From the IMG/VR virus record IMGVR_UViG_3300045988_117858, positions 16,865 to 80,864 of that record: 64,000 nt of DNA; one strand, written 5' to 3'. Made by a program: the position numbers and the translations under genes. Of this stretch, positions 1 through 64,000 are shown one piece after another. The DNA comes from a virus. Numbering within the stretch: the first letter of the stretch is position 1; the number at the start of each line of letters is the position of its first letter. The notes beneath the pieces were generated by a model. That model was not told where the DNA came from. It made no database searches and was given only the letters and a program-made list of their open reading frames with translations.

Positions 1-50
1 AACTGTTAGAATTTTTTAATAAATCAGATGATAAAAAGAACGGTTCAAGT

Positions 51-299
51 TTGGAAAGTTATATTCAAGATAACATAAGAATGGATCTTATTGAACCATT
101 TTGTCCACATAAAGAAGCAGAAACGGTTGTTTGTGATTTACAGCCATTAGCAAAACAGTATATCTTGCAAGAAGCAAAAAAAGTTTTTGATGGTATTGCA
201 TGGGTAGATACTGAAGAAGAACTGGATAATGTGTATCATGAAAAAATCAAGAACTTATATGATACGGTTGATTTTTCAGAGTTTGTAGCGTATTTATAG
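51..299 (+). CDS. hypothetical protein (82 aa; TTG start, may begin upstream of window)
   Basis: Clean ORF followed by stem-loop terminator; start uncertain. Confidence 0.4.
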   Translation: MESYIQDNIRMDLIEPFCPHKEAETVVCDLQPLAKQYILQEAKKVFDGIAWVDTEEELDNVYHEKIKNLYDTVDFSEFVAYL

Positions 300-311
300 A
301 TTGAATATTAT

Positions 312-343
312 AGACAAGTCAAAACACGGCTTGTCTATTTTGT
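312..343 (+). terminator. intrinsic terminator hairpin AGACAAG-N11-CTTGTCT + T-run
   Basis: Perfect 7-bp stem followed by ATTTTGTT. Confidence 0.5.
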
Positions 344-394
344 TGAACCTATAAATGGAAATAAAGTCCCGTAAAGGGCTGGAGGAAGGATATT

Positions 395-646
395 ATGACA
401 AAATATAAAGTGATTTTTGGTTATTTCAGCGAACTTGTAACAGTTGACGAACCTACAACGGATTATGGTGCAATCTTAGATCTTGCGATCGATCAACTAG
501 AATCTGATGGAAATATGGGTGTATTCATTACAGATGAAGATATAGAACGTGATGGGATCACTGATGATGCATATATCACTGGTGGAAATCACGGACTCAA
601 CTTATATCATGGTGGTAACTTCATGATAGAAAGAGTTGACGAGTAA
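395..646 (+). CDS. hypothetical protein (83 aa)
   Basis: ORF with GGAGGAAGG RBS 8 nt upstream of ATG. Confidence 0.6.
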   Translation: MTKYKVIFGYFSELVTVDEPTTDYGAILDLAIDQLESDGNMGVFITDEDIERDGITDDAYITGGNHGLNLYHGGNFMIERVDE

Positions 647-663
647 AGAAAGAAGGAAGAACA

Positions 664-858
664 ATGGAAAATAAAGTACAACTACATAAACCACAACCGA
701 TAGACATAGCCGTTGCACTTGTAGGAATTGCAATGGCTATTATTGCGTTTATAAAGATACCGCAAGCCTTCATTTTAGAAGCATTATTGGTAATGATTAC
801 CGCTGTCTATATGCTTGCTTGCGTTGGATTTTTTGATGATGATACAGATACAGAATAA
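664..858 (+). CDS. small hydrophobic membrane protein (64 aa)
   Basis: ORF with AGAAGGAAG RBS; predicted TM helices; acidic C-terminus. Confidence 0.55.
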   Translation: MENKVQLHKPQPIDIAVALVGIAMAIIAFIKIPQAFILEALLVMITAVYMLACVGFFDDDTDTE

Positions 859-876
859 GAAAGAAGGTAAATGATT

Positions 877-1272
877 ATGAATTTTGAAAAATATAGAGAA
901 CTTGACACAATTAAATTGCATGGGATTTCTGCTGACATATTTCAAGAGAATGAACATGGAGAACTTATTGATCCTTTACGTGGAAAAGATGCAGACTGGT
1001 TAACGGGAAAATCTACATTAGCAAAAGCGGAAAATTTCAATTTTGAACAATTCGTTCTTAATGAAATCAATCAGCATTTTATTAACAATTTAGAAGCAAA
1101 AGATATTTGTATTTGTGGTAGTTGTTTTTCTTTTTGGAAACAAGAAGATGATGATGGTTTAGAAGATGATAATGGAAAATATTTTGTATCCTATGCCGTT
1201 AGTATCACAATTAATGGAAAATACATAGATGAAGAAGATTTATACGAACTATTTCCGAATTTTGAATATTAA
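877..1272 (+). CDS. hypothetical protein (~131 aa)
   Basis: Conserved junction motif GAAAGAAGGT upstream; second ATG (877) has the better spacing. Confidence 0.6.
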   Translation: MNFEKYRELDTIKLHGISADIFQENEHGELIDPLRGKDADWLTGKSTLAKAENFNFEQFVLNEINQHFINNLEAKDICICGSCFSFWKQEDDDGLEDDNGKYFVSYAVSITINGKYIDEEDLYELFPNFEY

Positions 1273-1291
1273 GAAAGAAGGTAAACACACA

Positions 1292-1900
1292 ATGAGAACA
1301 AAACAGAACAAAACAATCAAGATCTTATTAGTCGTAGCATTTATGTTTACGGCTTTTTTAATGATGGAAAATACTGTACACGCAAAGACAAAAAGAAGCA
1401 CGTACAGAACAATAAACGGCATTTATAACAGTGACGGCACAATTGACACGGCAGATGGTTATTGCTGGAAAGTTCGCAAGGAATCATATGCCTATCCAGG
1501 GACTACCGTTGTCACTGTAAAATTTAACACACACGGCACTAGAAACAAGCTTGATGATTCTATTGTAAAGATCACGGCAAAGAATAAGAATGTCCAACTT
1601 GTAAACGATTATATACGCAGAAATTATGACTTAAATGCCTATAAGGTAAAGTATATCAGCACTGGAAAACTAACGGATAAAATGATCCGTGAACGTGCCA
1701 CACGACATACAATTTATGTGGAAATTATCAAAAGTGTTTCTGCTGGAGGTAGACATGGAACGTATGGAAAAAACTACTATATTGCCTATAACAAACGTGT
1801 ACGCAAGGGAAAACACATAACAAGCTATTGTGTATGGAATCCTTGCAATAGTTATTGTGATGATGTAGAAGTCGTGGCAGATAATGGAAAAATCAGATAA
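1292..1900 (+). CDS. secreted protein with N-terminal signal peptide (~202 aa)
   Basis: RBS GAAAGAAGGT precedes ATG at 1292; N-terminus MRTKQNKTIKILLVVAFMFTAFLMMENTVHA is a signal peptide; Cys-containing mature part. Confidence 0.6.
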   Translation: MRTKQNKTIKILLVVAFMFTAFLMMENTVHAKTKRSTYRTINGIYNSDGTIDTADGYCWKVRKESYAYPGTTVVTVKFNTHGTRNKLDDSIVKITAKNKNVQLVNDYIRRNYDLNAYKVKYISTGKLTDKMIRERATRHTIYVEIIKSVSAGGRHGTYGKNYYIAYNKRVRKGKHITSYCVWNPCNSYCDDVEVVADNGKIR

Positions 1901-1917
1901 AAAGAAGGTTGGAAATT

Positions 1918-2151
1918 ATGACAACTGTTACTATTTACAGAAACAAAAGAAACGAGAACAAATATATAGAAGTCCATAACGATGGATATTATCACAACTC
2001 AGTAAAACAGTTTATGCAATGGAAGAAAGATCACAATTGGAATCAGCTTGCTAAACCTATCAGAAATGAAATGGGCGATCGAGTCTTACATAGATGGAAA
2101 AAAGCAAACTTGATGACGTTACTGGAAGATTATGAACTGATTACGGCTTAG
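1918..2151 (+). CDS. hypothetical protein (77 aa)
   Basis: Conserved junction AAAGAAGGTTGGAAATTATG; ATG at 1918 is the likely start rather than TTG 1909. Confidence 0.6.
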   Translation: MTTVTIYRNKRNENKYIEVHNDGYYHNSVKQFMQWKKDHNWNQLAKPIRNEMGDRVLHRWKKANLMTLLEDYELITA

Positions 2152-2169
2152 AAAGAAGGTATGGAAATT

Positions 2170-2481
2170 ATGAAAGATTATAGAACGATTATTGATAATG
2201 ATACAATAGAAATGTTTTGCACGACTTTAGATGATTACTTAGAAGATAGTTTTGAAGGCTGTATGTTAGATAACTATTTCTTTGATATTGGAAATAACAA
2301 TATGAGATGGGGCAGAGTTAAGCTAAGAAAGTACGTGATGATCTTAGAAAAGGGCTTGAATGAATGGTCAAGTGTCAACGAACTGTACATGACAGATAGC
2401 GAAAAGAAGTATAGAGAACTGTTAGATATGTACTATAAGGATCGTGAAGAGTATGAGAAAGAAAAACTGGAAACGGCATAG
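2170..2481 (+). CDS. hypothetical protein (103 aa)
   Basis: Conserved junction GAAAGAAGGTATGGAAATTATG; second ATG has proper SD spacing. Confidence 0.6.
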   Translation: MKDYRTIIDNDTIEMFCTTLDDYLEDSFEGCMLDNYFFDIGNNNMRWGRVKLRKYVMILEKGLNEWSSVNELYMTDSEKKYRELLDMYYKDREEYEKEKLETA

Positions 2482-2501
2482 AATAGGAGGTATGGAAGAT
2501 C

Positions 2502-2990
2502 ATGAGAACAGAAATCAAAGAAGCAAAAACATATTATATTTCAGATGATGGAATTTATTATACAGACAAATGGGATTGTATCCAGCATGAAAATTGGATC
2601 AAAGAAGATAATAGAAGAATAAATCTACAAGAACGCTGGAATAAATTGATTAACTCTTTACCAATGGAGCAAGGCGAATGTCCAGTATATCAAGAAGCAA
2701 GTACAGACTACAAATATACATATGTTACCATTAAAAATAAAAAAGAATTGGAAAAAATAAACGATATGTATACAATAGCAAGTCCATATCATCACAAGGT
2801 AGAGTATACGGGTAATTTCCCAATGATTTTAGTTATGGAAACAAATACGGAACTTTATATGGCTGATCTTGAAAAAAGTCATGTGAGATTATGTACATTA
2901 GACCATATTAAAAGTGAAACACTGTGGTATTGGAAAGAAATGGGATACGACATAACAATTACAAAGAAAGATAACCAGGAGGAACAATAG
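2502..2990 (+). CDS. hypothetical protein (162 aa)
   Basis: AGGAGGT RBS; clean ORF. Confidence 0.6.
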   Translation: MRTEIKEAKTYYISDDGIYYTDKWDCIQHENWIKEDNRRINLQERWNKLINSLPMEQGECPVYQEASTDYKYTYVTIKNKKELEKINDMYTIASPYHHKVEYTGNFPMILVMETNTELYMADLEKSHVRLCTLDHIKSETLWYWKEMGYDITITKKDNQEEQ

Positions 2991-2992
2991 AT

Positions 2993-3328
2993 ATGATTGG
3001 AAATAGATATGAATTGAAAAAAGATGAAGCAGAACTAAAAGAAATTGAAAATGATCTTGCAAAATATCTTAATGTGCCATTTGTAAAATGTAGCTACGAC
3101 AATGTAAATAGTCATAAGTATAAAGATAAGAATGAAATTGAATATAGAAATAAAGAAGCAATGGAAACTGGTTTATATGATATGTGTGATTACATTATTA
3201 ACTATGAAAAATACAATACGCTAGATGGCTATAAACAAAATAATGGCGGATACGATGGGGAGGTGTATGAATTGTTATATCTTAAGGGAAATGGAAATTA
3301 TATTGTGATTACCAATATCGCAGAATGA
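2993..3328 (+). CDS. hypothetical protein (111 aa)
   Basis: ORF starts 3 nt after previous stop; CCAGGAGG RBS lies within the upstream gene's end. Confidence 0.6.
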   Translation: MIGNRYELKKDEAELKEIENDLAKYLNVPFVKCSYDNVNSHKYKDKNEIEYRNKEAMETGLYDMCDYIINYEKYNTLDGYKQNNGGYDGEVYELLYLKGNGNYIVITNIAE

Positions 3329-3358
3329 TTTATAAGAAAACAAAGGAGTGTATATCAA

Positions 3359-3631
3359 ATGGAAATTTTAAAGATGACAAGAACAAACATGGTAGTGATT
3401 CAGACAGTAGAAAAGGAACAACAAAACACTTTTGATATTGGAAAAATCAAAGTCGCAGCCTTGCCACCGATCGCAAAGAAAGATCTTATCGCAGAACTTA
3501 AAAGCAAAGACTTCTGCGATGGAATGATCCATACGGCTATGCAATGTAGGTTGGAAGATCTGAACGGCTACGTGAACGTGTGGAAGTATGTAGCGTATAT
3601 CTTAGCGGTAGAATTGATGGAAAGATTATAA
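3359..3631 (+). CDS. hypothetical protein (90 aa)
   Basis: AAAGGAGTG RBS; clean ORF. Confidence 0.55.
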   Translation: MEILKMTRTNMVVIQTVEKEQQNTFDIGKIKVAALPPIAKKDLIAELKSKDFCDGMIHTAMQCRLEDLNGYVNVWKYVAYILAVELMERL

Positions 3632-3646
3632 AAGGGAGCTGGAAAT

Positions 3647-3766
3647 ATGGAAACTTCTTTTAAATTTGTAGATAGTGTAGGCAATATTTATTGGTATAAA
3701 TTTAATTCAGTTGACGAAGCTCGTCATTTTGCATATGTTCATGGCTTATGTTTCTTAGGTAGTTAG
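3647..3766 (+). CDS. small hypothetical protein (39 aa)
   Basis: AAGGGAGCTGG RBS 6 nt upstream; short ORF not in the supplied track. Confidence 0.3.
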   Translation: METSFKFVDSVGNIYWYKFNSVDEARHFAYVHGLCFLGS

Positions 3767-3793
3767 CAATGGCATAGAAGGAAGGTGGAAATT

Positions 3794-3970
3794 ATGATAA
3801 CAAGAAATACATATCCCGATGGTAGAACGGAAATTTTCTGTAACACGCCTGATGAGTATAACGACTTATGCTGTGAGTACGATCTTGAAGATTGCGGTAA
3901 CAGTGGAAAATACGTTGGATTTAGTTGGTCGCACGATGATAAGAACAATGTAGATGTCTATTATAAGTAG
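3794..3970 (+). CDS. hypothetical protein (58 aa)
   Basis: Junction motif GAAGGAAGGTGGAAATTATG; Cys-rich small protein. Confidence 0.5.
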   Translation: MITRNTYPDGRTEIFCNTPDEYNDLCCEYDLEDCGNSGKYVGFSWSHDDKNNVDVYYK

Positions 3971-3986
3971 AAAGTAGGTGGAAAGA

Positions 3987-4241
3987 ATGAGTCGCAGAAC
4001 GACAATGACAGCATTAGCGTGCCACGTAGAACGAAAGTATAATACTTTATACTTCACAGAAAATCCTCCGAACGCTGGAATTGATGATAGCTTGCATGGA
4101 TATAGATATTTCTTATTATATAAGAATACGTTCGGAATTTTTCGGAAATATAGAACGCAAGAAGAAGCAATTAACGGCATGACGGAAATTTTAAGAGAAG
4201 ATCCAACTAATCTATTCAATTTCTCTATGTGTCGTGCATAG
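3987..4241 (+). CDS. hypothetical protein (84 aa)
   Basis: Junction motif AAAGTAGGTGGAAAGAATG. Confidence 0.5.
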   Translation: MSRRTTMTALACHVERKYNTLYFTENPPNAGIDDSLHGYRYFLLYKNTFGIFRKYRTQEEAINGMTEILREDPTNLFNFSMCRA

Positions 4242-4428
4242 CTTATTACATAGCCAATTAAAGGCTTTTACTGTCTGTAATGAAGCAGACTACACCTTAA
4301 CGGAAATACTGGACTATTGAAGCTAATAGTTACTTTAAATGAACGGAATGACTGTACTACTGATTGCTAGTAGTGACGTATTGGAACGGAAAAACGGTGG
4401 CGTATGGTAGATAAAAGAGTGCTTTTAT

Positions 4429-4449
4429 CGGGCGGTTTAATTCCGCCCT
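4429..4449 (+). other. GC-rich hairpin (GGGCGG-tttaatt-CCGCCC) in a 290-nt non-coding region
   Basis: 6-bp G/C stem is unusual in this AT-rich genome; lies between genes 3987-4241 and 4539-5258. Confidence 0.35.
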
Positions 4450-4455
4450 CGCTAC

Positions 4456-4484
4456 TTTTCACGATGGAAATTATCGTGTATAAT
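4456..4484 (+). promoter_or_regulatory. putative sigma-A promoter (TTTTCA-17nt-TGTATAAT)
   Basis: Near-consensus -10 with upstream TG; 17-nt spacing; about 55 nt upstream of the 4539 gene. Confidence 0.4.
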
Positions 4485-4538
4485 ATAAGAGAACAGTTAA
4501 TATTTTAAAGTCCTAAATAGGCAGAAAGGTTGGAAATT

Positions 4539-5258
4539 ATGTACGAATTTAAAGAAATGATCTTGCCAGAACATTTTAACCATGCTTCATACGCTGGATT
4601 TTGCGTGAAGCCTGGAATGTTTTATGGAGTAGAAAAAGAAAGTGGAAAATTAGTTGCTACAACGGGCTGGAATATAAATGGATCAACAAACATTTACATA
4701 CAGCATGAACCAAAATCAAAATGGAATAACGACTTATGGGAAGATCTTTATGATGATTATGGAAAACCTTTGATCACAATTGAAAAAAATGACTTGCAAC
4801 GAATTAGTAGCAAGGTAAAAGAATTCCAGAGAACAGCAATGGATTTTGAAACGTGGGCAAATGTAAACGGATATACCGACGAATACTATGAAGATCTCAT
4901 TAGAGAAGAAATGGATCAGATAGAATCAGCTTATGAATGGTATTACTTTATGGAATATCCAGAATTTGTGATCCAGCTTTTAAAAGAACTCTGGGCTATG
5001 GAAAAAAATGTTGAAATTTTAATGGAAGATGGCTGTACTAGAAAAGAAGCAGAAAAGCATTTAAACAATGGCACAGTTGTTTATACATTAGAAGATTTTA
5101 CAGAAAATTTTGAATTTATGAAAAATTTTCATGAAGATGCAGATGAAATTGAAGCAGATAAGAAAATTAAGAAGATGTTGGAAACAAAAATTCCAATGGA
5201 TGGGTATAGTTTTGTAAAGTACGATGGAAAAGAATGGTTAATTAGTTATTGTTTATAG
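4539..5258 (+). CDS. hypothetical protein (239 aa)
   Basis: Junction motif AAAGGTTGGAAATTATG; clean ORF. Confidence 0.65.
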   Translation: MYEFKEMILPEHFNHASYAGFCVKPGMFYGVEKESGKLVATTGWNINGSTNIYIQHEPKSKWNNDLWEDLYDDYGKPLITIEKNDLQRISSKVKEFQRTAMDFETWANVNGYTDEYYEDLIREEMDQIESAYEWYYFMEYPEFVIQLLKELWAMEKNVEILMEDGCTRKEAEKHLNNGTVVYTLEDFTENFEFMKNFHEDADEIEADKKIKKMLETKIPMDGYSFVKYDGKEWLISYCL

Positions 5259-5276
5259 AATAAGGTGGTGGAAATT

Positions 5277-5615
5277 ATGAAATCATATAAAGAGTACGAT
5301 AGAGAATTTATTGGGGATAGTGATATTGCGGCTTTAATTTTTGTAGGCACAACAAAAGACGGATTGAAGGCGAATATCTTAAATTTTGGTTGTGATGGAA
5401 GATATAATGCTTATATTGTGGATGAGAACGCAAAGATCGGAGATCACTATACATTAGAGATGGAATTTGAAACATCATCAGGATTCAGGGCATGGCTCAA
5501 AATCTATGACGATGTAGGATTGATGGCAGATTACAAGGCAGACAAAATTAGAGTATATCGTGCTGGAGATTTTGGTTGCATTATTCAGCTTATCGGAAAG
5601 AAAGAATGTGAATAA
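5277..5615 (+). CDS. hypothetical protein (112 aa)
   Basis: Junction motif AAGGTGGTGGAAATTATG. Confidence 0.6.
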   Translation: MKSYKEYDREFIGDSDIAALIFVGTTKDGLKANILNFGCDGRYNAYIVDENAKIGDHYTLEMEFETSSGFRAWLKIYDDVGLMADYKADKIRVYRAGDFGCIIQLIGKKECE

Positions 5616-5629
5616 GGATGGTGGAAAAT

Positions 5630-6073
5630 ATGCTTAGATATAAAGATTATTACCATGCAATTACAAAAACAGATCACGGATTAGATATTGACGTAAACAA
5701 ATGTAATAATACTTGCAATCATCATTCTTATATAGATTGTAGTAGTTGCGATTGCAAAGATGGATGCTTTGGAAAATCGTTTGCCAAAGACACTTTAAAT
5801 GAATTCAAGAAACATCATTTTACATGGAAAGATATCGTACAAGTCAATGGAAAATTATATGAAGAAGAGTTCATGATTAGTGGTTTGATGGATGATAAAA
5901 ATACATATCAGATTGATGATTTTTTAGAAGCTGTAGCAAAGAAGTATGATGTTAGTCCGAAGGATATTAAGACATATACAATGGATAATATACCATTAAA
6001 TCCAACGGAAATTATTCTTGCCGGAGATTGTGGTTGCTATATTGACGGAACGCCTGAATGGTGTGTAGACTAG
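5630..6073 (+). CDS. Cys-rich hypothetical protein (147 aa)
   Basis: Junction motif GGATGGTGGAAAATATG; CNNTCNHHSYIDCSSCDCKDGC cluster suggests metal binding. Confidence 0.6.
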   Translation: MLRYKDYYHAITKTDHGLDIDVNKCNNTCNHHSYIDCSSCDCKDGCFGKSFAKDTLNEFKKHHFTWKDIVQVNGKLYEEEFMISGLMDDKNTYQIDDFLEAVAKKYDVSPKDIKTYTMDNIPLNPTEIILAGDCGCYIDGTPEWCVD

Positions 6074-6103
6074 CGGAAAATTAAATAAGAACAAAGTAAT
6101 CTA

Positions 6104-6133
6104 GGAAGATGCAGAAATGTATCTTCCTTTTTT
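6104..6133 (+). terminator. intrinsic terminator GGAAGAT-N10-ATCTTCC + TTTTTT
   Basis: 7-bp stem followed by T6. Confidence 0.55.
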
Positions 6134-6159
6134 AATGGAAAGAAATGAGGTAAGAACGA

Positions 6160-6447
6160 ATGAAAATTAGCAGAGAAGAGTATGAAAGATTAGACTTTGA
6201 AGATTTTGTGGAAAAATTAAAACCACAATACAGCACATTATGTAGTTTAGAAGATATGAAGAACGCTTGCGTTCAGGCGGTAAACGTAATGGAAGTTAGT
6301 CTTGCGATCCATATATTGGAACCGATTGAAGAATACGGTGTATGGTATTACGACTACGATCGAGAAAAGGGTATGCAGTATGTACCGCAGCCATTATCAC
6401 AAAAAGAGGATCTTGTGAAGGCTGGATACTTAGAATTAGTCGGATAA
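6160..6447 (+). CDS. hypothetical protein (95 aa)
   Basis: GAGGT RBS; clean ORF. Confidence 0.6.
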   Translation: MKISREEYERLDFEDFVEKLKPQYSTLCSLEDMKNACVQAVNVMEVSLAIHILEPIEEYGVWYYDYDREKGMQYVPQPLSQKEDLVKAGYLELVG

Positions 6448-6483
6448 TAAAATGCAGATTTAACGGAAAGTGAGAAATAGATT

Positions 6484-6816
6484 ATGTTAGATTTTACAAA
6501 AATTACATTTAACGAATTGGATGTTACAGATAAACCTTGTCAGGTATTTTATGGTTACGAGTTAGATCAAAACGGAATTGATGATTTACTAAGAATATAT
6601 GCAGATGATAAAGATATTCCAGAAGATGCTATTGTTCAAAATATTGAACTGTGCCTGACGTTTTATTCAAGACATGATTGTAAATTAGAAGCATGTTGTA
6701 CAGATATAAACAATAAGCAATATTGGATTGAATTGAGTTTTAGACTTACAAATTGTGATGAATTTATTGAGATAATACCTGAATGTGAAAGAATAAAAAT
6801 CAAAAAGAGCTTATAG
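6484..6816 (+). CDS. hypothetical protein (110 aa)
   Basis: Clean ORF. Confidence 0.55.
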   Translation: MLDFTKITFNELDVTDKPCQVFYGYELDQNGIDDLLRIYADDKDIPEDAIVQNIELCLTFYSRHDCKLEACCTDINNKQYWIELSFRLTNCDEFIEIIPECERIKIKKSL

Positions 6817-6836
6817 AAAGATATGAGGTGGAAATT

Positions 6837-7196
6837 ATGAACAATAGTTCATGTACAGATACATTATTTGATTTAGACAAGCACATTTTGTCAAAGTTTG
6901 TTGATAAAAATAGTTTTGAGTTTGATTCAAAATTATTAAAATCTCTCTTTGGAAAAACTTTTAAAACCAAAAAATTTGATACAGAAATGAGAAAGATATT
7001 TAAACAAAAATCATCTTTAAAATTGTGGTTTGAGAGAAAAACACAGACTAGATGGAATACAGAACAAGGGAAATATAGTAAGTGTGATTATGTATGTTGC
7101 CCTTCATCTCGTAAAACAATGTTTTATTTTTGTCTGATTTTAGAAGAAGATGGAGAAAATACAACTATTAAAAATGGATTTCTGAGTGCAGTTTAG
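6837..7196 (+). CDS. hypothetical protein (119 aa)
   Basis: Junction motif GAGGTGGAAATTATG. Confidence 0.55.
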   Translation: MNNSSCTDTLFDLDKHILSKFVDKNSFEFDSKLLKSLFGKTFKTKKFDTEMRKIFKQKSSLKLWFERKTQTRWNTEQGKYSKCDYVCCPSSRKTMFYFCLILEEDGENTTIKNGFLSAV

Positions 7197-7215
7197 AAGA
7201 ATAGGAGTGAACATT

Positions 7216-7410
7216 ATGAATACAGAAACAAGGCAGGAAATTATCGGAATCGTTATGTGTCACGGAAAGAATGATTATGGATACTGGGAAGGATTTTCCT
7301 TGACAGAGGAAGAGGAAGAACAGATTTATGAAATCCTGATGCGGCATGATACGGAAGGATGCTCAATCAGAGGAACAAGAAACGACGTTGCCAATGAGAT
7401 TAGGGAATAG
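7216..7410 (+). CDS. hypothetical protein (64 aa)
   Basis: ATAGGAGTG RBS precedes the internal ATG at 7216. Confidence 0.5.
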   Translation: MNTETRQEIIGIVMCHGKNDYGYWEGFSLTEEEEEQIYEILMRHDTEGCSIRGTRNDVANEIRE

Positions 7411-7424
7411 GAGAGTGATTATTT

Positions 7425-7958
7425 ATGGAAAATGAAACAAGATTAATTGCGTTATCTGATAGTCCTGGAATGGATGGGGAACTTGTAATTCTTAGAACAA
7501 ACGCACCCGTGGAAAGATTAAAAGTATTAGAAGTGGAAAGCTGTAAGGCATATACAAATGATACCGATGTTCCAGTTTGGGCAGGTGTATTGGAAAAAGA
7601 AGGTTATATATGCGATATTGTAGATTCGCATAGTCATGTAACACCATACGAAACGTCTTTTGTATGGAAAGCAAAGTGTTATCCTTATATTACAGAATGT
7701 TATGACATTGATAATGTTATAAGTCTTATTGGCGGATCAGAAGAAGAGAGAATTGCAAATATTTTATTTAATATGTCTTTAGATATGGATTATGATAGCT
7801 CTGTTGATGACTACAGAAAGGATATGGAAATGTTGACTGAAAGCGTTGGAAAATTATCTAAGACAGATGATCCGCTGTATTATGTGTTACACAATATCGC
7901 AGACAACAATGCGGAAATGGAAAATAAACTTGTCAACGCAGATGGATCTATTAATTAA
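7425..7958 (+). CDS. hypothetical protein (177 aa)
   Basis: GGAGAG RBS; clean ORF. Confidence 0.6.
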   Translation: MENETRLIALSDSPGMDGELVILRTNAPVERLKVLEVESCKAYTNDTDVPVWAGVLEKEGYICDIVDSHSHVTPYETSFVWKAKCYPYITECYDIDNVISLIGGSEEERIANILFNMSLDMDYDSSVDDYRKDMEMLTESVGKLSKTDDPLYYVLHNIADNNAEMENKLVNADGSIN

Positions 7959-7997
7959 TCAAATGTCAATTTTATTGTAGGAAGGATAGAAATAATC

Positions 7998-8339
7998 ATG
8001 AGAGTTTTAGTAGAATCAAATTATGGAACAACGACCAAACCAGATGGTCTTGGTGTAGTATGTAAATTGGTATGCAGCCCAGACTCAAAAAGAAATTTTT
8101 ATTGGTATGGAAATGATATGGAATTAAATAGTAGCTTAGGTCCCGACATCCGACAATGTGGAACACGAGAAGAATTGTTGGAAAAATTAAATAGACGAAA
8201 GAAAAATTATGAAATACGATTACAAAATCTTTCTTCTGATTTATTTCTTAATCAAAAAGGCAAAGTGCTCTTTGAGAACTGTCTTAAGCAAGATATTTTT
8301 ATGTATAAGACTTTTATTGAAGCACTAGAAAAACAATAG
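7998..8339 (+). CDS. hypothetical protein (113 aa)
   Basis: GGAAGGATAG RBS. Confidence 0.55.
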   Translation: MRVLVESNYGTTTKPDGLGVVCKLVCSPDSKRNFYWYGNDMELNSSLGPDIRQCGTREELLEKLNRRKKNYEIRLQNLSSDLFLNQKGKVLFENCLKQDIFMYKTFIEALEKQ

Positions 8340-8356
8340 GAAGGATGGAAATTTAC

Positions 8357-8551
8357 ATGAAAAAATATATAATAGATGTTGTAGAAACATATAAGAGATC
8401 AGTTGAAATTAAAGCAGAAACAGAGGATGAAGCAAGAAATATTGTAGCGGAAAAGATTAATACAGGAGATATTGATATTCCTTGTGATGGCGGTGGTTAC
8501 GACTATGAGTACGAGTTATTTGCAAGTGAGGTAGAGGAAAGCGAAGTGTAA
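8357..8551 (+). CDS. hypothetical acidic protein (64 aa)
   Basis: Junction motif GGAAGGATGGAAATTTACATG. Confidence 0.5.
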   Translation: MKKYIIDVVETYKRSVEIKAETEDEARNIVAEKINTGDIDIPCDGGGYDYEYELFASEVEESEV

Positions 8552-8658
8552 TTTTTATGGACTGTTTACTACAGTCAGAGAAGATGATGATATATACATA
8601 TTAGTTGAGATACAAGACAAACAAAAAACTTAAAGAACAGAGCAAAGGAGAGTAAATT

Positions 8659-8829
8659 ATGCCATTGGTTTTATTATTAATAATTATATTTATCGTTCCA
8701 GAGGACACTTTGGAATATATGTTAGGAGCTATTTTAGGTGGTGGTTATGGAATTTTAATGGTTATAGCATTTGTTGCTATTCTGTATGGGATTTATAAGT
8801 TCTTTTCCGATCTTTGGAATGGAAGATAG
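8659..8829 (+). CDS. small two-TM membrane protein (56 aa)
   Basis: AAAGGAGAG RBS; hydrophobic sequence; not in supplied ORF track. Confidence 0.35.
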   Translation: MPLVLLLIIIFIVPEDTLEYMLGAILGGGYGILMVIAFVAILYGIYKFFSDLWNGR

Positions 8830-8875
8830 AATGGAAAATATTATTTGATAAAGCAGATTATATATGGAAGGAGTT

Positions 8876-9403
8876 ATGAATATGAATAAATTCAAGCATT
8901 ATGGGAAAGATGTATGGGTTCAGACATTTACAGAAATAAACTGGGTAGATGGACTAAAGAAAAACGGATTAGAATATGTAGCACTTCCAGATCTTGAACA
9001 TGAAGTATATAAATATGTTAAGAATGGAAAAGAGAGGTATGCTCTAATTCATTATCCTGATGTACCTGAAGAAGCTTTACAAGAAGTATACATAATAGAA
9101 AAGATTCCTGATGATCTTAGCTGGGATAACATAATAGAAGATTATAGACAGCAAAGTAGAGGATATGATCCGATGAAGCTGCCAACACGAGCTAGACTAC
9201 TATATGATGAAGCATTTCACAGAGCTTATGAATGGGAAAAAGAAGATAATCCAGACTTCGCTAAAAATTTTTGGCATAGACCTGCGGGATATGTTGATCC
9301 CGAACAATTCAAATTGGCTATTATGTCATTAGGAACTAGCATTGAAGAACTAAGGGAAATGGATCATTCCGATACGCCAGAAATTGATGAACTAGAATTA
9401 TAG
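8876..9403 (+). CDS. hypothetical protein (175 aa)
   Basis: GGAAGGAG RBS precedes ATG 8876. Confidence 0.6.
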   Translation: MNMNKFKHYGKDVWVQTFTEINWVDGLKKNGLEYVALPDLEHEVYKYVKNGKERYALIHYPDVPEEALQEVYIIEKIPDDLSWDNIIEDYRQQSRGYDPMKLPTRARLLYDEAFHRAYEWEKEDNPDFAKNFWHRPAGYVDPEQFKLAIMSLGTSIEELREMDHSDTPEIDELEL

Positions 9404-9499
9404 TGAATACAAATTAATATAGGTAACTAGGATACTTATGGAAAATTCCAGAGTGTCTTTTTTTATACAAATTTTTACATAAGAAAGGTGGAATTAATT

Positions 9500-10855
9500 A
9501 TGAATCTAAACGAAATGGAAATCCCTTGCGATCCAATTTTGGATAAGGCAAAGAGAGATGAACTGGTGCAGAACACAGAACTTTTAAAACAAGTTACGAT
9601 CAAGCCGATTCCGTGGCTCCCTGGACGAGATTATATCACTACGGAACAGGTAGCACGATTCTTTGATGGAGATGTTGACGAGGTTAAGAGATTGTGTGCT
9701 AAGTATCGCAAAGAGTTTTTAGACGATGGAATGGAAGTTAAGACGGTGCAGGAGATCATTGATGGTCAGGACGCAGCAACGGAAAAACAGAAGGGAAGAA
9801 TCATGGTAACGTATCCGAACGGATTAAATATCTCATTCGGCTATAAAGGCGCTAAGGTGTTTACTCTTAAATGTTTAATCCGACTTTCACTACTGATGGA
9901 AACTTCAAGCCTTGCTGAGAACGTAAGACATTATGTTTTTATTAATGACTACATCACGATGGAAGAACGAAGAGAACAAGAACAGGTAGAGGCAGGTGTG
10001 CAGCTTGTTGACACAACGGAAATTTTAGGCAGAAGAATTGATCTGTATAGAAGCATTGAAGATCCGTTGTTCTTAGCAAGAGATGTTGCAGAATGGATTG
10101 ATTACAGTAAACGCCCTGATGGAAGTTATAGAACGGATAAAATGTTACAGGCGATTGATTCAGAAGAAAAATATAAGACCAAAATCTTAACCGCTAATAA
10201 TGTTAGCGGGTCAAATTTAGGTCAGATTGATTCTACTGGAAAGACCATCAATCCGTTTTGGTTCCTCACAGAAGATGGACTTTATGAAGTGTGTATGCAG
10301 TCACGTAAACCGATTGCAAAGCAGATGAAGAAACAGATTAAAGAATATCTTAGAAACATCCGTAAGACAGGCGGTGCAGTTGACTTTGGAAAAGAATCAC
10401 AGTTTATTGAACACTATTTTCCATCATTCTCTGAGGACGTCAAGCTTGCTATGGTAACCGATCTGCGAACACAAAATAAAGAACTTAAAGAAGAGAATCA
10501 GAAGTTGCAGAATGATAACAAGTTATTAGCAGCGGAAATTTTAACATGGGATGATCGCAATAAGATGAACGCTGGGATTAGGAAGTTGGCTGCGGTAACA
10601 GGAACGCAATTCTCTGTTATGTGGAATGAGCTTTATAAGAATTTGCAATACAAATATCAGATTGATGTTAAGAAACGTGGGAAGAAACCATTTCTACAGT
10701 GGATTCAAGAACATGAATGGGATAAGGTACTGAAAGTCTTTTGTGCAATGTGTGAAGCTAGAAACCTATCTCCAACAGATATGTTCCAACAGACAGCACC
10801 AGTGGAAAACTTATATGATAATGAAGAAAGTGAGGATGATGAAGTATGGAATTAG
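9500..10855 (+). CDS. phage antirepressor-like protein (Rha/ORF6N-like N-terminus, Bro-N-like core, C-terminal coiled coil)
   Basis: TEQVARFFDGDVDEVKRL (Rha/Ant-like) and FWFLTEDGLYEVCMQSRKPIAKQMKKQIKEYLRNIRKTGG (Bro-N C-terminal signature); heptad region NKELKEENQKLQNDNKLL. Confidence 0.55.
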   Translation: MNLNEMEIPCDPILDKAKRDELVQNTELLKQVTIKPIPWLPGRDYITTEQVARFFDGDVDEVKRLCAKYRKEFLDDGMEVKTVQEIIDGQDAATEKQKGRIMVTYPNGLNISFGYKGAKVFTLKCLIRLSLLMETSSLAENVRHYVFINDYITMEERREQEQVEAGVQLVDTTEILGRRIDLYRSIEDPLFLARDVAEWIDYSKRPDGSYRTDKMLQAIDSEEKYKTKILTANNVSGSNLGQIDSTGKTINPFWFLTEDGLYEVCMQSRKPIAKQMKKQIKEYLRNIRKTGGAVDFGKESQFIEHYFPSFSEDVKLAMVTDLRTQNKELKEENQKLQNDNKLLAAEILTWDDRNKMNAGIRKLAAVTGTQFSVMWNELYKNLQYKYQIDVKKRGKKPFLQWIQEHEWDKVLKVFCAMCEARNLSPTDMFQQTAPVENLYDNEESEDDEVWN

Positions 10856-11085
10856 AACAGATTATTCGGTATTCAGATGTATTTGTAGGAGTAATGATTA
10901 CATTCAAAGTCATAGTTATGATTGCAAATGAATTTTTGATATTAATTAATGGAAAATATCCTACAATAGCTTATAAGAAGTATACAAACTTATTAGAGGA
11001 TATAATAAATGTTATTGATAAACCAACTACTATTATTTTATGGACTTGGTTTATTATGAAAATAGGAACGGCATTTATTTTATAA
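10846..11085 (+). CDS. small membrane protein (79 aa)
   Basis: ORF overlapping end of upstream gene; two predicted TM helices. Confidence 0.3.
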   Translation: MELEQIIRYSDVFVGVMITFKVIVMIANEFLILINGKYPTIAYKKYTNLLEDIINVIDKPTTIILWTWFIMKIGTAFIL

Positions 11086-11106
11086 TTCCATATAATAATT
11101 TTGGCA

Positions 11107-11136
11107 AAGAACCGAACGGAAGGTTCTTTTTATTTT
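11107..11136 (+). terminator. intrinsic terminator AAGAACC-N8-GGTTCTT + T-run
   Basis: 7-bp stem followed by TTTTTATTTT. Confidence 0.55.
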
Positions 11137-11144
11137 ACGGAAAT

Positions 11145-11184
11145 ATTTGACAGGAACCGATTTTGCAGGTCGGTTCTTTGTCAA
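11145..11184. promoter_or_regulatory. 40-bp near-perfect palindrome TTTGACA-GGAACCGA-N9-TCGGTTC-t-TGTCAAA
   Basis: Outer and inner arms are reverse complements; contains TTGACA (-35-like) at both ends. Confidence 0.4.
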
Positions 11185-11407
11185 ATTTATTATACACAAA
11201 CTAATAACTAACTAAACATATAATTGTTAATAGATAAGGTGTTGATTACATAGAGAACTAATAGGAATAGAATAGGTTTCTATTAGGATTGGCACACTAA
11301 TAGTTGGAATTAAATGTTGATTTTATTCCTATTGGTTTACGGAATACAGTTATACAAAAATAATGAGTGTAGAGAAAAATAAGACAGTCTAGAAAGGAAG
11401 ATGAAGA

Positions 11408-12502
11408 ATGAACCTACAGTTAGTTAAAACGGAAAATTTTAATGATTTATCGTGTGATTTTTATAGTGCTGAGGATGATATTTGGATGACAAGAAATCAA
11501 ATTGGAGAAGCACTGGAATATGCAGATCCAAGAAAAGCAATTCAAAATATTCACGATAAGAACAAGGCTCGGTTTATTGGAAAATCAAGTGTCCTCAAAA
11601 CGAGGACGGTTGATGGAAGGAATAGGGAAACAGTTGTATATAATGAGTTGGGAGTATTTGAAATATGTAGATTAAGTCGTCAGCCAAAAGCAGATGCCTT
11701 TATGGACTGGGCATGGAATGTTATCAAAGCTTATCGTCATGGAAAATTAAGAACAGGAACTTCTGTGACAACAGTAGAACAGTTTCTTACAGAGCAGACA
11801 GAACTTATGAAGCAGATGGAAAGAAACAATGAGCGTCTGTACAAGGTTACTATTAAAGGATTTAATCAGTTGGCTGACATTGTTAAAGAGATGAAAGCCG
11901 AACGGAAAGAATTGTTTAAGCAGATTGGAAAGCCTACGCAAGATGTTCCAGTAGTAGATACGGAAAGCGTTATTGCAGAATACAAACTTAATGAATGGAA
12001 ATCTAATGTCTACTCTATCATTGATGATATCCTAAAAGAATCTGACGAACTAGGAACCACTACTAGAGATATTCTTAGAGAGGTATACAGGTATCTTACT
12101 AACACATATGGAATTGTGTGGGAACAGGATCGGAAAGAATACAAAGAGAAATACAACATTAGTGAAAGAGGTAATGTACCAACGATTGATCTTTGTTATG
12201 ACAAATATCCTGACCTACTGGTAAGTGTGCTGGAAAAACTTCTGCGACAGTTCCGCAAAGAGAACGCACAGCCTGATTGGGAAGAAATGAAGATTAAGAT
12301 TACCAATTATGCTAATCATATTGGAAATAAATCTAAAGGTGGAACTTCGGTTTATCGGAAAATCTACACTAAGATGACAGAAAACGGTGTTAACTGGGAT
12401 GAATATGCCCATGGGCTATCTAAATCCCAGCTTATTAAAACAAATGCAACTTTATACAATAGATTTTATGAAGCTGCGGTGGAAATTATTTCAGAAGAAT
12501 AG
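11408..12502 (+). CDS. Bro-N domain antirepressor-like protein (364 aa)
   Basis: DIWMTRNQIGEALEYADPRKAIQNIHDKNK...ETVVYNELGVFEICRLSRQPKADAFMDWAWNVIKAYRHG matches the Bro-N pattern. Confidence 0.6.
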   Translation: MNLQLVKTENFNDLSCDFYSAEDDIWMTRNQIGEALEYADPRKAIQNIHDKNKARFIGKSSVLKTRTVDGRNRETVVYNELGVFEICRLSRQPKADAFMDWAWNVIKAYRHGKLRTGTSVTTVEQFLTEQTELMKQMERNNERLYKVTIKGFNQLADIVKEMKAERKELFKQIGKPTQDVPVVDTESVIAEYKLNEWKSNVYSIIDDILKESDELGTTTRDILREVYRYLTNTYGIVWEQDRKEYKEKYNISERGNVPTIDLCYDKYPDLLVSVLEKLLRQFRKENAQPDWEEMKIKITNYANHIGNKSKGGTSVYRKIYTKMTENGVNWDEYAHGLSKSQLIKTNATLYNRFYEAAVEIISEE

Positions 12503-12520
12503 AGAGGTGTGATATAATTA

Positions 12521-13489
12521 ATGGAAACTTGTATACTGACAGAAAAAACAGAATTTTATGAAAGACCAAAAGAAGGTTATGGATATGTGTATGTCTATTT
12601 ATATAATAATCGTGTAATATATATTGGACAAACAAGACAAAGTGTAGAGGCAAGATATAAACAGCATATTAATCATGGATTTAATACAGCAGGAGCAAAA
12701 ATCACTAATAAAATTTTATGGATAGGTATTAAAGAAGATTATATGGATTATATGGAAGGTTTGTTTTTTGAGCATTTTAATGGGATTTGTCAGTTTATTG
12801 CTCCAAAAACAGAGACACATCAAATCCCAGTCTTTTATGAAAATGAATGTAAAATTTGTATGAGTGCCATTGATCATTTTCTTACAGGAGATACACTTGA
12901 TAATATTGATTTTTTAATGCGTAAAGATGTTGAAATATCACTTGAAAAGTCGGACGATATGCCATATTTACAAAGTTATATGAGATTGTTACTTTTAGCA
13001 CATGATATAGGAGACGTACTCGTAAAAGAATTTAATCAACATATATCTACAAAATATGATATCGACCTTCTTTTACAAAGTGATTATTTTCATGGATTTA
13101 CTCTAGTTGATATAGATCGAAAAGACGCAGTGTGTCATGTTGTTGATGTTAGATTTGATGTAGGTGTGTTCAATTATATGAAAGAAGCGTTAACTTATAA
13201 ACGAAATACAATACCGACATATTATGTGATATCTTCGTATGAATATATTAATCATCAAAAAGGATATGATGATTTAATGAGTATGGAAGATGCGATTGAG
13301 GGGCTGATAGTATATGATGTAACTAGTAATTCGTGGGAATATTATTGGAGCCACGATGGGGCTTATATGAAAGATGGAGTTGATCGTGAGCTTAACAAAC
13401 ATGCAATACAAGTTTGTATTGAAAGAAGAGATGATTATAATGCAATATATTTGCAGTCTACTTCTTATCAACAGCTACGAATAGCATAA
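12521..13489 (+). CDS. GIY-YIG family homing endonuclease-like protein
   Basis: N-terminal GYVYVYLYNNRVIYIGQTRQSVEARYKQHIN is a GIY-YIG motif (GIY...YIG...R...H); 322 aa with C-terminal extension. Confidence 0.65.
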   Translation: METCILTEKTEFYERPKEGYGYVYVYLYNNRVIYIGQTRQSVEARYKQHINHGFNTAGAKITNKILWIGIKEDYMDYMEGLFFEHFNGICQFIAPKTETHQIPVFYENECKICMSAIDHFLTGDTLDNIDFLMRKDVEISLEKSDDMPYLQSYMRLLLLAHDIGDVLVKEFNQHISTKYDIDLLLQSDYFHGFTLVDIDRKDAVCHVVDVRFDVGVFNYMKEALTYKRNTIPTYYVISSYEYINHQKGYDDLMSMEDAIEGLIVYDVTSNSWEYYWSHDGAYMKDGVDRELNKHAIQVCIERRDDYNAIYLQSTSYQQLRIA

Positions 13490-13530
13490 TACATAAAATG
13501 AAACTTTGATGGAAAGGAAATGGGATAAGT

Positions 13531-14520
13531 ATGGCTAAATATGAAGGTACTTACGCTTGTGGGCATGATGGCGTAGTAAATGTGATTGGAAAAATGAGTG
13601 AAAGACAGAGAAAAGCTGACTATGCTTTTTCTCATTTATGTCCGAAATGTGCAAAAGAAGAAAAAGAAAGAAAAATTGCAGAAGAAAACAAAAAGTCTAA
13701 AGAACTATCAGAAGAATACGGATTTCCAAACCTAACAGGAACGGAAAAACAAGTAGCATGGGGTAATACCATTCGATTGGGTTTTTACAATGAGTTTGAA
13801 AACGACAGAACGGCACAATCTATTATTGAGAATGAAACGACAGCTTCTTTTTGGTTAGACTTAGACCGATTTATTAGTAAACAAGATTTTCTGCGAAAAT
13901 ATAAACGAACTAAGAGGGAGAAAGAGCGTCGAGAAAGAATCATTAGTATTGATGCTGTGGCACCAGAAAGATTAGAACATGAAGGTGTTGTGGAAATTGT
14001 TAAAAAACTTGATAAAATATGCCTGTTTTACCTGAAAGATCAGGACTTCATCAATTTGGTTAAATCAAAAGATTATAGATGGAATGAAGATGATTGTTGT
14101 TGGTGTCGTTGTTTGACCGAGAAAAGCGGAAATTATGCTGATAGAGTAGCAGAAATTGGACATGGCTTATTACAGAATGGATTTGCAATTTGTATTCACG
14201 ATAGCGAAATTACAGAAATGGCAATCAGTGGAAACTATAAAAAAGAAAACACTCGTTGGATTAATTACGATTCAGAAGATAAAGTTCTAACGTTGCGTTG
14301 GAGCACAAGGAGTAATGAAATTTACAATGCTGCAAGGAAAATTATGAATAATCGGTATAGTCGGGATAAAGGGTGCGTGGAAGTACCTATAGCCAATTAC
14401 AGGTCTGTAAATAACTTTGCGAAAAAGTATGATTTTTGTTATACTGAAAATGCACTTGATGCTATCGAACAGTATAAAAAAGAAGTCAGAGAAATGAGAA
14501 GGGTTAAGGTGGACAAGTAA
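13531..14520 (+). CDS. hypothetical protein with N-terminal zinc-finger-like CxH...CxxC (329 aa)
   Basis: YACGHDGV...HLCPKC; AGGAAATGGG RBS. Confidence 0.6.
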   Translation: MAKYEGTYACGHDGVVNVIGKMSERQRKADYAFSHLCPKCAKEEKERKIAEENKKSKELSEEYGFPNLTGTEKQVAWGNTIRLGFYNEFENDRTAQSIIENETTASFWLDLDRFISKQDFLRKYKRTKREKERRERIISIDAVAPERLEHEGVVEIVKKLDKICLFYLKDQDFINLVKSKDYRWNEDDCCWCRCLTEKSGNYADRVAEIGHGLLQNGFAICIHDSEITEMAISGNYKKENTRWINYDSEDKVLTLRWSTRSNEIYNAARKIMNNRYSRDKGCVEVPIANYRSVNNFAKKYDFCYTENALDAIEQYKKEVREMRRVKVDK

Positions 14521-15305
14521 TGGAATATATTAATCATTATACTTTGCTAACAGGGCATATGAGAAAATCTTATTCAGAGGAAATCGGTAGTGAAATAAGA
14601 ACTAGAATGAGAGAGCTTATCGAATTTGATAGGAATGTATCATCTAATTACACAGTACCGTTTATGGATGGAACTAAATTGCATATTACTGCGGATGGAT
14701 CTTTCTATTGTGCAGAAGTTATATTAGAAGCTGAAGGCGAAAATATTGTATTGCTGACAACAGTAGGATGCAAAGATAGAAGCGGATTATCCCTTGCAAT
14801 GAAATCAATAGAGTGTGCTTACAAAGATTTGTTTGGAAAATCCTTGGGCGAATATCACCCAGAATTGCCATTTATTGTAGATATTCCAACGCCATTTTGT
14901 ACCATAATCTCAAACTGGTCAGGAGATTTTTGCAGAACATTAGCATGGTCGGTTTTTGATGACAAAGATGATCAGACAGCAGAGGAAAAAGTAGAAACAA
15001 ATACAATTCGTAGAAGTGTAGCAGATCTTCATGGAGTAAAGAAAGATAATTACGAAGGACTTCCAGAGGAATTAAAAGAATTCAATTATTACTTTGCGGA
15101 TTGTGGACATTCTATTCTTGCAATTCCAGAATGTAAGTTAGACGAAGCAATTAAAGATGGAGATTTGGATATGTTTGAATGTCCGTTCCCTGTAAAATAT
15201 GTTCTTGAAAAAGGATATAGAATATATAAAGATCATGTAGTTTGCGAGGCAGAATATCATCCTGCATTTGGGTTAATAATTGATGAAGAATGGGATGAAT
15301 TTTAG
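14520..15305 (+). CDS. hypothetical protein (261 aa)
   Basis: ATG overlaps upstream stop (TAATG coupling). Confidence 0.6.
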   Translation: MEYINHYTLLTGHMRKSYSEEIGSEIRTRMRELIEFDRNVSSNYTVPFMDGTKLHITADGSFYCAEVILEAEGENIVLLTTVGCKDRSGLSLAMKSIECAYKDLFGKSLGEYHPELPFIVDIPTPFCTIISNWSGDFCRTLAWSVFDDKDDQTAEEKVETNTIRRSVADLHGVKKDNYEGLPEELKEFNYYFADCGHSILAIPECKLDEAIKDGDLDMFECPFPVKYVLEKGYRIYKDHVVCEAEYHPAFGLIIDEEWDEF

Positions 15306-15331
15306 AGTAACTTAATAAGATAGAACAGATT

Positions 15332-15358
15332 AAAGCATATCATTTTTTGGTATGCTTT
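15332..15358 (+). terminator. hairpin AAAGCATA-N11-TATGCTTT
   Basis: 8-bp stem; T-run lies in the loop, A/T-rich tail. Confidence 0.35.
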
Positions 15359-15391
15359 AAATAAAACGAAAATTTGATAGGTGGTTAATAT

Positions 15392-15607
15392 ATGCGAAAA
15401 AAAATCAAATGTCCTCATTGTGGAAGTGAGTCAGGTTTAGAGCACAGAATTTATATGAAAGGATACGATTTATATACAGGCAATGGAGAGCTGGAAGAAG
15501 AAGGTGTTACAGAGTACAACTATAGAAAGACTATGACTTGTAGAAACTGTGGGAAACGTGTTATGACTTATGAAGAGTTTAAACGTGATTATTATGTTGA
15601 CGAATAA
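15392..15607 (+). CDS. zinc-ribbon protein (71 aa)
   Basis: CPHCGSE...CRNCGK four-Cys motif. Confidence 0.5.
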   Translation: MRKKIKCPHCGSESGLEHRIYMKGYDLYTGNGELEEEGVTEYNYRKTMTCRNCGKRVMTYEEFKRDYYVDE

Positions 15608-15666
15608 TAAATATATGTAGGTATTAAAGGAGAATTTTATCTCCATATATAGAGGGGAGTGATGCC

Positions 15667-16389
15667 ATGAGTAACACAGGATGGATTAAACTCCATCGGA
15701 AAATTACAGATCATTGGCTATGGGAAGACAAACCATTTGCCAGAGGACAAGCAATGATTGACTTACTTATTCTCGCAGGTTATAATGATCAACCTAAGTA
15801 TGTTGATGGAAACTTAGAAACAGTCGAGCGAGGATCGATGGTTACTTCAATCAGAAGATTGTGTGATCGATGGGGGTGGAGTAATTCAAAGGTTATCAAA
15901 TTTTTAAAGACACTGGAAAACGACAGTATCATACATGTAAAAAGCGACACTAAAAAGACGGTCATAACTATAGTAAATTACAGTGTTTATCAAGGTTTTG
16001 TAGACGAACAAGCTACACAGAAACGACACCAAAACGACGCAGAAGCGACACATAAAAAGAAAGTAAAGAATAATAATAAATATAATAATAATAATATAAA
16101 GCGATTCACACCGCCTGATTGCGAGCAAGTCTCCAGATATTGTCAACAAAGAAACAATGGGATTGATCCAGAAGAGTTTGTGGATTATTACACAGCCAAA
16201 GATTGGATGATGGGCAATAGCAAGATGCAAGACTGGAAGGCAGCAGTACGAAACTGGGAACGAAATCAGGCTAAGAAGAACGCTAAACAAAAGCCAAAGG
16301 TAACGAACCTTGCACACTTGGAATGTGATCGTGATTATGATTTTGGTGCGTTGGAAAGACAGTTGTTTGAGAAGCAGATGACAGGATAA
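15667..16389 (+). CDS. phage replisome-organizer / DnaD-like N-terminal wHTH protein (putative)
   Basis: N-terminus GWIKLHRKITDHWLWEDKPF...MIDLLILAGYND...RGSMVTSIRRLCDRWGWSNSKVIKFLKTLE resembles the conserved N-domain of Firmicutes phage replication-initiation proteins. Confidence 0.45.
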   Translation: MSNTGWIKLHRKITDHWLWEDKPFARGQAMIDLLILAGYNDQPKYVDGNLETVERGSMVTSIRRLCDRWGWSNSKVIKFLKTLENDSIIHVKSDTKKTVITIVNYSVYQGFVDEQATQKRHQNDAEATHKKKVKNNNKYNNNNIKRFTPPDCEQVSRYCQQRNNGIDPEEFVDYYTAKDWMMGNSKMQDWKAAVRNWERNQAKKNAKQKPKVTNLAHLECDRDYDFGALERQLFEKQMTG

Positions 16390-16410
16390 GTTTGACGAAA
16401 GGATGGAAAA

Positions 16411-16875
16411 ATGTCAGAAAATATTTATATTCACTACGGAAGTGATAAGTTTGAGAAAGAGTTGTTTATGTCAATTGTGAACAGAAACATGATTAACAAA
16501 CCATTTGGAGGTTTATGGGCATCGGATATAAAGGCGGATCAGCCGTGGGAGAAATGGTGTATTGATAATGATTTTAGAATTGATAAACTAGACAAAAACT
16601 TTAAATTTACATTGGATGATTCGGCAAATATTGTTGAATGGACAGCGAAAGCCGATTTAAAGCAGGTTCCAACGCAAGATCTATCGGGATATCTCCCAGA
16701 ATATTTATTTGATACAATGGGCGTTGTGCCAGATTTTGAGAAGATGGTCGAAGATGGAGTTGATGCAATTAAGCTTAATTTATCCAAAGGTGATTATGAG
16801 TTATATTATGAGCTTTACGGTTGGGGTTGTGATAGTATTCTGATCATGAATCCTGATATTATTAGACCATTGTAG
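16411..16875 (+). CDS. hypothetical protein (154 aa)
   Basis: GAAAGGATGG RBS; clean ORF. Confidence 0.6.
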   Translation: MSENIYIHYGSDKFEKELFMSIVNRNMINKPFGGLWASDIKADQPWEKWCIDNDFRIDKLDKNFKFTLDDSANIVEWTAKADLKQVPTQDLSGYLPEYLFDTMGVVPDFEKMVEDGVDAIKLNLSKGDYELYYELYGWGCDSILIMNPDIIRPL

Positions 16876-16898
16876 AAATTGAATAACAGAATGAGATT

Positions 16899-16925
16899 GA
16901 GAAGCTTATGGCTTCTTTTTATTTT
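16899..16925 (+). terminator. intrinsic terminator GAAGC-ttatg-GCTTC + TTTTTATTTT
   Basis: Stem-loop followed by T-run immediately after gene 16411-16875. Confidence 0.55.
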
Positions 16926-17027
16926 GCCTAAATTTAGAGAATAGGAGTAAGAATTATGGAATTAATCGAAGTAGAAATTAGACCAGAAGTACGTGAACAG
17001 TGCAATAATTAGAGAGGAGAGATTATC

Positions 17028-17978
17028 ATGGCAGCAACACAGTTTGAAGTTATTGAAACAGTAAACAATAATAACGCAGAAGAATCTGAAACAAAGATTA
17101 AAAGACGTAAGGATGGAAGTCCTAAATGGACTCGATCTAACAAACAAAAAGGCGTATCATCTTTAGTGTATCCGATCAAGGACAGAAAACAATTTGCAGC
17201 CTTTAATGCATATTTTAGAGACCAGATTGATAAATCGTACACAGAGTACAAACGATATGTAGCTGCCAGAAACAATCTTTTGGTTGCAGTTGGAAACAAT
17301 ACAGCATATCGTATCTCTGATATCGTCAGACTCAAATGGGGCGATTTATTAGACGATAAGACTCGTAAGCAGGAAAAGAAAACAAAGAAATTCAGAACTG
17401 TATACTTTAACGATTTGGTAACTGAAGCAGTGGATATTTTCTTTGAAGCTGTTGCAGGAACTAAATATGATGTCAAGATTGATGGCGAAGTGCCAATGGA
17501 TGATTATGTTTTTGGAACATGTAAGTCTGGATCAGGACACATGACTGAAGCAAATGCTTTGGATTTTGTTAAAAAAGGTGCTAAAGCAGTTGGAATTGAG
17601 GACAATATTGGTACGCATACATTACGAAAGAACTTTGTGTATTGGACACTTGTCGATCATAAAGATGATCAGAACGTATTGTATACACTTATGAGATTAT
17701 TGAATCATAGTAGCCCTGCAATGACGTTTTTATATGCTACAATTACAGAAGAGGAAACTCATGTGTTATTTGATGATATTGCTCAGACGTACAAGGATAT
17801 TATCAGCGGAGCATTTAACGGATTAAAGGAAAATGTTATTAATGTGAGTTATGATAGAGTTATGGAGATTATCAAGTGTGCTTATGAGACTGGTAAGGAT
17901 GATGCAGATCAAAATGATAGGGTACATGAGGACAATATGCAGGCACTAAAAGAGCTGCTGGAAGGAGTTATTTTATGA
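17028..17978 (+). CDS. tyrosine site-specific recombinase / phage integrase family
   Basis: AYRISDIVRLKWGDL (Arg I box), HTLRKNF (H-x-x-R), LNHSSPAMTFLYA (catalytic Tyr box); GAGAGGAGAG RBS. Confidence 0.8.
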   Translation: MAATQFEVIETVNNNNAEESETKIKRRKDGSPKWTRSNKQKGVSSLVYPIKDRKQFAAFNAYFRDQIDKSYTEYKRYVAARNNLLVAVGNNTAYRISDIVRLKWGDLLDDKTRKQEKKTKKFRTVYFNDLVTEAVDIFFEAVAGTKYDVKIDGEVPMDDYVFGTCKSGSGHMTEANALDFVKKGAKAVGIEDNIGTHTLRKNFVYWTLVDHKDDQNVLYTLMRLLNHSSPAMTFLYATITEEETHVLFDDIAQTYKDIISGAFNGLKENVINVSYDRVMEIIKCAYETGKDDADQNDRVHEDNMQALKELLEGVIL

Positions 17979-18721
17979 TATTTGTAACAGGAGATACGCA
18001 TGGGGATTGGATGACTCGATTAAACAGTCATTCTTTCCCAGAAGGAGTAGAGTTGACTAAAGATGATTACGTGATCATTTGCGGAGATTTTGGATTGTGG
18101 CATGACACAAAAGAAGAACGACATAATCTGGAATGGTTGGACAACAAACCATTTACTACTTTGTTTGTATGTGGGAACCATGAAAATTATGATCGGCTGT
18201 ACGAATATCCTGTAGAAGAATGGAATGGAGGAAAGATTCATAAGATTCGTGATTCTACCTTCCATCTCATGCGAGGACAGGTATTTGATATTCAAGGCAA
18301 GAAATTCTTTACGTTTGGCGGAGCAAGTTCCCATGATGTTCAGGATGGAATTTTAAAACAAGACGATCCAAGAATTAATGAATGGTACAGAGATTACGAC
18401 AAAATGTTTAGGATCAATCATACGTCATGGTGGAAAGAAGAGCTTCCTTCAGAGGAGGAAATGACAGAAGGTATGATGAATCTGAAGCAGAATGGATTGC
18501 AAGTGGATTATATAATTACACATAGTCCATACGCATCTGTATTATGTCAAATGGATCAAGGATCAGGAGTGTATAAAACAGATATATTGACGGATTATTT
18601 GCAAGAGATTAAAGAATCTGTTGAATATAAAAAGTGGTTCTTTGGACATATGCATGTGAACCAGAACTTTCCAGGAGATAATGCGATTGCAATTTACGAA
18701 CAAATTATTAGGATTTTATAG
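17975..18721 (+). CDS. calcineurin-like metallophosphoesterase (Ser/Thr phosphatase family)
   Basis: GDTHGD, GDFG, GNHEN motifs in canonical order; start overlaps integrase stop. Confidence 0.8.
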   Translation: MIFVTGDTHGDWMTRLNSHSFPEGVELTKDDYVIICGDFGLWHDTKEERHNLEWLDNKPFTTLFVCGNHENYDRLYEYPVEEWNGGKIHKIRDSTFHLMRGQVFDIQGKKFFTFGGASSHDVQDGILKQDDPRINEWYRDYDKMFRINHTSWWKEELPSEEEMTEGMMNLKQNGLQVDYIITHSPYASVLCQMDQGSGVYKTDILTDYLQEIKESVEYKKWFFGHMHVNQNFPGDNAIAIYEQIIRIL

Positions 18722-18732
18722 GAGAATTTTGT

Positions 18733-19053
18733 ATGAAGATAAATACGATTAGACAAAATAAGGAAGAAAAGAAAGCAAACCAGAATCTTATGTGGATTTC
18801 AGCAGAGATTCCACCACTAAAACCAGATAACGCATCACGTTATATGAGATATAAAACATATCCTGTAATCGTGGATTACAAATATAATGATGGATGTGTA
18901 GACGAAGTGCTTGATTTCTGTGACTATGATTTTGAAGAAAAGAAATGGAAACTGGATAATTCTCATAAAGTTAGACAGTATTTCCCACTTCCAAGTAAGC
19001 ACAAAGTAAAGTGTTCGAACAAAAAGAGAACATTTGTTCGAAAAATATCTTGA
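18733..19053 (+). CDS. hypothetical protein (106 aa)
   Basis: GGAGAAT RBS; 10-bp inverted repeat TTCGAACAAA/TTTGTTCGAA at its 3' end (19014-19042). Confidence 0.5.
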   Translation: MKINTIRQNKEEKKANQNLMWISAEIPPLKPDNASRYMRYKTYPVIVDYKYNDGCVDEVLDFCDYDFEEKKWKLDNSHKVRQYFPLPSKHKVKCSNKKRTFVRKIS

Positions 19054-19107
19054 TTTTGTTCTATGGTAGCATTATAATAAGAAATGTAGAGATTCTTTGT
19101 TCACAAT

Positions 19108-19159
19108 AAAAATTAACTTTCTTTCTTGCACCTATTGACAGGGTGCAAACAGTATGGTA
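19108..19159 (+). promoter_or_regulatory. promoter/operator element copy 1: TTGCACC-tattgaca-GGTGCAA inverted repeat centred on -35 TTGACA, 17-nt spacer, TGgTATATT extended -10
   Basis: Near-consensus sigma-A promoter. 51 of 52 nt identical to 63747-63799. Confidence 0.5.
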
Positions 19160-19213
19160 TATTTAATTCATGAAAATAAAAAATGCAACTGGGGAAAGTT
19201 GAGGGACGTAAAA

Positions 19214-19663
19214 ATGAACGGATATACTAACAAAGAAAGAAAAGGAAACGATAACAGAAAAAGAAAAGAATATGTATATGGCAAATATCAAAATCCTCAA
19301 GTTTGGGGAATATATTTTGCAGATTTGCCGAAAATTGAAGGTAGTCACATCTTGCATGGAAAAAGACCAGTTATTGTATATTCTAATAATATTTGTAACA
19401 ATACGAGTACAGAGATTAACGTGTATCCAATTACAAAAAAATTAAGGAACTGGATACCGACACATGTAACCATTTATCCAAATACCAGTAATGGATTAAA
19501 AATGGTATCACAGGTGTATTTAGAGCAAGGAAGAACAATTCCAAAGAATAATCTTTTAGAGTATTGGGGAAGAATATCTGATCTATCTTTAATGTTAAAA
19601 ATAGGACATGGCATTTTAATACAAAACGGCATGTTATCGTACATGAATGCAATGGCATCCTAG
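19214..19663 (+). CDS. PemK/MazF-family endoribonuclease toxin-like protein with basic N-terminal extension
   Basis: VWGIYFADLPKIEGSHILHGKRPVIVYSNNICNNTSTEINVYPITKK...HVTIYPNTSNGLKMVSQVYLEQGRTIPKNNL aligns motif-by-motif with PemK/Kid (G-I-W, RPV-V, P-T, Q-RTI). GAGGGA RBS before ATG 19214, the upstream ATG 19154 lying inside the promoter. Confidence 0.65.
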   Translation: MNGYTNKERKGNDNRKRKEYVYGKYQNPQVWGIYFADLPKIEGSHILHGKRPVIVYSNNICNNTSTEINVYPITKKLRNWIPTHVTIYPNTSNGLKMVSQVYLEQGRTIPKNNLLEYWGRISDLSLMLKIGHGILIQNGMLSYMNAMAS

Positions 19664-19677
19664 AAATGGAGAATATT

Positions 19678-20694
19678 ATGAATAATAAAGAATTGATACA
19701 AAATTATATAGATTCTCACGTATCAGAATCACGTCGCCCAACATGGAATTGGTTATTAGATTCTGATATTGCGGACGACAATGAATCTGGGTTAACGTAT
19801 GCACCAGGTACAATCCAAGAGGCTATATTATCAGATACTAGAGGTAAAAAAACCAAAAGTATGAATTCTATTAAAAAAAGATATGACCAGCTCGTTAAAC
19901 TATATACTTATGCATATGAACAAAATTACATTAAATATAATCCATTTGTTAATGATAAATTTATAAACTTGCAATTAGCAGTTGATATATATTTTTCAAA
20001 TAGAGTTAATGTTAATTATGTTACACCAGATAAAATAAATGCGTTTATTTCGAATCTGATGTCGTGCAATGCATCAGCCGATACCAAATTGAATACTAGA
20101 TTTCACATTGTGAGTTTATATAATGGGATAAATGGAAAGGAGTTAAGAAATCTAAAATTCTCAGATATTAATCAAAATGATTTAACAATTTTTGGGAAAC
20201 CAGTCTCCAAAGATTTTATCGAGACATTGAATGAATATAAATTGAAAATGGGAGATACGAATATATATGATGATTTTGTATTAATACCACGAAAAAAATG
20301 TAATAATATAGAAGAATATCAAGCAGAGCAAAAGAGGATATATAATAATGTGCAGTCTCAATTAGAATTAACTGGTAACACTTTATCTTATGAAAAATTG
20401 ACAACCATTGATGTTATTAATTCTGGTTTTATACAATATTTAAAATCTAAAATGGATATCAAGGCAATTGCAGATTTATATTATATTAAATCAAAAGAAG
20501 GAATCGCACGATCTGTAATCGCACGTCAATTTAGTGATATTGCAATTGATTTTTATTATAATTATTATATATCATATAGAATAAAAAAGAAACAATTTAG
20601 CGATCGTCAAACGGTAATCGGTAAAAGTATTGGTTACCTATATAAAGACGAGGACTATAAGAATTATCGTGCACATCAAATAATGGCAGAATAA
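19678..20694 (+). CDS. hypothetical protein, possibly degenerate integrase-like (SAM-like N-domain)
   Basis: KRYDQLVKLYTYAYEQNYIKYNPF and GKELRNLKFSDI resemble integrase N-domain/box I, but catalytic residues are not recognisable. Confidence 0.45.
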   Translation: MNNKELIQNYIDSHVSESRRPTWNWLLDSDIADDNESGLTYAPGTIQEAILSDTRGKKTKSMNSIKKRYDQLVKLYTYAYEQNYIKYNPFVNDKFINLQLAVDIYFSNRVNVNYVTPDKINAFISNLMSCNASADTKLNTRFHIVSLYNGINGKELRNLKFSDINQNDLTIFGKPVSKDFIETLNEYKLKMGDTNIYDDFVLIPRKKCNNIEEYQAEQKRIYNNVQSQLELTGNTLSYEKLTTIDVINSGFIQYLKSKMDIKAIADLYYIKSKEGIARSVIARQFSDIAIDFYYNYYISYRIKKKQFSDRQTVIGKSIGYLYKDEDYKNYRAHQIMAE

Positions 20695-20708
20695 AGGAAG
20701 GTATATGT

Positions 20709-21074
20709 ATGGACAATCAAATATTAGAAATGTTAGCAGCGAATCAATCAAATCAAATGCATATTGATGTACTTGATTTACACTCATCAGAAATGTCATC
20801 GTGGTTTCTGAGCGAATATAAGATTCGAGCAGATGATAGAAAGATGAAGATCTATGGCAAAGATAAAGATCTTTCATATCATTGGATCGAATTTATTCAA
20901 GATGAGAATTTGTTCTCTCATATTAGGCAGGACGACATATTTGACATAATCAAATGCCTGCAATTTACATACAAAGAGAGATACAATGTTGGCATAAAAA
21001 TACAGACAATAAAAAAGAAAGCAGAAGCCTTTGGTAAAACTTCTACTTTCACACAAACTAAAAATTTCAACTAA
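20709..21074 (+). CDS. hypothetical protein (121 aa)
   Basis: AAGGAAGGT RBS. Confidence 0.5.
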   Translation: MDNQILEMLAANQSNQMHIDVLDLHSSEMSSWFLSEYKIRADDRKMKIYGKDKDLSYHWIEFIQDENLFSHIRQDDIFDIIKCLQFTYKERYNVGIKIQTIKKKAEAFGKTSTFTQTKNFN

Positions 21075-21152
21075 ACAAATCATAGATAACAAAAAAAGAT
21101 TTTTTGAATCTACCGTGTTGGCAGCACGATAGAAAATCGAATTTGATATTTA

Positions 21153-21205
21153 GAATTGTTTAATCTGAAAGGATAATAATATCCTTAAAATCATTATAAC
21201 AATTC
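21153..21205. promoter_or_regulatory. nested inverted repeats GAATTGTT...AGGATA-ataa-TATCCT...AACAATTC
   Basis: Outer 8-bp and inner 6-bp arms are reverse complements; upstream of gene 21267. Confidence 0.3.
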
Positions 21206-21266
21206 TAAACATGTTCGTCAACATGAAATTTTTTCCAAAAAATACAACTAAATATAGGAGTGATGT

Positions 21267-21917
21267 ATGAAATACATAATTACGAATGAAGAGTTCTATG
21301 TGAAAAGAGATCATGCAAGAAATAAATACGTTCGTGATAATCGTAAGTCTGAAGCTACTCAGTTTACCTCCAAGCAAGCAAAGCACATTTTAGGTTTGAA
21401 GCATAAATATACGTGGATGAAAGACGGATTTTATGCCCGAGAAATTGAGCTAGGTAAAGTTGGAAAACCCATGGAATCTAGCGAAATAATGCGAAAAGGT
21501 AATGGAAATTGCTTTATGGACTGGGAATGTGATAATACATTGATCGACAACATAGAGACTGAGGAAAGAGCTATAGTAGGGCTTTTAGCATATGACTCAG
21601 ATCAATTAGGAGAAAAGAAGTTTGAATTAGAGCAGGCGTTATCATATGCCGACTCTGCCAGAAGTGATATTCTTCATGCGATTGAGTTTAAAAAGATTGA
21701 TGCTGCGAAACGTGCAGTGATTGTTGGGTATCTTAAAACCTTACAAGAATTACACAGAAAGATCAAGAATTGTATTCGATACATAGAAGTGATGCAAAAT
21801 TGCATGGATAATCAGAAAGACATATGTACTTTGAAGAAAGAATTAAAAGATGCAGAGCATAAACCTTATGTCGGTAGAACAAAGTATTATGAGCTGATCC
21901 AGAATATAATCGGGTAG
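21267..21917 (+). CDS. hypothetical protein (216 aa)
   Basis: ATAGGAGTG RBS. Confidence 0.55.
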   Translation: MKYIITNEEFYVKRDHARNKYVRDNRKSEATQFTSKQAKHILGLKHKYTWMKDGFYAREIELGKVGKPMESSEIMRKGNGNCFMDWECDNTLIDNIETEERAIVGLLAYDSDQLGEKKFELEQALSYADSARSDILHAIEFKKIDAAKRAVIVGYLKTLQELHRKIKNCIRYIEVMQNCMDNQKDICTLKKELKDAEHKPYVGRTKYYELIQNIIG

Positions 21918-22000
21918 AGTTTCTTCCTTATTATATATGATGACTCGCACAGGCATTTGTGCAAAATTAAAATGTAAAATTATAACTTAGGAGGTATTTA

Positions 22001-22831
22001 ATGACAGAAGAAAAGAATATGGTAAATGAAGGATTAAACACATTGGTGTTTAATAATGATGAATTTGGGAATATCAGAACGGTAATCTTAAATAATAACC
22101 CGTGGTTCGTAGGGAAAGATGTAGCTGAGTGTCTTGGTTATACAAATTCGAAGAAAGCAATTCGAGATCATGTTGACGATGAAGATAAAATTATGGGGGA
22201 ACGAAACGTTACCCCATCTATAACAGACAAATTAGGGAGAGTTCAATACCCAGTGTTTATTAATGAGTCAGGACTTTATGCATTAATCTTTGGAAGTAAG
22301 CTTGATAAGGCAAAAGAATTCAAGCATTGGGTAACATCAGAAGTTCTTCCGCAGATTCGTAAGACAGGCGGATATATTCCAATTGAAAAAGACGATGATG
22401 ATTTAACTATCATGGCGAAAGCATTGAATATTATGCAAAACACTTTGGAACAAAAGGATGAACTATTAGCCCAGAAAGAAGAAGTTATCAGTAAACAGAA
22501 GCCACTTGTTGATTTTGCCAATACGGTCAGTGCCACACCAACAATGGTTGATATGAAAACAATGGCAAAGCTTCTTGAGAAAGAAAATCAAGATATTCAT
22601 ATGGGCAGAAACAAATTATTTGCGTGGTTAAGAAAAGAAGGGTATCTCATGTCAGATAATACCCCATATGAAAGATATGTTAAGCAGGGCATTTTCAAAT
22701 TAACAGAAAGTGAAGTTGAAACTAAGAATGGAAACAAGTTGATCACCAAAACATATGTGACTGGCAAATGGCAATTATACTTGGCAAAGAAATTAGCACA
22801 ATACTTTGCCTCACAGAGTGCATCAGCTTAG
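22001..22831 (+). CDS. phage antirepressor, Bro-N N-terminal domain + KilAC-like C-terminal domain
   Basis: FNNDEFGNIRTVILNNNPWFVGKDVAECLGYTNSKKAIRDHVDDEDK...GLYALIFGSKLDKAKEFKHWVTSEVLPQIRKTGGY is a textbook Bro-N signature; AGGAGGT RBS. Confidence 0.8.
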   Translation: MTEEKNMVNEGLNTLVFNNDEFGNIRTVILNNNPWFVGKDVAECLGYTNSKKAIRDHVDDEDKIMGERNVTPSITDKLGRVQYPVFINESGLYALIFGSKLDKAKEFKHWVTSEVLPQIRKTGGYIPIEKDDDDLTIMAKALNIMQNTLEQKDELLAQKEEVISKQKPLVDFANTVSATPTMVDMKTMAKLLEKENQDIHMGRNKLFAWLRKEGYLMSDNTPYERYVKQGIFKLTESEVETKNGNKLITKTYVTGKWQLYLAKKLAQYFASQSASA

Positions 22832-22845
22832 AGAGGAGACAAAGA

Positions 22846-24171
22846 ATGGACGAAAATAAAACGGGCGTTTGGATACGGACTAAAAATGGACAAGAACTTA
22901 AATATAATTCACGTATGATGAAATTATTTGATGTAGGAGATATTGTCGAAGTAGATAATGATGATGTATATGCAAAATTTAAAATTGAGATTGTTGAATT
23001 AAAAAATGCTTCACGAATTGTTGCTACTTACACAATAAAACCTCAAGGTAAGATTATTAGAACAACACATCCTTGGCGATATGTTGCACTTCATGATGCT
23101 GAATCAATCGAAATGGATGTGTACATCAATGATAAGATATTGGTTATTGTTCCACCATGGTATAAAAAAGAACAGTATAGAAATCAGTGCATACGATCAA
23201 CAGAAGCGAGCATTACTATAACAAGAAAGGAATCAGTAAGAACAATGAATGAGGATCTTGAGATTCATACAGGTACGATTTTAGCTGACGAAATAAAAAT
23301 TGGAACATTAGCCCCACCACCACTTTCAGAAAGAAGAGTGTCTGTTCTGCTACACTATCAGCAAAAACCAATTACCGCAACGTCAGAAGCAGAAAAGAAT
23401 TGGTGGAAAGAATGTTGTGGAGGATCCGAAACTGAACGTGGATTACGAGCAGACGCACCAACACTTGATGATTGGAATGGTGAAATGAGTGCAACTTTAA
23501 CATTTGCGTCAGAAAAATTGGATGAAATCATGAGTGAACTTACAGGAAACGAAGAGGAGAAAGATATGAATATAAAAAATCTAAAAGAAATGATTAAGAG
23601 ACCGATTTATGTTGATAAAGAAATTACAGTAAAAGAACCAATGTTAGACAATAACGGTAAACAGATTGAAAAAGATGGCGAACCAGTGTTTAAAGTAAAA
23701 CATTATCATGGAATGGTTAAAATCTTATGGACTTCTGGAGCGGAAACTGTTGCGTATGTAGAAGGAAATGATGTGTATGACAGAGAAAATGGCTTCAAAA
23801 CCTGTGTATTAAAATACCTTTGCGGCAACGCAGGGGCTTATGATGCAGTTGATTTCTGGACAAACAAATATGTGAAATATCCAAGCAGCTGTATTGAAGT
23901 GACAGAAAACTTATGTAAATTGGAAAAGATTCTGGAGAAAGATAAGTATAGAAAAGATGATCAGAAAGGTTTACCTCATGCGAAGTTCTTAAGAAGAATA
24001 GGTTTGCTTTCAGGTGGTTCTGTTGCTGGTAAACTGATTTACAAAAACTGTGATATGAAGTATGTTAATGAATTCAAAAAACTTGCCAAGAAATATTTTC
24101 CAGAACTTCAGGGTAAAGAAATTTATGTGAATGGTAACAAGAACGATGAAATTTTTGTAGCAATTAAATAA
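22846..24171 (+). CDS. hypothetical protein (441 aa)
   Basis: GAGAGGAGA RBS precedes internal ATG 22846; upstream extension in the ORF track overlaps the previous gene. Confidence 0.55.
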   Translation: MDENKTGVWIRTKNGQELKYNSRMMKLFDVGDIVEVDNDDVYAKFKIEIVELKNASRIVATYTIKPQGKIIRTTHPWRYVALHDAESIEMDVYINDKILVIVPPWYKKEQYRNQCIRSTEASITITRKESVRTMNEDLEIHTGTILADEIKIGTLAPPPLSERRVSVLLHYQQKPITATSEAEKNWWKECCGGSETERGLRADAPTLDDWNGEMSATLTFASEKLDEIMSELTGNEEEKDMNIKNLKEMIKRPIYVDKEITVKEPMLDNNGKQIEKDGEPVFKVKHYHGMVKILWTSGAETVAYVEGNDVYDRENGFKTCVLKYLCGNAGAYDAVDFWTNKYVKYPSSCIEVTENLCKLEKILEKDKYRKDDQKGLPHAKFLRRIGLLSGGSVAGKLIYKNCDMKYVNEFKKLAKKYFPELQGKEIYVNGNKNDEIFVAIK

Positions 24172-24192
24172 TACATAAAAAGGAGATAAAGT

Positions 24193-26262
24193 ATGTGTAC
24201 ACCAATGAATGAAAGCTGGAGTAACTTTTTAAGCAAATTGTCAGAGCGTTTAAATAAAATGCTCGACTATGTAGAGAAAAACAATTCTACATTGTATGAA
24301 ACCGATATTGATAAGGATGAACTTTGGGAAGTATATCTGAGTAGTTTCCCTGAAGGAACTAACAAAATGTATCGCAAGCGAAGAGAATATGACTGTGGTC
24401 ATTGTCGAAACTTTATTAAAACAATCGGTGGAGCTGTGACAATTGTTGACGGTAAGATTCATACGATCTGGGAGATCGACACTGATGATGTCGTATTTCA
24501 GCCAGTAGTTGATGCTTTACGAACATATGTAGAATCAAAGCCAATCAAAGATATTTGGAGACATTTTACAAATACAGTTGGAGTAAAAAGTACAAATGAG
24601 TATACAGAAGATAAGCAGATTATCAAATGGACTCATATGTATACACCGATTCCAGAGAGATTACTAGAAAGAAAATCCGATATTCCTACAGCAAAAGCAA
24701 AAGTTAGAGATCGAAAGAGCGTGTTCAAAAGATCGCTTGATGAAATCACAGAAGAAGCTGTTGATACGGTATTAGAACTGATCGCTTCAAATACTCTTTA
24801 TAGAGGACAGGAATGGGAAAGAATCTTAAAGGACTTTAGAAAATATCAGCGAGAATACAATAGTTTATCCGATGAAGAGAAAGATACATACACATGGGCA
24901 AAAGCCATGACGATCGGAGATGTAATTGGTCGTATTAGAAACCATAGTATTGGTACATTGCTTGTAAATATCAGTGAGGATATGGACATAGATAATGCGG
25001 TTAAGGCTTATGAAAATGTTGTAGCTCCTGCGAATTACAAACGACCAAAGGCAATTTTTACAAAGAAAATGCTTGAGGATGCAAAGAAAACTGTGACTGA
25101 TTTAGGATATATGGATTCATTACAGCGTAGATTTGCGAAACTTGATGATATTACAGTCAACAATATCCTGTTTTGTAATCGTGATGCAGCACCACGTATT
25201 CAGGGCGGTTTAGATATTTTCGATGAGATGAGTAAGGAAGTTGCTGTAAATCCTAAGAAGTTCTCTAAAGTCGAAGAAATCAGTGCAGAGAAATTCGTAT
25301 CAGATGTACTTCCAACGGCAAAAGAATTAGAAGTTCTGTTTGAAAATCGTCACAAGAAGAATATGGTTTCACTGATCGCACCTGTAAATAAAGATGCTAA
25401 GAACATGATGAAGTGGAGTAATCCTTTCAGCTGGGCATATTCAGGAAATATGACAGACAGTGAAATGAAAGAAAGAGTTAAGAACGCAGGTGGTGCAGTT
25501 GATGGAGTTTTAAGATTCTCAATTCAGTGGAATGCAAATACAGATTGGAATCAGGATGATTTTGATGCACATTGCAGAACTCCACGTCATCATATCTATT
25601 ATGCTTCAATGCATGATTATGCAACTGGTGGAAGCCTTGATGTTGATGTAACTCATCCACATAGAGGAGAGCCTGCCGTAGAAAATATTACATGGGCAGA
25701 TAAATCCAAAATGGTTGACGGAGAATATGAATTTTTCGTAAGAAATTTTGCTCATAGAAATGGAGTTTCTGGATTTACAGCAGAGATTGAATTTGATGGA
25801 CAGATTTATGAATTTGAATATGATAAGCCTTTACGTCAGAACGAAGATGTTCCAGTGGCTACAGTTACATTAAAAGATGGAGTATTCACAATCAAAGAGA
25901 AACTTCCATCAACAACATCTTCAAGAGAAATCTGGGGAATCAATACAAATCAGTTTGTGCCAGTAACAGTAATGTGTTATTCACCTAACTATTGGGACGA
26001 GCAGACAGGTATTGGACATAAACATTATCTGTTTATGTTAAACGGATGTGTAAATGAAGATACTCCAAATGGATTCTTCAATGAGTTTTTGAAGCAGGAA
26101 TTAGTACAGCACAAGAGAGTATTCGAGGCTTTAGGAAACAAAATGCATGTCGCAGATGATCCAAACCAGTTATCAGGAATTGGCTTCAGCTCTACAAAGC
26201 GAGATGATGTGATTGTTAAAGTCAAGGGTGCAACAGAAAGAGTTCTTAAAATTAAATTTTAA
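24193..26262 (+). CDS. large hypothetical protein (689 aa)
   Basis: AAAAGGAGA RBS; long clean ORF; no recognisable motif. Confidence 0.6.
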   Translation: MCTPMNESWSNFLSKLSERLNKMLDYVEKNNSTLYETDIDKDELWEVYLSSFPEGTNKMYRKRREYDCGHCRNFIKTIGGAVTIVDGKIHTIWEIDTDDVVFQPVVDALRTYVESKPIKDIWRHFTNTVGVKSTNEYTEDKQIIKWTHMYTPIPERLLERKSDIPTAKAKVRDRKSVFKRSLDEITEEAVDTVLELIASNTLYRGQEWERILKDFRKYQREYNSLSDEEKDTYTWAKAMTIGDVIGRIRNHSIGTLLVNISEDMDIDNAVKAYENVVAPANYKRPKAIFTKKMLEDAKKTVTDLGYMDSLQRRFAKLDDITVNNILFCNRDAAPRIQGGLDIFDEMSKEVAVNPKKFSKVEEISAEKFVSDVLPTAKELEVLFENRHKKNMVSLIAPVNKDAKNMMKWSNPFSWAYSGNMTDSEMKERVKNAGGAVDGVLRFSIQWNANTDWNQDDFDAHCRTPRHHIYYASMHDYATGGSLDVDVTHPHRGEPAVENITWADKSKMVDGEYEFFVRNFAHRNGVSGFTAEIEFDGQIYEFEYDKPLRQNEDVPVATVTLKDGVFTIKEKLPSTTSSREIWGINTNQFVPVTVMCYSPNYWDEQTGIGHKHYLFMLNGCVNEDTPNGFFNEFLKQELVQHKRVFEALGNKMHVADDPNQLSGIGFSSTKRDDVIVKVKGATERVLKIKF

Positions 26263-26282
26263 CATAAAAAGGAGATTAAATT

Positions 26283-26672
26283 ATGACAACAGAAAAGTTA
26301 TTCGAAATGGCAACAAGAAGCAAATTGAGATTCCCATCAACAAAGGGAGAATTATCCGTAGAAGATTTATGGGATTTATCTGATAAAGATTTAGACGTGG
26401 TTTATAAAAATCTGAAAGATCAGGAAGTTAAATCTTCAGAAGAAAGTCTGTTGGATGATGCAAATGTTGATCCAAAATTAACGGCTGCGATTGGTATTGT
26501 GAAGTATATCTTTACAACAAAACGTAATGAGAGACTTGCTGAAAAGGAACGTATTAATAAGAAACTGACACAGAGAAAATATATTGATGCTCTTTCCAAG
26601 AAACAGGATGAGGCTATTGAGAAGATGTCAGAAGCAGAATTACGTGCAATGATTGATTCGTTAGAAGATTAA
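26283..26672 (+). CDS. hypothetical protein (129 aa)
   Basis: AAAAGGAGA RBS. Confidence 0.55.
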   Translation: MTTEKLFEMATRSKLRFPSTKGELSVEDLWDLSDKDLDVVYKNLKDQEVKSSEESLLDDANVDPKLTAAIGIVKYIFTTKRNERLAEKERINKKLTQRKYIDALSKKQDEAIEKMSEAELRAMIDSLED

Positions 26673-26729
26673 GATAATACACCTTCCCGTCAAATTTGAC
26701 GGGTGGGTGCTTAAAGAAAGGAGACTGGA

Positions 26730-27197
26730 ATGATTTATAAATTAGAATTAGGCGACTGGTCGGAAGATGGGCATAAAATATCAGAAAGTTTTTTATTTGA
26801 TTGTAACTATGATATTCATAAAATTCGACAAGCGTATAAAGACAGTTGTAAAAAGCTAGGAGTAGCTTTTAATTACAATGAAGATTATACGGGTCTAGGT
26901 CTTGGTTATAGAAGTGAGAGACTGATTTGGACAGAGTATCAAGAATCAGAAATGAGCGAAACAGCATTTGAAATTTTAAATAATTCTGGGTGTTTTAAAG
27001 AGGTTGATTTCTATAAAGAAGATGGCGTGTATTATATTGAAGAAAGGAAAGATTGTGCAAAACTTATTATGAATTTTATCGCACTGTCTATGCCTGAAGA
27101 TTTTCGATATAAGCTTGTCCAAGAGCCAAAAGTTGAATCGATTAATAGTTGGAATGATGAACTGAGACAGCACTTTGGGTATGGATTATTTGATTAA
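26730..27197 (+). CDS. hypothetical protein (155 aa)
   Basis: AAAGGAGA RBS. Confidence 0.55.
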   Translation: MIYKLELGDWSEDGHKISESFLFDCNYDIHKIRQAYKDSCKKLGVAFNYNEDYTGLGLGYRSERLIWTEYQESEMSETAFEILNNSGCFKEVDFYKEDGVYYIEERKDCAKLIMNFIALSMPEDFRYKLVQEPKVESINSWNDELRQHFGYGLFD

Positions 27198-27228
27198 TAA
27201 AACAGTAATTTAATGGAAGGAGAAATTT

Positions 27229-27780
27229 ATGAAAATATTAATTGTCGTCGATATGCAGAATGACTTCATCGACGGAAGCCTTGGAACCAAAGAAGCACAG
27301 GAGATCGTTCCAAAAGTTGTTGAGAAGATAAATTCGTTCGATGGGCGTCTTATTACAACATATGATACTCATTTTGAAGATTATCTATCAACACAGGAAG
27401 GTAAAAAATTACCAGTAGAACATTGTCTTCTTGGTACCAATGGGTGGCAGCTCCATCCAGACGTACAACAAGCTTTGCAGACAAATGGATGGGAATATAA
27501 TGGTTTGAATGACTATCATAAAATGTCTTTTGGGTCTACCGACTTGTTTTTTGATTATTGTTTATTACACAAAGAGCAAAAAGAAATAATTAAAAGTATT
27601 ACATTAATCGGTCTTTGTACAGATATTTGTGTAATTTCAAACGCAATGTTATTAAAAGCAGCGTTACCAGAAGCAAAGATTATCGTAGATGCTTCCTGCT
27701 GTGCTGGTGTAACTCCAGAGAGCCACAAGAACGCACTCGAAGCAATGAAAATGTGTCAAATTGAAGTAATTAATGAATAA
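27229..27780 (+). CDS. pncA: nicotinamidase (isochorismatase-family cysteine hydrolase, PncA-like)
   Basis: ILIVVDMQNDF; TYDTHFEDY...LPVEHCLLGTNGWQLHP (PncA metal-site D/H/H pattern); catalytic Cys in LIGLCTDICV. Confidence 0.8.
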   Translation: MKILIVVDMQNDFIDGSLGTKEAQEIVPKVVEKINSFDGRLITTYDTHFEDYLSTQEGKKLPVEHCLLGTNGWQLHPDVQQALQTNGWEYNGLNDYHKMSFGSTDLFFDYCLLHKEQKEIIKSITLIGLCTDICVISNAMLLKAALPEAKIIVDASCCAGVTPESHKNALEAMKMCQIEVINE

Positions 27781-27794
27781 AGGGGTAATAAAGA

Positions 27795-28631
27795 ATGATT
27801 AGTATTAATGGAGTCCCAGTTGTTCCAGAATCTTTTCCAGATGGAACGCAAAAAATTGATTTTTCGTTAGGTGTGATATCTCAAGAAATCATAGAAAACA
27901 AGACAGTGTATATCACATGGTTATATGAGTCAGATCAAGAGTTGTTTTCTTTGTTGTGTATTTCTAAAAATATTAAAGAACATTTTCCGTGGTTACAACA
28001 AGCATTAGTGATGCCGTATATACCAAATGCAAGATTTGACAGAGTAAAAGAGCCAAGCGAATGCTTTACATTAAAATATTTTGCAGAAATTATTAATAGT
28101 CTGGGATTTGTACGAGTTATTGTAACTGATCCACATTCCGATGTATCTACTGCATTGATTGATCATGTAGAAGTAATTCGTGGAGCATCATATATCACAC
28201 AAACTTGCTGCAAAGTCCTTAAAGCAGAGTCATCAAGAAATCTTGTAATTTATTTTCCAGATAGCGGATCACTAAAAAGATATTCTGAATTTGTATCAGA
28301 TGATTATCCGATTGTCTATGGAATTAAAAATCGTGATTGGAAGACAGGAGAAATTCTTGGTATTGAGATTCATGGAGATACAGATAAATTAGATGAGAAT
28401 ACAGCAATTCTAATGATTGATGATATTTGTAGTAAGGGTGGCACATTCTATTATGGATCAAAAGAATTAAACAAATACGGTTGTAAAGATATGTATTTAT
28501 ACGTTAGTCACTGTGAAAATACAATTCTTGATGGCGAATTATTAAAAGAAGATAGTTTGTTTAAAAAAGTGTATACGACACGTAGTATTTTTACAAAAGA
28601 ACATGAGAAAGTTGAGGTGTTAGATTTATGA
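27795..28631 (+). CDS. divergent ribose-phosphate pyrophosphokinase (Prs) homolog, candidate ADP-ribose pyrophosphokinase (Adps-like)
   Basis: MPYIPNARFDR in place of the Prs signature IPYFGYARQDR; VIVTDPHSD (Prs DLHA region); PRPP-binding-loop-like AILMIDDICSKGGT; stop overlaps next start (ATGA). Confidence 0.65.
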   Translation: MISINGVPVVPESFPDGTQKIDFSLGVISQEIIENKTVYITWLYESDQELFSLLCISKNIKEHFPWLQQALVMPYIPNARFDRVKEPSECFTLKYFAEIINSLGFVRVIVTDPHSDVSTALIDHVEVIRGASYITQTCCKVLKAESSRNLVIYFPDSGSLKRYSEFVSDDYPIVYGIKNRDWKTGEILGIEIHGDTDKLDENTAILMIDDICSKGGTFYYGSKELNKYGCKDMYLYVSHCENTILDGELLKEDSLFKKVYTTRSIFTKEHEKVEVLDL

Positions 28632-37179: not shown

Positions 37180-37380
37180 ATGAAAGTTTTATATCATGCA
37201 AAACCATATAAAGTGTATGGAGTTTGCACAGACAAATGTGATTCTAGCAGTTGTGGAGACACTTATACAGCCTTTTTGATTTATCTTGATGAAGCATTTA
37301 GATGGTCATGGGTTAATGTTCGTGATTGTACGCCATATAAGAAGAAAAAACATAAGAAGAAAGGATGTAAACAATATTAG
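37180..37380 (+). CDS. small Cys-rich basic protein (66 aa)
   Basis: GGAGGAG RBS 7 nt before ATG 37180. Confidence 0.4.
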   Translation: MKVLYHAKPYKVYGVCTDKCDSSSCGDTYTAFLIYLDEAFRWSWVNVRDCTPYKKKKHKKKGCKQY

Positions 37381-37474
37381 ATACGCACTTAGAGATGTTT
37401 CGCTATTTGCACTTACTGACGATACAACCGATGAAGAAAAAATAATATTTACAATTCAAGGGAGCAAGGCTGAT

Positions 37475-37795
37475 ATGAATTACAATCTAACATTTCCTGT
37501 CGTAGTTCTAAAAGATGAAAATGACTCGGTTCCATATATGGCATATATCCCATATTTTGACGTAATGACGCAGGGATATGATGAAGAAGAATTGCAGATG
37601 ATGGTCAAAGATTTGTTGAATCTTTGCTTAGAAGATAAGGAATCTTACACAATTCCTGCATGGGCATATAGTTATTTCAATGAAGACGATGTTAAGGAAC
37701 GAGGCAGAAAATATTTTACAGAACTTGATGACGGAGACGATACATATTTTCAGAAGAATTTTTACACAGTATGGTGGTTTGATTTTAGGAGATAG
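37475..37795 (+). CDS. HicB-like (UPF0150) domain protein
   Basis: YNLTFPVVVLKDENDSVPYMAYIPYFDVMTQGYDEEELQMMVKDLLNLCLED matches the HicB N-domain pattern; no HicA partner seen. Confidence 0.45.
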   Translation: MNYNLTFPVVVLKDENDSVPYMAYIPYFDVMTQGYDEEELQMMVKDLLNLCLEDKESYTIPAWAYSYFNEDDVKERGRKYFTELDDGDDTYFQKNFYTVWWFDFRR

Positions 37796-37820
37796 TAGTA
37801 GACAGAAAGGAGTTGTTGAT

Positions 37821-38087
37821 ATGCAGATTTTAAATCTTTCCAAAGAAGATAGTGAGGCGATCATTAGATTGGATGCAACAGAGCTAACAACATTATGTAA
37901 CGCATTGTATTATTGCAGAAAAGAAATGGTCAAAAACGAAACATATCATAAGATTTATGGGGATTTGACAATGGCACGAAACTTCGCATCGTATGGACAC
38001 ATAGATGATTTTGCATTTAATGTGGTCGAAAAACAAAGAAGGTATCTCAGAAAAATAGAAAGAGATCGAAGAAAAGGAGAAAGATAA
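37821..38087 (+). CDS. hypothetical protein (88 aa)
   Basis: AAAGGAG RBS precedes internal ATG. Confidence 0.45.
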   Translation: MQILNLSKEDSEAIIRLDATELTTLCNALYYCRKEMVKNETYHKIYGDLTMARNFASYGHIDDFAFNVVEKQRRYLRKIERDRRKGER

Positions 38088-38088
38088 A

Positions 38089-38271
38089 ATGGACGTTTTG
38101 TTTTACATAATTTGGGTATTGGCGTTTATGGTGATCGTAGCAATTGGAATTGGAGTACCATATATGACATATTACAACTACAAAAGAATCAAGGCAATGG
38201 ACAAGAAACTTACAGGAATGTGTACAGGTCTTGGGATTATGCTAAGACCAGAAGAGGGTGATGAAGAATGA
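38089..38271 (+). CDS. small membrane protein (60 aa)
   Basis: Single TM helix; AAAGGAGA RBS. Confidence 0.4.
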   Translation: MDVLFYIIWVLAFMVIVAIGIGVPYMTYYNYKRIKAMDKKLTGMCTGLGIMLRPEEGDEE

Positions 38272-38576
38272 AAGATATGAGAAATAATCCCATTGAAAAT
38301 GGAAATCTGTGTTTTAGATCAAGAATAGTAAATGGAGAAACATTGATGGGATATGCATTAGTTATCTCAAACAAGTTGTTTTGGAAAGACGGATGGAATA
38401 ACTATATTTCTAGTCACGACAAACTTAATTCTAAGCAATTAATTGTAATCGAACACTTAAATGATGACGAAAAGAAAATGAGAAAAGAGTGGTTAGAGTT
38501 TATGGCAACAACAAAATCAAAAAAAGTTAAAGACGAAGATCGAGTAATTGTGAAAGACTTATTGAGTGAAATATGA
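38268..38576 (+). CDS. hypothetical protein (102 aa)
   Basis: Overlapping start. Confidence 0.5.
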   Translation: MKDMRNNPIENGNLCFRSRIVNGETLMGYALVISNKLFWKDGWNNYISSHDKLNSKQLIVIEHLNDDEKKMRKEWLEFMATTKSKKVKDEDRVIVKDLLSEI

Positions 38577-38792
38577 GGTGCAAGGTATTAAATGAGAAGA
38601 TTAATTTGGTATATCAGGTCTTGTTTCTGTAAACATGATTGGGAACAGATATTTGAGTCTGCAATATATTATGGCGACAGATCTACAAAACCTTATAGAT
38701 GTGAGAAGGTTTATCGCTGCAAGAAATGTGGCTGTGAGAAAAGATATGTAATAGAGTAAAATCTGAGTTTTATTTACGGGAGGTGATTAGAC

Positions 38793-39104
38793 ATGGGAGC
38801 AAATATTGAGTTTGTCATTGGCTATGCGATTGGATTTTGTATCGTTGGAGCGATTGTATTTCTGAGATACGAAAGAAAGTTAGATCGGATGAGGCAGGCA
38901 AATGTAAGTTTGATCTTAGATAAGATGTCGTTTATGGCTGATGCTAACAACAAAGAAAATGATACATATAATAAGGAAGAAACTCGTTCAGATGTTAAGG
39001 ACGCAGTGAAGTATGCAATGAAGAAAAGTCATCCAGATAATGGTGGCAGTGCAGATGATTTTAGAAAATTTAGAGAGCTTTATGAAGAAATGGAAGGTAA
39101 GTAA
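38793..39104 (+). CDS. membrane-anchored J-domain-like protein (truncated DnaJ helix II-III with HPD)
   Basis: N-terminal TM helix; VKDAVKYAMKKSHPDNGGSADDFRKFRELYEEM matches J-domain helix II-HPD-helix III. Confidence 0.45.
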   Translation: MGANIEFVIGYAIGFCIVGAIVFLRYERKLDRMRQANVSLILDKMSFMADANNKENDTYNKEETRSDVKDAVKYAMKKSHPDNGGSADDFRKFRELYEEMEGK

Positions 39105-39386
39105 ATGCTAAAGATCGGAGATAGAGTTTATATTTATAGAATGAAGCCAGCGGCTAAAGGAGGTTTGGTTAAAAATAACGACAAAGGTACAATTACTCGC
39201 ATCGGAACAGATGAGATTGGTCGCAGATATGGGTATAGATATATGACCGTTAAATTTGACAAACCAGTAAATACCTCTAATCGTGATATTTACTCTTTAG
39301 AATTTTTTGAAAACAAGGATGATCGTAAGATAGGTAGAATACGAGATATTGGATTCTTACTATATGGTAGAAAATGTGAGGAATAA
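39105..39386 (+). CDS. hypothetical protein (93 aa)
   Basis: Start overlaps upstream stop. Confidence 0.5.
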   Translation: MLKIGDRVYIYRMKPAAKGGLVKNNDKGTITRIGTDEIGRRYGYRYMTVKFDKPVNTSNRDIYSLEFFENKDDRKIGRIRDIGFLLYGRKCEE

Positions 39387-39391
39387 GACTC

Positions 39392-39577
39392 ATGAGTAAA
39401 CAAGAATCATTGAAGTTTTTGCAAGGTTTGATTGACGAAGTAGAAAATTGGACAAAAGAAGATATTGAGCGAGGTCGGAAGTTGATGGAGAAAATATATA
39501 AAGAAGAACCAAAAGAAGTTGAAAATAGTGATGGGTATTGGGAATTTATAATGCCAGATGGTAAGGTAGTGAAGTAG
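39392..39577 (+). CDS. hypothetical protein (61 aa)
   Basis: GTGAGGAATAAG RBS. Confidence 0.45.
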   Translation: MSKQESLKFLQGLIDEVENWTKEDIERGRKLMEKIYKEEPKEVENSDGYWEFIMPDGKVVK

Positions 39578-39952
39578 ATATGGCTAAGAAACAAAATAAA
39601 AATTTTAAAATATTTGGTGTGTTTTTGGAATATAAAAATATTCTGCTCAAATAGTTTTTGAGTACGCCAAAAGTGAGGTTTGTTATAGCACTCACTAAAA
39701 TCTATGTTATTTTGTCGGATTTATGTTATTTGTGGGTTTGGCAACTATAAAAAATAACAGAACTAAAGGAATTTAAACAAAAAAAATGAAAACAAGACAA
39801 GAACGTAAACAGGAAATAAAACGATTCTTTGATCGGCTGAGTCCCAGTGAATTGGACAGGCTGTTAGAAAGAAATGAAATTAATGACAAAGAGTCTGATG
39901 AGGCTCTTGCATATAGAATTATTAAAGAAGAAATTGAGAAAGGAGAGATATA

Positions 39953-40258
39953 ATGAACAACTTCTTATATATTGAATCACGGGAAGAAGAGAATACATCC
40001 CTCGATTCTAAACGTGTTTTATTGAATGAAGAAAATTACAAACATATTATTTCATCATTAGATCATTATCCACCGACGGCAGACGAAGTTAAGAAAGCAA
40101 TTTGTATTTTGACTGGACGATTGATCTACAGAAGCGTTTGGAATATGGAATCTGATATTGATAGTTTAAATATGAGTTTATCACCGCCAAAAGAAATGAC
40201 GGTTGCAGAAATTGAAAAGGAACTTGGTTATAAAGTTAAGATTGTAAAGGAGAAATAA
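39953..40258 (+). CDS. hypothetical protein (101 aa)
   Basis: AAAGGAGAG RBS. Confidence 0.5.
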   Translation: MNNFLYIESREEENTSLDSKRVLLNEENYKHIISSLDHYPPTADEVKKAICILTGRLIYRSVWNMESDIDSLNMSLSPPKEMTVAEIEKELGYKVKIVKEK

Positions 40259-40569
40259 TGCCAATGGCAAAAAAGAAACAAGGAATGTCGTTTGAAATGA
40301 TGATGCAAAATATGGAAATTAATCCAAGGCAATTGTATCGTCGTAGTTCGTGGAAGAAGACACGAACAACTTATGATTATGTGTTTATGATGTGCGAAGA
40401 AGAATTAAATGAGATTATTCCATTTGATAAAAAATATAAAATGAAACCACTCTTATGTAGAGACCAAAATGGAGTTATAACATTGGGATGGTTGCCTACA
40501 CAAGAGGATATTTTCGCAAATGATTGGGTTGAGCAAGGATGGGATTTTAACAGTAAAAGGAAGAGGTGA
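40258..40569 (+). CDS. small protein sharing a C-terminal W-x-P-x-x-E-D-h-h-A-x-D-W motif with the next gene (DUF2829-like?)
   Basis: GWLPTQEDIFANDWVE versus WIPLAEDVYADDWEI in the neighbouring gene. Confidence 0.35.
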   Translation: MPMAKKKQGMSFEMMMQNMEINPRQLYRRSSWKKTRTTYDYVFMMCEEELNEIIPFDKKYKMKPLLCRDQNGVITLGWLPTQEDIFANDWVEQGWDFNSKRKR

Positions 40570-40577
40570 ATAATTAA

Positions 40578-40877
40578 TTGAATTTTATAAAAGCAATGAT
40601 CGCAATAAAAAAAGACAAAACTACTATAAGAAGAGGCATTTGGGGAAAGGAAAAGTATTTGAAAATTTATTCGTCAGAATTAACTAATGTTTATTTTGAG
40701 TGTAATGATATGGGTGAATATAAGCCAGATTCAATTATTTTTTTATTTGATAAAGAAAACGCAGAAGTTTGGATACCTCTTGCGGAAGATGTATATGCAG
40801 ATGACTGGGAAATATATGTTGAATCGGTTAAAAAGCCAAATCAATCAAAAGCAAAGGTGAAGGAGAAAGAAGAATGA
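40578..40877 (+). CDS. DUF2829 / Tad2-like small protein (candidate anti-Thoeris signal sponge family)
   Basis: FIKAMIAIKKDKTTIRRGIW...WIPLAEDVYADDWEIY pattern as I recall for DUF2829; TTG start. Confidence 0.4.
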   Translation: MNFIKAMIAIKKDKTTIRRGIWGKEKYLKIYSSELTNVYFECNDMGEYKPDSIIFLFDKENAEVWIPLAEDVYADDWEIYVESVKKPNQSKAKVKEKEE

Positions 40878-41287
40878 AAGTGTTTTTAGGCGGAACATGC
40901 TCTGGATGGAAGTGGAGAGACCAGCTACAGAAGATGTTGGATTGTGATTATTATAATCCAATCGTAAAAAATTGGAGTGAAGAAGACCGACTGCGGGAAG
41001 TCAAGGAAAGAGAAGAATCTGACTATGTTCTGTATGGCATTACGAATGGTATTAAAGGAGTATACAGTATTGCAGAAGTAGTTGATGATTCTCATAAGCG
41101 ACCAGATAAAGTGATCTTTCTTAATCTCTATCAGGAACAAAAGAATAAAGAATCTAAGCAGATGAGCCACAGTTTAAAAGCAGTCGAAAATTTATTGAAA
41201 GAAAATCGTATTAAAGTATATTCTGGCGTACATGCTATGCAGGATGTTGCAGATTTTCTTAACTTAATGAATAAACGAAAGGGGTAA
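40874..41287 (+). CDS. nucleoside 2-deoxyribosyltransferase/LOG-like fold protein (putative)
   Basis: MKVFLGGTCSG...NP...SDYVLYGITNGIKGVYSIAEVV resembles the Y/FxxGxxF...GTxxExG pattern of the family. Confidence 0.4.
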   Translation: MKVFLGGTCSGWKWRDQLQKMLDCDYYNPIVKNWSEEDRLREVKEREESDYVLYGITNGIKGVYSIAEVVDDSHKRPDKVIFLNLYQEQKNKESKQMSHSLKAVENLLKENRIKVYSGVHAMQDVADFLNLMNKRKG

Positions 41288-41293
41288 AGAAGA

Positions 41294-42248
41294 ATGAAAT
41301 GTTTTTATCATGTTGATCAGGACGGCATCGTATCTGGTTTCTATGTCAGAAAAGCTTGCGAACAGCGAGGTTTAGAGTTTAAACCAGAAGACTTCCGAAA
41401 AATTAATTACGGCATGAAATTCCCGTTTCATGACATTGAGCAGGATGAATTTGTGTTTATTGTAGACTACAGTATTGAGCCAGAAGAGATGTGGCAGTTG
41501 CTCAGTATTACAAAGAATGTATTTTGGATCGACCATCATCAGTCTACGATTGAAGCGTATAAAGATTTCAAGTGTGATGTAAAAGGAATCAGAATTACTG
41601 GAACGGGTATTTCAGGAGCGAATTTGACATGGTTATATTTTAAATATATGTGTGATGAAAATTGGGAGTAAATTGAGAGGACGGATGAGAAAAATGTAAA
41701 AAGATTACTCAATATATATAAATATAAAGCAGATTATCCAAAACTGGCAGAATATACAGCCATGTGGGATACATTTTATTTTGGTGAAACGTCAAAACAA
41801 TTCGTAAAAGCATTTCACTATGCATTTGAATCGTATGATTTTGATGCGTTAAGTCCATTGTTAAACACGTTAAATAAAGATCAAGGAATTTATGAAGCAG
41901 CAAAAATTATTGGTGATATGATAGCAGATGGCTTATCAATTATTGAGTATTTAGCAGCAAATGCAGAACAATATCTTAGAGCATATGGTTTTGAAACCAT
42001 ATTTGAGGGACATAAAGTCTATGCAATCAACAGAGCGTTAATCAATTCTGATTTCTTCGAATCTATTGATGCTTCTAAATACGATATGTTTATCGGTTTT
42101 TCATTCAATGGAAGTATGTGGTAATATCAGCTACGATCCGCAGAACAAGATAAAGTAAATGTGTATGAGCTTGCTGTGAAATATGGTGGTGGCGGTCATC
42201 CAAATGCAGCTGGGTTCAGATGTGATAAATATGTATTAGGAGTGTGAT
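41294..42248 (+). pseudogene. NrnA-like DHH-DHHA1 phosphoesterase (nanoRNase/pAp phosphatase family) interrupted by two in-frame TAA codons
   Basis: HVDQDGIVSG (motif I), WIDHH (DHH), YGGGGHPNAAGF (DHHA1) all lie in one frame spanning 41294-42248; stops only at 41669-41671 and 42122-42124. Confidence 0.6.
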
Positions 42249-42250
42249 GT

Positions 42251-43054
42251 ATGTCAAGGAAAAATACAAGAGAAATTGAACTTGCTTTTAGTAAAAACAG
42301 AGATCCAGATTGGGAAGCCGATGTGGAAATTTATAGAAGAAGAAAGTTCGAAGTAGTGCGTGGTATTTGTCTGGGAGATGAGTTTGCTGAAATTGAGTCT
42401 TTAGAATACAAAAATTGTGACGAGTTAGATGAAATGTATTATCGTTTTGATTATAATTTAAAAATACTTATGCAGTCTTATTTGTATGAATATACAGATT
42501 ATGTGCCAATCGAAACAATGCATATTACATCTCCTGCAATATTGTGTTGTGATGAAATTGTATTAAAAAACGGTGAGAAAATTTCTATTGATAACATATG
42601 TATTGATAAATCAAATGGCAATGAAGTTTATAAATTATATTCTAATAGTACATATACAGATGATGTATATTATGAATCTACTAAAGCATTAGTTTATGAA
42701 TTGGCTAGTAAAGATGTTTGCAAGGCTATACATATAATGAAAGATATGATGGACAAAGCGTATATAAAAGCAAGAAATGAACGAAGCATACATCCTTTTA
42801 TTAGCCACTTGTTTAACGACCCTCCAATTCCATGTATTAAAAATAAATATTCTATACATGATTTAGTAATGGGTACATTAAAATGCAGTGGTGATATTTA
42901 TAAAGAAATAAACAAAGAAGTCCCAAATGCTATAGATATGATTGTGCCTCATCCTGGAAGACATGCAGAGTATTATTTTGGGTTAGATTATACAGATGAA
43001 GTAGAGCAATTTATTAAAGAACAGGAGGCTAAGAAATGTGAAGAAACTAAATGA
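42251..43054 (+). CDS. hypothetical protein (267 aa)
   Basis: TAGGAGTG RBS. Confidence 0.55.
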   Translation: MSRKNTREIELAFSKNRDPDWEADVEIYRRRKFEVVRGICLGDEFAEIESLEYKNCDELDEMYYRFDYNLKILMQSYLYEYTDYVPIETMHITSPAILCCDEIVLKNGEKISIDNICIDKSNGNEVYKLYSNSTYTDDVYYESTKALVYELASKDVCKAIHIMKDMMDKAYIKARNERSIHPFISHLFNDPPIPCIKNKYSIHDLVMGTLKCSGDIYKEINKEVPNAIDMIVPHPGRHAEYYFGLDYTDEVEQFIKEQEAKKCEETK

Positions 43055-43589
43055 TGAACAGCGAAAGCTGATTGAAGATAATTATTCTTTGATTTGGCAT
43101 TTGCATGAGAAGTATTTTACAAAATTTAAAGATTTTGATACATATATGGATCTTGGTCGTATGGCAATTTGCAAAGCAGCATTAAAATGGGATGAGTCTA
43201 AAGGTAATTTTGGGACGTATTTTAGATGGGTATTACAGTCAGAAATTAATAAATATTATATAAAATGGCATAGCCCAACAGAGAAAATGAACAGAAATGC
43301 GGAATCATTGGATGCACCTGTTGACGAAAGAGTTGACGCAGAAGAATTAACAATTGGTAGTTTGCTTGTGAGTAACGATGACATAGAGAGTCAAGCACTA
43401 ACAACAGTATATTATCAAGGAGAATTTAACAAATTATCAGACAAGCAGAAGAAAATTATATATATGTTACTTGATGATATTGAGCATAAATACATAGCCA
43501 AAGAATTTGGAAAGAGTATTCAATGGGTAAGTTGGCAACTTGGTAATATTAAAAAAATAATGCATAGGGCAAAGGCGGTGAGATCATGA
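43038..43589 (+). CDS. sigma-70 family sigma factor (phage-encoded, regions 2 and 4)
   Basis: TYMDLGRMAICKAALKWDESKGNFGTYFRWVLQSEINKY (region 2-like); C-terminal HTH; GTG start; paralog of 49930-50472. Confidence 0.6.
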   Translation: MKKLNDEQRKLIEDNYSLIWHLHEKYFTKFKDFDTYMDLGRMAICKAALKWDESKGNFGTYFRWVLQSEINKYYIKWHSPTEKMNRNAESLDAPVDERVDAEELTIGSLLVSNDDIESQALTTVYYQGEFNKLSDKQKKIIYMLLDDIEHKYIAKEFGKSIQWVSWQLGNIKKIMHRAKAVRS

Positions 43590-44419
43590 CAATTGAAGAA
43601 GTGAAAGATTACATAAACTCGTCTACAGAGTATGATTTTTTGCGAGATTATCCTCATAAAATCGCTTTTCTCACACTAGGTGGAAGTTATGCTTACGGAA
43701 CAAATACAGAGGATTCTGACATTGATTTACGTGGTGTTTTCCTTAGTGATAAAAGAGAGATTTTGTTGAATAATAATCCAAATAATCTTGAAAAGACAGA
43801 CGATCATAAAGATGTTGATACTGTGTTACATTCGCATATTAAGATGATTAACATGCTTGCAAAAGGTAATCCTACATATTTAGAACTGTTGTATTTTGCG
43901 CCAGACCGTTATTTGTGTGTATCCGATATTGGTATGGAGTTGATCAAAAATAGAGATATGTTCTTATCTAAGAGAGTTTATCATGCATATAAAGGATATA
44001 TATGTGATTGCCTGACTCGAACGAGTTTTAAGTATTATAAAAATAAAGATTCAGAGAAAGAAAAGCAAAAGGCGGAACGATACGCTAATAAATCAATGAT
44101 GCACGCAGTTCGATTATTGTTACAGGGCATTGAATTATTGCATAACGGAACAATGTTAGGATCTATGGATGACATAGGAAAAGATCTTGTAAAGATCAAA
44201 GAAGGATATAATAGTACGCATAAAACATATAGATTTGGCAAACACAATGAGCATACAGAATATTTCCCAAATCAGTCATACGATGTTTTTATTGAAGGAT
44301 TACTTTATCAATTTGATTATGATTATATGAATACTGATTTGCCAGACGAACCAGACTGGGATCGTATCAATAACTTCTTGATGACAACAAATGAACGAAT
44401 TGTGAGAGGAATGGTGTAA
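43586..44419 (+). CDS. Pol-beta-superfamily nucleotidyltransferase (pfam10127-like)
   Basis: LGGSYAYGTNTEDSDIDLRGVFL is the GS-x9-13-DxD NTase active-site motif. Confidence 0.65.
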   Translation: MTIEEVKDYINSSTEYDFLRDYPHKIAFLTLGGSYAYGTNTEDSDIDLRGVFLSDKREILLNNNPNNLEKTDDHKDVDTVLHSHIKMINMLAKGNPTYLELLYFAPDRYLCVSDIGMELIKNRDMFLSKRVYHAYKGYICDCLTRTSFKYYKNKDSEKEKQKAERYANKSMMHAVRLLLQGIELLHNGTMLGSMDDIGKDLVKIKEGYNSTHKTYRFGKHNEHTEYFPNQSYDVFIEGLLYQFDYDYMNTDLPDEPDWDRINNFLMTTNERIVRGMV

Positions 44420-44421
44420 AA

Positions 44422-44691
44422 ATGTATGTAAAGATTGGAGACGAAATTGCTTTTCATCCTGGCGAATGCTTAGAAGAATTTGTTGAATCTTGCAGGATGA
44501 CTCCTTATCAGCTTGCGAGTAAAATTGGCATGGATGTTGATTATGTTCAAGGGTTGATTGACGGATCACAAAGTGTTACAAAAGAATTTGCGAAAACAAT
44601 GGCAGACCATTATGGGTTTGCTGATGATGGTCAGTTCTGGTTAAATTTGCAAGAAACATTTGATAAGAAAGTAGGTGGCAGAAATGTTTAA
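44422..44691 (+). CDS. HigA/VapI-like XRE-family HTH protein (antitoxin-like)
   Basis: HPGECLEEFVESCRMTPYQLASKIGMDVDYVQGLIDGSQSVTKEFAKTMADHYGFADDGQFWLNLQ matches the COG3093 pattern. Confidence 0.6.
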   Translation: MYVKIGDEIAFHPGECLEEFVESCRMTPYQLASKIGMDVDYVQGLIDGSQSVTKEFAKTMADHYGFADDGQFWLNLQETFDKKVGGRNV

Positions 44692-45187
44692 TTTGTTGAA
44701 AAGTGATGTAAAATTTGACAAGGAATATACCGTTAAAAAATTTATTGAAGAAATGATGCAAACAAGAGTTGGGGATTGGGGATATATCAATATTTATGAT
44801 AATGCGAAGCGTATTGAACAATTAGAATATGATACGGCAGGATATTATGTTGCATCAGACAATGAAGATCATAAGATTAAAAAGGCATATGCAGTCCGTA
44901 GAGGCTCAAGAACGGATTATAATATCTGTATTGAATATCAAAAACAGAAGCCGAATAAAGCAGCAAAAGGTTCACTTCGATTCATTGTCAAAAAACCAAA
45001 TGGAGAAGAATCAGTAGTTGTTATTTTTAAGAACAAATCCGATGGCACATATTCATTTGTTAATTTGACAAAAGAGCATATTTGTTCATGTAAATTTAAA
45101 ACAATTGAGGAAGCTATTCAGGATATGAATGATCGCTTAAGAAAAGGATTGATTGAGTCTTATATTGTGAAAGGAGAAAGAAAATAA
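44684..45187 (+). CDS. hypothetical protein (about 167 aa)
   Basis: AGGTGG RBS before ATG 44684 (alternative GTG 44675). Confidence 0.5.
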   Translation: MFNLLKSDVKFDKEYTVKKFIEEMMQTRVGDWGYINIYDNAKRIEQLEYDTAGYYVASDNEDHKIKKAYAVRRGSRTDYNICIEYQKQKPNKAAKGSLRFIVKKPNGEESVVVIFKNKSDGTYSFVNLTKEHICSCKFKTIEEAIQDMNDRLRKGLIESYIVKGERK

Positions 45188-45525
45188 TGGATATACATAT
45201 TGGAGATTTTTGGCAGAATAAATGTAATCCAAAAGTAATTCAGCATGTGGTTAATTTTTCATTTAGAATGGGTGGAGTCCCAAGTAGTAAAGATATGCTA
45301 CTGATCTGTGAAGAATTTCATTATACAAAGATAGGTGAGAATCCTGCCTCTGTTAAAGAAGATTCCAGATTCTTCTCACATATTACAGTGGATAATTTTA
45401 AAAAGATGAATCAATGTATTCTCAGTGCTGAGAGGATTATGAAAGATACTCAGGCATTTAAAACAGATAAAGATATTTTGGATTATTTAACGAAGAAAGT
45501 GGAGGAGAAATTAAATGCAAAATAA
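45187..45525 (+). CDS. hypothetical protein (112 aa)
   Basis: AAAGGAGAAAG RBS. Confidence 0.5.
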   Translation: MDIHIGDFWQNKCNPKVIQHVVNFSFRMGGVPSSKDMLLICEEFHYTKIGENPASVKEDSRFFSHITVDNFKKMNQCILSAERIMKDTQAFKTDKDILDYLTKKVEEKLNAK

Positions 45526-45997
45526 TATATTTCAGATTTATTTGGCTGGCGGTATGCAAAACTTATCGTTTACAAAACAAAATGAGTGGCGAGAAAAAAT
45601 TCGTAAATCACTTATCAGTCGATGTAAAAAAACATGTGCCGATACCAAGCCAATGAATATTATTAACCCTGTAGATTATTATAATTTTAAAGAAAAATTA
45701 TTCGATACAGAGAAAGAAGTGATGCGATTTGATACCAACTTTGTTAGAAACAGCGATCTTGTAATTGTTAATGCAAATGATCCGAAAAGCATTGGAACGT
45801 CTATGGAGATTGCGATCGCATATGAACATCATATTCCTGTACTGATTCTGAACAAAGATATTGAACCATTACATGCTTGGTGGATTGAGATGTCTGATAG
45901 AGTGTTTAGAGATTCTGACAGTTTATGCGATTATGTTACAGATTTCTACTTGACGATGAAGCATTATAATTGGGAGCATAACGTGACAATGAAATAG
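45515..45997 (+). CDS. nucleoside 2-deoxyribosyltransferase family protein (NDT/LOG-like)
   Basis: IYLAGGM ... DLVIVNANDPKSIGTSMEIAIAYEHHIPVLIL with catalytic-Glu context. Confidence 0.6.
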   Translation: MQNNIFQIYLAGGMQNLSFTKQNEWREKIRKSLISRCKKTCADTKPMNIINPVDYYNFKEKLFDTEKEVMRFDTNFVRNSDLVIVNANDPKSIGTSMEIAIAYEHHIPVLILNKDIEPLHAWWIEMSDRVFRDSDSLCDYVTDFYLTMKHYNWEHNVTMK

Positions 45998-46139
45998 GAA
46001 TTTGAGGCAAAATGAAAGGAGTTGAATCACTATCACGGCAGAGAAACAAGGCAAGTTTATTATTTTCCATCTGGATGATGGTAAAACTTGTAAATATGAT
46101 TTATCAAATGGTGATTGCTATGGCAAAAGTGGTAAGAAA

Positions 46140-47174
46140 GTGAAAGCTTTAAATAATATTCTGTCTGGGCATTCGGCTGATGAATTGGATAAATTATTTG
46201 TGTCCGATCCACATTATGCAGAGTTTTTAAAATATGTAAACTGGCGAAAAAATTGTGAAATGGGAAGAACTACATGGGGCTTCATTGATTATAATTTAGG
46301 AACATTGTTTAAATATGCAAGTAAATATTCGGTATGTGAGCAGTTCTTTGCTATAGGATTTACACATAAACAAGTCACAGAAGATTTTAAATATTCAATC
46401 AATGAAGTACCAAAATGGTTAAGAAATTATTGTCTTGGTGTAAAGAATAGACGATTGTTAAGTAATGATTTTGTTGATTTTTATAAGATGTATCCAGATT
46501 ATGTACAAACGATTTTACAGACAGAGTATATGACATTAACTAAAGAATATTTAATAAATTTCTTCGAGGATAATCATAGATATCGTTTTACGAAAATTTT
46601 GGAGGCTTTAAATCAGGATTATGGCTATAATCTTGCAGATGTGTTTGTTTATATAGATAGAATAATTACATTTGAAGCTGCTACCAATGGTATAAATTGG
46701 TTACTCGGAGAATTGCGTGATTATGCCCGTATGATGGACGCAATCAGTCATAAATTTGATAGATATCCAAGACATTTCAAAACAACAATGGATATTGTCA
46801 CAAGAAATTACAAAAGATTGCAAAAAGAATTTTCGGAAGAAGTCTTTAAGAACCGTATTAATAAAGAATACGAATTTACATATAAAGGACTGAGATTTTT
46901 TTATCCAGATTCCACTCAAGACATTAAAGACGAAGCGGTGCAGCAAAATAATTGTGTGGCAAGTTACATAGATCGAGTCATTGATGGCGAATGCCATATT
47001 ATGTTCTTGAGAAGAGTAAAAGAACCAGAAAAATCGTTAGTGACGATTGAAATACAAAATGGACGAATCGTACAAGCGCTGCAAAGATTCAATGATCCTC
47101 TAACTGCCGATCAGCAAGAAGCGGTCGATGCATGGAATGAACATTTTAGCAAGAAAGGTAAGGTGGCAGCATGA
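46140..47174 (+). CDS. PcfJ-like protein (putative)
   Basis: C-terminal NNCVASYIDRVIDGECHIMFLRRVKEPEKSLVTIEIQNGRIVQALQRFN matches the conserved PcfJ C-terminal block as I recall it; GTG start. Confidence 0.45.
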   Translation: MKALNNILSGHSADELDKLFVSDPHYAEFLKYVNWRKNCEMGRTTWGFIDYNLGTLFKYASKYSVCEQFFAIGFTHKQVTEDFKYSINEVPKWLRNYCLGVKNRRLLSNDFVDFYKMYPDYVQTILQTEYMTLTKEYLINFFEDNHRYRFTKILEALNQDYGYNLADVFVYIDRIITFEAATNGINWLLGELRDYARMMDAISHKFDRYPRHFKTTMDIVTRNYKRLQKEFSEEVFKNRINKEYEFTYKGLRFFYPDSTQDIKDEAVQQNNCVASYIDRVIDGECHIMFLRRVKEPEKSLVTIEIQNGRIVQALQRFNDPLTADQQEAVDAWNEHFSKKGKVAA

Positions 47175-47716
47175 TTAATATTAATGAATTAACAACATAT
47201 CATAAGATTAAATTAAAGAAACCAATGGGATGCTTCGATAATCTTGGCGAGGTATGCGAGATTGTTAAGATTGATACAGATGAAAATGTTATCAATTTTA
47301 GATTTGGGGCAAATGGAGCGCATCTTGGTGTGATGTCAGGAGATGAATTAGAGAAATATTTTGATGTTATTGAACCAACTGTTATTCCTGATGATTATGA
47401 GTGGCATCCATATGGGTTTATTGAAGATAATCCAGTTGAGTACATGGCATTGAAAAATGGCGGTATTTTGATGGAGACTACATATAATGGAGAAGATGGA
47501 AGGATTTCTGCCGAATATGTTCACCCTGAAAGTTTTTATCGAAAAGTTAAGAACGGACAGAGAGGTAAATTTTATACAGGTGACTTACAAGTAGCATTTT
47601 TCAAGCTCAAGAAAATGTATTACGACACATTATATGAAGATATGAAAAAAGAAGCAGAATTAGATTTTATAAAAAATAAAGATAAATTGGTATCAGTTGA
47701 AGTCGATGGATGGTAA
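47171..47716 (+). CDS. hypothetical protein (181 aa)
   Basis: Overlapping start. Confidence 0.5.
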   Translation: MININELTTYHKIKLKKPMGCFDNLGEVCEIVKIDTDENVINFRFGANGAHLGVMSGDELEKYFDVIEPTVIPDDYEWHPYGFIEDNPVEYMALKNGGILMETTYNGEDGRISAEYVHPESFYRKVKNGQRGKFYTGDLQVAFFKLKKMYYDTLYEDMKKEAELDFIKNKDKLVSVEVDGW

Positions 47717-47943
47717 GAGTGACTATGAATGATGTAAAATTGATAATCCAATTAGCAAGTATTCTCATAGCATGTGTCGTTTATGTTGGAATATGGTGCT
47801 GGATTTATAACAATAGAGATGAATATTTATATATGTCATATCCAAAAGGGATTCCTGGAAGATTCTTGAGTATGTTCTCTCAAATATGGTGTGTTATACA
47901 TATTGTTGGTGCTATAGGTGTAATTATATGGGCTTGGTGTTAG
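47710..47943 (+). CDS. small membrane protein (77 aa)
   Basis: Two TM helices. Confidence 0.4.
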   Translation: MVRVTMNDVKLIIQLASILIACVVYVGIWCWIYNNRDEYLYMSYPKGIPGRFLSMFSQIWCVIHIVGAIGVIIWAWC

Positions 47944-47959
47944 AAAGAGGTGATGTAAA

Positions 47960-48346
47960 ATGTGCGATTTTAAGGTTGGAGATAAGGTGTATTTTGCTTG
48001 GTATGATGAACCATATACTGTTAAGTCTGGAATCATTACGGAGATTAAATATCTTGGTGATCTAACATATATAATGATACAAGACAGTATGACGCATGGT
48101 TTATATATGGTTCTTTTAGAAGAGATATATCGCACTGAATCAGAAATAAAAGCGGTTCTAAAACGAGAGTTTTATGCCAAGGTAAATGAAGTCAAAAAAG
48201 ATATTCATACCTTAGAAGAGTTACTAAAATTCATGTACAATAATGATCTTACAATTGATGAAGATGATGGATATTGTGTTTGTGAAGAACGTGTTGCGGT
48301 AAGAGAACTGGCGAAAGAAATTTGTGGGATTGAGTTAGGAGAGTAA
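47960..48346 (+). CDS. hypothetical protein (128 aa)
   Basis: AGAGGTGATG RBS. Confidence 0.5.
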   Translation: MCDFKVGDKVYFAWYDEPYTVKSGIITEIKYLGDLTYIMIQDSMTHGLYMVLLEEIYRTESEIKAVLKREFYAKVNEVKKDIHTLEELLKFMYNNDLTIDEDDGYCVCEERVAVRELAKEICGIELGE

Positions 48347-48351
48347 TGTAG

Positions 48352-48993
48352 ATGGAGAAGAAACTTTTGTGCGCATATTGTCGAAAGCTAGTTGATTATG
48401 AACTTGAAACAAGGTTTACAATTGTTCCAATGATAGGTGAAAGAATTTCGTTTGCAGAGACATATGGTATTTGTAAGATTTGTGGAAGGGAAATTTTTAT
48501 TCCAGAGGTACATGATCATAACATAGAAGCTATGGACAGAGTATATCGGATTATAAAAGAGCGAAAGGGGAATTTAGCAATGAATCAAACCTATCAAAAT
48601 TGTGGTATATACTGCAAGGCACAGAATTATGATACTAATAAGTGGATTACTGGGACATACATCGGTAAAGGATGGTTATTATTCCCAAGATGTGAACCAG
48701 CAGACCATAGTGGTATGTATGGGTGTCAAGTAAAAGAAGATACCATTTGTCAATCAACTGGCAGAGAAAATGAATTCGAATATGATGTTGTACAATTGGT
48801 TGATGATGACGAAGACGTATATTTGATTATTTATAATGATGAAGATTTGGCGTGGCAGATGTTATCTGTTTATGGTTCTGATATGATTGATTTAGGAGAA
48901 ATTAAACCAGATCAATATGTGAAACTTGGCAATATCAAAGAAGATGATTATTGGAGAAAGGAATGGGAAAGACAGAGTGAAAAAAGAAAATAA
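48352..48993 (+). CDS. zinc-ribbon hypothetical protein (213 aa)
   Basis: CAYCRK...CKICGRE. Confidence 0.55.
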   Translation: MEKKLLCAYCRKLVDYELETRFTIVPMIGERISFAETYGICKICGREIFIPEVHDHNIEAMDRVYRIIKERKGNLAMNQTYQNCGIYCKAQNYDTNKWITGTYIGKGWLLFPRCEPADHSGMYGCQVKEDTICQSTGRENEFEYDVVQLVDDDEDVYLIIYNDEDLAWQMLSVYGSDMIDLGEIKPDQYVKLGNIKEDDYWRKEWERQSEKRK

Positions 48994-49435
48994 TAAAGTA
49001 TTTACATACGGGCAGTTAGAAGAATTAAGAAATAGTTTAGCACTTTCAATAGGCGAGGTTGAATCATCAAATAAGCAAGATCATATACTTCGAAAATATT
49101 ATAATATATGTAGTTTACTTGATACGTTTCAACTGACGAAACCGCTAGTTGATGAACTAAAACGTCATCCGATTGCAGCGAGATATTTTGTTTTGTCGTT
49201 ATGGAACGAATTGGTGGATTCGTGTCTTAATGCGTGCGATACATTGACTGTGAATGATATAGAGAATCGAGATTCCGAAAAGCTACTATCTACTAAAACC
49301 AATGCGGCACAGTACATCCATGTATTAAATGATATGATTTCCATAAATGATTATACAACAATTCAAGATGAGGCGTTGCAGTTTGCAATTGATACAATTA
49401 AGGAGAAATATAATGGAGAAAGAAAAGAAAAGTAA
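48944..49435 (+). CDS. hypothetical protein (start uncertain: ATG 48944 or GTG 48977)
   Basis: ORF overlaps end of the upstream gene in another frame. Confidence 0.35.
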   Translation: MIIGERNGKDRVKKENNKVFTYGQLEELRNSLALSIGEVESSNKQDHILRKYYNICSLLDTFQLTKPLVDELKRHPIAARYFVLSLWNELVDSCLNACDTLTVNDIENRDSEKLLSTKTNAAQYIHVLNDMISINDYTTIQDEALQFAIDTIKEKYNGERKEK

Positions 49436-49646
49436 ATTACATACGCCAAAAGAAATTTTAAATGCACTGCATGTGATTCAGGATACGTGCGAATACCATC
49501 TTGATGGAGCAGACGAAGATTGTAAAGCCTGTCCTTTATGCACGATGATGGGCGAAGCCCCGACTTGTACCCCTAGAGACCTTGACCCTTGTAATTGGGA
49601 AATTGATGATGATCCAGATACTATATGGCGAGCATTCAAGAAGTAG
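49413..49646 (+). CDS. small Cys-containing protein, paralog 1 (77 aa)
   Basis: AAGGAGAAATATAATG; shares ILNALHVIQDTC/IYDALSVVQNIC and Cys spacing with the next gene. Confidence 0.4.
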   Translation: MEKEKKSKLHTPKEILNALHVIQDTCEYHLDGADEDCKACPLCTMMGEAPTCTPRDLDPCNWEIDDDPDTIWRAFKK

Positions 49647-49657
49647 GAGGTGATATT

Positions 49658-49900
49658 GTGAGCGAGAAAAATTATAAAGAGTATACACCTGATGAGATAT
49701 ATGATGCTTTAAGCGTAGTTCAAAATATCTGTAAGGCAAACAGAGTTCATGATATGGGAAGTAGAAGTGTCGATTATGAGAATTGCTTAAATTGTGATTT
49801 TTATAATGTAGTTAGAGGTTGCAGGGTAAGAGTTTCATTACCGAAATATTGGAAGCTAAATGCTCCACCCAGAGAATGGGAACCATTTGTTCATGATTAA
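49658..49900 (+). CDS. small Cys-containing protein, paralog 2 (80 aa)
   Basis: AGGAGGTG RBS, GTG start. Confidence 0.4.
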   Translation: MSEKNYKEYTPDEIYDALSVVQNICKANRVHDMGSRSVDYENCLNCDFYNVVRGCRVRVSLPKYWKLNAPPREWEPFVHD

Positions 49901-49929
49901 CACATAAACACAAGTAAATAAAGGAGAAA

Positions 49930-50472
49930 ATGTCGTTGAAATTAAATGACGAACAGAGAAAATTGGTAGAACAAAATCATAATTTGATTTACTCTGCTAT
50001 GACAAAATGCGGTATCCGCAGACAAAATTTTGATGACTATTATGGATTCGCTGCTATTGGGTTGTGTAAGGCAGCAATTGATTATGATGAAACACGGTCT
50101 AAATCATTTTCGACATATGCGTATTTATGTATACAAAATGAAATAACGGTATATAACAAATACAGATTTCGGCAGAGAAGAAAGGGCGATATGAATACTA
50201 TTTCATATAATCATATGTTAGATGATTGGGATGAAGACAAAAATGAAAATTCATTTCTTTTAAAGGATGAAGAAAATTTTGAAAAAAATATTATTTTCAA
50301 GTTGAATTTTCAAGATAAATGTTACACACTAAATAATAAGGACAGAATGATTGTTGATTTAAAATCAAAAGGTTATACATATCAAGAAATCGCAAAAATG
50401 TTTGGCACATCATTTCAAGCGATACAACAAAAGATTAAAAGAATGCGATCAACAACATTTTCCAGATTATAA
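49930..50472 (+). CDS. sigma-70 family sigma factor (phage-encoded)
   Basis: DDYYGFAAIGLCKAAIDYDETRSKSFSTYAYLCIQNEI (region 2.1-2.4) and C-terminal HTH YTYQEIAKMFGTSFQAIQQKIKR (region 4). Confidence 0.65.
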   Translation: MSLKLNDEQRKLVEQNHNLIYSAMTKCGIRRQNFDDYYGFAAIGLCKAAIDYDETRSKSFSTYAYLCIQNEITVYNKYRFRQRRKGDMNTISYNHMLDDWDEDKNENSFLLKDEENFEKNIIFKLNFQDKCYTLNNKDRMIVDLKSKGYTYQEIAKMFGTSFQAIQQKIKRMRSTTFSRL

Positions 50473-50509
50473 AAGTTGAATAACGCAAACAACTTTTATT
50501 ATTTTTTTT
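50471..50509 (+). terminator. intrinsic terminator AAAAGTTG-N11-CAACTTTT + T-run
   Basis: 8-bp stem followed by ATTATTTTTTTT. Confidence 0.55.
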
Positions 50510-50682
50510 GACGCATTTGTTATAAACGTGCTAGAACGATTATAGCAATATAAGACGATCAGATAAAATTATTTTTTGTTCCTGTTGACTTTGGCAGAGT
50601 TGACAGTGGATATAAATTGATGACTTATTTACAAACTAAAAACTAACTAAACAAATTTAATAACAGAAAGAGGTAAATTCAT

Positions 50683-51795
50683 TTGGCAGAAAACACAAAA
50701 TCTAAAAGACTTTTCAACTTACCAGAAACTAAAGGTACATTTCAGTTAGAAGGATTAATCACTGATTGTGCGAAAGACGACTTTTATAAGGAAGGTAAAA
50801 CGCAGAAAGGCAAAGATAAACGAACATTATCTTTCGGAGTTAAAGTAGAACCTGACGTAAAAGTTGGATGTAAAATTCAGGCATTTGAAAAACCTACAGT
50901 ATGTTTTATCAAACGAGAGAAAGACGGTACATACAAAACTAAAAAAATTCCTTGGGCGGATCGTTTTAAATCGGCTGAAGAATTAGGACTTGGCGAAGGT
51001 TGGGCAATTATTGGTTCAAGAGCAGGTCTTGAAAAAGAGACCAATGATAAAGGACAGGTCGTTAACAAAAAACTGGTATTAGATCCATTTGATTTAACAA
51101 AATATGCTTCAGAACACATGGCAGACAACCAGAGTGTATTCATCAAAGGAGATATTGAATATGGAAGTTTTACTGGGGAAGACGGTACTAAACGTCAGTG
51201 GTCAAGAATGTCTCCAACACAGATTAGTTTAACAAGTAAAGAAATTGATCTTGATGATGAAGAACGTAAAGTAAGATCTGATTTCAAACAGACAATGGTA
51301 TTCACAAATATCGAACAGGAAAAAGAAAATGATGTGCCAACAGGACGTTTTATCGTTTATGGAAAGATTATTGGTTATTCATCTGTTGATGATGCTGAAT
51401 TCTATATGACAAATAAGAAATTAGCAAAAACTTTTAAGAAAAATGTGAAGCCATATTCATCTATTGAAGTTTGGGGACATATTAAGACAGAAATTCAGAC
51501 AGAAGAAGTTGAAGTAGAAGATGATGGATGGGGAGAAGCAGATCCTACAAAGAGAGTCGTAAATTCTGCAAGAAAAGAACTTATTATCACTGGCGCAAGC
51601 AAAGACAGTATTGATTCAGAAACATACACCAGAGAAGCAATTGATGCAGCGATTGAAGCTATTAAAAAGGCAGAAGCAGCAAGAAGTGATTTCGGTGAGT
51701 CTGATGATAAACAGACAAGTAGTTCTTTTACAGATGATGAATGGGGATCTGGTTTTGATGATTCTTCAGATGATACTGAAGGCGATGTTTGGTAA
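50683..51795 (+). CDS. putative single-stranded DNA-binding protein (acidic C-terminal tail)
   Basis: First gene of the replication module; C-terminus DDEWGSGFDDSSDDTEGDVW is SSB-tail-like; TTG start; no family recognised. Confidence 0.35.
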   Translation: MAENTKSKRLFNLPETKGTFQLEGLITDCAKDDFYKEGKTQKGKDKRTLSFGVKVEPDVKVGCKIQAFEKPTVCFIKREKDGTYKTKKIPWADRFKSAEELGLGEGWAIIGSRAGLEKETNDKGQVVNKKLVLDPFDLTKYASEHMADNQSVFIKGDIEYGSFTGEDGTKRQWSRMSPTQISLTSKEIDLDDEERKVRSDFKQTMVFTNIEQEKENDVPTGRFIVYGKIIGYSSVDDAEFYMTNKKLAKTFKKNVKPYSSIEVWGHIKTEIQTEEVEVEDDGWGEADPTKRVVNSARKELIITGASKDSIDSETYTREAIDAAIEAIKKAEAARSDFGESDDKQTSSSFTDDEWGSGFDDSSDDTEGDVW

Positions 51796-51860
51796 GAGCA
51801 ATTCTAAATCATTTCACAAATAAATAACAAAAACAATATATACATAAAGGAGTTTTACAT

Positions 51861-53075
51861 TTGGCAAAAGCAAGAAAAGCAGCAAAAACACAGAGTAAAT
51901 TGATGACTATTATTTATGGAGAACCTTTTACTGGTAAAAGTACACTGGCAATGCAGTTAGCGTATTTTAAACGCCCAGATGGGAAACCTTTCAGAGTCTT
52001 ATATTTAGATTCTGAATCAGGAAGTATTGATGATTATTTACCAGAATTAGAGGAAAATGGTGTAAATCTCGAAAACATTTACATTGTTTACACTCAGAGC
52101 TTAGGAGAAGTAAGACATTATATTGATACAGTTAAAACAAACGGTGACTTCTACGAGCTTGATGACGATGGAGAAGAAACTGATGATGTAGTTTTAGATG
52201 CAGATGGTCTTCCATTTAGAGCTGATGCAATTGTTGTAGATGGATCAACAATCTTAAATCTGACTACAAAACAGGGATTGATTGAGTTCTCTAAGAAAAG
52301 AAATCGTGTAAAAGCGGATGCTGCAAATATGACAGGTGAAGCCAGACTTGTCAAAATTGAAGGTGCAGGTATGGAATTAAAAGATTACCAGACTGTAAAC
52401 TTCAAAGGTCAGGATTTAATTCTTGATTTATTAGCTTCTGGAGCACATTGTGTTGTAACAGCAAGAGAAAAAGATGAAACAGAATCTAAGATGATTGATG
52501 GTAAAAGAGAAACTGTTACAACAGGTCGTAAAATTATTGACGGATTTAAAGGTATGGATTATAACGCCAAAACAGTAATTCGTACATTCGTTGATAGTGA
52601 AACTGATATGGTTTGTGCTCAGATATTGAAAGATAGAACACATACATATAAAAAGAACGAGATTGTAGAAGATCCACAGATGTTAGCTTGGCAGAAAGTT
52701 ATTGATAATTCTGTTGGGAACAAAGAGTTTACACTTGGTAATGCTCTTACAAAAGCAGTAGATGTTGAACAGAAAATCTATAAGAGAGAAATTCTTGGAG
52801 AGGCAGGTAAGCCAGTTTCCGAAGAGGAAGCAGAAAAAGAAGAATCTGGTATGTTATCCAGTGGCTCATCTAGCAAAAAAGATTCTGTTCAGGATGTAAA
52901 AAAACGAATTTCTGACAGAATCAAAAAATTAGCCCCTCCAAAAAGACAGGAAATGAAAGATAAGCTCGCCAAAGAAGGATTACCTACCGCCTTTAGTCGT
53001 CTTAATGATCTTGATCAGTTAAAGAAGATTGAAGAAATCTTAGTGAAAAAAATCAAAGAAGATCAGGAAGGATAA
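51861..53075 (+). CDS. RecA/RadA-superfamily ATPase (Sak4/AAA_24-like recombination/replication protein)
   Basis: Walker A YGEPFTGKSTLA; RadA-like VLYLDSESG; Walker-B-like AIVVDGS; TTG start. Confidence 0.6.
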   Translation: MAKARKAAKTQSKLMTIIYGEPFTGKSTLAMQLAYFKRPDGKPFRVLYLDSESGSIDDYLPELEENGVNLENIYIVYTQSLGEVRHYIDTVKTNGDFYELDDDGEETDDVVLDADGLPFRADAIVVDGSTILNLTTKQGLIEFSKKRNRVKADAANMTGEARLVKIEGAGMELKDYQTVNFKGQDLILDLLASGAHCVVTAREKDETESKMIDGKRETVTTGRKIIDGFKGMDYNAKTVIRTFVDSETDMVCAQILKDRTHTYKKNEIVEDPQMLAWQKVIDNSVGNKEFTLGNALTKAVDVEQKIYKREILGEAGKPVSEEEAEKEESGMLSSGSSSKKDSVQDVKKRISDRIKKLAPPKRQEMKDKLAKEGLPTAFSRLNDLDQLKKIEEILVKKIKEDQEG

Positions 53076-53154
53076 GGTGAAATTACAAAAGGGTTTATAC
53101 GGTAGCCATTTTGGCTACCTAATCCTTTGATATTGGACGAGGAGTAACTGTAGT

Positions 53155-53850
53155 ATGGCAGATGTTTTAACAGTAAAATGTGCTTATTGTAAAGAAGTAA
53201 TTGAACTTGATTTAGATAAAATACAAGAGATTGTTAAATATGACAATAGTTATTATCACAAAGAATGTTTCCGAAAAATGTGTGAAGCAAAATTATTATC
53301 CAAAAATACTAAACATGATAAATGGTTATCTGCATTATCTAAGATTGACGAATATAATCAGAAAGCACGAGTGTTACTTGAACCAAGATTGTTAGAAGAC
53401 AAAGTATATCGGTTTATTCTTGATAATTATAACTACATTGGTTCTGTACCAGCATATGTTTTTACAAAATTGAAAAGTATTTATAAAGGTACATATCGTG
53501 GTCTGGCGAAACCAATTCCACCAAGTGATCTTTTAGATATGTGGAAGCGTCAAATGAAATATCTTAAGAAAAATCGAACATTTTTGATACAAAAAGGAAC
53601 GATGGATGAAGATAATCCAACACACCAGGTTAATTATGATTTAGCAGTTTTAGTAGGAAAGTATGATAGTTATTTACGATGGAAAGAGAAACAGAAATTA
53701 AATGAAGTAGACAAAAAGAATAATGAAAAATTTGCAAAATCTTTTGTTGAAACAAATAATATCACAACTCAGAAAACTGTAGTAACAGCCACACAAGACG
53801 ATAACATGGACGACATTTTAAGTGATATTTTTGGTGAGGGACTTGATTGA
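53155..53850 (+). CDS. hypothetical zinc-finger protein (possible helicase loader; 231 aa)
   Basis: CAYCKEV...YYHKECFRKMCE; immediately precedes the DnaB-like gene. Confidence 0.5.
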   Translation: MADVLTVKCAYCKEVIELDLDKIQEIVKYDNSYYHKECFRKMCEAKLLSKNTKHDKWLSALSKIDEYNQKARVLLEPRLLEDKVYRFILDNYNYIGSVPAYVFTKLKSIYKGTYRGLAKPIPPSDLLDMWKRQMKYLKKNRTFLIQKGTMDEDNPTHQVNYDLAVLVGKYDSYLRWKEKQKLNEVDKKNNEKFAKSFVETNNITTQKTVVTATQDDNMDDILSDIFGEGLD

Positions 53851-55400
53851 CAGAAGAAGCAGTAGAACGTAAAAGTGTAACTAACATTCAGAGTGAAATG
53901 ATGTTTATCGGTGCTTTGTATAAACAGCCAGATTTATATGTTTCTTATGGTGGATATATGAGAAGTCAGTATGATTTCAGTGACGAGGCATGTAAATTTT
54001 TCTATGATATGTTTGAGATTATGTATAAAACATTTACTCAGACGATTGAGGAGGATAAGGTAAATATGTTCATGAGTCAATCAGATGAAAGACTTAGGAC
54101 ATACAAAAGATACAAAGGGTGGAAGACGATTTCATCATGGATGCAGGTTGCAGATTGTGATGATTTTAAAAAATATTATAATCTCGTTAAGAAATATTCT
54201 CTTGTAAGAGAGTATGACAGAAATGGATATCCTGTTCAACGAATTTTAAACCATAGGTTATTTGAAAAATGGGAAGCAAAAGATATTTATAGAGTGATTC
54301 GATCTCAGGCAGACAAAATTAACACTGTTATTAGCGCAGGCGAAGATTCTGTCTTATTGAATAGTGGTGTTGAATCACAGGTTGAATCATTTTTATTAAA
54401 ACCAGATTTGGGGATTCCGTTACCTTGGGCGATTCTCAATAAGATGTTCAGAGGATGTCGCCTTGGAAAAGTAATTTTTAATGGATTCTTAAGTAATGAA
54501 GGAAAATCAAGAAATATGATGTTGTTGATTGCATATATCGTATTGGTAATGGACGAGAAATTTTTATTGCTCAGTAATGAGATGGATGAAAACGATTTAC
54601 GAAATTGCTTAGTCGTTACAGTGATCAACAACAAATGCTTCAAAGAGCTTCATGGTATTGATATTGAAAAACCAGAAGAAGAAATAGTTCGTGGTATTTA
54701 CAGAGATAACAATGGCAATGTGATTGAAAGAAAAACAAATGAAAATGGAGACTTTATTGAAACAGAAGATGAGTACAAACATAGAGTGGCTACTACGTCA
54801 GATGAGTTTCAGAAAGTTATGCAAGTTGCAAAATGGGTTGATCAGAAACGTCAAGGGAAATTATATTTCAAAGATGTTGGCTCTGACTACTCAGATTCGG
54901 CATTAGAGTTTGAATTTAGAAAACATCGTATGTTATATGATGTGAAATATTGTGGTTATGACACGTTAAAAGGTTATCGTATTGATGATTGGCAAACGGT
55001 GAAACAGACAGCCACAAAAATTAAAGAGCTTATGAAAGAAATCCATATGTTTTGTTTCTCTGTATTCCAGTTAACTGATGATACAGTGTATACAGATATA
55101 TTCCAGTTAAGTAGTAATAATATTGCCAATGCAAAACAGATTAAGCACGTTGCTGACATCTTAATGCTTGGTAAAAGATTACATCCTGACGAATATTACA
55201 AATATCAGTATATATCAATTAGTGATTGGGGAGAGCCACAGGCGCACGATCTAAAAAAGGACAAGACATATTTCTGTATTAAGGTTGATAAAAACCGAGG
55301 CGGTAACAAGAATGTTATTCCAATTTTTGAAATCAATTTGGATTTAAATACTTGGGACGAAATAGGATATGTCATAAAACGAGAGAAAAACGGAGCGTAG
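53847..55400 (+). CDS. DnaB-like replicative DNA helicase
   Basis: N-domain IQSEMMFIGALYKQPDLY...ACKFFYDMF (DnaB N-terminal pattern); P-loop-like GFLSNEGKS; TTG start with GGTGAGGGA RBS. Confidence 0.65.
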   Translation: MTEEAVERKSVTNIQSEMMFIGALYKQPDLYVSYGGYMRSQYDFSDEACKFFYDMFEIMYKTFTQTIEEDKVNMFMSQSDERLRTYKRYKGWKTISSWMQVADCDDFKKYYNLVKKYSLVREYDRNGYPVQRILNHRLFEKWEAKDIYRVIRSQADKINTVISAGEDSVLLNSGVESQVESFLLKPDLGIPLPWAILNKMFRGCRLGKVIFNGFLSNEGKSRNMMLLIAYIVLVMDEKFLLLSNEMDENDLRNCLVVTVINNKCFKELHGIDIEKPEEEIVRGIYRDNNGNVIERKTNENGDFIETEDEYKHRVATTSDEFQKVMQVAKWVDQKRQGKLYFKDVGSDYSDSALEFEFRKHRMLYDVKYCGYDTLKGYRIDDWQTVKQTATKIKELMKEIHMFCFSVFQLTDDTVYTDIFQLSSNNIANAKQIKHVADILMLGKRLHPDEYYKYQYISISDWGEPQAHDLKKDKTYFCIKVDKNRGGNKNVIPIFEINLDLNTWDEIGYVIKREKNGA

Positions 55401-55403
55401 GTT

Positions 55404-56432
55404 ATGGACGTAGCACAGCTAAAAGAATATATATACGACAACAATTATGTAGAAAATATTCTGAAAGATATAGGCTGTCATCATATTAAATATCATTCGT
55501 CTGGATATTGGAGCTGTGCAAATAAAGATGGGGATAATGGATCCGCAGTTATTACATATAACAACGAAAACCTAAATTGCACAAATTATACAAGAAAAAT
55601 GACAGCAAAAGAAAGACAGACAGATTTAATTGACTTGGTATGCTTTACAAAAAGTCTGTCTTTCCCAGACGGTTTAAAATATCTAGCCAATTTGATCGGC
55701 ATAGATTATTATCATGATTTTAATGAGCAACTGCCAGAAAGTTTGCAGATCACTCAATTGATTCATGATATGAAAGAAAATATAGAAACCGAAGAAGATA
55801 AACCAGTCAAACCAATTTCAAAACGAATTCTTTCTTATTATAAGGATTATGTAAACGATTTATTTTACGATGACCATATTAGTTATTTAACGCAGAAGGA
55901 ATTTAATATTGGCTATGACGAAGATACAAACAGAATTACAATACCTATTTTTTCTGAAATTGGTGATTTGGTAGGTGTTAAAGGACGATTGTTCAAGAAA
56001 AAGTTAGATAAACATGATTTGAAATATTTATATATTGAGCCATGCGCTAGACAAAGAATCTTATACGGATTGAATAAAACTCTACCTTATATAGAAAGGG
56101 TTGGAAGAGTATATGTTGCAGAAGCAGAAAAAGCTGTCATGCAGCTATGGTCATATGGATATCAAAATGTTGTGGCAACTGGCGGCAAGCAAGTTTCAAG
56201 ACAGCAAATTGACATGTTAACAAGACTCGGAGTTGAAGTAGTATTTATTTTTGACAAAGATGTTGAGTTAGAAGAGATTCAAAAGCTTGGTGATCGTTTT
56301 ATTGATGGAGTTCCGATTTCATACATTATGGATAACTCAGAAGAAGGAATCCTTGATGAAAAAGAATCACCTACTGATGATCCTAAAAAATGGGAACTAT
56401 TGTTAAATAACTATTTGTATACACTTAAATAA
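55404..56432 (+). CDS. DnaG-like DNA primase (zinc-binding + TOPRIM)
   Basis: CHHIKYHSSGYWSCANKDGDNGSAV zinc motif; TOPRIM VYVAEAEKAVM ... VVFIFDKD. Confidence 0.75.
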   Translation: MDVAQLKEYIYDNNYVENILKDIGCHHIKYHSSGYWSCANKDGDNGSAVITYNNENLNCTNYTRKMTAKERQTDLIDLVCFTKSLSFPDGLKYLANLIGIDYYHDFNEQLPESLQITQLIHDMKENIETEEDKPVKPISKRILSYYKDYVNDLFYDDHISYLTQKEFNIGYDEDTNRITIPIFSEIGDLVGVKGRLFKKKLDKHDLKYLYIEPCARQRILYGLNKTLPYIERVGRVYVAEAEKAVMQLWSYGYQNVVATGGKQVSRQQIDMLTRLGVEVVFIFDKDVELEEIQKLGDRFIDGVPISYIMDNSEEGILDEKESPTDDPKKWELLLNNYLYTLK

Positions 56433-56499
56433 GAACAGGCAGGTTATACATATAAAATACAAATTATATGAAGGTGGCACAAATGATACCTCTAATGTT

Positions 56500-58248
56500 G
56501 TGCCAGAAATTTTAAAAAATAGAGGGATTGATGATTATGAAACGTATTTGAACCTCGATGATAGCGTAATTCAAGATTATGCCGATTTAGAGGGTATCAA
56601 AAACGCAGTAAATACAACGATTTTTGCACTTGAAAATGGACATAAAATCGGTATTTTAATTGACGAGGATGTAGACGGATTTTGTTCTGCTTCAATGGCA
56701 TATATGTACTTAAATCGTATTAATAATGAACTTTATGATAGCAAGAGTAGCATTTGTTACTTATTGCATAAAAAAGCAAAAGCTCACGGATTAAGTGAAG
56801 ATATTACTATACCTGAAGACGTAAAACTTTTAATAATTCCAGATGCAGGTACCAACGATGTAACACAGTGTACTGAACTTGTAAATCGTGGCGTACAGAT
56901 TGTAATTCTTGATCACCATGAAAAAGAAGAATCTGAAATTAAAATGCCAGAGGAAGTTATAATTGTAAATAACCAGTGCAGTCCACACTATAAGAACAAA
57001 GACTTATGTGGGGCAGGCGTTGTTTATAGATTTTTGCAAGCAATGGATGACGAATTATGGATCAATTATGCTGATGATTATTTAGATTTATGTGCATTAG
57101 CGAATATCGGTGATGTCATGGATATGAGATCATTTGAGACACGTCGATTAGTGGATAAAGGGATTCAGAATATTCAGAATAAATGCTTTAAAGCACTAAT
57201 TCAGGCACAAGATTATTCAATGCACAGTATTGTTAATATCCATAATGTTCAGTGGTATATCGTTCCAATTATCAATGGTATGGTACGATTTGGTTCTTTG
57301 AAAGATAAAGAATTAGTTTTTAGAGCATTTATTGAAGACTATGAGGTATTTGATTATAAGAAAAGAGCAACAAAAAACAATCCTGCGGAAGTAATCAAAG
57401 AGAACATTTACGATCGTGCTGCTCGATTATGTAAAAATGCTAAAGGTAAACAGGATCGTCAAAAGAAAAAGATGGTTCCGATTATTATGAAAGAAGCAGA
57501 AAAAGATCAAGATAGCAAGATTACTATTCTTGATGTTACAGAAACATTAGATAGTAGTTTGACAGGATTGGTTGCTATTAAGATTGCTGAGGATATGAAC
57601 AGACCATGTTTATTATTACGAAAACATACTAACCAAGAAACAGGATTAGTAGAAATGAGTGGTAGCGCAAGGAATGTAGATCATAGCCCGATTGATAGTT
57701 TGAAAGATGTGATATCCGAAACAAATTCATTTTTATGGGCAAAAGGTCACGCCAATGCATTTGGATGTTCGACAGATAATATTTCTGGAGCAATCACAGA
57801 ATTAAACGACAAGCTGAAAGATGTTAAATATGATGCAACTTATAGGGTTGATTTCATTGTAGATGCTTGCAGATTAGATTTTGAACTACTACAGGAAATG
57901 TCTAAATTGGATAATATTCGTGGGCAGGGTATTGATGATCCGATGATCGCTGTTAAGAATATTACATTAAATAAGGAAGAGATTAATGTTGTTGGTAAGA
58001 AAATGGACACAATCCAATTTAAAATTAATGATATTCCATGCGTGATGTTTAGATGTGATGAAAAAAATAAGATTTATGATTGGATTATGAACGATTTCTC
58101 TGACGAAGGTACAGTTACATTTGAATTAGTAGGAACTGCGCAAACTAATATTTTTAATGGTATTAGACAATATCAAATTGCAGTTGATGATCTTAATGTT
58201 CTGAGCATTACAATAGATGAAGAATTAGACGAAGATATTTGGGATTGA
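56500..58248 (+). CDS. RecJ-like DHH/DHHA1 phosphoesterase (ssDNA exonuclease family)
   Basis: GILIDEDVDGFCSA (motif I), IIPDAGTND (II), VIILDHHE (DHH), AKGHANAFG (DHHA1); GTG start without obvious SD. Confidence 0.8.
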   Translation: MPEILKNRGIDDYETYLNLDDSVIQDYADLEGIKNAVNTTIFALENGHKIGILIDEDVDGFCSASMAYMYLNRINNELYDSKSSICYLLHKKAKAHGLSEDITIPEDVKLLIIPDAGTNDVTQCTELVNRGVQIVILDHHEKEESEIKMPEEVIIVNNQCSPHYKNKDLCGAGVVYRFLQAMDDELWINYADDYLDLCALANIGDVMDMRSFETRRLVDKGIQNIQNKCFKALIQAQDYSMHSIVNIHNVQWYIVPIINGMVRFGSLKDKELVFRAFIEDYEVFDYKKRATKNNPAEVIKENIYDRAARLCKNAKGKQDRQKKKMVPIIMKEAEKDQDSKITILDVTETLDSSLTGLVAIKIAEDMNRPCLLLRKHTNQETGLVEMSGSARNVDHSPIDSLKDVISETNSFLWAKGHANAFGCSTDNISGAITELNDKLKDVKYDATYRVDFIVDACRLDFELLQEMSKLDNIRGQGIDDPMIAVKNITLNKEEINVVGKKMDTIQFKINDIPCVMFRCDEKNKIYDWIMNDFSDEGTVTFELVGTAQTNIFNGIRQYQIAVDDLNVLSITIDEELDEDIWD

Positions 58249-58259
58249 GGTGAAAGTTA

Positions 58260-61200
58260 GTGAGCAGTTCATTACATACACATTCGCATTATTCATTGTT
58301 AGATGGATATGCATTACCTGAAGAAAACTTACAAAGAGCAGAAGAGATAGGACTAAAAGCCCTGGCTATCACAGAACATGGCAATGAGTATAGTTGGTGC
58401 TATTATGATAAGCTTCATGAGAAATATCCAAGTGTTAAATTGATTTTTGGAGTTGAATTTTATGAATGCTTTGATATGACAGAACAGAATAAGGATAGCA
58501 AATATTTCCATTTAATTGTATTGGCAAAGAATGAGAATGGTAGAAAAGCAATTAATCAATTGGTAACTGATTCAAATTTTCATGGATTTTACTACAAGCC
58601 ACGAATTGATCTGAAAGCGTTGAAACCATATGCTAAGCATTTGATTGTAAGTAGTGCTTGTTTAGCATCTAAACTTGCCAGAGAGCCAGATTATCAGAAA
58701 TGTGTTGAATATGTTCGTGAATACAAAGAGATTTTTCCACATTTTTATTTAGAAATGCAGTCACATTCACATCAGGATCAAGTGGTATATAATCAGAAAA
58801 TCTTACAGCTTTCAGTAGATACTAACACACCATACATTATCACAACTGATAGTCATGCTGCTAGAAAAGAAGATCTGTATTATCAGAACTGGCATGTAAA
58901 GCTTGCTCACGATACTGAAACCGCAGCAGAAATTTATGAAGGATGTTATTTACAATCTGACGATGAAATTCATGCAATTATGGATAATCAAATTGGAAAA
59001 GACGCAGTAACTAAAGGGCTTGAAGAAACTGATAGGATTGCAGATTTAATTGATGAAATTCACATGCCATTTCAGGCACCTCAGTTACCATCTTTCCCAT
59101 TACCAGAAGGATTTGAAGATAATTATTCTTATTTAAAGTATCTGATTGATACAGGATGGGTAAAACGAGGATTCGATAAATTACCAGAAGATGAGCAGAA
59201 ACTCAGAAAAGAAAGAATTGATTATGAGTTAGATATTATTCATTCAATGGGATTCGATGGGTATTTCTTAATTGTATGGGATTTTATCAATTTTGCAAGA
59301 GAAAATGGTATTCCAATTGGTGCTGGTCGAGGTAGTTGTGCAGGTAGTTTAGTGTGTTACACGATTACAATTACAGACTTAGATCCTATCAAATATGGAC
59401 TAATTTTTGAAAGATTTTTGAATCCAGAGCGAATTTCAATGCCAGATACAGATACAGATGTTGGTACACGAGATGAGATTATCCAATATTTGATCGATAA
59501 GTATGGCGAAAACAGAGTATGCCAGATTATCAATTTCAGTTTTATTACTCCAATTGTGGCAATCAAAGATGTTGGCAAGGTCTTAGGGTTCAATTATCAC
59601 GAGATGGACAAACTAAGTAAAAAATTTGTATATGACACGATTGAAGAATCTTTATGGAATAACAGAGATTTAGCAGAGAACCCAAGATATGAAGAACTTT
59701 TTGATGTTGCATCACATCTTGCAGGCAGAGTAAAAACAGTATCTTCTCATGCAGGTGGTGTAGGAATTGTAGATACAGATATTAGCGATTATATGGCAAT
59801 GAAGCTTGGAACTGACGGAGAGCACGTTATTCAAGTAGATAAACGTATCGTTGAAGAAATTGGAATTATTAAATTTGATATTCTGGGTGTTGCCACATTA
59901 AACACTGTAAAAGAAGCTGAAATTGACGCAGGGTTAACTGAGTTTGATGTAAATATTAACAATCCAAAGTTTGAAATGGATGAAGGATCATATGAATTAT
60001 TGCGTAGTGCAATGACGAATGGTGTTTTCCAAGTTGAAAGTGCTGGCATGAAGGATTTGTTGGTTAGGTTGCAGGTATCAAACATGGAAGAGTTGGCAGC
60101 TGTATTAGCACTGTATAGACCAGATGCAATGGATGTCTTAGAAGAATTTATTGAGTACAAACATCACCCAGAGAAAATTACATATATCCATCCAGATATG
60201 GAGCCAATCTTAAAGGAAACATATGGATGTATGATTTATCAGGAGCAATTACTTGATATTGTTCGTAAATTTGGTGGTCGAAGTTATGGAGGAGCCGACT
60301 TATTCCGTAAGGCGATTGGTAAAAAGAATATTGAACTTGTGAAGTCTGAATCTAAAAAGCTTTATTACGAGATTATTGAGAATGGATACCCCGAAGAAAT
60401 TGCAAAACAGATTAGCGAGACGTTATCCCAAAAAGGGGGATACTTATTCAATAAAAGTCATGCGTACTCTTACGCTGTATTATGCTTACAAACAGCGTTT
60501 TTAAAGAAACATTATGCGTTGTGTTTTTTTAAGGCATTATTGAATCGTAACAAAGATAAGGCAGGAATGGTAAATAAATATATTCTTGATGCCAAGGCGT
60601 TTAAGATTCAAGTATTACCACCAAACTTAAATAAATCAATGATGAATTTCAGTATTGACGATGTGTATATATTGTTTGGATTATCGGCTATCAGTGGTAT
60701 TGGAGAAAAAATTGCAAAGGTAATTCTTGAAGACCGTGATGAAAATGGTAAATTCATAGGGTTTGAAAACTTTTGCGAACGTATTAATCCAAGTAAATCA
60801 CAGGTTATTCAGTTGATCAAAGCAGGTGCAATTCCAACAAAGAATAAACGTAAAACTTTAATTCAGTATTTGAAATCTATGTATCAGCCAACAACATTCA
60901 AGCCAGTTGCAAAAGCACCGAGTTACAAACAGTTACTTATTAAATGGGATATTGACGCTGAAGATTACCGTATAGGTGAGAAGAAATATGATTACGACAA
61001 AGATGCAATATTAAAAGCTTACAACGATAAAAAGTATGAACTGTATAAAGATAAGGAAAAAGAACGATTTCAGAAATTTATCGCAAAGAATCAAAAATAT
61101 CTTGAGAATGAAGATTTTTGGGAATTTGAAGCATTGCAAATCTTTATCAACGATAACCCATTTGATCAGGCATACAAGTATATGTCAAAACAATTTCAAG

Positions 61201-61493
61201 ATGTTGAAAATGGAGATGATTGTACTGTGGTTGCAGTGATCGCTAAAGTTGATAAAAAGAAAGACAAAAATAAAAAGACATTTGCGTATGTGAATTTATA
61301 TTCTAGTTTTGGATTGACTGAGGCAATCGTCTGGCATTCGCAATTAAAAGAATATGAAGATATGATTACCAAAGGAAATCAGATTGCGATGTTATGCAGA
61401 AAAGATTCAGAAGAGAAGGTTATCGCAAAGAAAATTAAACCATATAAACAATGGCTAGAAGATATTAAGAAAGTGAAGGGGGTTGTCGCCTAA
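58260..61493 (+). CDS. dnaE: DNA polymerase III alpha subunit (DnaE-type) with N-terminal PHP domain
   Basis: LHTHSHYSLLDG (PHP); GYFLIVWDFINFARENGIPIGAGRGSCAGSLVCY (Pol III alpha palm signature); GTG start. Confidence 0.9.
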   Translation: MSSSLHTHSHYSLLDGYALPEENLQRAEEIGLKALAITEHGNEYSWCYYDKLHEKYPSVKLIFGVEFYECFDMTEQNKDSKYFHLIVLAKNENGRKAINQLVTDSNFHGFYYKPRIDLKALKPYAKHLIVSSACLASKLAREPDYQKCVEYVREYKEIFPHFYLEMQSHSHQDQVVYNQKILQLSVDTNTPYIITTDSHAARKEDLYYQNWHVKLAHDTETAAEIYEGCYLQSDDEIHAIMDNQIGKDAVTKGLEETDRIADLIDEIHMPFQAPQLPSFPLPEGFEDNYSYLKYLIDTGWVKRGFDKLPEDEQKLRKERIDYELDIIHSMGFDGYFLIVWDFINFARENGIPIGAGRGSCAGSLVCYTITITDLDPIKYGLIFERFLNPERISMPDTDTDVGTRDEIIQYLIDKYGENRVCQIINFSFITPIVAIKDVGKVLGFNYHEMDKLSKKFVYDTIEESLWNNRDLAENPRYEELFDVASHLAGRVKTVSSHAGGVGIVDTDISDYMAMKLGTDGEHVIQVDKRIVEEIGIIKFDILGVATLNTVKEAEIDAGLTEFDVNINNPKFEMDEGSYELLRSAMTNGVFQVESAGMKDLLVRLQVSNMEELAAVLALYRPDAMDVLEEFIEYKHHPEKITYIHPDMEPILKETYGCMIYQEQLLDIVRKFGGRSYGGADLFRKAIGKKNIELVKSESKKLYYEIIENGYPEEIAKQISETLSQKGGYLFNKSHAYSYAVLCLQTAFLKKHYALCFFKALLNRNKDKAGMVNKYILDAKAFKIQVLPPNLNKSMMNFSIDDVYILFGLSAISGIGEKIAKVILEDRDENGKFIGFENFCERINPSKSQVIQLIKAGAIPTKNKRKTLIQYLKSMYQPTTFKPVAKAPSYKQLLIKWDIDAEDYRIGEKKYDYDKDAILKAYNDKKYELYKDKEKERFQKFIAKNQKYLENEDFWEFEALQIFINDNPFDQAYKYMSKQFQDVENGDDCTVVAVIAKVDKKKDKNKKTFAYVNLYSSFGLTEAIVWHSQLKEYEDMITKGNQIAMLCRKDSEEKVIAKKIKPYKQWLEDIKKVKGVVA

Positions 61494-63756
61494 AGTGGTG
61501 GATAGTACAAAAGAATATGAGTTTGAGATTGTCCCATTATATCAGATTTATTATAATGAAGAATCTTTATTTGGGATTTACACATTCTGTACAGCAGAAG
61601 ATTTACCAGAATGTAAACCATATAATAATAATGATTTTGATGACTTATCCGATAAAAAAATGAATAAATGTGGCAAATTGGTTGGTAATATGCAGGAGTT
61701 GTATTTAGGAACGAAATATAAGGTTAAAGCCAATATGACATATTCTAAGAAATACAATGAATACCAATATAAACCACTTTCTATAGTTGCTGAAGTTCCT
61801 AAAACTTTTGAAGCACAAAAGGTATTTTTAAAAACACAGACGAACGCAGTGATCGCAGATCAATTAATTGCGAAATATCCTAATGTTGTTGAAGATGTAA
61901 TGAATGGTCAGTTAGAGATGATTGACCATTCAGAAATCAAAGGACTAGGAGATAAAACTTGGAAGAAGCTTAGAGATAAAATTATTAAAAACTATGTGAT
62001 TTCTGATATTGTTGTAATGTTGCAACCATATGGGGTTACGTTACCAACGATTGAAAGATTATTGAAATCCGAACCTAATCCAAGTGTTTTAAAAAAACAG
62101 ATTGAACAAAATCCATATATACTAACTAGGGTAAAGGGCATGGGCTTTAAACGAGTTGATGATATTGCGCTCAAGTTAAAACCAGAATTGCGATGCTCAA
62201 ATCAACGGTTAAATGCATTTATTTCTTACGACTTGCATCAAGTTGGTGATAATGATGGACATACATATGTATATATCAAAAATTTAAGAAGCGATATTAG
62301 TAATGCAGCGTCTGAATGTCTACCTATATTTGACGAATGGCTTGATGAAGAATCAGATAAAAAAATACCAAATTATTTATATACATCTGGAGATAAAATT
62401 GGTCTAAAATCGTATCATAAAATTGAAATGGATATTTACGAATTAATTAAAGATATGGAGAAATATTCATTTGGAAACACTACAGATTACGAACCAATAA
62501 CAGATAGTGAGATTAGTCAGACGATTTCCGAAGTTGAAGATGAAGAAGGGTTTATGTTTTCAGAAGAGCAAATTACAGGAGTTAACAAAGCATTAAATTG
62601 TCAAGTTGTGTTTATTTCTGGAGAAGCTGGAACTGGTAAAACAACAATTCTGAAACCAATTATAAAATGCTACCAAAAAAGAAATAACAGCATTGTTGCG
62701 TGTGCGTTATCTGCAAAAGCAGCTCAAAGAATTAAAGAAGCAACAGGTTTAGACTCACGGACTATTCATAGATTACTTGTGGCAGAAGGTATTGATAATT
62801 TTTGCTACAACCAAGATAACCCATTACCTGCTGATGTTGTGATCATGGATGAAAGTAGCATGACAAATGCGAGTCTTTTCTATAATTTTTTATTGGCAAT
62901 TCGACCAGGAACACGATTAATTTTTTGTGGTGATTATATGCAGTTGCCACCGATTGGATTTGGTAATATTTTCTCTGATCTGTTAAAAAAGAAAGGTTTG
63001 AATAGCGTTCAGCTCACCAAACCGATGAGGCAAGCAGAAAAATCTGGTATTTTAACGGATGCAAGAAAGATTCGTAGAGGAATTAACCCATTGGATAGTC
63101 CACAATTAAAAATTGTTCATGGTGAACTAAATGATATGTTTTATTTGTTCAGGAAGAATAGAGAATCGTTATTTAACATGGCAGTAAAGCAGTATATTAA
63201 ATCTGTTAAAGAGGAAGGGCTTGATAATGTTGTGATTATTTCCCCACGAAGAAGCAATTGCACGAACAGTACAGATGAATTGAATAAAGCAGTGCAGAAA
63301 GAATTATTTGCTGGTAATAATAAACCATTTGTCGAATTCAAAGATCGTAAATACTATTTAGGAGATAAGGTATTACAGACTTCAAATGATTACGAGCGAG
63401 ATGTATTCAATGGTGATATTGGATATATTACAGCAATTGATAAAGAAAAAGAAATATGCTTGGTATCTATGAACGCAAATATTGAAGAGAAGATGATTGA
63501 ATATTCTTTCGCTCAGTTAGGACAACTTCAATTGGCATATGCATTAACCACGCATAAACTTCAAGGATCAGCTGCACAAACTGTGATTGGTATTATTGAC
63601 AACACACATTACAAATTGCTTGATAACTGTATGTTATATACGATGTTAACACGAGCTAAGAAAAGATTTGCGCTCCTTGCAGAACCAGAAGCGTTCAAGA
63701 GATGTATCGTAACAAATCATAATAAGAGGCGCACTTGGTTAAGCCTAAAAAATTAA
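61483..63756 (+). CDS. RecD2-like SF1 helicase
   Basis: Walker A VVFISGEAGTGKTT; Walker B VIMDESSM; motif VI LTTHKLQGS; TTG/GTG start overlaps dnaE stop. Confidence 0.85.
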   Translation: MSPKVVDSTKEYEFEIVPLYQIYYNEESLFGIYTFCTAEDLPECKPYNNNDFDDLSDKKMNKCGKLVGNMQELYLGTKYKVKANMTYSKKYNEYQYKPLSIVAEVPKTFEAQKVFLKTQTNAVIADQLIAKYPNVVEDVMNGQLEMIDHSEIKGLGDKTWKKLRDKIIKNYVISDIVVMLQPYGVTLPTIERLLKSEPNPSVLKKQIEQNPYILTRVKGMGFKRVDDIALKLKPELRCSNQRLNAFISYDLHQVGDNDGHTYVYIKNLRSDISNAASECLPIFDEWLDEESDKKIPNYLYTSGDKIGLKSYHKIEMDIYELIKDMEKYSFGNTTDYEPITDSEISQTISEVEDEEGFMFSEEQITGVNKALNCQVVFISGEAGTGKTTILKPIIKCYQKRNNSIVACALSAKAAQRIKEATGLDSRTIHRLLVAEGIDNFCYNQDNPLPADVVIMDESSMTNASLFYNFLLAIRPGTRLIFCGDYMQLPPIGFGNIFSDLLKKKGLNSVQLTKPMRQAEKSGILTDARKIRRGINPLDSPQLKIVHGELNDMFYLFRKNRESLFNMAVKQYIKSVKEEGLDNVVIISPRRSNCTNSTDELNKAVQKELFAGNNKPFVEFKDRKYYLGDKVLQTSNDYERDVFNGDIGYITAIDKEKEICLVSMNANIEEKMIEYSFAQLGQLQLAYALTTHKLQGSAAQTVIGIIDNTHYKLLDNCMLYTMLTRAKKRFALLAEPEAFKRCIVTNHNKRRTWLSLKN

Positions 63757-63799
63757 CTTTCTTTCTTGCACCTATTGACAGGGTGCAAAAAGTATGGTA
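63747..63799 (+). promoter_or_regulatory. promoter/operator element copy 2 (TTGCACC-tattgaca-GGTGCAA, -10 TAAGAT)
   Basis: 51 of 52 nt identical to 19108-19159; overlaps the RecD-like stop codon; precedes a secreted-protein gene. Confidence 0.5.
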
Positions 63800-63833
63800 A
63801 GATGCCAATATGTTAAGGAAAGGAGATACGAAA

Positions 63834-64000
63834 ATGAGAAAAAGATTTTTAATGAAAGTTGTTTCATTTAGCTTCTTAGCAATGTGTTCGGGCTTTATGA
63901 CTCACACAGTTAAAGCAGAGGAGCGACCCTCGGTAGAGACTTCAACCTTATCAACAGAGACAACTGTTGCAGAAAATAAGCAAGGCAATGTGATTTCAAA
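63834..64000 (+). CDS. secreted protein with signal peptide (truncated at window end)
   Basis: AAAGGAGATACG RBS; MRKRFLMKVVSFSFLAMCSGFMTHTVKAEE signal peptide. Confidence 0.45.
   Translation, partial: MRKRFLMKVVSFSFLAMCSGFMTHTVKAEERPSVETSTLSTETTVAENKQGNVIS

Follow-up and report, generated by a model that had tools for sequence, protein, structure and literature searches.

Tad2 Sponges and Their Ligand Pockets

The Tad2-like (DUF2829) proteins of Pfam family PF11195 make up an established family of sponges, large in size and plastic in function, with ligands across the family that include 3'cADPR, His-ADPR, N7-cADPR, cGG/cGAMP and cUMP/cCMP. Tad2 of phage SPO1 (Gp34.65; PDB 8SME/8SMF/8SMG, 8WJE) is a sponge for 1''-3' gcADPR that inhibits type I Thoeris and does not bind cyclic dinucleotides; two different protomers contribute different residues to its pocket. 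HgmTad2/AcrIIA7 (PDB 8KBI-8KBM, 8WJC; pdAcrIIA7 9KZR), the fold of which forms tetramers, is a dual sponge for gcADPR and cyclic dinucleotides and a reported tracrRNA binder. In cyclic dinucleotide-binding members of the HgmTad2/SptTad2 type, an insertion of 35-41 residues between β2 and β5 forms the cyclic-dinucleotide pocket. ModTad2 from a prophage of M. odoratus (PDB 8V3E, 9EIB) captures His-ADPR of type II Thoeris as well as the Pycsar signals cUMP/cCMP, and so illustrates how ligands can change among Tad2 homologues while the fold is kept. In the Acb4-Tad2 and Tad2-Sequestin fusions (PMC12265669), several sponge modules are combined to cover several signals.

Two contacts recur in the gcADPR-type pocket. 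The Asn of a W-N-G motif (SPO1 N26, Hgm N22) contacts phosphates and hydroxyls from both protomers, and a Thr (SPO1 T78, Hgm T92; Ser in ModTad2) hydrogen-bonds the adenine. Binding is lost in the W21A/N22A mutant of HgmTad2 and in the S90A/T92A/D93A mutant, and the Asn together with the Thr (or Ser) is found in every solved Tad2 readable across both motifs.

Given this background, two further members of the family are unsurprising in themselves, and the gene pair described here extends a familiar theme only modestly. It occurs, nevertheless, in a single phage lineage with three Tad2 paralogs, of which one is canonical and the other two form a strictly paired, co-translated and divergent duo. 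The pair lies in the window, a stretch of 64,000 nucleotides of IMG/VR record IMGVR_UViG_3300045988_117858, from a phage of roughly 160 kb of gut Lachnospiraceae with an Anaerostipes-type host (Table 1).

Table 1. Features of the window discussed in the text, in order of position
Feature	Position	Strand	Evidence or remark
Nampt-type phosphoribosyltransferase	28628-30097		NCBIfam PRK09198, 437 bits against a cut-off of 405
NadE	30115-30885		Above its cut-off
Conserved 101-aa gene, upstream slot border	39953..40258	+	Every relative has it, whether or not it carries the pair
Shine-Dalgarno AAGGAG (40247-40252) and ORF1 ATG (40258-40260)	40247..40260	+	Read from the sequence
ORF1, divergent Tad2-family (PF11195) protein, 103 aa, ATG start	40258..40569	+	Domain at residues 10-91
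ORF1 W32-K33, pocket Trp kept, Asn of W-N-G replaced by Lys	40351..40356	+	Mapping of SPO1 Tad2 contacts W25/N26
ORF1 W78-L-P-T-Q-E83-D84, W73/D79 equivalents kept, T78 equivalent is Glu	40489..40509	+	Contact mapping
ORF1/ORF2 coupling junction, GAGGTGA (40563-40569), then TTG start (40578-40580)	40563..40580	+	Sequence
ORF2, divergent Tad2-family (PF11195) protein, 99 aa, TTG start	40578..40877	+	Domain at residues 1-80
ORF2 W22-G23, pocket Trp kept, Asn of W-N-G replaced by Gly	40641..40646	+	Contact mapping
ORF2 W65-I-P-L-A-E70-D71, W73/D79 equivalents kept, T78 replaced by Glu and S76 by Leu	40770..40790	+	Contact mapping
Nucleoside 2-deoxyribosyltransferase-like (NDT) gene, 137 aa	40874..41287	+	PF15891, 28 bits, below the cut-off of 30
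DHH/DHHA1 phosphoesterase gene, downstream slot border	41294..42247	+	phrog_4771, E = 4e-17

A Coupled Pair of Old Paralogs

The original prediction described two adjacent ORFs of 103 and 99 aa that share a W-x-P-x-x-E-D-h-h-A-x-D-W motif; coordinates, lengths and the common motif all check out, and the strings that it quoted (GWLPTQEDIFANDWVE, WIPLAEDVYADDWEI and FIKAMIAIKKDKTTIRRGIW) are present in the sequence. The proteins had also been said to end at this motif, which proved incorrect, as ORF1 runs 11 aa further (QGWDFNSKRKR) and ORF2 20 aa further (YVESVKKPNQSKAKVKEKEE). The C-terminal tail of ORF1 is conserved (EQGWDFNSKRKR) and its N-terminal extension is basic (MPMAKKKQG); the tail of ORF2 is Lys/Glu-rich and variable.

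The ATG of ORF1 shares one nucleotide (TAATG) with the TAA that ends the upstream 101-aa gene, and that this ATG is the real start follows from relatives that have no Met at the internal position M10. The TTG start of ORF2 is likewise confirmed by diverged relatives, in which an ATG occupies exactly the same position. At the junction of the two genes, the sequence GAGGTGA supplies both the final codons and TGA stop of ORF1 and the Shine-Dalgarno sequence of ORF2, an embedding that is found in all junction variants among the relatives. A promoter and terminator scan of the region returned as many promoters as shuffled sequence and no terminators, and so does not delimit an operon.

With an identity of only about 25%, ORF1 and ORF2 are old paralogs. 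Pairwise BLASTP over the shared C-terminal block (E = 2e-5) and the colinearity of the two family profiles over 76 columns (hhalign E = 9e-5) indicate a similarity beyond chance. A recent tandem duplication is ruled out by this low identity, with ORF1 being more HgmTad2-like and ORF2 more SPO1-like. Both are genuine coding genes under purifying selection, with dN/dS of 0.11-0.18 for ORF1, in which 68 positions are invariant across 6 homologues, and of 0.24-0.49 for ORF2. The pair occurs in identical order at all 35 of the pair-bearing loci, and none of the loci examined carries only one of the two genes.

Membership in the Tad2 Family

The family assignment, to DUF2829/Tad2, was borne out by the profile search. 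Against a Pfam-curated gathering threshold of 25 bits, ORF1 matches PF11195 with 34.2 bits (E = 3.8e-8, profile positions 1-71 of 73) and ORF2 with 45.3 bits (E = 1.3e-11, positions 1-73 of 73), scores that are modest compared with the 97 bits of the canonical paralog of the same lineage. The expected correspondence to solved Tad2 structures was found as well at the level of sequence and profile, with ORF2 matching the chains of SPO1 Tad2 (8sme, profile E = 5.7e-8) and ModTad2 (E = 1e-3) in phmmer/hmmsearch comparisons. The best PDB match of ORF1, by way of its C-terminal half, is the AcrIIA7/HgmTad2 chain 8kbi. The N-terminal Arg-x(2,3)-Trp and C-terminal W...D....DW motifs of the family are present in both proteins, and R, W, W, D, D and W are invariant in 18 diverse members that include ORF1, ORF2, SPO1 Tad2 and ModTad2. 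A homologue with 71% identity carries the NCBI name "Thoeris anti-defense Tad2 family protein". By these profile and motif matches, both proteins belong to the known Tad2 family as divergent members.

Structure prediction adds little resolution, as the alignments were shallow even with all available homologues and mean AlphaFold2 pLDDT was low (48.2 for ORF2, 39.7 for ORF1). With the low-confidence model of ORF2, the only credible Foldseek matches were the Tad2 chains 8wje, 8smf and 8v3e, at probability 1.00, TM 0.48-0.62 and E of about 1e-2 in a scoring that also draws on sequence and not on structure alone.

Word-indexed homologue searches gave matches confined to the phage's own clade, a megablast comparison of the region with GenBank phages gave no match, and no relative was found in the species-representative bacterial genomes scanned. 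A joint-profile HMMER search of 1.8 billion representatives returned 29 matches at E <= 1e-3, and the first broad family alignment was without a conserved stretch of 7-10 columns.

Variations in the Pocket

Comparison with SPO1 Tad2 illustrates how the scaffold of the family has been retained in the pair while the residues that line the pocket have not. The proteins are of similar size (89 aa in SPO1) and share the order of elements, with an N-terminal helix, β strands and a C-terminal W-x-P...D...DW helix around a short central region of similar length; ORF2 aligns with SPO1 Tad2 from end to end. Identity is only 25-28%, however, and SPO1 Tad2 is encoded by a single gene whereas the window proteins form a coupled pair with extra C-terminal tails. 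Only three of the ten published SPO1 ligand contacts are kept in the pair, namely the family-invariant W25, W73 and D79 (W32, W78 and D84 in ORF1; W22, W65 and D71 in ORF2), which are also invariant within the families of both paralogs. N26 is replaced by Lys in ORF1 and by Gly in ORF2, T78 by Glu in both, and the positions of T65, D67, H71 and S76 differ as well. These replacements are stable. K33 of ORF1 and G23 of ORF2 are fixed within each paralog family apart from a Ser in one ORF2 homologue, and the Glu at the T78 position (E83, E70) is invariant in all homologues of both.

The other solved members lead to the same comparison. Residues 70-101 of HgmTad2 align closely with the C-terminal half of ORF1 (LLCRDQNGVITLGWLPTQEDIFANDWV), yet its W21-N22-G23 corresponds to W-K-K or W-G-K in the window proteins and its T92 to Glu. 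ModTad2, although altered in its ligands, retains W-N-G and S-D at the diagnostic positions, and the window proteins have neither. The cyclic dinucleotide pocket insertion of HgmTad2 is also missing from both, with a Trp-to-Trp spacing of 46 residues in ORF1 and 43 in ORF2, compared with 48 in SPO1 Tad2 and 66 in HgmTad2 (W21 to W87).

Neither ORF1 nor ORF2 thus has the gcADPR-type Asn or Thr contact, and the sequestration of gcADPR against Thoeris that the original prediction implied finds no support residue by residue, since the equivalents of both N26 and T78 are replaced in both proteins. Judged from these positions, the two are not canonical gcADPR binders. A Glu at the T78 position could still hydrogen-bond a base, so that some ADPR-like ligand is possible. 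The predicted pocket lining of ORF2 is markedly acidic (D58, E60, E63, E70, D71), which would be awkward for a diphosphate ligand. Overall charge was dropped as an argument against nucleotide binding because the core of SPO1 Tad2 is equally acidic. The same pocket subtype, with no Asn after the first Trp and Glu for the adenine-contacting Thr, is also present in unrelated phages and in none of the solved Tad2 structures.

A different use of the fold is suggested by AcrIIA7, a PF11195-family tetramer that binds tracrRNA in vitro through conserved K58, K66 and K71 (PMC13133391) and supplies the top PDB match of ORF1. By analogy, a basic groove on a Tad2-fold tetramer of one or both window proteins would have a structured RNA of the host as its ligand, be it tracrRNA or a different guide or regulatory RNA, in place of a small-molecule signal. 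In keeping with this, both proteins have N-terminal helices rich in Lys/Arg, together with basic tails, neither of which is seen in canonical Tad2 (MPMAKKK... and ...SKRKR in ORF1, ...KKPNQSKAKVKEKEE in ORF2). The loss of the canonical small-ligand contacts likewise fits a functional change, and both proteins have basic residues in the N-terminal helix and in the loop that would correspond to the AcrIIA7 groove. This mode of action is nonetheless improbable. The anti-CRISPR activity is itself disputed, as the attempts of Li et al. to reproduce it failed both in vitro and in vivo, the core domains of ORF1 and ORF2 are net acidic or neutral, and a Trp/Trp/Asp scaffold strictly kept under purifying selection is more easily explained by a small-ligand pocket.

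A Third, Canonical Tad2 and the Role of the Pair

In 23 of the 26 IMG/VR phage contigs that carry the pair, a canonical Tad2 is found about 27 kb downstream, a position past the end of the window. This single gene of 87 aa (for example L017:14010-14273 and L072:3001-3261) keeps W-N-G, S-Q-T-D and 8 of the 10 SPO1 contacts and matches ModTad2 (1.6e-25), SptTad2 (7e-19), HgmTad2 (2e-18) and SPO1 Tad2 (3e-14). It belongs to the same Pfam family and the same phage genomes as the pair and differs from it as a single gene with canonical contacts differs from a coupled, divergent duo; its relatives in IMG/VR number more than 590, as against about 30 loci for the pair. The presence of a separate canonical copy in the same contigs argues that the pair is not redundant with it and, together with the replaced N26 and T78 equivalents, that the pair probably has a non-canonical job.

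On balance, the pair is best read as two non-redundant sponges for nucleotide signals, housed in an accessory slot for anti-defence genes, a reading drawn from sequence to which we give somewhat more than even credence. Each protein would most likely form a Tad2-type oligomer. Its pockets between subunits, with the conserved Trp/Trp/Asp residues as their scaffold, would take up a small, nucleotide-derived signal of host immunity and thereby keep the host effector from ever being activated. As the polar lining of the pocket is unlike that of every solved Tad2 and a separate canonical Tad2 is present, the signals targeted are most likely other than, or additional to, the canonical one, and the two paralogs probably differ in specificity.

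The strict pairing of the genes also raises another architecture, in which ORF1 and ORF2 would assemble into a mixed Tad2-type oligomer (for example 2+2) with an asymmetric pocket impossible for either homo-oligomer. Their invariable co-occurrence in constant order points in this direction, as does the ribosome-binding site of ORF2 inside the final codons of ORF1 in every variant, which favours equimolar co-translation. Each SPO1 pocket is, moreover, assembled from unlike residues of two protomers, and ORF1 is basic (K33, R68) at pocket positions that are acidic or neutral in ORF2. Distant metagenome proteins in which one polypeptide contains 2-4 Tad2 domains (P0029, P0031, P0032, P0034, P0037, P0038, P0042, P0043) provide a further hint of the Rosetta-stone type. 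Such fusions are no proof of hetero-assembly, however, as Acb4-Tad2 has been modelled as independent homotetramer modules (PMC12265669), and the pair differs from the Acb4-Tad2 and Tad2-Sequestin fusions in consisting of separate co-translated polypeptides that are both of the Tad2 family. All known sponges, Tad2 included, have been described as homo-oligomers (PMC12265669), and two independent sponges would equally be expected as adjacent co-translated paralogs. A mixed oligomer is for these reasons rather unlikely. Less probable again is its strongest form, an obligate hetero-oligomeric sponge that, with a basic face from ORF1 and an acidic face from ORF2 on a shared Trp/Trp/Asp scaffold, would capture a signal that no characterised Tad2 binds and complement the canonical Tad2.

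Should the pair prove to capture a new signal or to act as a heteromer, it would broaden what is known of sponge chemistry or architecture in phages and would indicate little-studied signalling defences in gut Lachnospiraceae; an obligate heteromer would be the first heteromeric phage sponge.

An Accessory Slot with Variable Cargo

At the site of the pair, other genomes of the lineage carry different cargo or nothing. Five states of this slot are seen (the pair, the pair with the NDT-like gene, the NDT-like gene only, empty, and a 209-aa unknown gene), and such swapping in and out is typical of anti-defence cargo. The 101-aa gene at its upstream border gave no family match in Pfam and PHROG searches. 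The NDT-like gene, whose ATG overlaps the TGA of ORF2 (ATGA), accompanies the pair at 16 of the 35 loci, plus the window, and is found without it at L205 and L224; it is 99-100% identical even between diverged lineages. It is an optional cassette of the variable slot, and it and the 209-aa protein are candidate counter-defence genes by association.

That the pair is dispensable in many genomes of the lineage, lacks the canonical ligand contacts and is matched weakly in both proteins by phrog_643, labelled "transcriptional regulator", might be taken to mean that it has no anti-defence role at all, the proteins being a regulator or a structural accessory or one paralog a degenerate copy. We consider this about as improbable as RNA binding. 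Purifying selection and the invariant scaffold indicate that neither gene is decaying, the Pfam search found no DNA-binding domain in either protein, and the PHROG label is an unverified annotation for a family in which sponges have since been recognised. To be dispensable and to occupy such a slot is, in addition, what would be expected of counter-defence cargo, as in the preferred reading of the pair as two sponges.

NAD+ Salvage Genes and the DHH Gene

The claim that an NAD+-reconstitution cassette resides in the same genome holds broadly. Genes for NAD+ salvage, which count in favour of the sponge reading, lie about 10 kb upstream of the pair and include, besides the Nampt-type and NadE genes, a Prs-like gene (88 bits, below its cut-off) and a weak nicotinamidase-like match. 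NARP2 is defined by NAMPT together with NMNAT, and no NMNAT was identified among the ORFs scanned.

At the downstream border of the slot, two in-frame TAA codons (41669-41671 and 42122-42124) break up the DHH gene of the window, although this gene is colinear with intact genes of 315-317 aa in 34 relatives. Read-through or recoding of TAA is an unlikely explanation, as the stops are confined to the window and all 34 relatives have sense codons, CAA and GAA, at these sites.

Family Membership

The two adjacent genes, ORF1 and ORF2, lie exactly where the original prediction placed them, and the peptide blocks it quoted from both are present, as is the shared motif W-x-P-x-x-E-D-h-h-A-x-D-W; the proteins do not end there as it had stated, with ORF1 running 11 and ORF2 20 residues beyond the motif. 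Its assignment of both to DUF2829/Tad2 was right. In an HMM search, PF11195 (Tad2-like, formerly DUF2829) is the sole Pfam-A match of each protein, at 34.2 bits for ORF1 and 45.3 bits for ORF2 against a curated Pfam threshold of 25 bits, and in PHROGs both fall in families of unknown function that carry the PF11195 domain, for which NCBIfam has no model. Among PDB sequences, ORF2 matches the Tad2 proteins of SPO1 and M. odoratus with E values of about 4e-4 (5.7e-8 with the family profile), and for ORF1 the match is confined to the C-terminal third of HgmTad2/AcrIIA7 (E = 5e-3). AlphaFold2 models are poor (pLDDT 48 for ORF2, 40 for ORF1) because every retrievable homologue comes from the same phage clade; in a Foldseek search with the low-confidence ORF2 model, three Tad2 structures were the only credible matches, which lends weak support to a predicted Tad2 fold for ORF2. 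Placement of both proteins within the Tad2 sequence family is secure, and what is new here are divergent members of that known family.

By BLASTP, ORF1 and ORF2 share a common C-terminal block only, and their family profiles are colinear across 76 columns, where identity is about 25%; judged from sequence, they are old paralogs and did not arise by recent duplication. The ORF1 ATG shares bases with the stop codon of the gene before it (read as TAATG) and is preceded by AAGGAG, and the last codons and TGA stop of ORF1 read GAGGTGA, with the ORF2 TTG following 9 nt later. The TTG start is considered valid because diverged relatives have ATG at the same position, and the upstream ATG of ORF1 because relatives have no Met at its internal M10. 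Values of dN/dS (0.11-0.18 for ORF1, 0.24-0.49 for ORF2) imply that both genes are maintained.

Positions of the paired genes and associated features (window coordinates unless a related contig is named)
Feature	Position	Remarks
Nicotinamidase-like	27229-27780	weak match
Prs-like	27795-28631	88 bits, below cut-off
Nampt-type PRTase	28628-30097	PRK09198, above cut-off
NadE	30115-30885	above cut-off
SPFH/flotillin protein	31286-32746	accessory-looking
Upstream gene	39953-40258	101 aa
ORF1	40258-40569	103 aa, ATG start
ORF2	40578-40877	99 aa, TTG start
NDT-like paralog 1	40874-41287	137 aa, overlaps ORF2 stop
DHH/DHHA1 phosphoesterase	41294-42247	phrog_4771, GGGGH motif, directly downstream of slot
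Weak sigma-70-like protein	43038-43589	accessory-looking
RlaP-family nucleotidyltransferase	43586-44419	RNA-repair type, accessory-looking
NDT-like paralog 2	45515-45997	
Canonical Tad2	L017:14010-14273; L072:3001-3261	examples
IS605 OrfB/TnpB	L005:3242-4510; L008:3309-4577	422 aa, Cas12f-like TNB domain
Listed with multi-domain/fused Tad2 set	L063:3242-4141; L065:3587-4207	

The Ligand Pocket

Residues of SPO1 Tad2 that contact 1''-3' gcADPR were mapped onto ORF1 and ORF2 by phmmer, hmmsearch and MAFFT alignments, which agreed with one another. Only W25, W73 and D79 (SPO1 numbering) are kept, the same three being invariant family-wide, and the substitutions at the contact positions are fixed inside each paralog family.

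SPO1 Tad2 contacts to 1''-3' gcADPR (bioRxiv 10.1101/2023.05.01.538930) and aligned residues
SPO1	ORF1	ORF2
W25	W32	W22
N26	K33	G23
I63	R68	L56
T65	Q70	D58
D67	G72	E60
H71	L76	E63
W73	W78	W65
S76	T81	L68
T78	E83	E70
D79	D84	D71

In HgmTad2 the contacts are W21, N22, G23, W87, L88, S90, T92 and D93, and binding is lost in the W21A/N22A and S90A/T92A/D93A mutants (PMC10680739). W-N-G and [T/S]-D occur in all the solved Tad2 sequences that were readable (SPO1, ModTad2, SptTad2); for HgmTad2, the aligned stretch reads S-Q-T-D, and W21-N22-G23 is taken from PMC10680739. These two positions tend to change together in distant relatives, W-N accompanying T/S/A-D and non-Asn residues accompanying E/D-D or others. 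Unrelated phages also have the E-D variant, in several architectures; it is a real subtype and, as far as we found, one without structural characterization. ORF1 and ORF2 are of the short type, with a W-to-W spacing of 43-46, and differ from HgmTad2 and SptTad2 in lacking the 35-41-residue insertion from which those two proteins build their cyclic-dinucleotide pocket.

The original prediction is thus partly supported, the family being right and the canonical ligand, gcADPR, unsupported: neither of the two defining polar contacts is found in ORF1 or ORF2, so membership in the gcADPR-binding functional class is not secure. RNA binding is improbable for the pair; AcrIIA7, a Tad2-family member, binds tracrRNA through a basic groove in a 2026 report (PMC13133391), but that activity is contested.

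An Accessory Slot

Both genes are adjacent and in the same order in 35/35 lineage loci in a profile search of all ORFs. Further lineage genomes, recovered through a conserved upstream k-mer, hold no Tad2 gene in the slot, which is bounded by the 101-aa gene upstream and the DHH phosphoesterase gene downstream. Five slot states occur across the lineage: the pair (19 loci), the pair with a 137-aa gene resembling nucleoside 2-deoxyribosyltransferase (NDT; 16 loci and the window), the NDT-like gene alone (L205, L224), an empty slot (L228), and a 209-aa protein (L208, L213, L227, L229, L232). One gene of the pair without the other was never seen among the loci and slots examined. Such strict pairing, an ORF2 ribosome-binding site embedded in ORF1 and the finding of single polypeptides with several Tad2 domains would all accord with a hetero-oligomeric sponge, which we regard as unlikely and which would be new, since known sponges are all described as homo-oligomers (PMC12265669).

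The 137-aa NDT-like gene is an optional cassette, present in the window and in 16/35 loci with the pair; its identity stays at 99-100% even where the Tad2 genes of the lineages differ by about 22%, implying recent horizontal exchange. The 209-aa protein, a candidate alternative counter-defense cargo, matched nothing in Pfam at E <= 0.01. It starts MELYNTGDLYLIGGAPREFLETGNIKDAKDIDVVI, replaces the pair in its five genomes and has a G-G-x-x-R...D-x-D motif reminiscent, by eye, of nucleotidyltransferases. In the window, the DHH gene is one continuous frame with in-frame TAA at 41669-41671 and 42122-42124; it is intact (315-317 aa) in 34/34 relatives, with CAA and GAA at these positions, and is here either a very recent pseudogene or the product of sequence errors. 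Next to sponge genes, it might conceivably serve to degrade nucleotides or oligonucleotides.

A Canonical Paralog

A third PF11195 gene (87 aa), first revealed in the related locus L017, has the motifs K-G-W-N-G-K and W-L-A-S-Q-T-D, scores 97 bits on PF11195 and matches the solved chains of ModTad2 (1.6e-25), SptTad2 (6.6e-19), HgmTad2 (1.6e-18) and SPO1 (3.3e-14). According to a protein scan and an exact 32-mer, 23 of the 26 IMG/VR contigs with the pair also carry this gene, some 26.7-27.0 kb further downstream, which projects to about 67-68 kb, just past the end of the 64-kb window; the window itself has no Tad2 gene beyond the two divergent ones. Lineage genomes without the pair can also carry this gene, which has >590 relatives in IMG/VR; from this distribution, the lineage has a widespread canonical Tad2 and an optional divergent pair. 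In L134 (IMGVR_UViG_3300045988_110675), whose slot is the empty one of L228, a stop replaces the pocket Trp (KG*NGK), making this an inactivated copy.

The Tad2 family is plastic by experiment, binding 3'cADPR, His-ADPR, N7-cADPR, cGG/cGAMP or cUMP/cCMP member by member (PMC12393519, 10.1101/2024.01.03.573942, PMC10680739). The conserved pocket scaffold, the purifying selection, the accessory slot and the co-resident canonical Tad2 fit together; the most economical reading, to which we give slightly better than even chances, is that ORF1 and ORF2 would act as additional sponges whose specificities do not duplicate that of the canonical paralog. With modest probability, the pair represents a new architectural or specificity variant.

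Genomic Setting

As to the NAD+-reconstitution cassette of the original prediction, NAD+ salvage and synthesis genes are present (27229-30885, about 10 kb upstream of the pair). A scan of ORFs did not turn up the NMNAT that defines NARP2, and a set that includes NadE and a nicotinamidase differs from NARP1, NARP2 and NARP3 as published. As these genes share a genome with the Tad2 pair, the predicted layered countermeasures are plausible, any functional link between cassette and pair being hypothetical.

The phage genome to which the window belongs is large and AT-rich (33% G+C), and its genes all run in the same direction. No close relative was found among the GenBank phages searched; relatives are numerous among 140-170 kb contigs from gut metagenomes and IMG/VR. 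The best available clue to the host, a 35-kb contig (L071) assembled from the isolate Anaerostipes sp. Marseille-Q3525 (GCA_018223505.1, JAGTTT010000027.1), is fully syntenic with the phage region, pair included, and suggests Lachnospiraceae; TerD, vWA and PspA-like genes lie upstream in it. The region around the pair is a mosaic. L005 and L008 carry an inserted OrfB/TnpB gene, which the window lacks, at some 1.5 kb upstream of the pair, and further from the pair the window has two Bro-N proteins and a tyrosine recombinase (17028-17978).

Elsewhere, the distant metagenomic proteins P0029, P0031, P0032, P0034, P0037, P0038, P0042 and P0043 have 2-4 Tad2 domains per chain; no description of multi-domain Tad2-Tad2 proteins was found in the literature that could be searched. 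On a 175-kb viral contig, one Tad2 domain is fused behind a P-loop domain that looks guanylate-kinase-like by eye.

Follow-up and report, generated by a model that had tools for sequence, protein, structure and literature searches.

Two in-frame TAA codons in a phage DHH-DHHA1 phosphoesterase gene: a probable recent and strain-specific pseudogene

When two stop codons lie inside a phage gene that is otherwise intact, the gene might have been inactivated only very recently, or its stops might be passed by programmed readthrough or suppression. This question is raised by a locus at 41294-42248 (+) of the window, by which we mean the whole 64-kb stretch of viral DNA analysed here. The window belongs to the genome of a gut phage whose distant relatives include Bacillus phages of the BCP78/TsarBomba type and Clostridioides phage pCD1602_4; this genome is AT-rich (33.7% GC), about 160 kb in size, and its genes all lie on one strand. 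Translation of the locus, with the coordinates checked on the raw sequence, gave one frame of 318 codons without frameshifts, in which the internal stops are solely a TAA at codon 126 (41669-41671) and a TAA at codon 277 (42122-42124), and which closes with a terminal TGA at 42246-42248. Translation thus bore out the sequence-only reading of this DNA, which had described a single frame with three motifs, two TAA codons and no frameshift; the full-length product, given there as 318 aa, would be 317 aa. In the list of open reading frames, the gene appears as two pieces, 41294-41671 (125 aa) and 41762-42124 (120 aa). The gene and its motifs, as read from the translation, are as follows.

41294..42248, + strand: DHH-DHHA1 phosphoesterase, probable pseudogene; 318 codons, two internal TAA codons, terminal TGA
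41309..41326, + strand: DHH motif I, HVDQDG, residues 6-11, with D8 and D10
41525..41539, + strand: DHH motif III, WIDHH, residues 78-82
42185..42217, + strand: DHHA1 motif, GGGGHPNAAGF, residues 298-308, 3' of both stops

Because it lies 3' of both stops, the DHHA1 motif would go untranslated, and the stop at codon 277 falls just 5' of the conserved Y-x-L-R-S and GGGH substrate-binding motifs. Homology spans both stops, as had been proposed from the residues that flank them: the PHROG 4771 family 'DHH phosphoesterase' matches residues 3-312 (E=2.1e-36), and full-length orthologues align end to end with the window frame at up to 97% identity. The catalytic motifs in this frame are D8/D10 (motif I), D58 (motif II), D80-H81-H82 (motif III) and D159 (motif IV), the last of which is encoded 3' of the first stop. 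In an alignment of 39 family sequences, D10, D58, W78, D80, H81, H82, D159, G299, G300, G301 and H302 are invariant, and D8 is nearly so (at least 90%). In addition, GGGGHPNAAGF aligns to the GGGGH motif of 4ls9 (an NrnA homologue), 5jju and 5cet, and a profile search against PDB sequences aligned the C-terminal W-x-Y-S-L-R-S...GGGGH region to NrnA homologues.

An AF2 model of the intact orthologue P0001 showed the two-lobe DHH/DHHA1 architecture (pLDDT 91.5, pTM 0.83), and a Foldseek search with this model returned NrnA/Pde2, TmPDE, DhhP, GdpP, PggH and RecJ at 12-16% identity, with a probability of 1.00 for NrnA, TmPDE, GdpP, PggH and RecJ. The Pfam gathering thresholds were not reached (DHH PF01368, 20.0 against 28.1 bits; DHHA1 PF02272, 21.2 against 25.9), and many homologues carry precomputed PF01368/PF02272 matches; the proteins form a divergent DHH-DHHA1 family. 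P0001 scored 16.2 bits on the NCBIfam NrnA equivalog NF053633, for which the cut-off is 350, so the label 'NrnA-like' given by the sequence-only reading holds at the level of the DHH-DHHA1 superfamily and fails as an assignment to NrnA itself, and the protein is not an NrnA orthologue. One orthologue bears the JGI label 'NrnB/cAMP/cGMP phosphodiesterase (DHH superfamily)'. A megablast search of the locus against the INPHARED phages gave no match, and tblastn found only distant phage DHH genes at 22-28% identity.

Among phage proteins, the closest likeness is to the DHH phosphoesterases of PHROG 4771 from Pseudomonas phage EL, Caulobacter phage CcrColossus and Brevundimonas phages, which share the two lobes (DHH and DHHA1) and a length of about 300 aa, whereas the window copy would be a pseudogene with two nonsense codons. 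A literature search found no tested function for any member of this phage family. Among cellular proteins, NrnA, Pde2, Rv2837c and TmPDE (TM1595), stand-alone nanoRNases, pAp phosphatases and pApA phosphodiesterases, match in fold and size (Foldseek E of about 1e-8), and their DxD, D, DHH and D catalytic motifs together with GGGH are conserved in the phage family, although the low identity and the equivalog score given above set the two groups apart. The intact enzyme probably acts like the NrnA group and, dependent on Mn2+, hydrolyses short 5'-phosphorylated nucleotides or the ends of RNA.

Whether the two stops are a property of the phage or of one strain was examined in relatives. A scan of IMG/VR with the N-terminal fragment as query returned 55 loci, 54 of which belong to the same phage species (81-99.6% nucleotide identity over the gene), and the open reading frame is uninterrupted in every one. 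All 45 loci that align without indels have CAA at codon 126 and GAA at codon 277. When relatives were pooled, C was found at 41669 and G at 42122 in 91/91 gene copies, so that the sense codons sought in orthologues at both sites were found throughout, and a stop at codon 126 or codon 277 occurs in 0/91. Position 41603 is G in 86 of these copies, T in 5 and A in none. More than 50 full-length clusters, 315-317 aa long and in one case with 710 members, are present in the protein database, and the orthologues inspected from these clusters have Q and E at the two positions. Both stops are private to this genome. Moreover, the DHH gene was present in 32 of 33 loci fetched by means of an unrelated anchor gene, the 33rd being a contig that stops short of the gene, and the DHH phosphoesterase is for this reason a core gene of the phage species.

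The stops are likely to be young. The nearest intact alleles (L001, L003 and L004) differ from the window at 4 nucleotides of the gene, two of which are the stops themselves:

41603, + strand: G>A, GCG>ACG, Ala104Thr (A104T), the third private substitution; A is absent from relatives
41669, + strand: C>T, Gln126stop; nonsense codon 41669..41671, CAA (Gln) in relatives, TAA here, +4 context TAAA
41861, + strand: C>T, synonymous (Leu); 15 relatives also have it
42122, + strand: G>T, Glu277stop; nonsense codon 42122..42124, GAA (Glu) in relatives, TAA here, +4 context TAAT

All three substitutions private to the window (A104T and the two stops) alter the protein, compared with the 3 nonsynonymous and 20 synonymous differences of L010 in a comparison of two intact alleles (Fisher p=0.008). 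Over the near-identical block 39910-43778, the window and L004 differ at 6 positions, 4 of them within the 955-nt gene (binomial p=0.036). Such clustering is the signature of a constraint lifted very recently from the gene. The dN/dS among intact alleles is 0.03-0.12, which indicates that they are under strong purifying selection. Approximately 6% of the possible single substitutions in the gene create a stop, and two nonsense changes among four differences would be unlikely under random mutation (p of about 0.02), a figure that counts against the pseudogene reading. Once it is allowed that the locus was picked for having a stop, the chance of a second one rises to about 0.17; since some 6% of substitutions give stops, and hence about 17% for the set, a second stop among three further changes is unremarkable.

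Taken together, the locus is best read as a recent strain-specific pseudogene of a conserved and selectively maintained phage phosphoesterase, in which Gln126stop, Glu277stop and A104T arose on this lineage (probability roughly 0.85). The mutations would postdate the separation of this lineage from alleles with which it otherwise shares 99.6% identity. Translation would stop at codon 126 and leave a 125-aa fragment with DHH motifs I-III, which should be inactive because it is without the motif IV aspartate D159 and the entire DHHA1 substrate-binding lobe; no active enzyme would then be made from the window allele. Re-initiation at ATG 41762, the start of the open reading frame past the first stop, seems unlikely because no Shine-Dalgarno sequence lies upstream of it, and a re-initiated product would be a fragment without the catalytic centre. 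An ordinary pseudogene of a known phage DHH-DHHA1 family is of low interest in itself.

The role of the intact enzyme might be approached through its gene neighbourhood. In the window, two genes for Tad2-like proteins and a weakly matched nucleoside 2-deoxyribosyltransferase-like gene precede the DHH gene, which is followed by a 267-aa protein of unknown function, a sigma-like factor and an RlaP nucleotidyltransferase:

40258..40569, + strand: protein of 103 aa with a Tad2-like domain (Pfam PF11195, score 34.2 bits, cut-off 25)
40578..40877, + strand: second protein with a Tad2-like domain, of 99 aa (Pfam PF11195, score 45.3 bits, cut-off 25)
40874..41287, + strand: weakly matched nucleoside 2-deoxyribosyltransferase-like protein (Pfam PF15891, score 28 bits, cut-off 30)
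43586..44419, + strand: RlaP RNA-repair nucleotidyltransferase, 1.3 kb downstream (Pfam PF10127, E=1.9e-23)

RlaP extends the 3' ends of damaged RNA by one or two nucleotides (PMC12776372). The neighbourhoods of more distant homologues, at 39-54% identity, were compared as well and contain the following arrangements.

L055, L181, L247, L249, L253, L256, L257, L261: DHH after RlaP, a 313-aa protein (missing in some) and a CCA-adding enzyme
L181, L250, L251: Thg1 within 3 kb of DHH
L260: RtcB upstream of DHH
L247, L250, L251, L258, L260: tRNA genes near DHH
L252, L254: Tad3 directly downstream of DHH

The 267-aa protein of the window was considered as a counterpart of the 313-aa protein of the RlaP-CCA clusters, and this was rejected, as comparison showed no similarity between them.

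From these contexts, the intact enzyme most likely processes RNA or tRNA ends, or nanoRNA, alongside RlaP, the CCA-adding enzyme and Thg1. Alternatively, the enzyme may hydrolyse the signalling nucleotides of defence systems, given that two Tad2-like genes lie just upstream and Tad3 stands beside homologues, and a counter-defence accessory function is accordingly plausible from gene context. An RNA-repair role is at least as likely, because more lineages place DHH in RlaP/CCA/Thg1/RtcB clusters, and by these neighbourhood counts RNA or tRNA end processing is somewhat better supported than signal degradation as the putative role. Iyer et al. (2021) predicted that DHH phosphodiesterases of jumbo phages counter the cyclic-nucleotide signals of SMODS and type III CRISPR systems (PMC7824862), and for a characterised phage DHH anti-defence enzyme the literature search found only a prediction. 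The phosphoesterases Acb1, Apyc1 and AcrIII-1 resemble the present family in that they too are phage-borne phosphoesterases; the DHH gene lies in an accessory region, near families of Thoeris antagonists (Tad2-like in the window, Tad3 beside homologues). Acb1 has a 2H fold and Apyc1 an MBL fold, and the DHH fold is unrelated to these and to that of AcrIII-1. These three enzymes destroy immune signals; activity on cyclic nucleotides is hypothetical for the DHH family.

The gene has also been disabled in other samples. In L177 there is an independent nonsense allele, GAA>TAA at codon 64 (Glu64), and in L175 and L176, from two sources, a frameshifting deletion of 20 nt. P0057 is a frameshifted allele, P0064 has a replaced C-terminus and P0068 an internal deletion. 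A further candidate, P0060, looks N-terminally truncated and was not counted, as it lies 92 nt from a contig end. Because these other independent loss-of-function alleles exist, the DHH gene is dispensable and has been lost recurrently, though intact alleles dominate. Recurrent loss fits an accessory function with host-dependent value; the intact enzyme would be accessory and therefore dispensable in some hosts. The family is thus core in the species yet repeatedly knocked out, and keeps company with tRNA-repair enzymes and Thoeris inhibitors, which makes it a reasonable counter-defence candidate for biochemistry.

Other explanations of the two stops have to be weighed against recent inactivation. 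Both TAA codons might be sequencing or assembly artefacts in a gene that is truly intact, and it could be said in favour of this that all other genomes are intact and that the truncated product is known from two records alone, possibly derived from the same reads. These records are the contigs k119_120613 of ENA ERZ27260743 (92,931 bp) and ERR1136713_79 of Logan (4,249 bp), which contain the exact 125-aa product and the second ORF fragment, and which match the window at 100% identity, the former along 20.4 kb and the latter along 4.2 kb, the whole gene included in each. Sequencing error, raised earlier as a way in which the finding might fall, is unlikely because both contigs, from two different assembly pipelines, match the window at 100% across the gene. 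Furthermore, substitution errors rarely survive consensus, and it would be a strange chance for two of them to fall in one gene and each create TAA. Elsewhere, over the 18.6-61.8 kb part of the window and its first 12.5 kb (about 55 kb compared), no gene was found interrupted relative to its relatives. In the reverse comparison, some 1,700 pairings of a gene with a relative yielded about 7 alignments that contain a stop, and no gene had two. Other pairs of same-frame ORFs split by a single stop were also followed up, and the leftover cases proved to be ordinary gene junctions, uninterrupted with respect to relatives. A generally error-prone assembly is excluded, and an artefact limited to these two codons is very unlikely. 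Alternatively, the full-length protein might be expressed by UAA suppression or programmed readthrough, through a suppressor tRNA of phage or host or through a recoding signal. Apart from the stops, the frame is unbroken and every catalytic motif is preserved, as such expression would have it; a tRNA-like element is present at 33566-33703, and a distant relative, L143, has a predicted tRNA with anticodon TTA. Phages that recode stop codons reassign TAG or TGA and encode suppressor tRNAs; many of their genes are affected, the recoded codons are conserved among relatives, and the recoded codon is avoided as a terminator. The present case shares with them the in-frame stops inside an otherwise intact phage gene, and differs in that one gene is affected across the 55 kb or so compared, the internal stops are conserved in none of the 91 relative copies, TAA is the main terminator, and no suppressor tRNA is found in the window. 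The 86 genes of the window end in TAA (47), TAG (25) or TGA (14), and the contexts of the internal stops, TAAA at codon 126 and TAAT at codon 277, are the two commonest TAA contexts of the genome (18 and 15 genes; TAGA also 15). As TAA is what usually ends the genes of this phage, and does so in these very contexts, termination at the internal codons should be efficient. One stop replaces Gln and the other Glu, so no single suppressor could give back the wild-type sequence at both. Neither in the 64-kb window nor in the loci fetched from close relatives did ARAGORN find a tRNA, and the anticodon TTA was predicted only in L143, so the suggested search for a UAA-reading suppressor tRNA turned up none that is usable within the window. 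Programmed readthrough or recoding is thus not supported by the sequence, and full-length expression is very improbable. Of the two alternatives that the sequence-only reading had left side by side, very recent inactivation by two nonsense mutations stands, given a nearest allele only 4 nt away, and programmed readthrough or suppression is not supported. That the stops are not programmed is a useful negative, with no evidence here for a new genetic code or recoding mechanism.

A different alternative accepts the inactivation and asks whether it was favoured. The double knock-out might have been positively selected because some defence of the host detects the phosphoesterase or what it does, for instance a guard or decoy system that fires on a depleted nucleotide pool. 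Phages with loss alleles would then have escaped this defence, and the second stop would have done away with a harmful, truncated protein that the first still allowed. Consistent with this are the concentration of 4 of the 6 substitutions of the 3.9-kb block in the gene, the protein-altering nature of all three private changes (p=0.036 and p=0.008, as above), at least five further independent loss-of-function alleles in other samples, and the counter-defence surroundings, with two Tad2-like genes upstream and Tad3 beside homologues. Decoy immunity that detects anti-defence proteins has been documented for Panoptes (PMC11974786). However, relaxed constraint after a first, neutral knock-out predicts the same pattern, intact alleles vastly predominate (the 710-member cluster and 91/91 IMG/VR copies), and the phosphoesterases Apyc1 and AcrIII-1, when tested in the Panoptes study, did not trigger the system (PMC11974786). 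Selection for loss is accordingly considered unlikely. The same holds for a joint proposal, in which the two stops and the five or more other loss-of-function alleles of this phage species would come from recurrent selection to lose the enzyme in hosts whose immunity detects it or its activity, and in which the intact enzyme would be a hitherto unrecognised member of a phage tRNA-repair or counter-defence module (RlaP, CCA-adding enzyme, DHH, Thg1); this combination is doubtful.

Next to the recent pseudogene itself, more useful leads are offered by the linkage to the repair module, by the Tad genes nearby and by an interrupted element that resembles a tRNA. This element, detected by Rfam at 33566-33703 with 46.4 bits, has perfect acceptor, D and T arms, and about 74 nt separate the strands of its anticodon stem. 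With introns allowed, the ARAGORN parse was 'tRNA-Tyr(ata)', a 67-nt insert falling at position 32/33, while enumeration of alternative 7-nt loops gave the anticodons CTA, CAA or CAT, each only with a non-canonical A33. The element was tried as the UAA suppressor and rejected, as no parse of it gives the anticodon TTA and it is common to relative loci from a species with an intact DHH gene in all copies sampled. It is held at 92-100% identity in about 45 relative loci, and its stems carry uncompensated substitutions.

Distant homologues of the DHH-DHHA1 phosphoesterase are found in a conserved gene order, which runs RlaP (an RNA-repair nucleotidyltransferase), a 313-aa protein, CCA-adding enzyme and DHH. 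The cluster of RlaP, CCA-adding enzyme and DHH is present in the homologue loci L181 (669-5778), L055, L247, L249, L253, L256, L257 and L261, with the 313-aa protein detected in some, not all, of them, and the DHH homologues concerned share 39-54% identity with the DHH protein. In L181, the DHH gene is followed by Thg1, which also lies close to the DHH homologue in L250 and L251, while RtcB is located upstream of it in L260, and tRNA genes are found nearby in five loci. Because its neighbours are RlaP, CCA-adding enzyme, Thg1, RtcB and tRNA genes, the DHH family is suggested to be part of a phage tRNA-repair module. No published description of the link between DHH and the RlaP/CCA-adding enzyme cluster was found in the literature.

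In addition to the allele of the window, further independent disabling alleles of the DHH gene come from other samples. Glu64 is replaced by TAA in L177 (921-1868), and a 20-nt frameshifting deletion, present in both ENA and JGI records, is carried by L175 (1321-2248) and L176 (193-1120). Among the homologous proteins, P0057, from NCBI, is frameshifted, P0064 has a replaced C-terminus, and P0068 has an internal deletion.

Members of Thoeris inhibitor families were also found beside DHH genes, as follows:

Window 40258-40569 and 40578-40877, + strand: two tandem Tad2-like domain proteins (PF11195, both above the Pfam gathering score)
L252 2766-3527 and L254 6906-7601: Tad3 domain proteins, inhibitors of type I Thoeris (PF25185, E ~1e-34)

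The tandem Tad2-like pair lies immediately 5' of the DHH pseudogene and may represent an anti-Thoeris or anti-signalling islet, and the Tad3 domain protein is encoded directly 3' of the DHH gene in two distant lineages.

Near-identical blocks give way abruptly to stretches that are ~5% divergent when the window is compared with its nearest relative, at positions 39740-39910 and again from 43779 on; these sharp switches show that the phage population is highly mosaic and recombining, the closest relative changing every few kb. The early region of the window's phage species is also carried by L172 (ENA ERZ23880433 NODE_7, 295,982 bp), a contig whose length is almost double the ~160 kb typical of these genomes. 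This contig may be a concatemer or a chimera, or it may represent a form that is integrated or a plasmid. The cargo in the early region differs among relatives and includes ArdA, HicA/HicB, T5orf172 and Bro-N.

Two tRNA-related predictions were obtained:

L143 20171-20243, + strand: predicted UAA-reading tRNA, anticodon TTA (ARAGORN)
Window 33566-33703, + strand: tRNA-like element (Rfam RF00005, 46.4 bits; gathering score 29)

The former is the last member of an array of tRNA genes carried by IMGVR_UViG_3300031867_000045, a distant relative. In the latter, the acceptor, D and T arms are all perfect, and ~74 AT-rich nt lie inside the anticodon stem GGCAA/TTGCC; when introns are permitted, ARAGORN identifies the element as tRNA-Tyr(ata) and places a 67-nt insert at position 32/33. 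Read on its minus strand, the insert contains GGAGG-N7-ATG, with which a called 46-aa ORF (33611 to 33471) begins. About 45 relative loci retain the element, with some stem changes uncompensated. To our knowledge, no splicing mechanism for so short a tRNA insert is known in bacteria or phages.

The window also contains the following genes:

43038-43589 and 49930-50472, + strand: two paralogous sigma-like factors (29% identity, tblastn)
31286-32746, + strand: Band_7/flotillin-like protein, 486 aa
17028-17978, + strand: tyrosine recombinase (Phage_integrase)

The first sigma-like factor gene overlaps the 3' end of the 267-aa protein gene downstream of DHH, and in the L235-L246 clade a homologue of this factor comes right after DHH. 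The Band_7/flotillin-like and tyrosine-recombinase genes sit in a genome otherwise resembling that of a large virulent-type myovirus.
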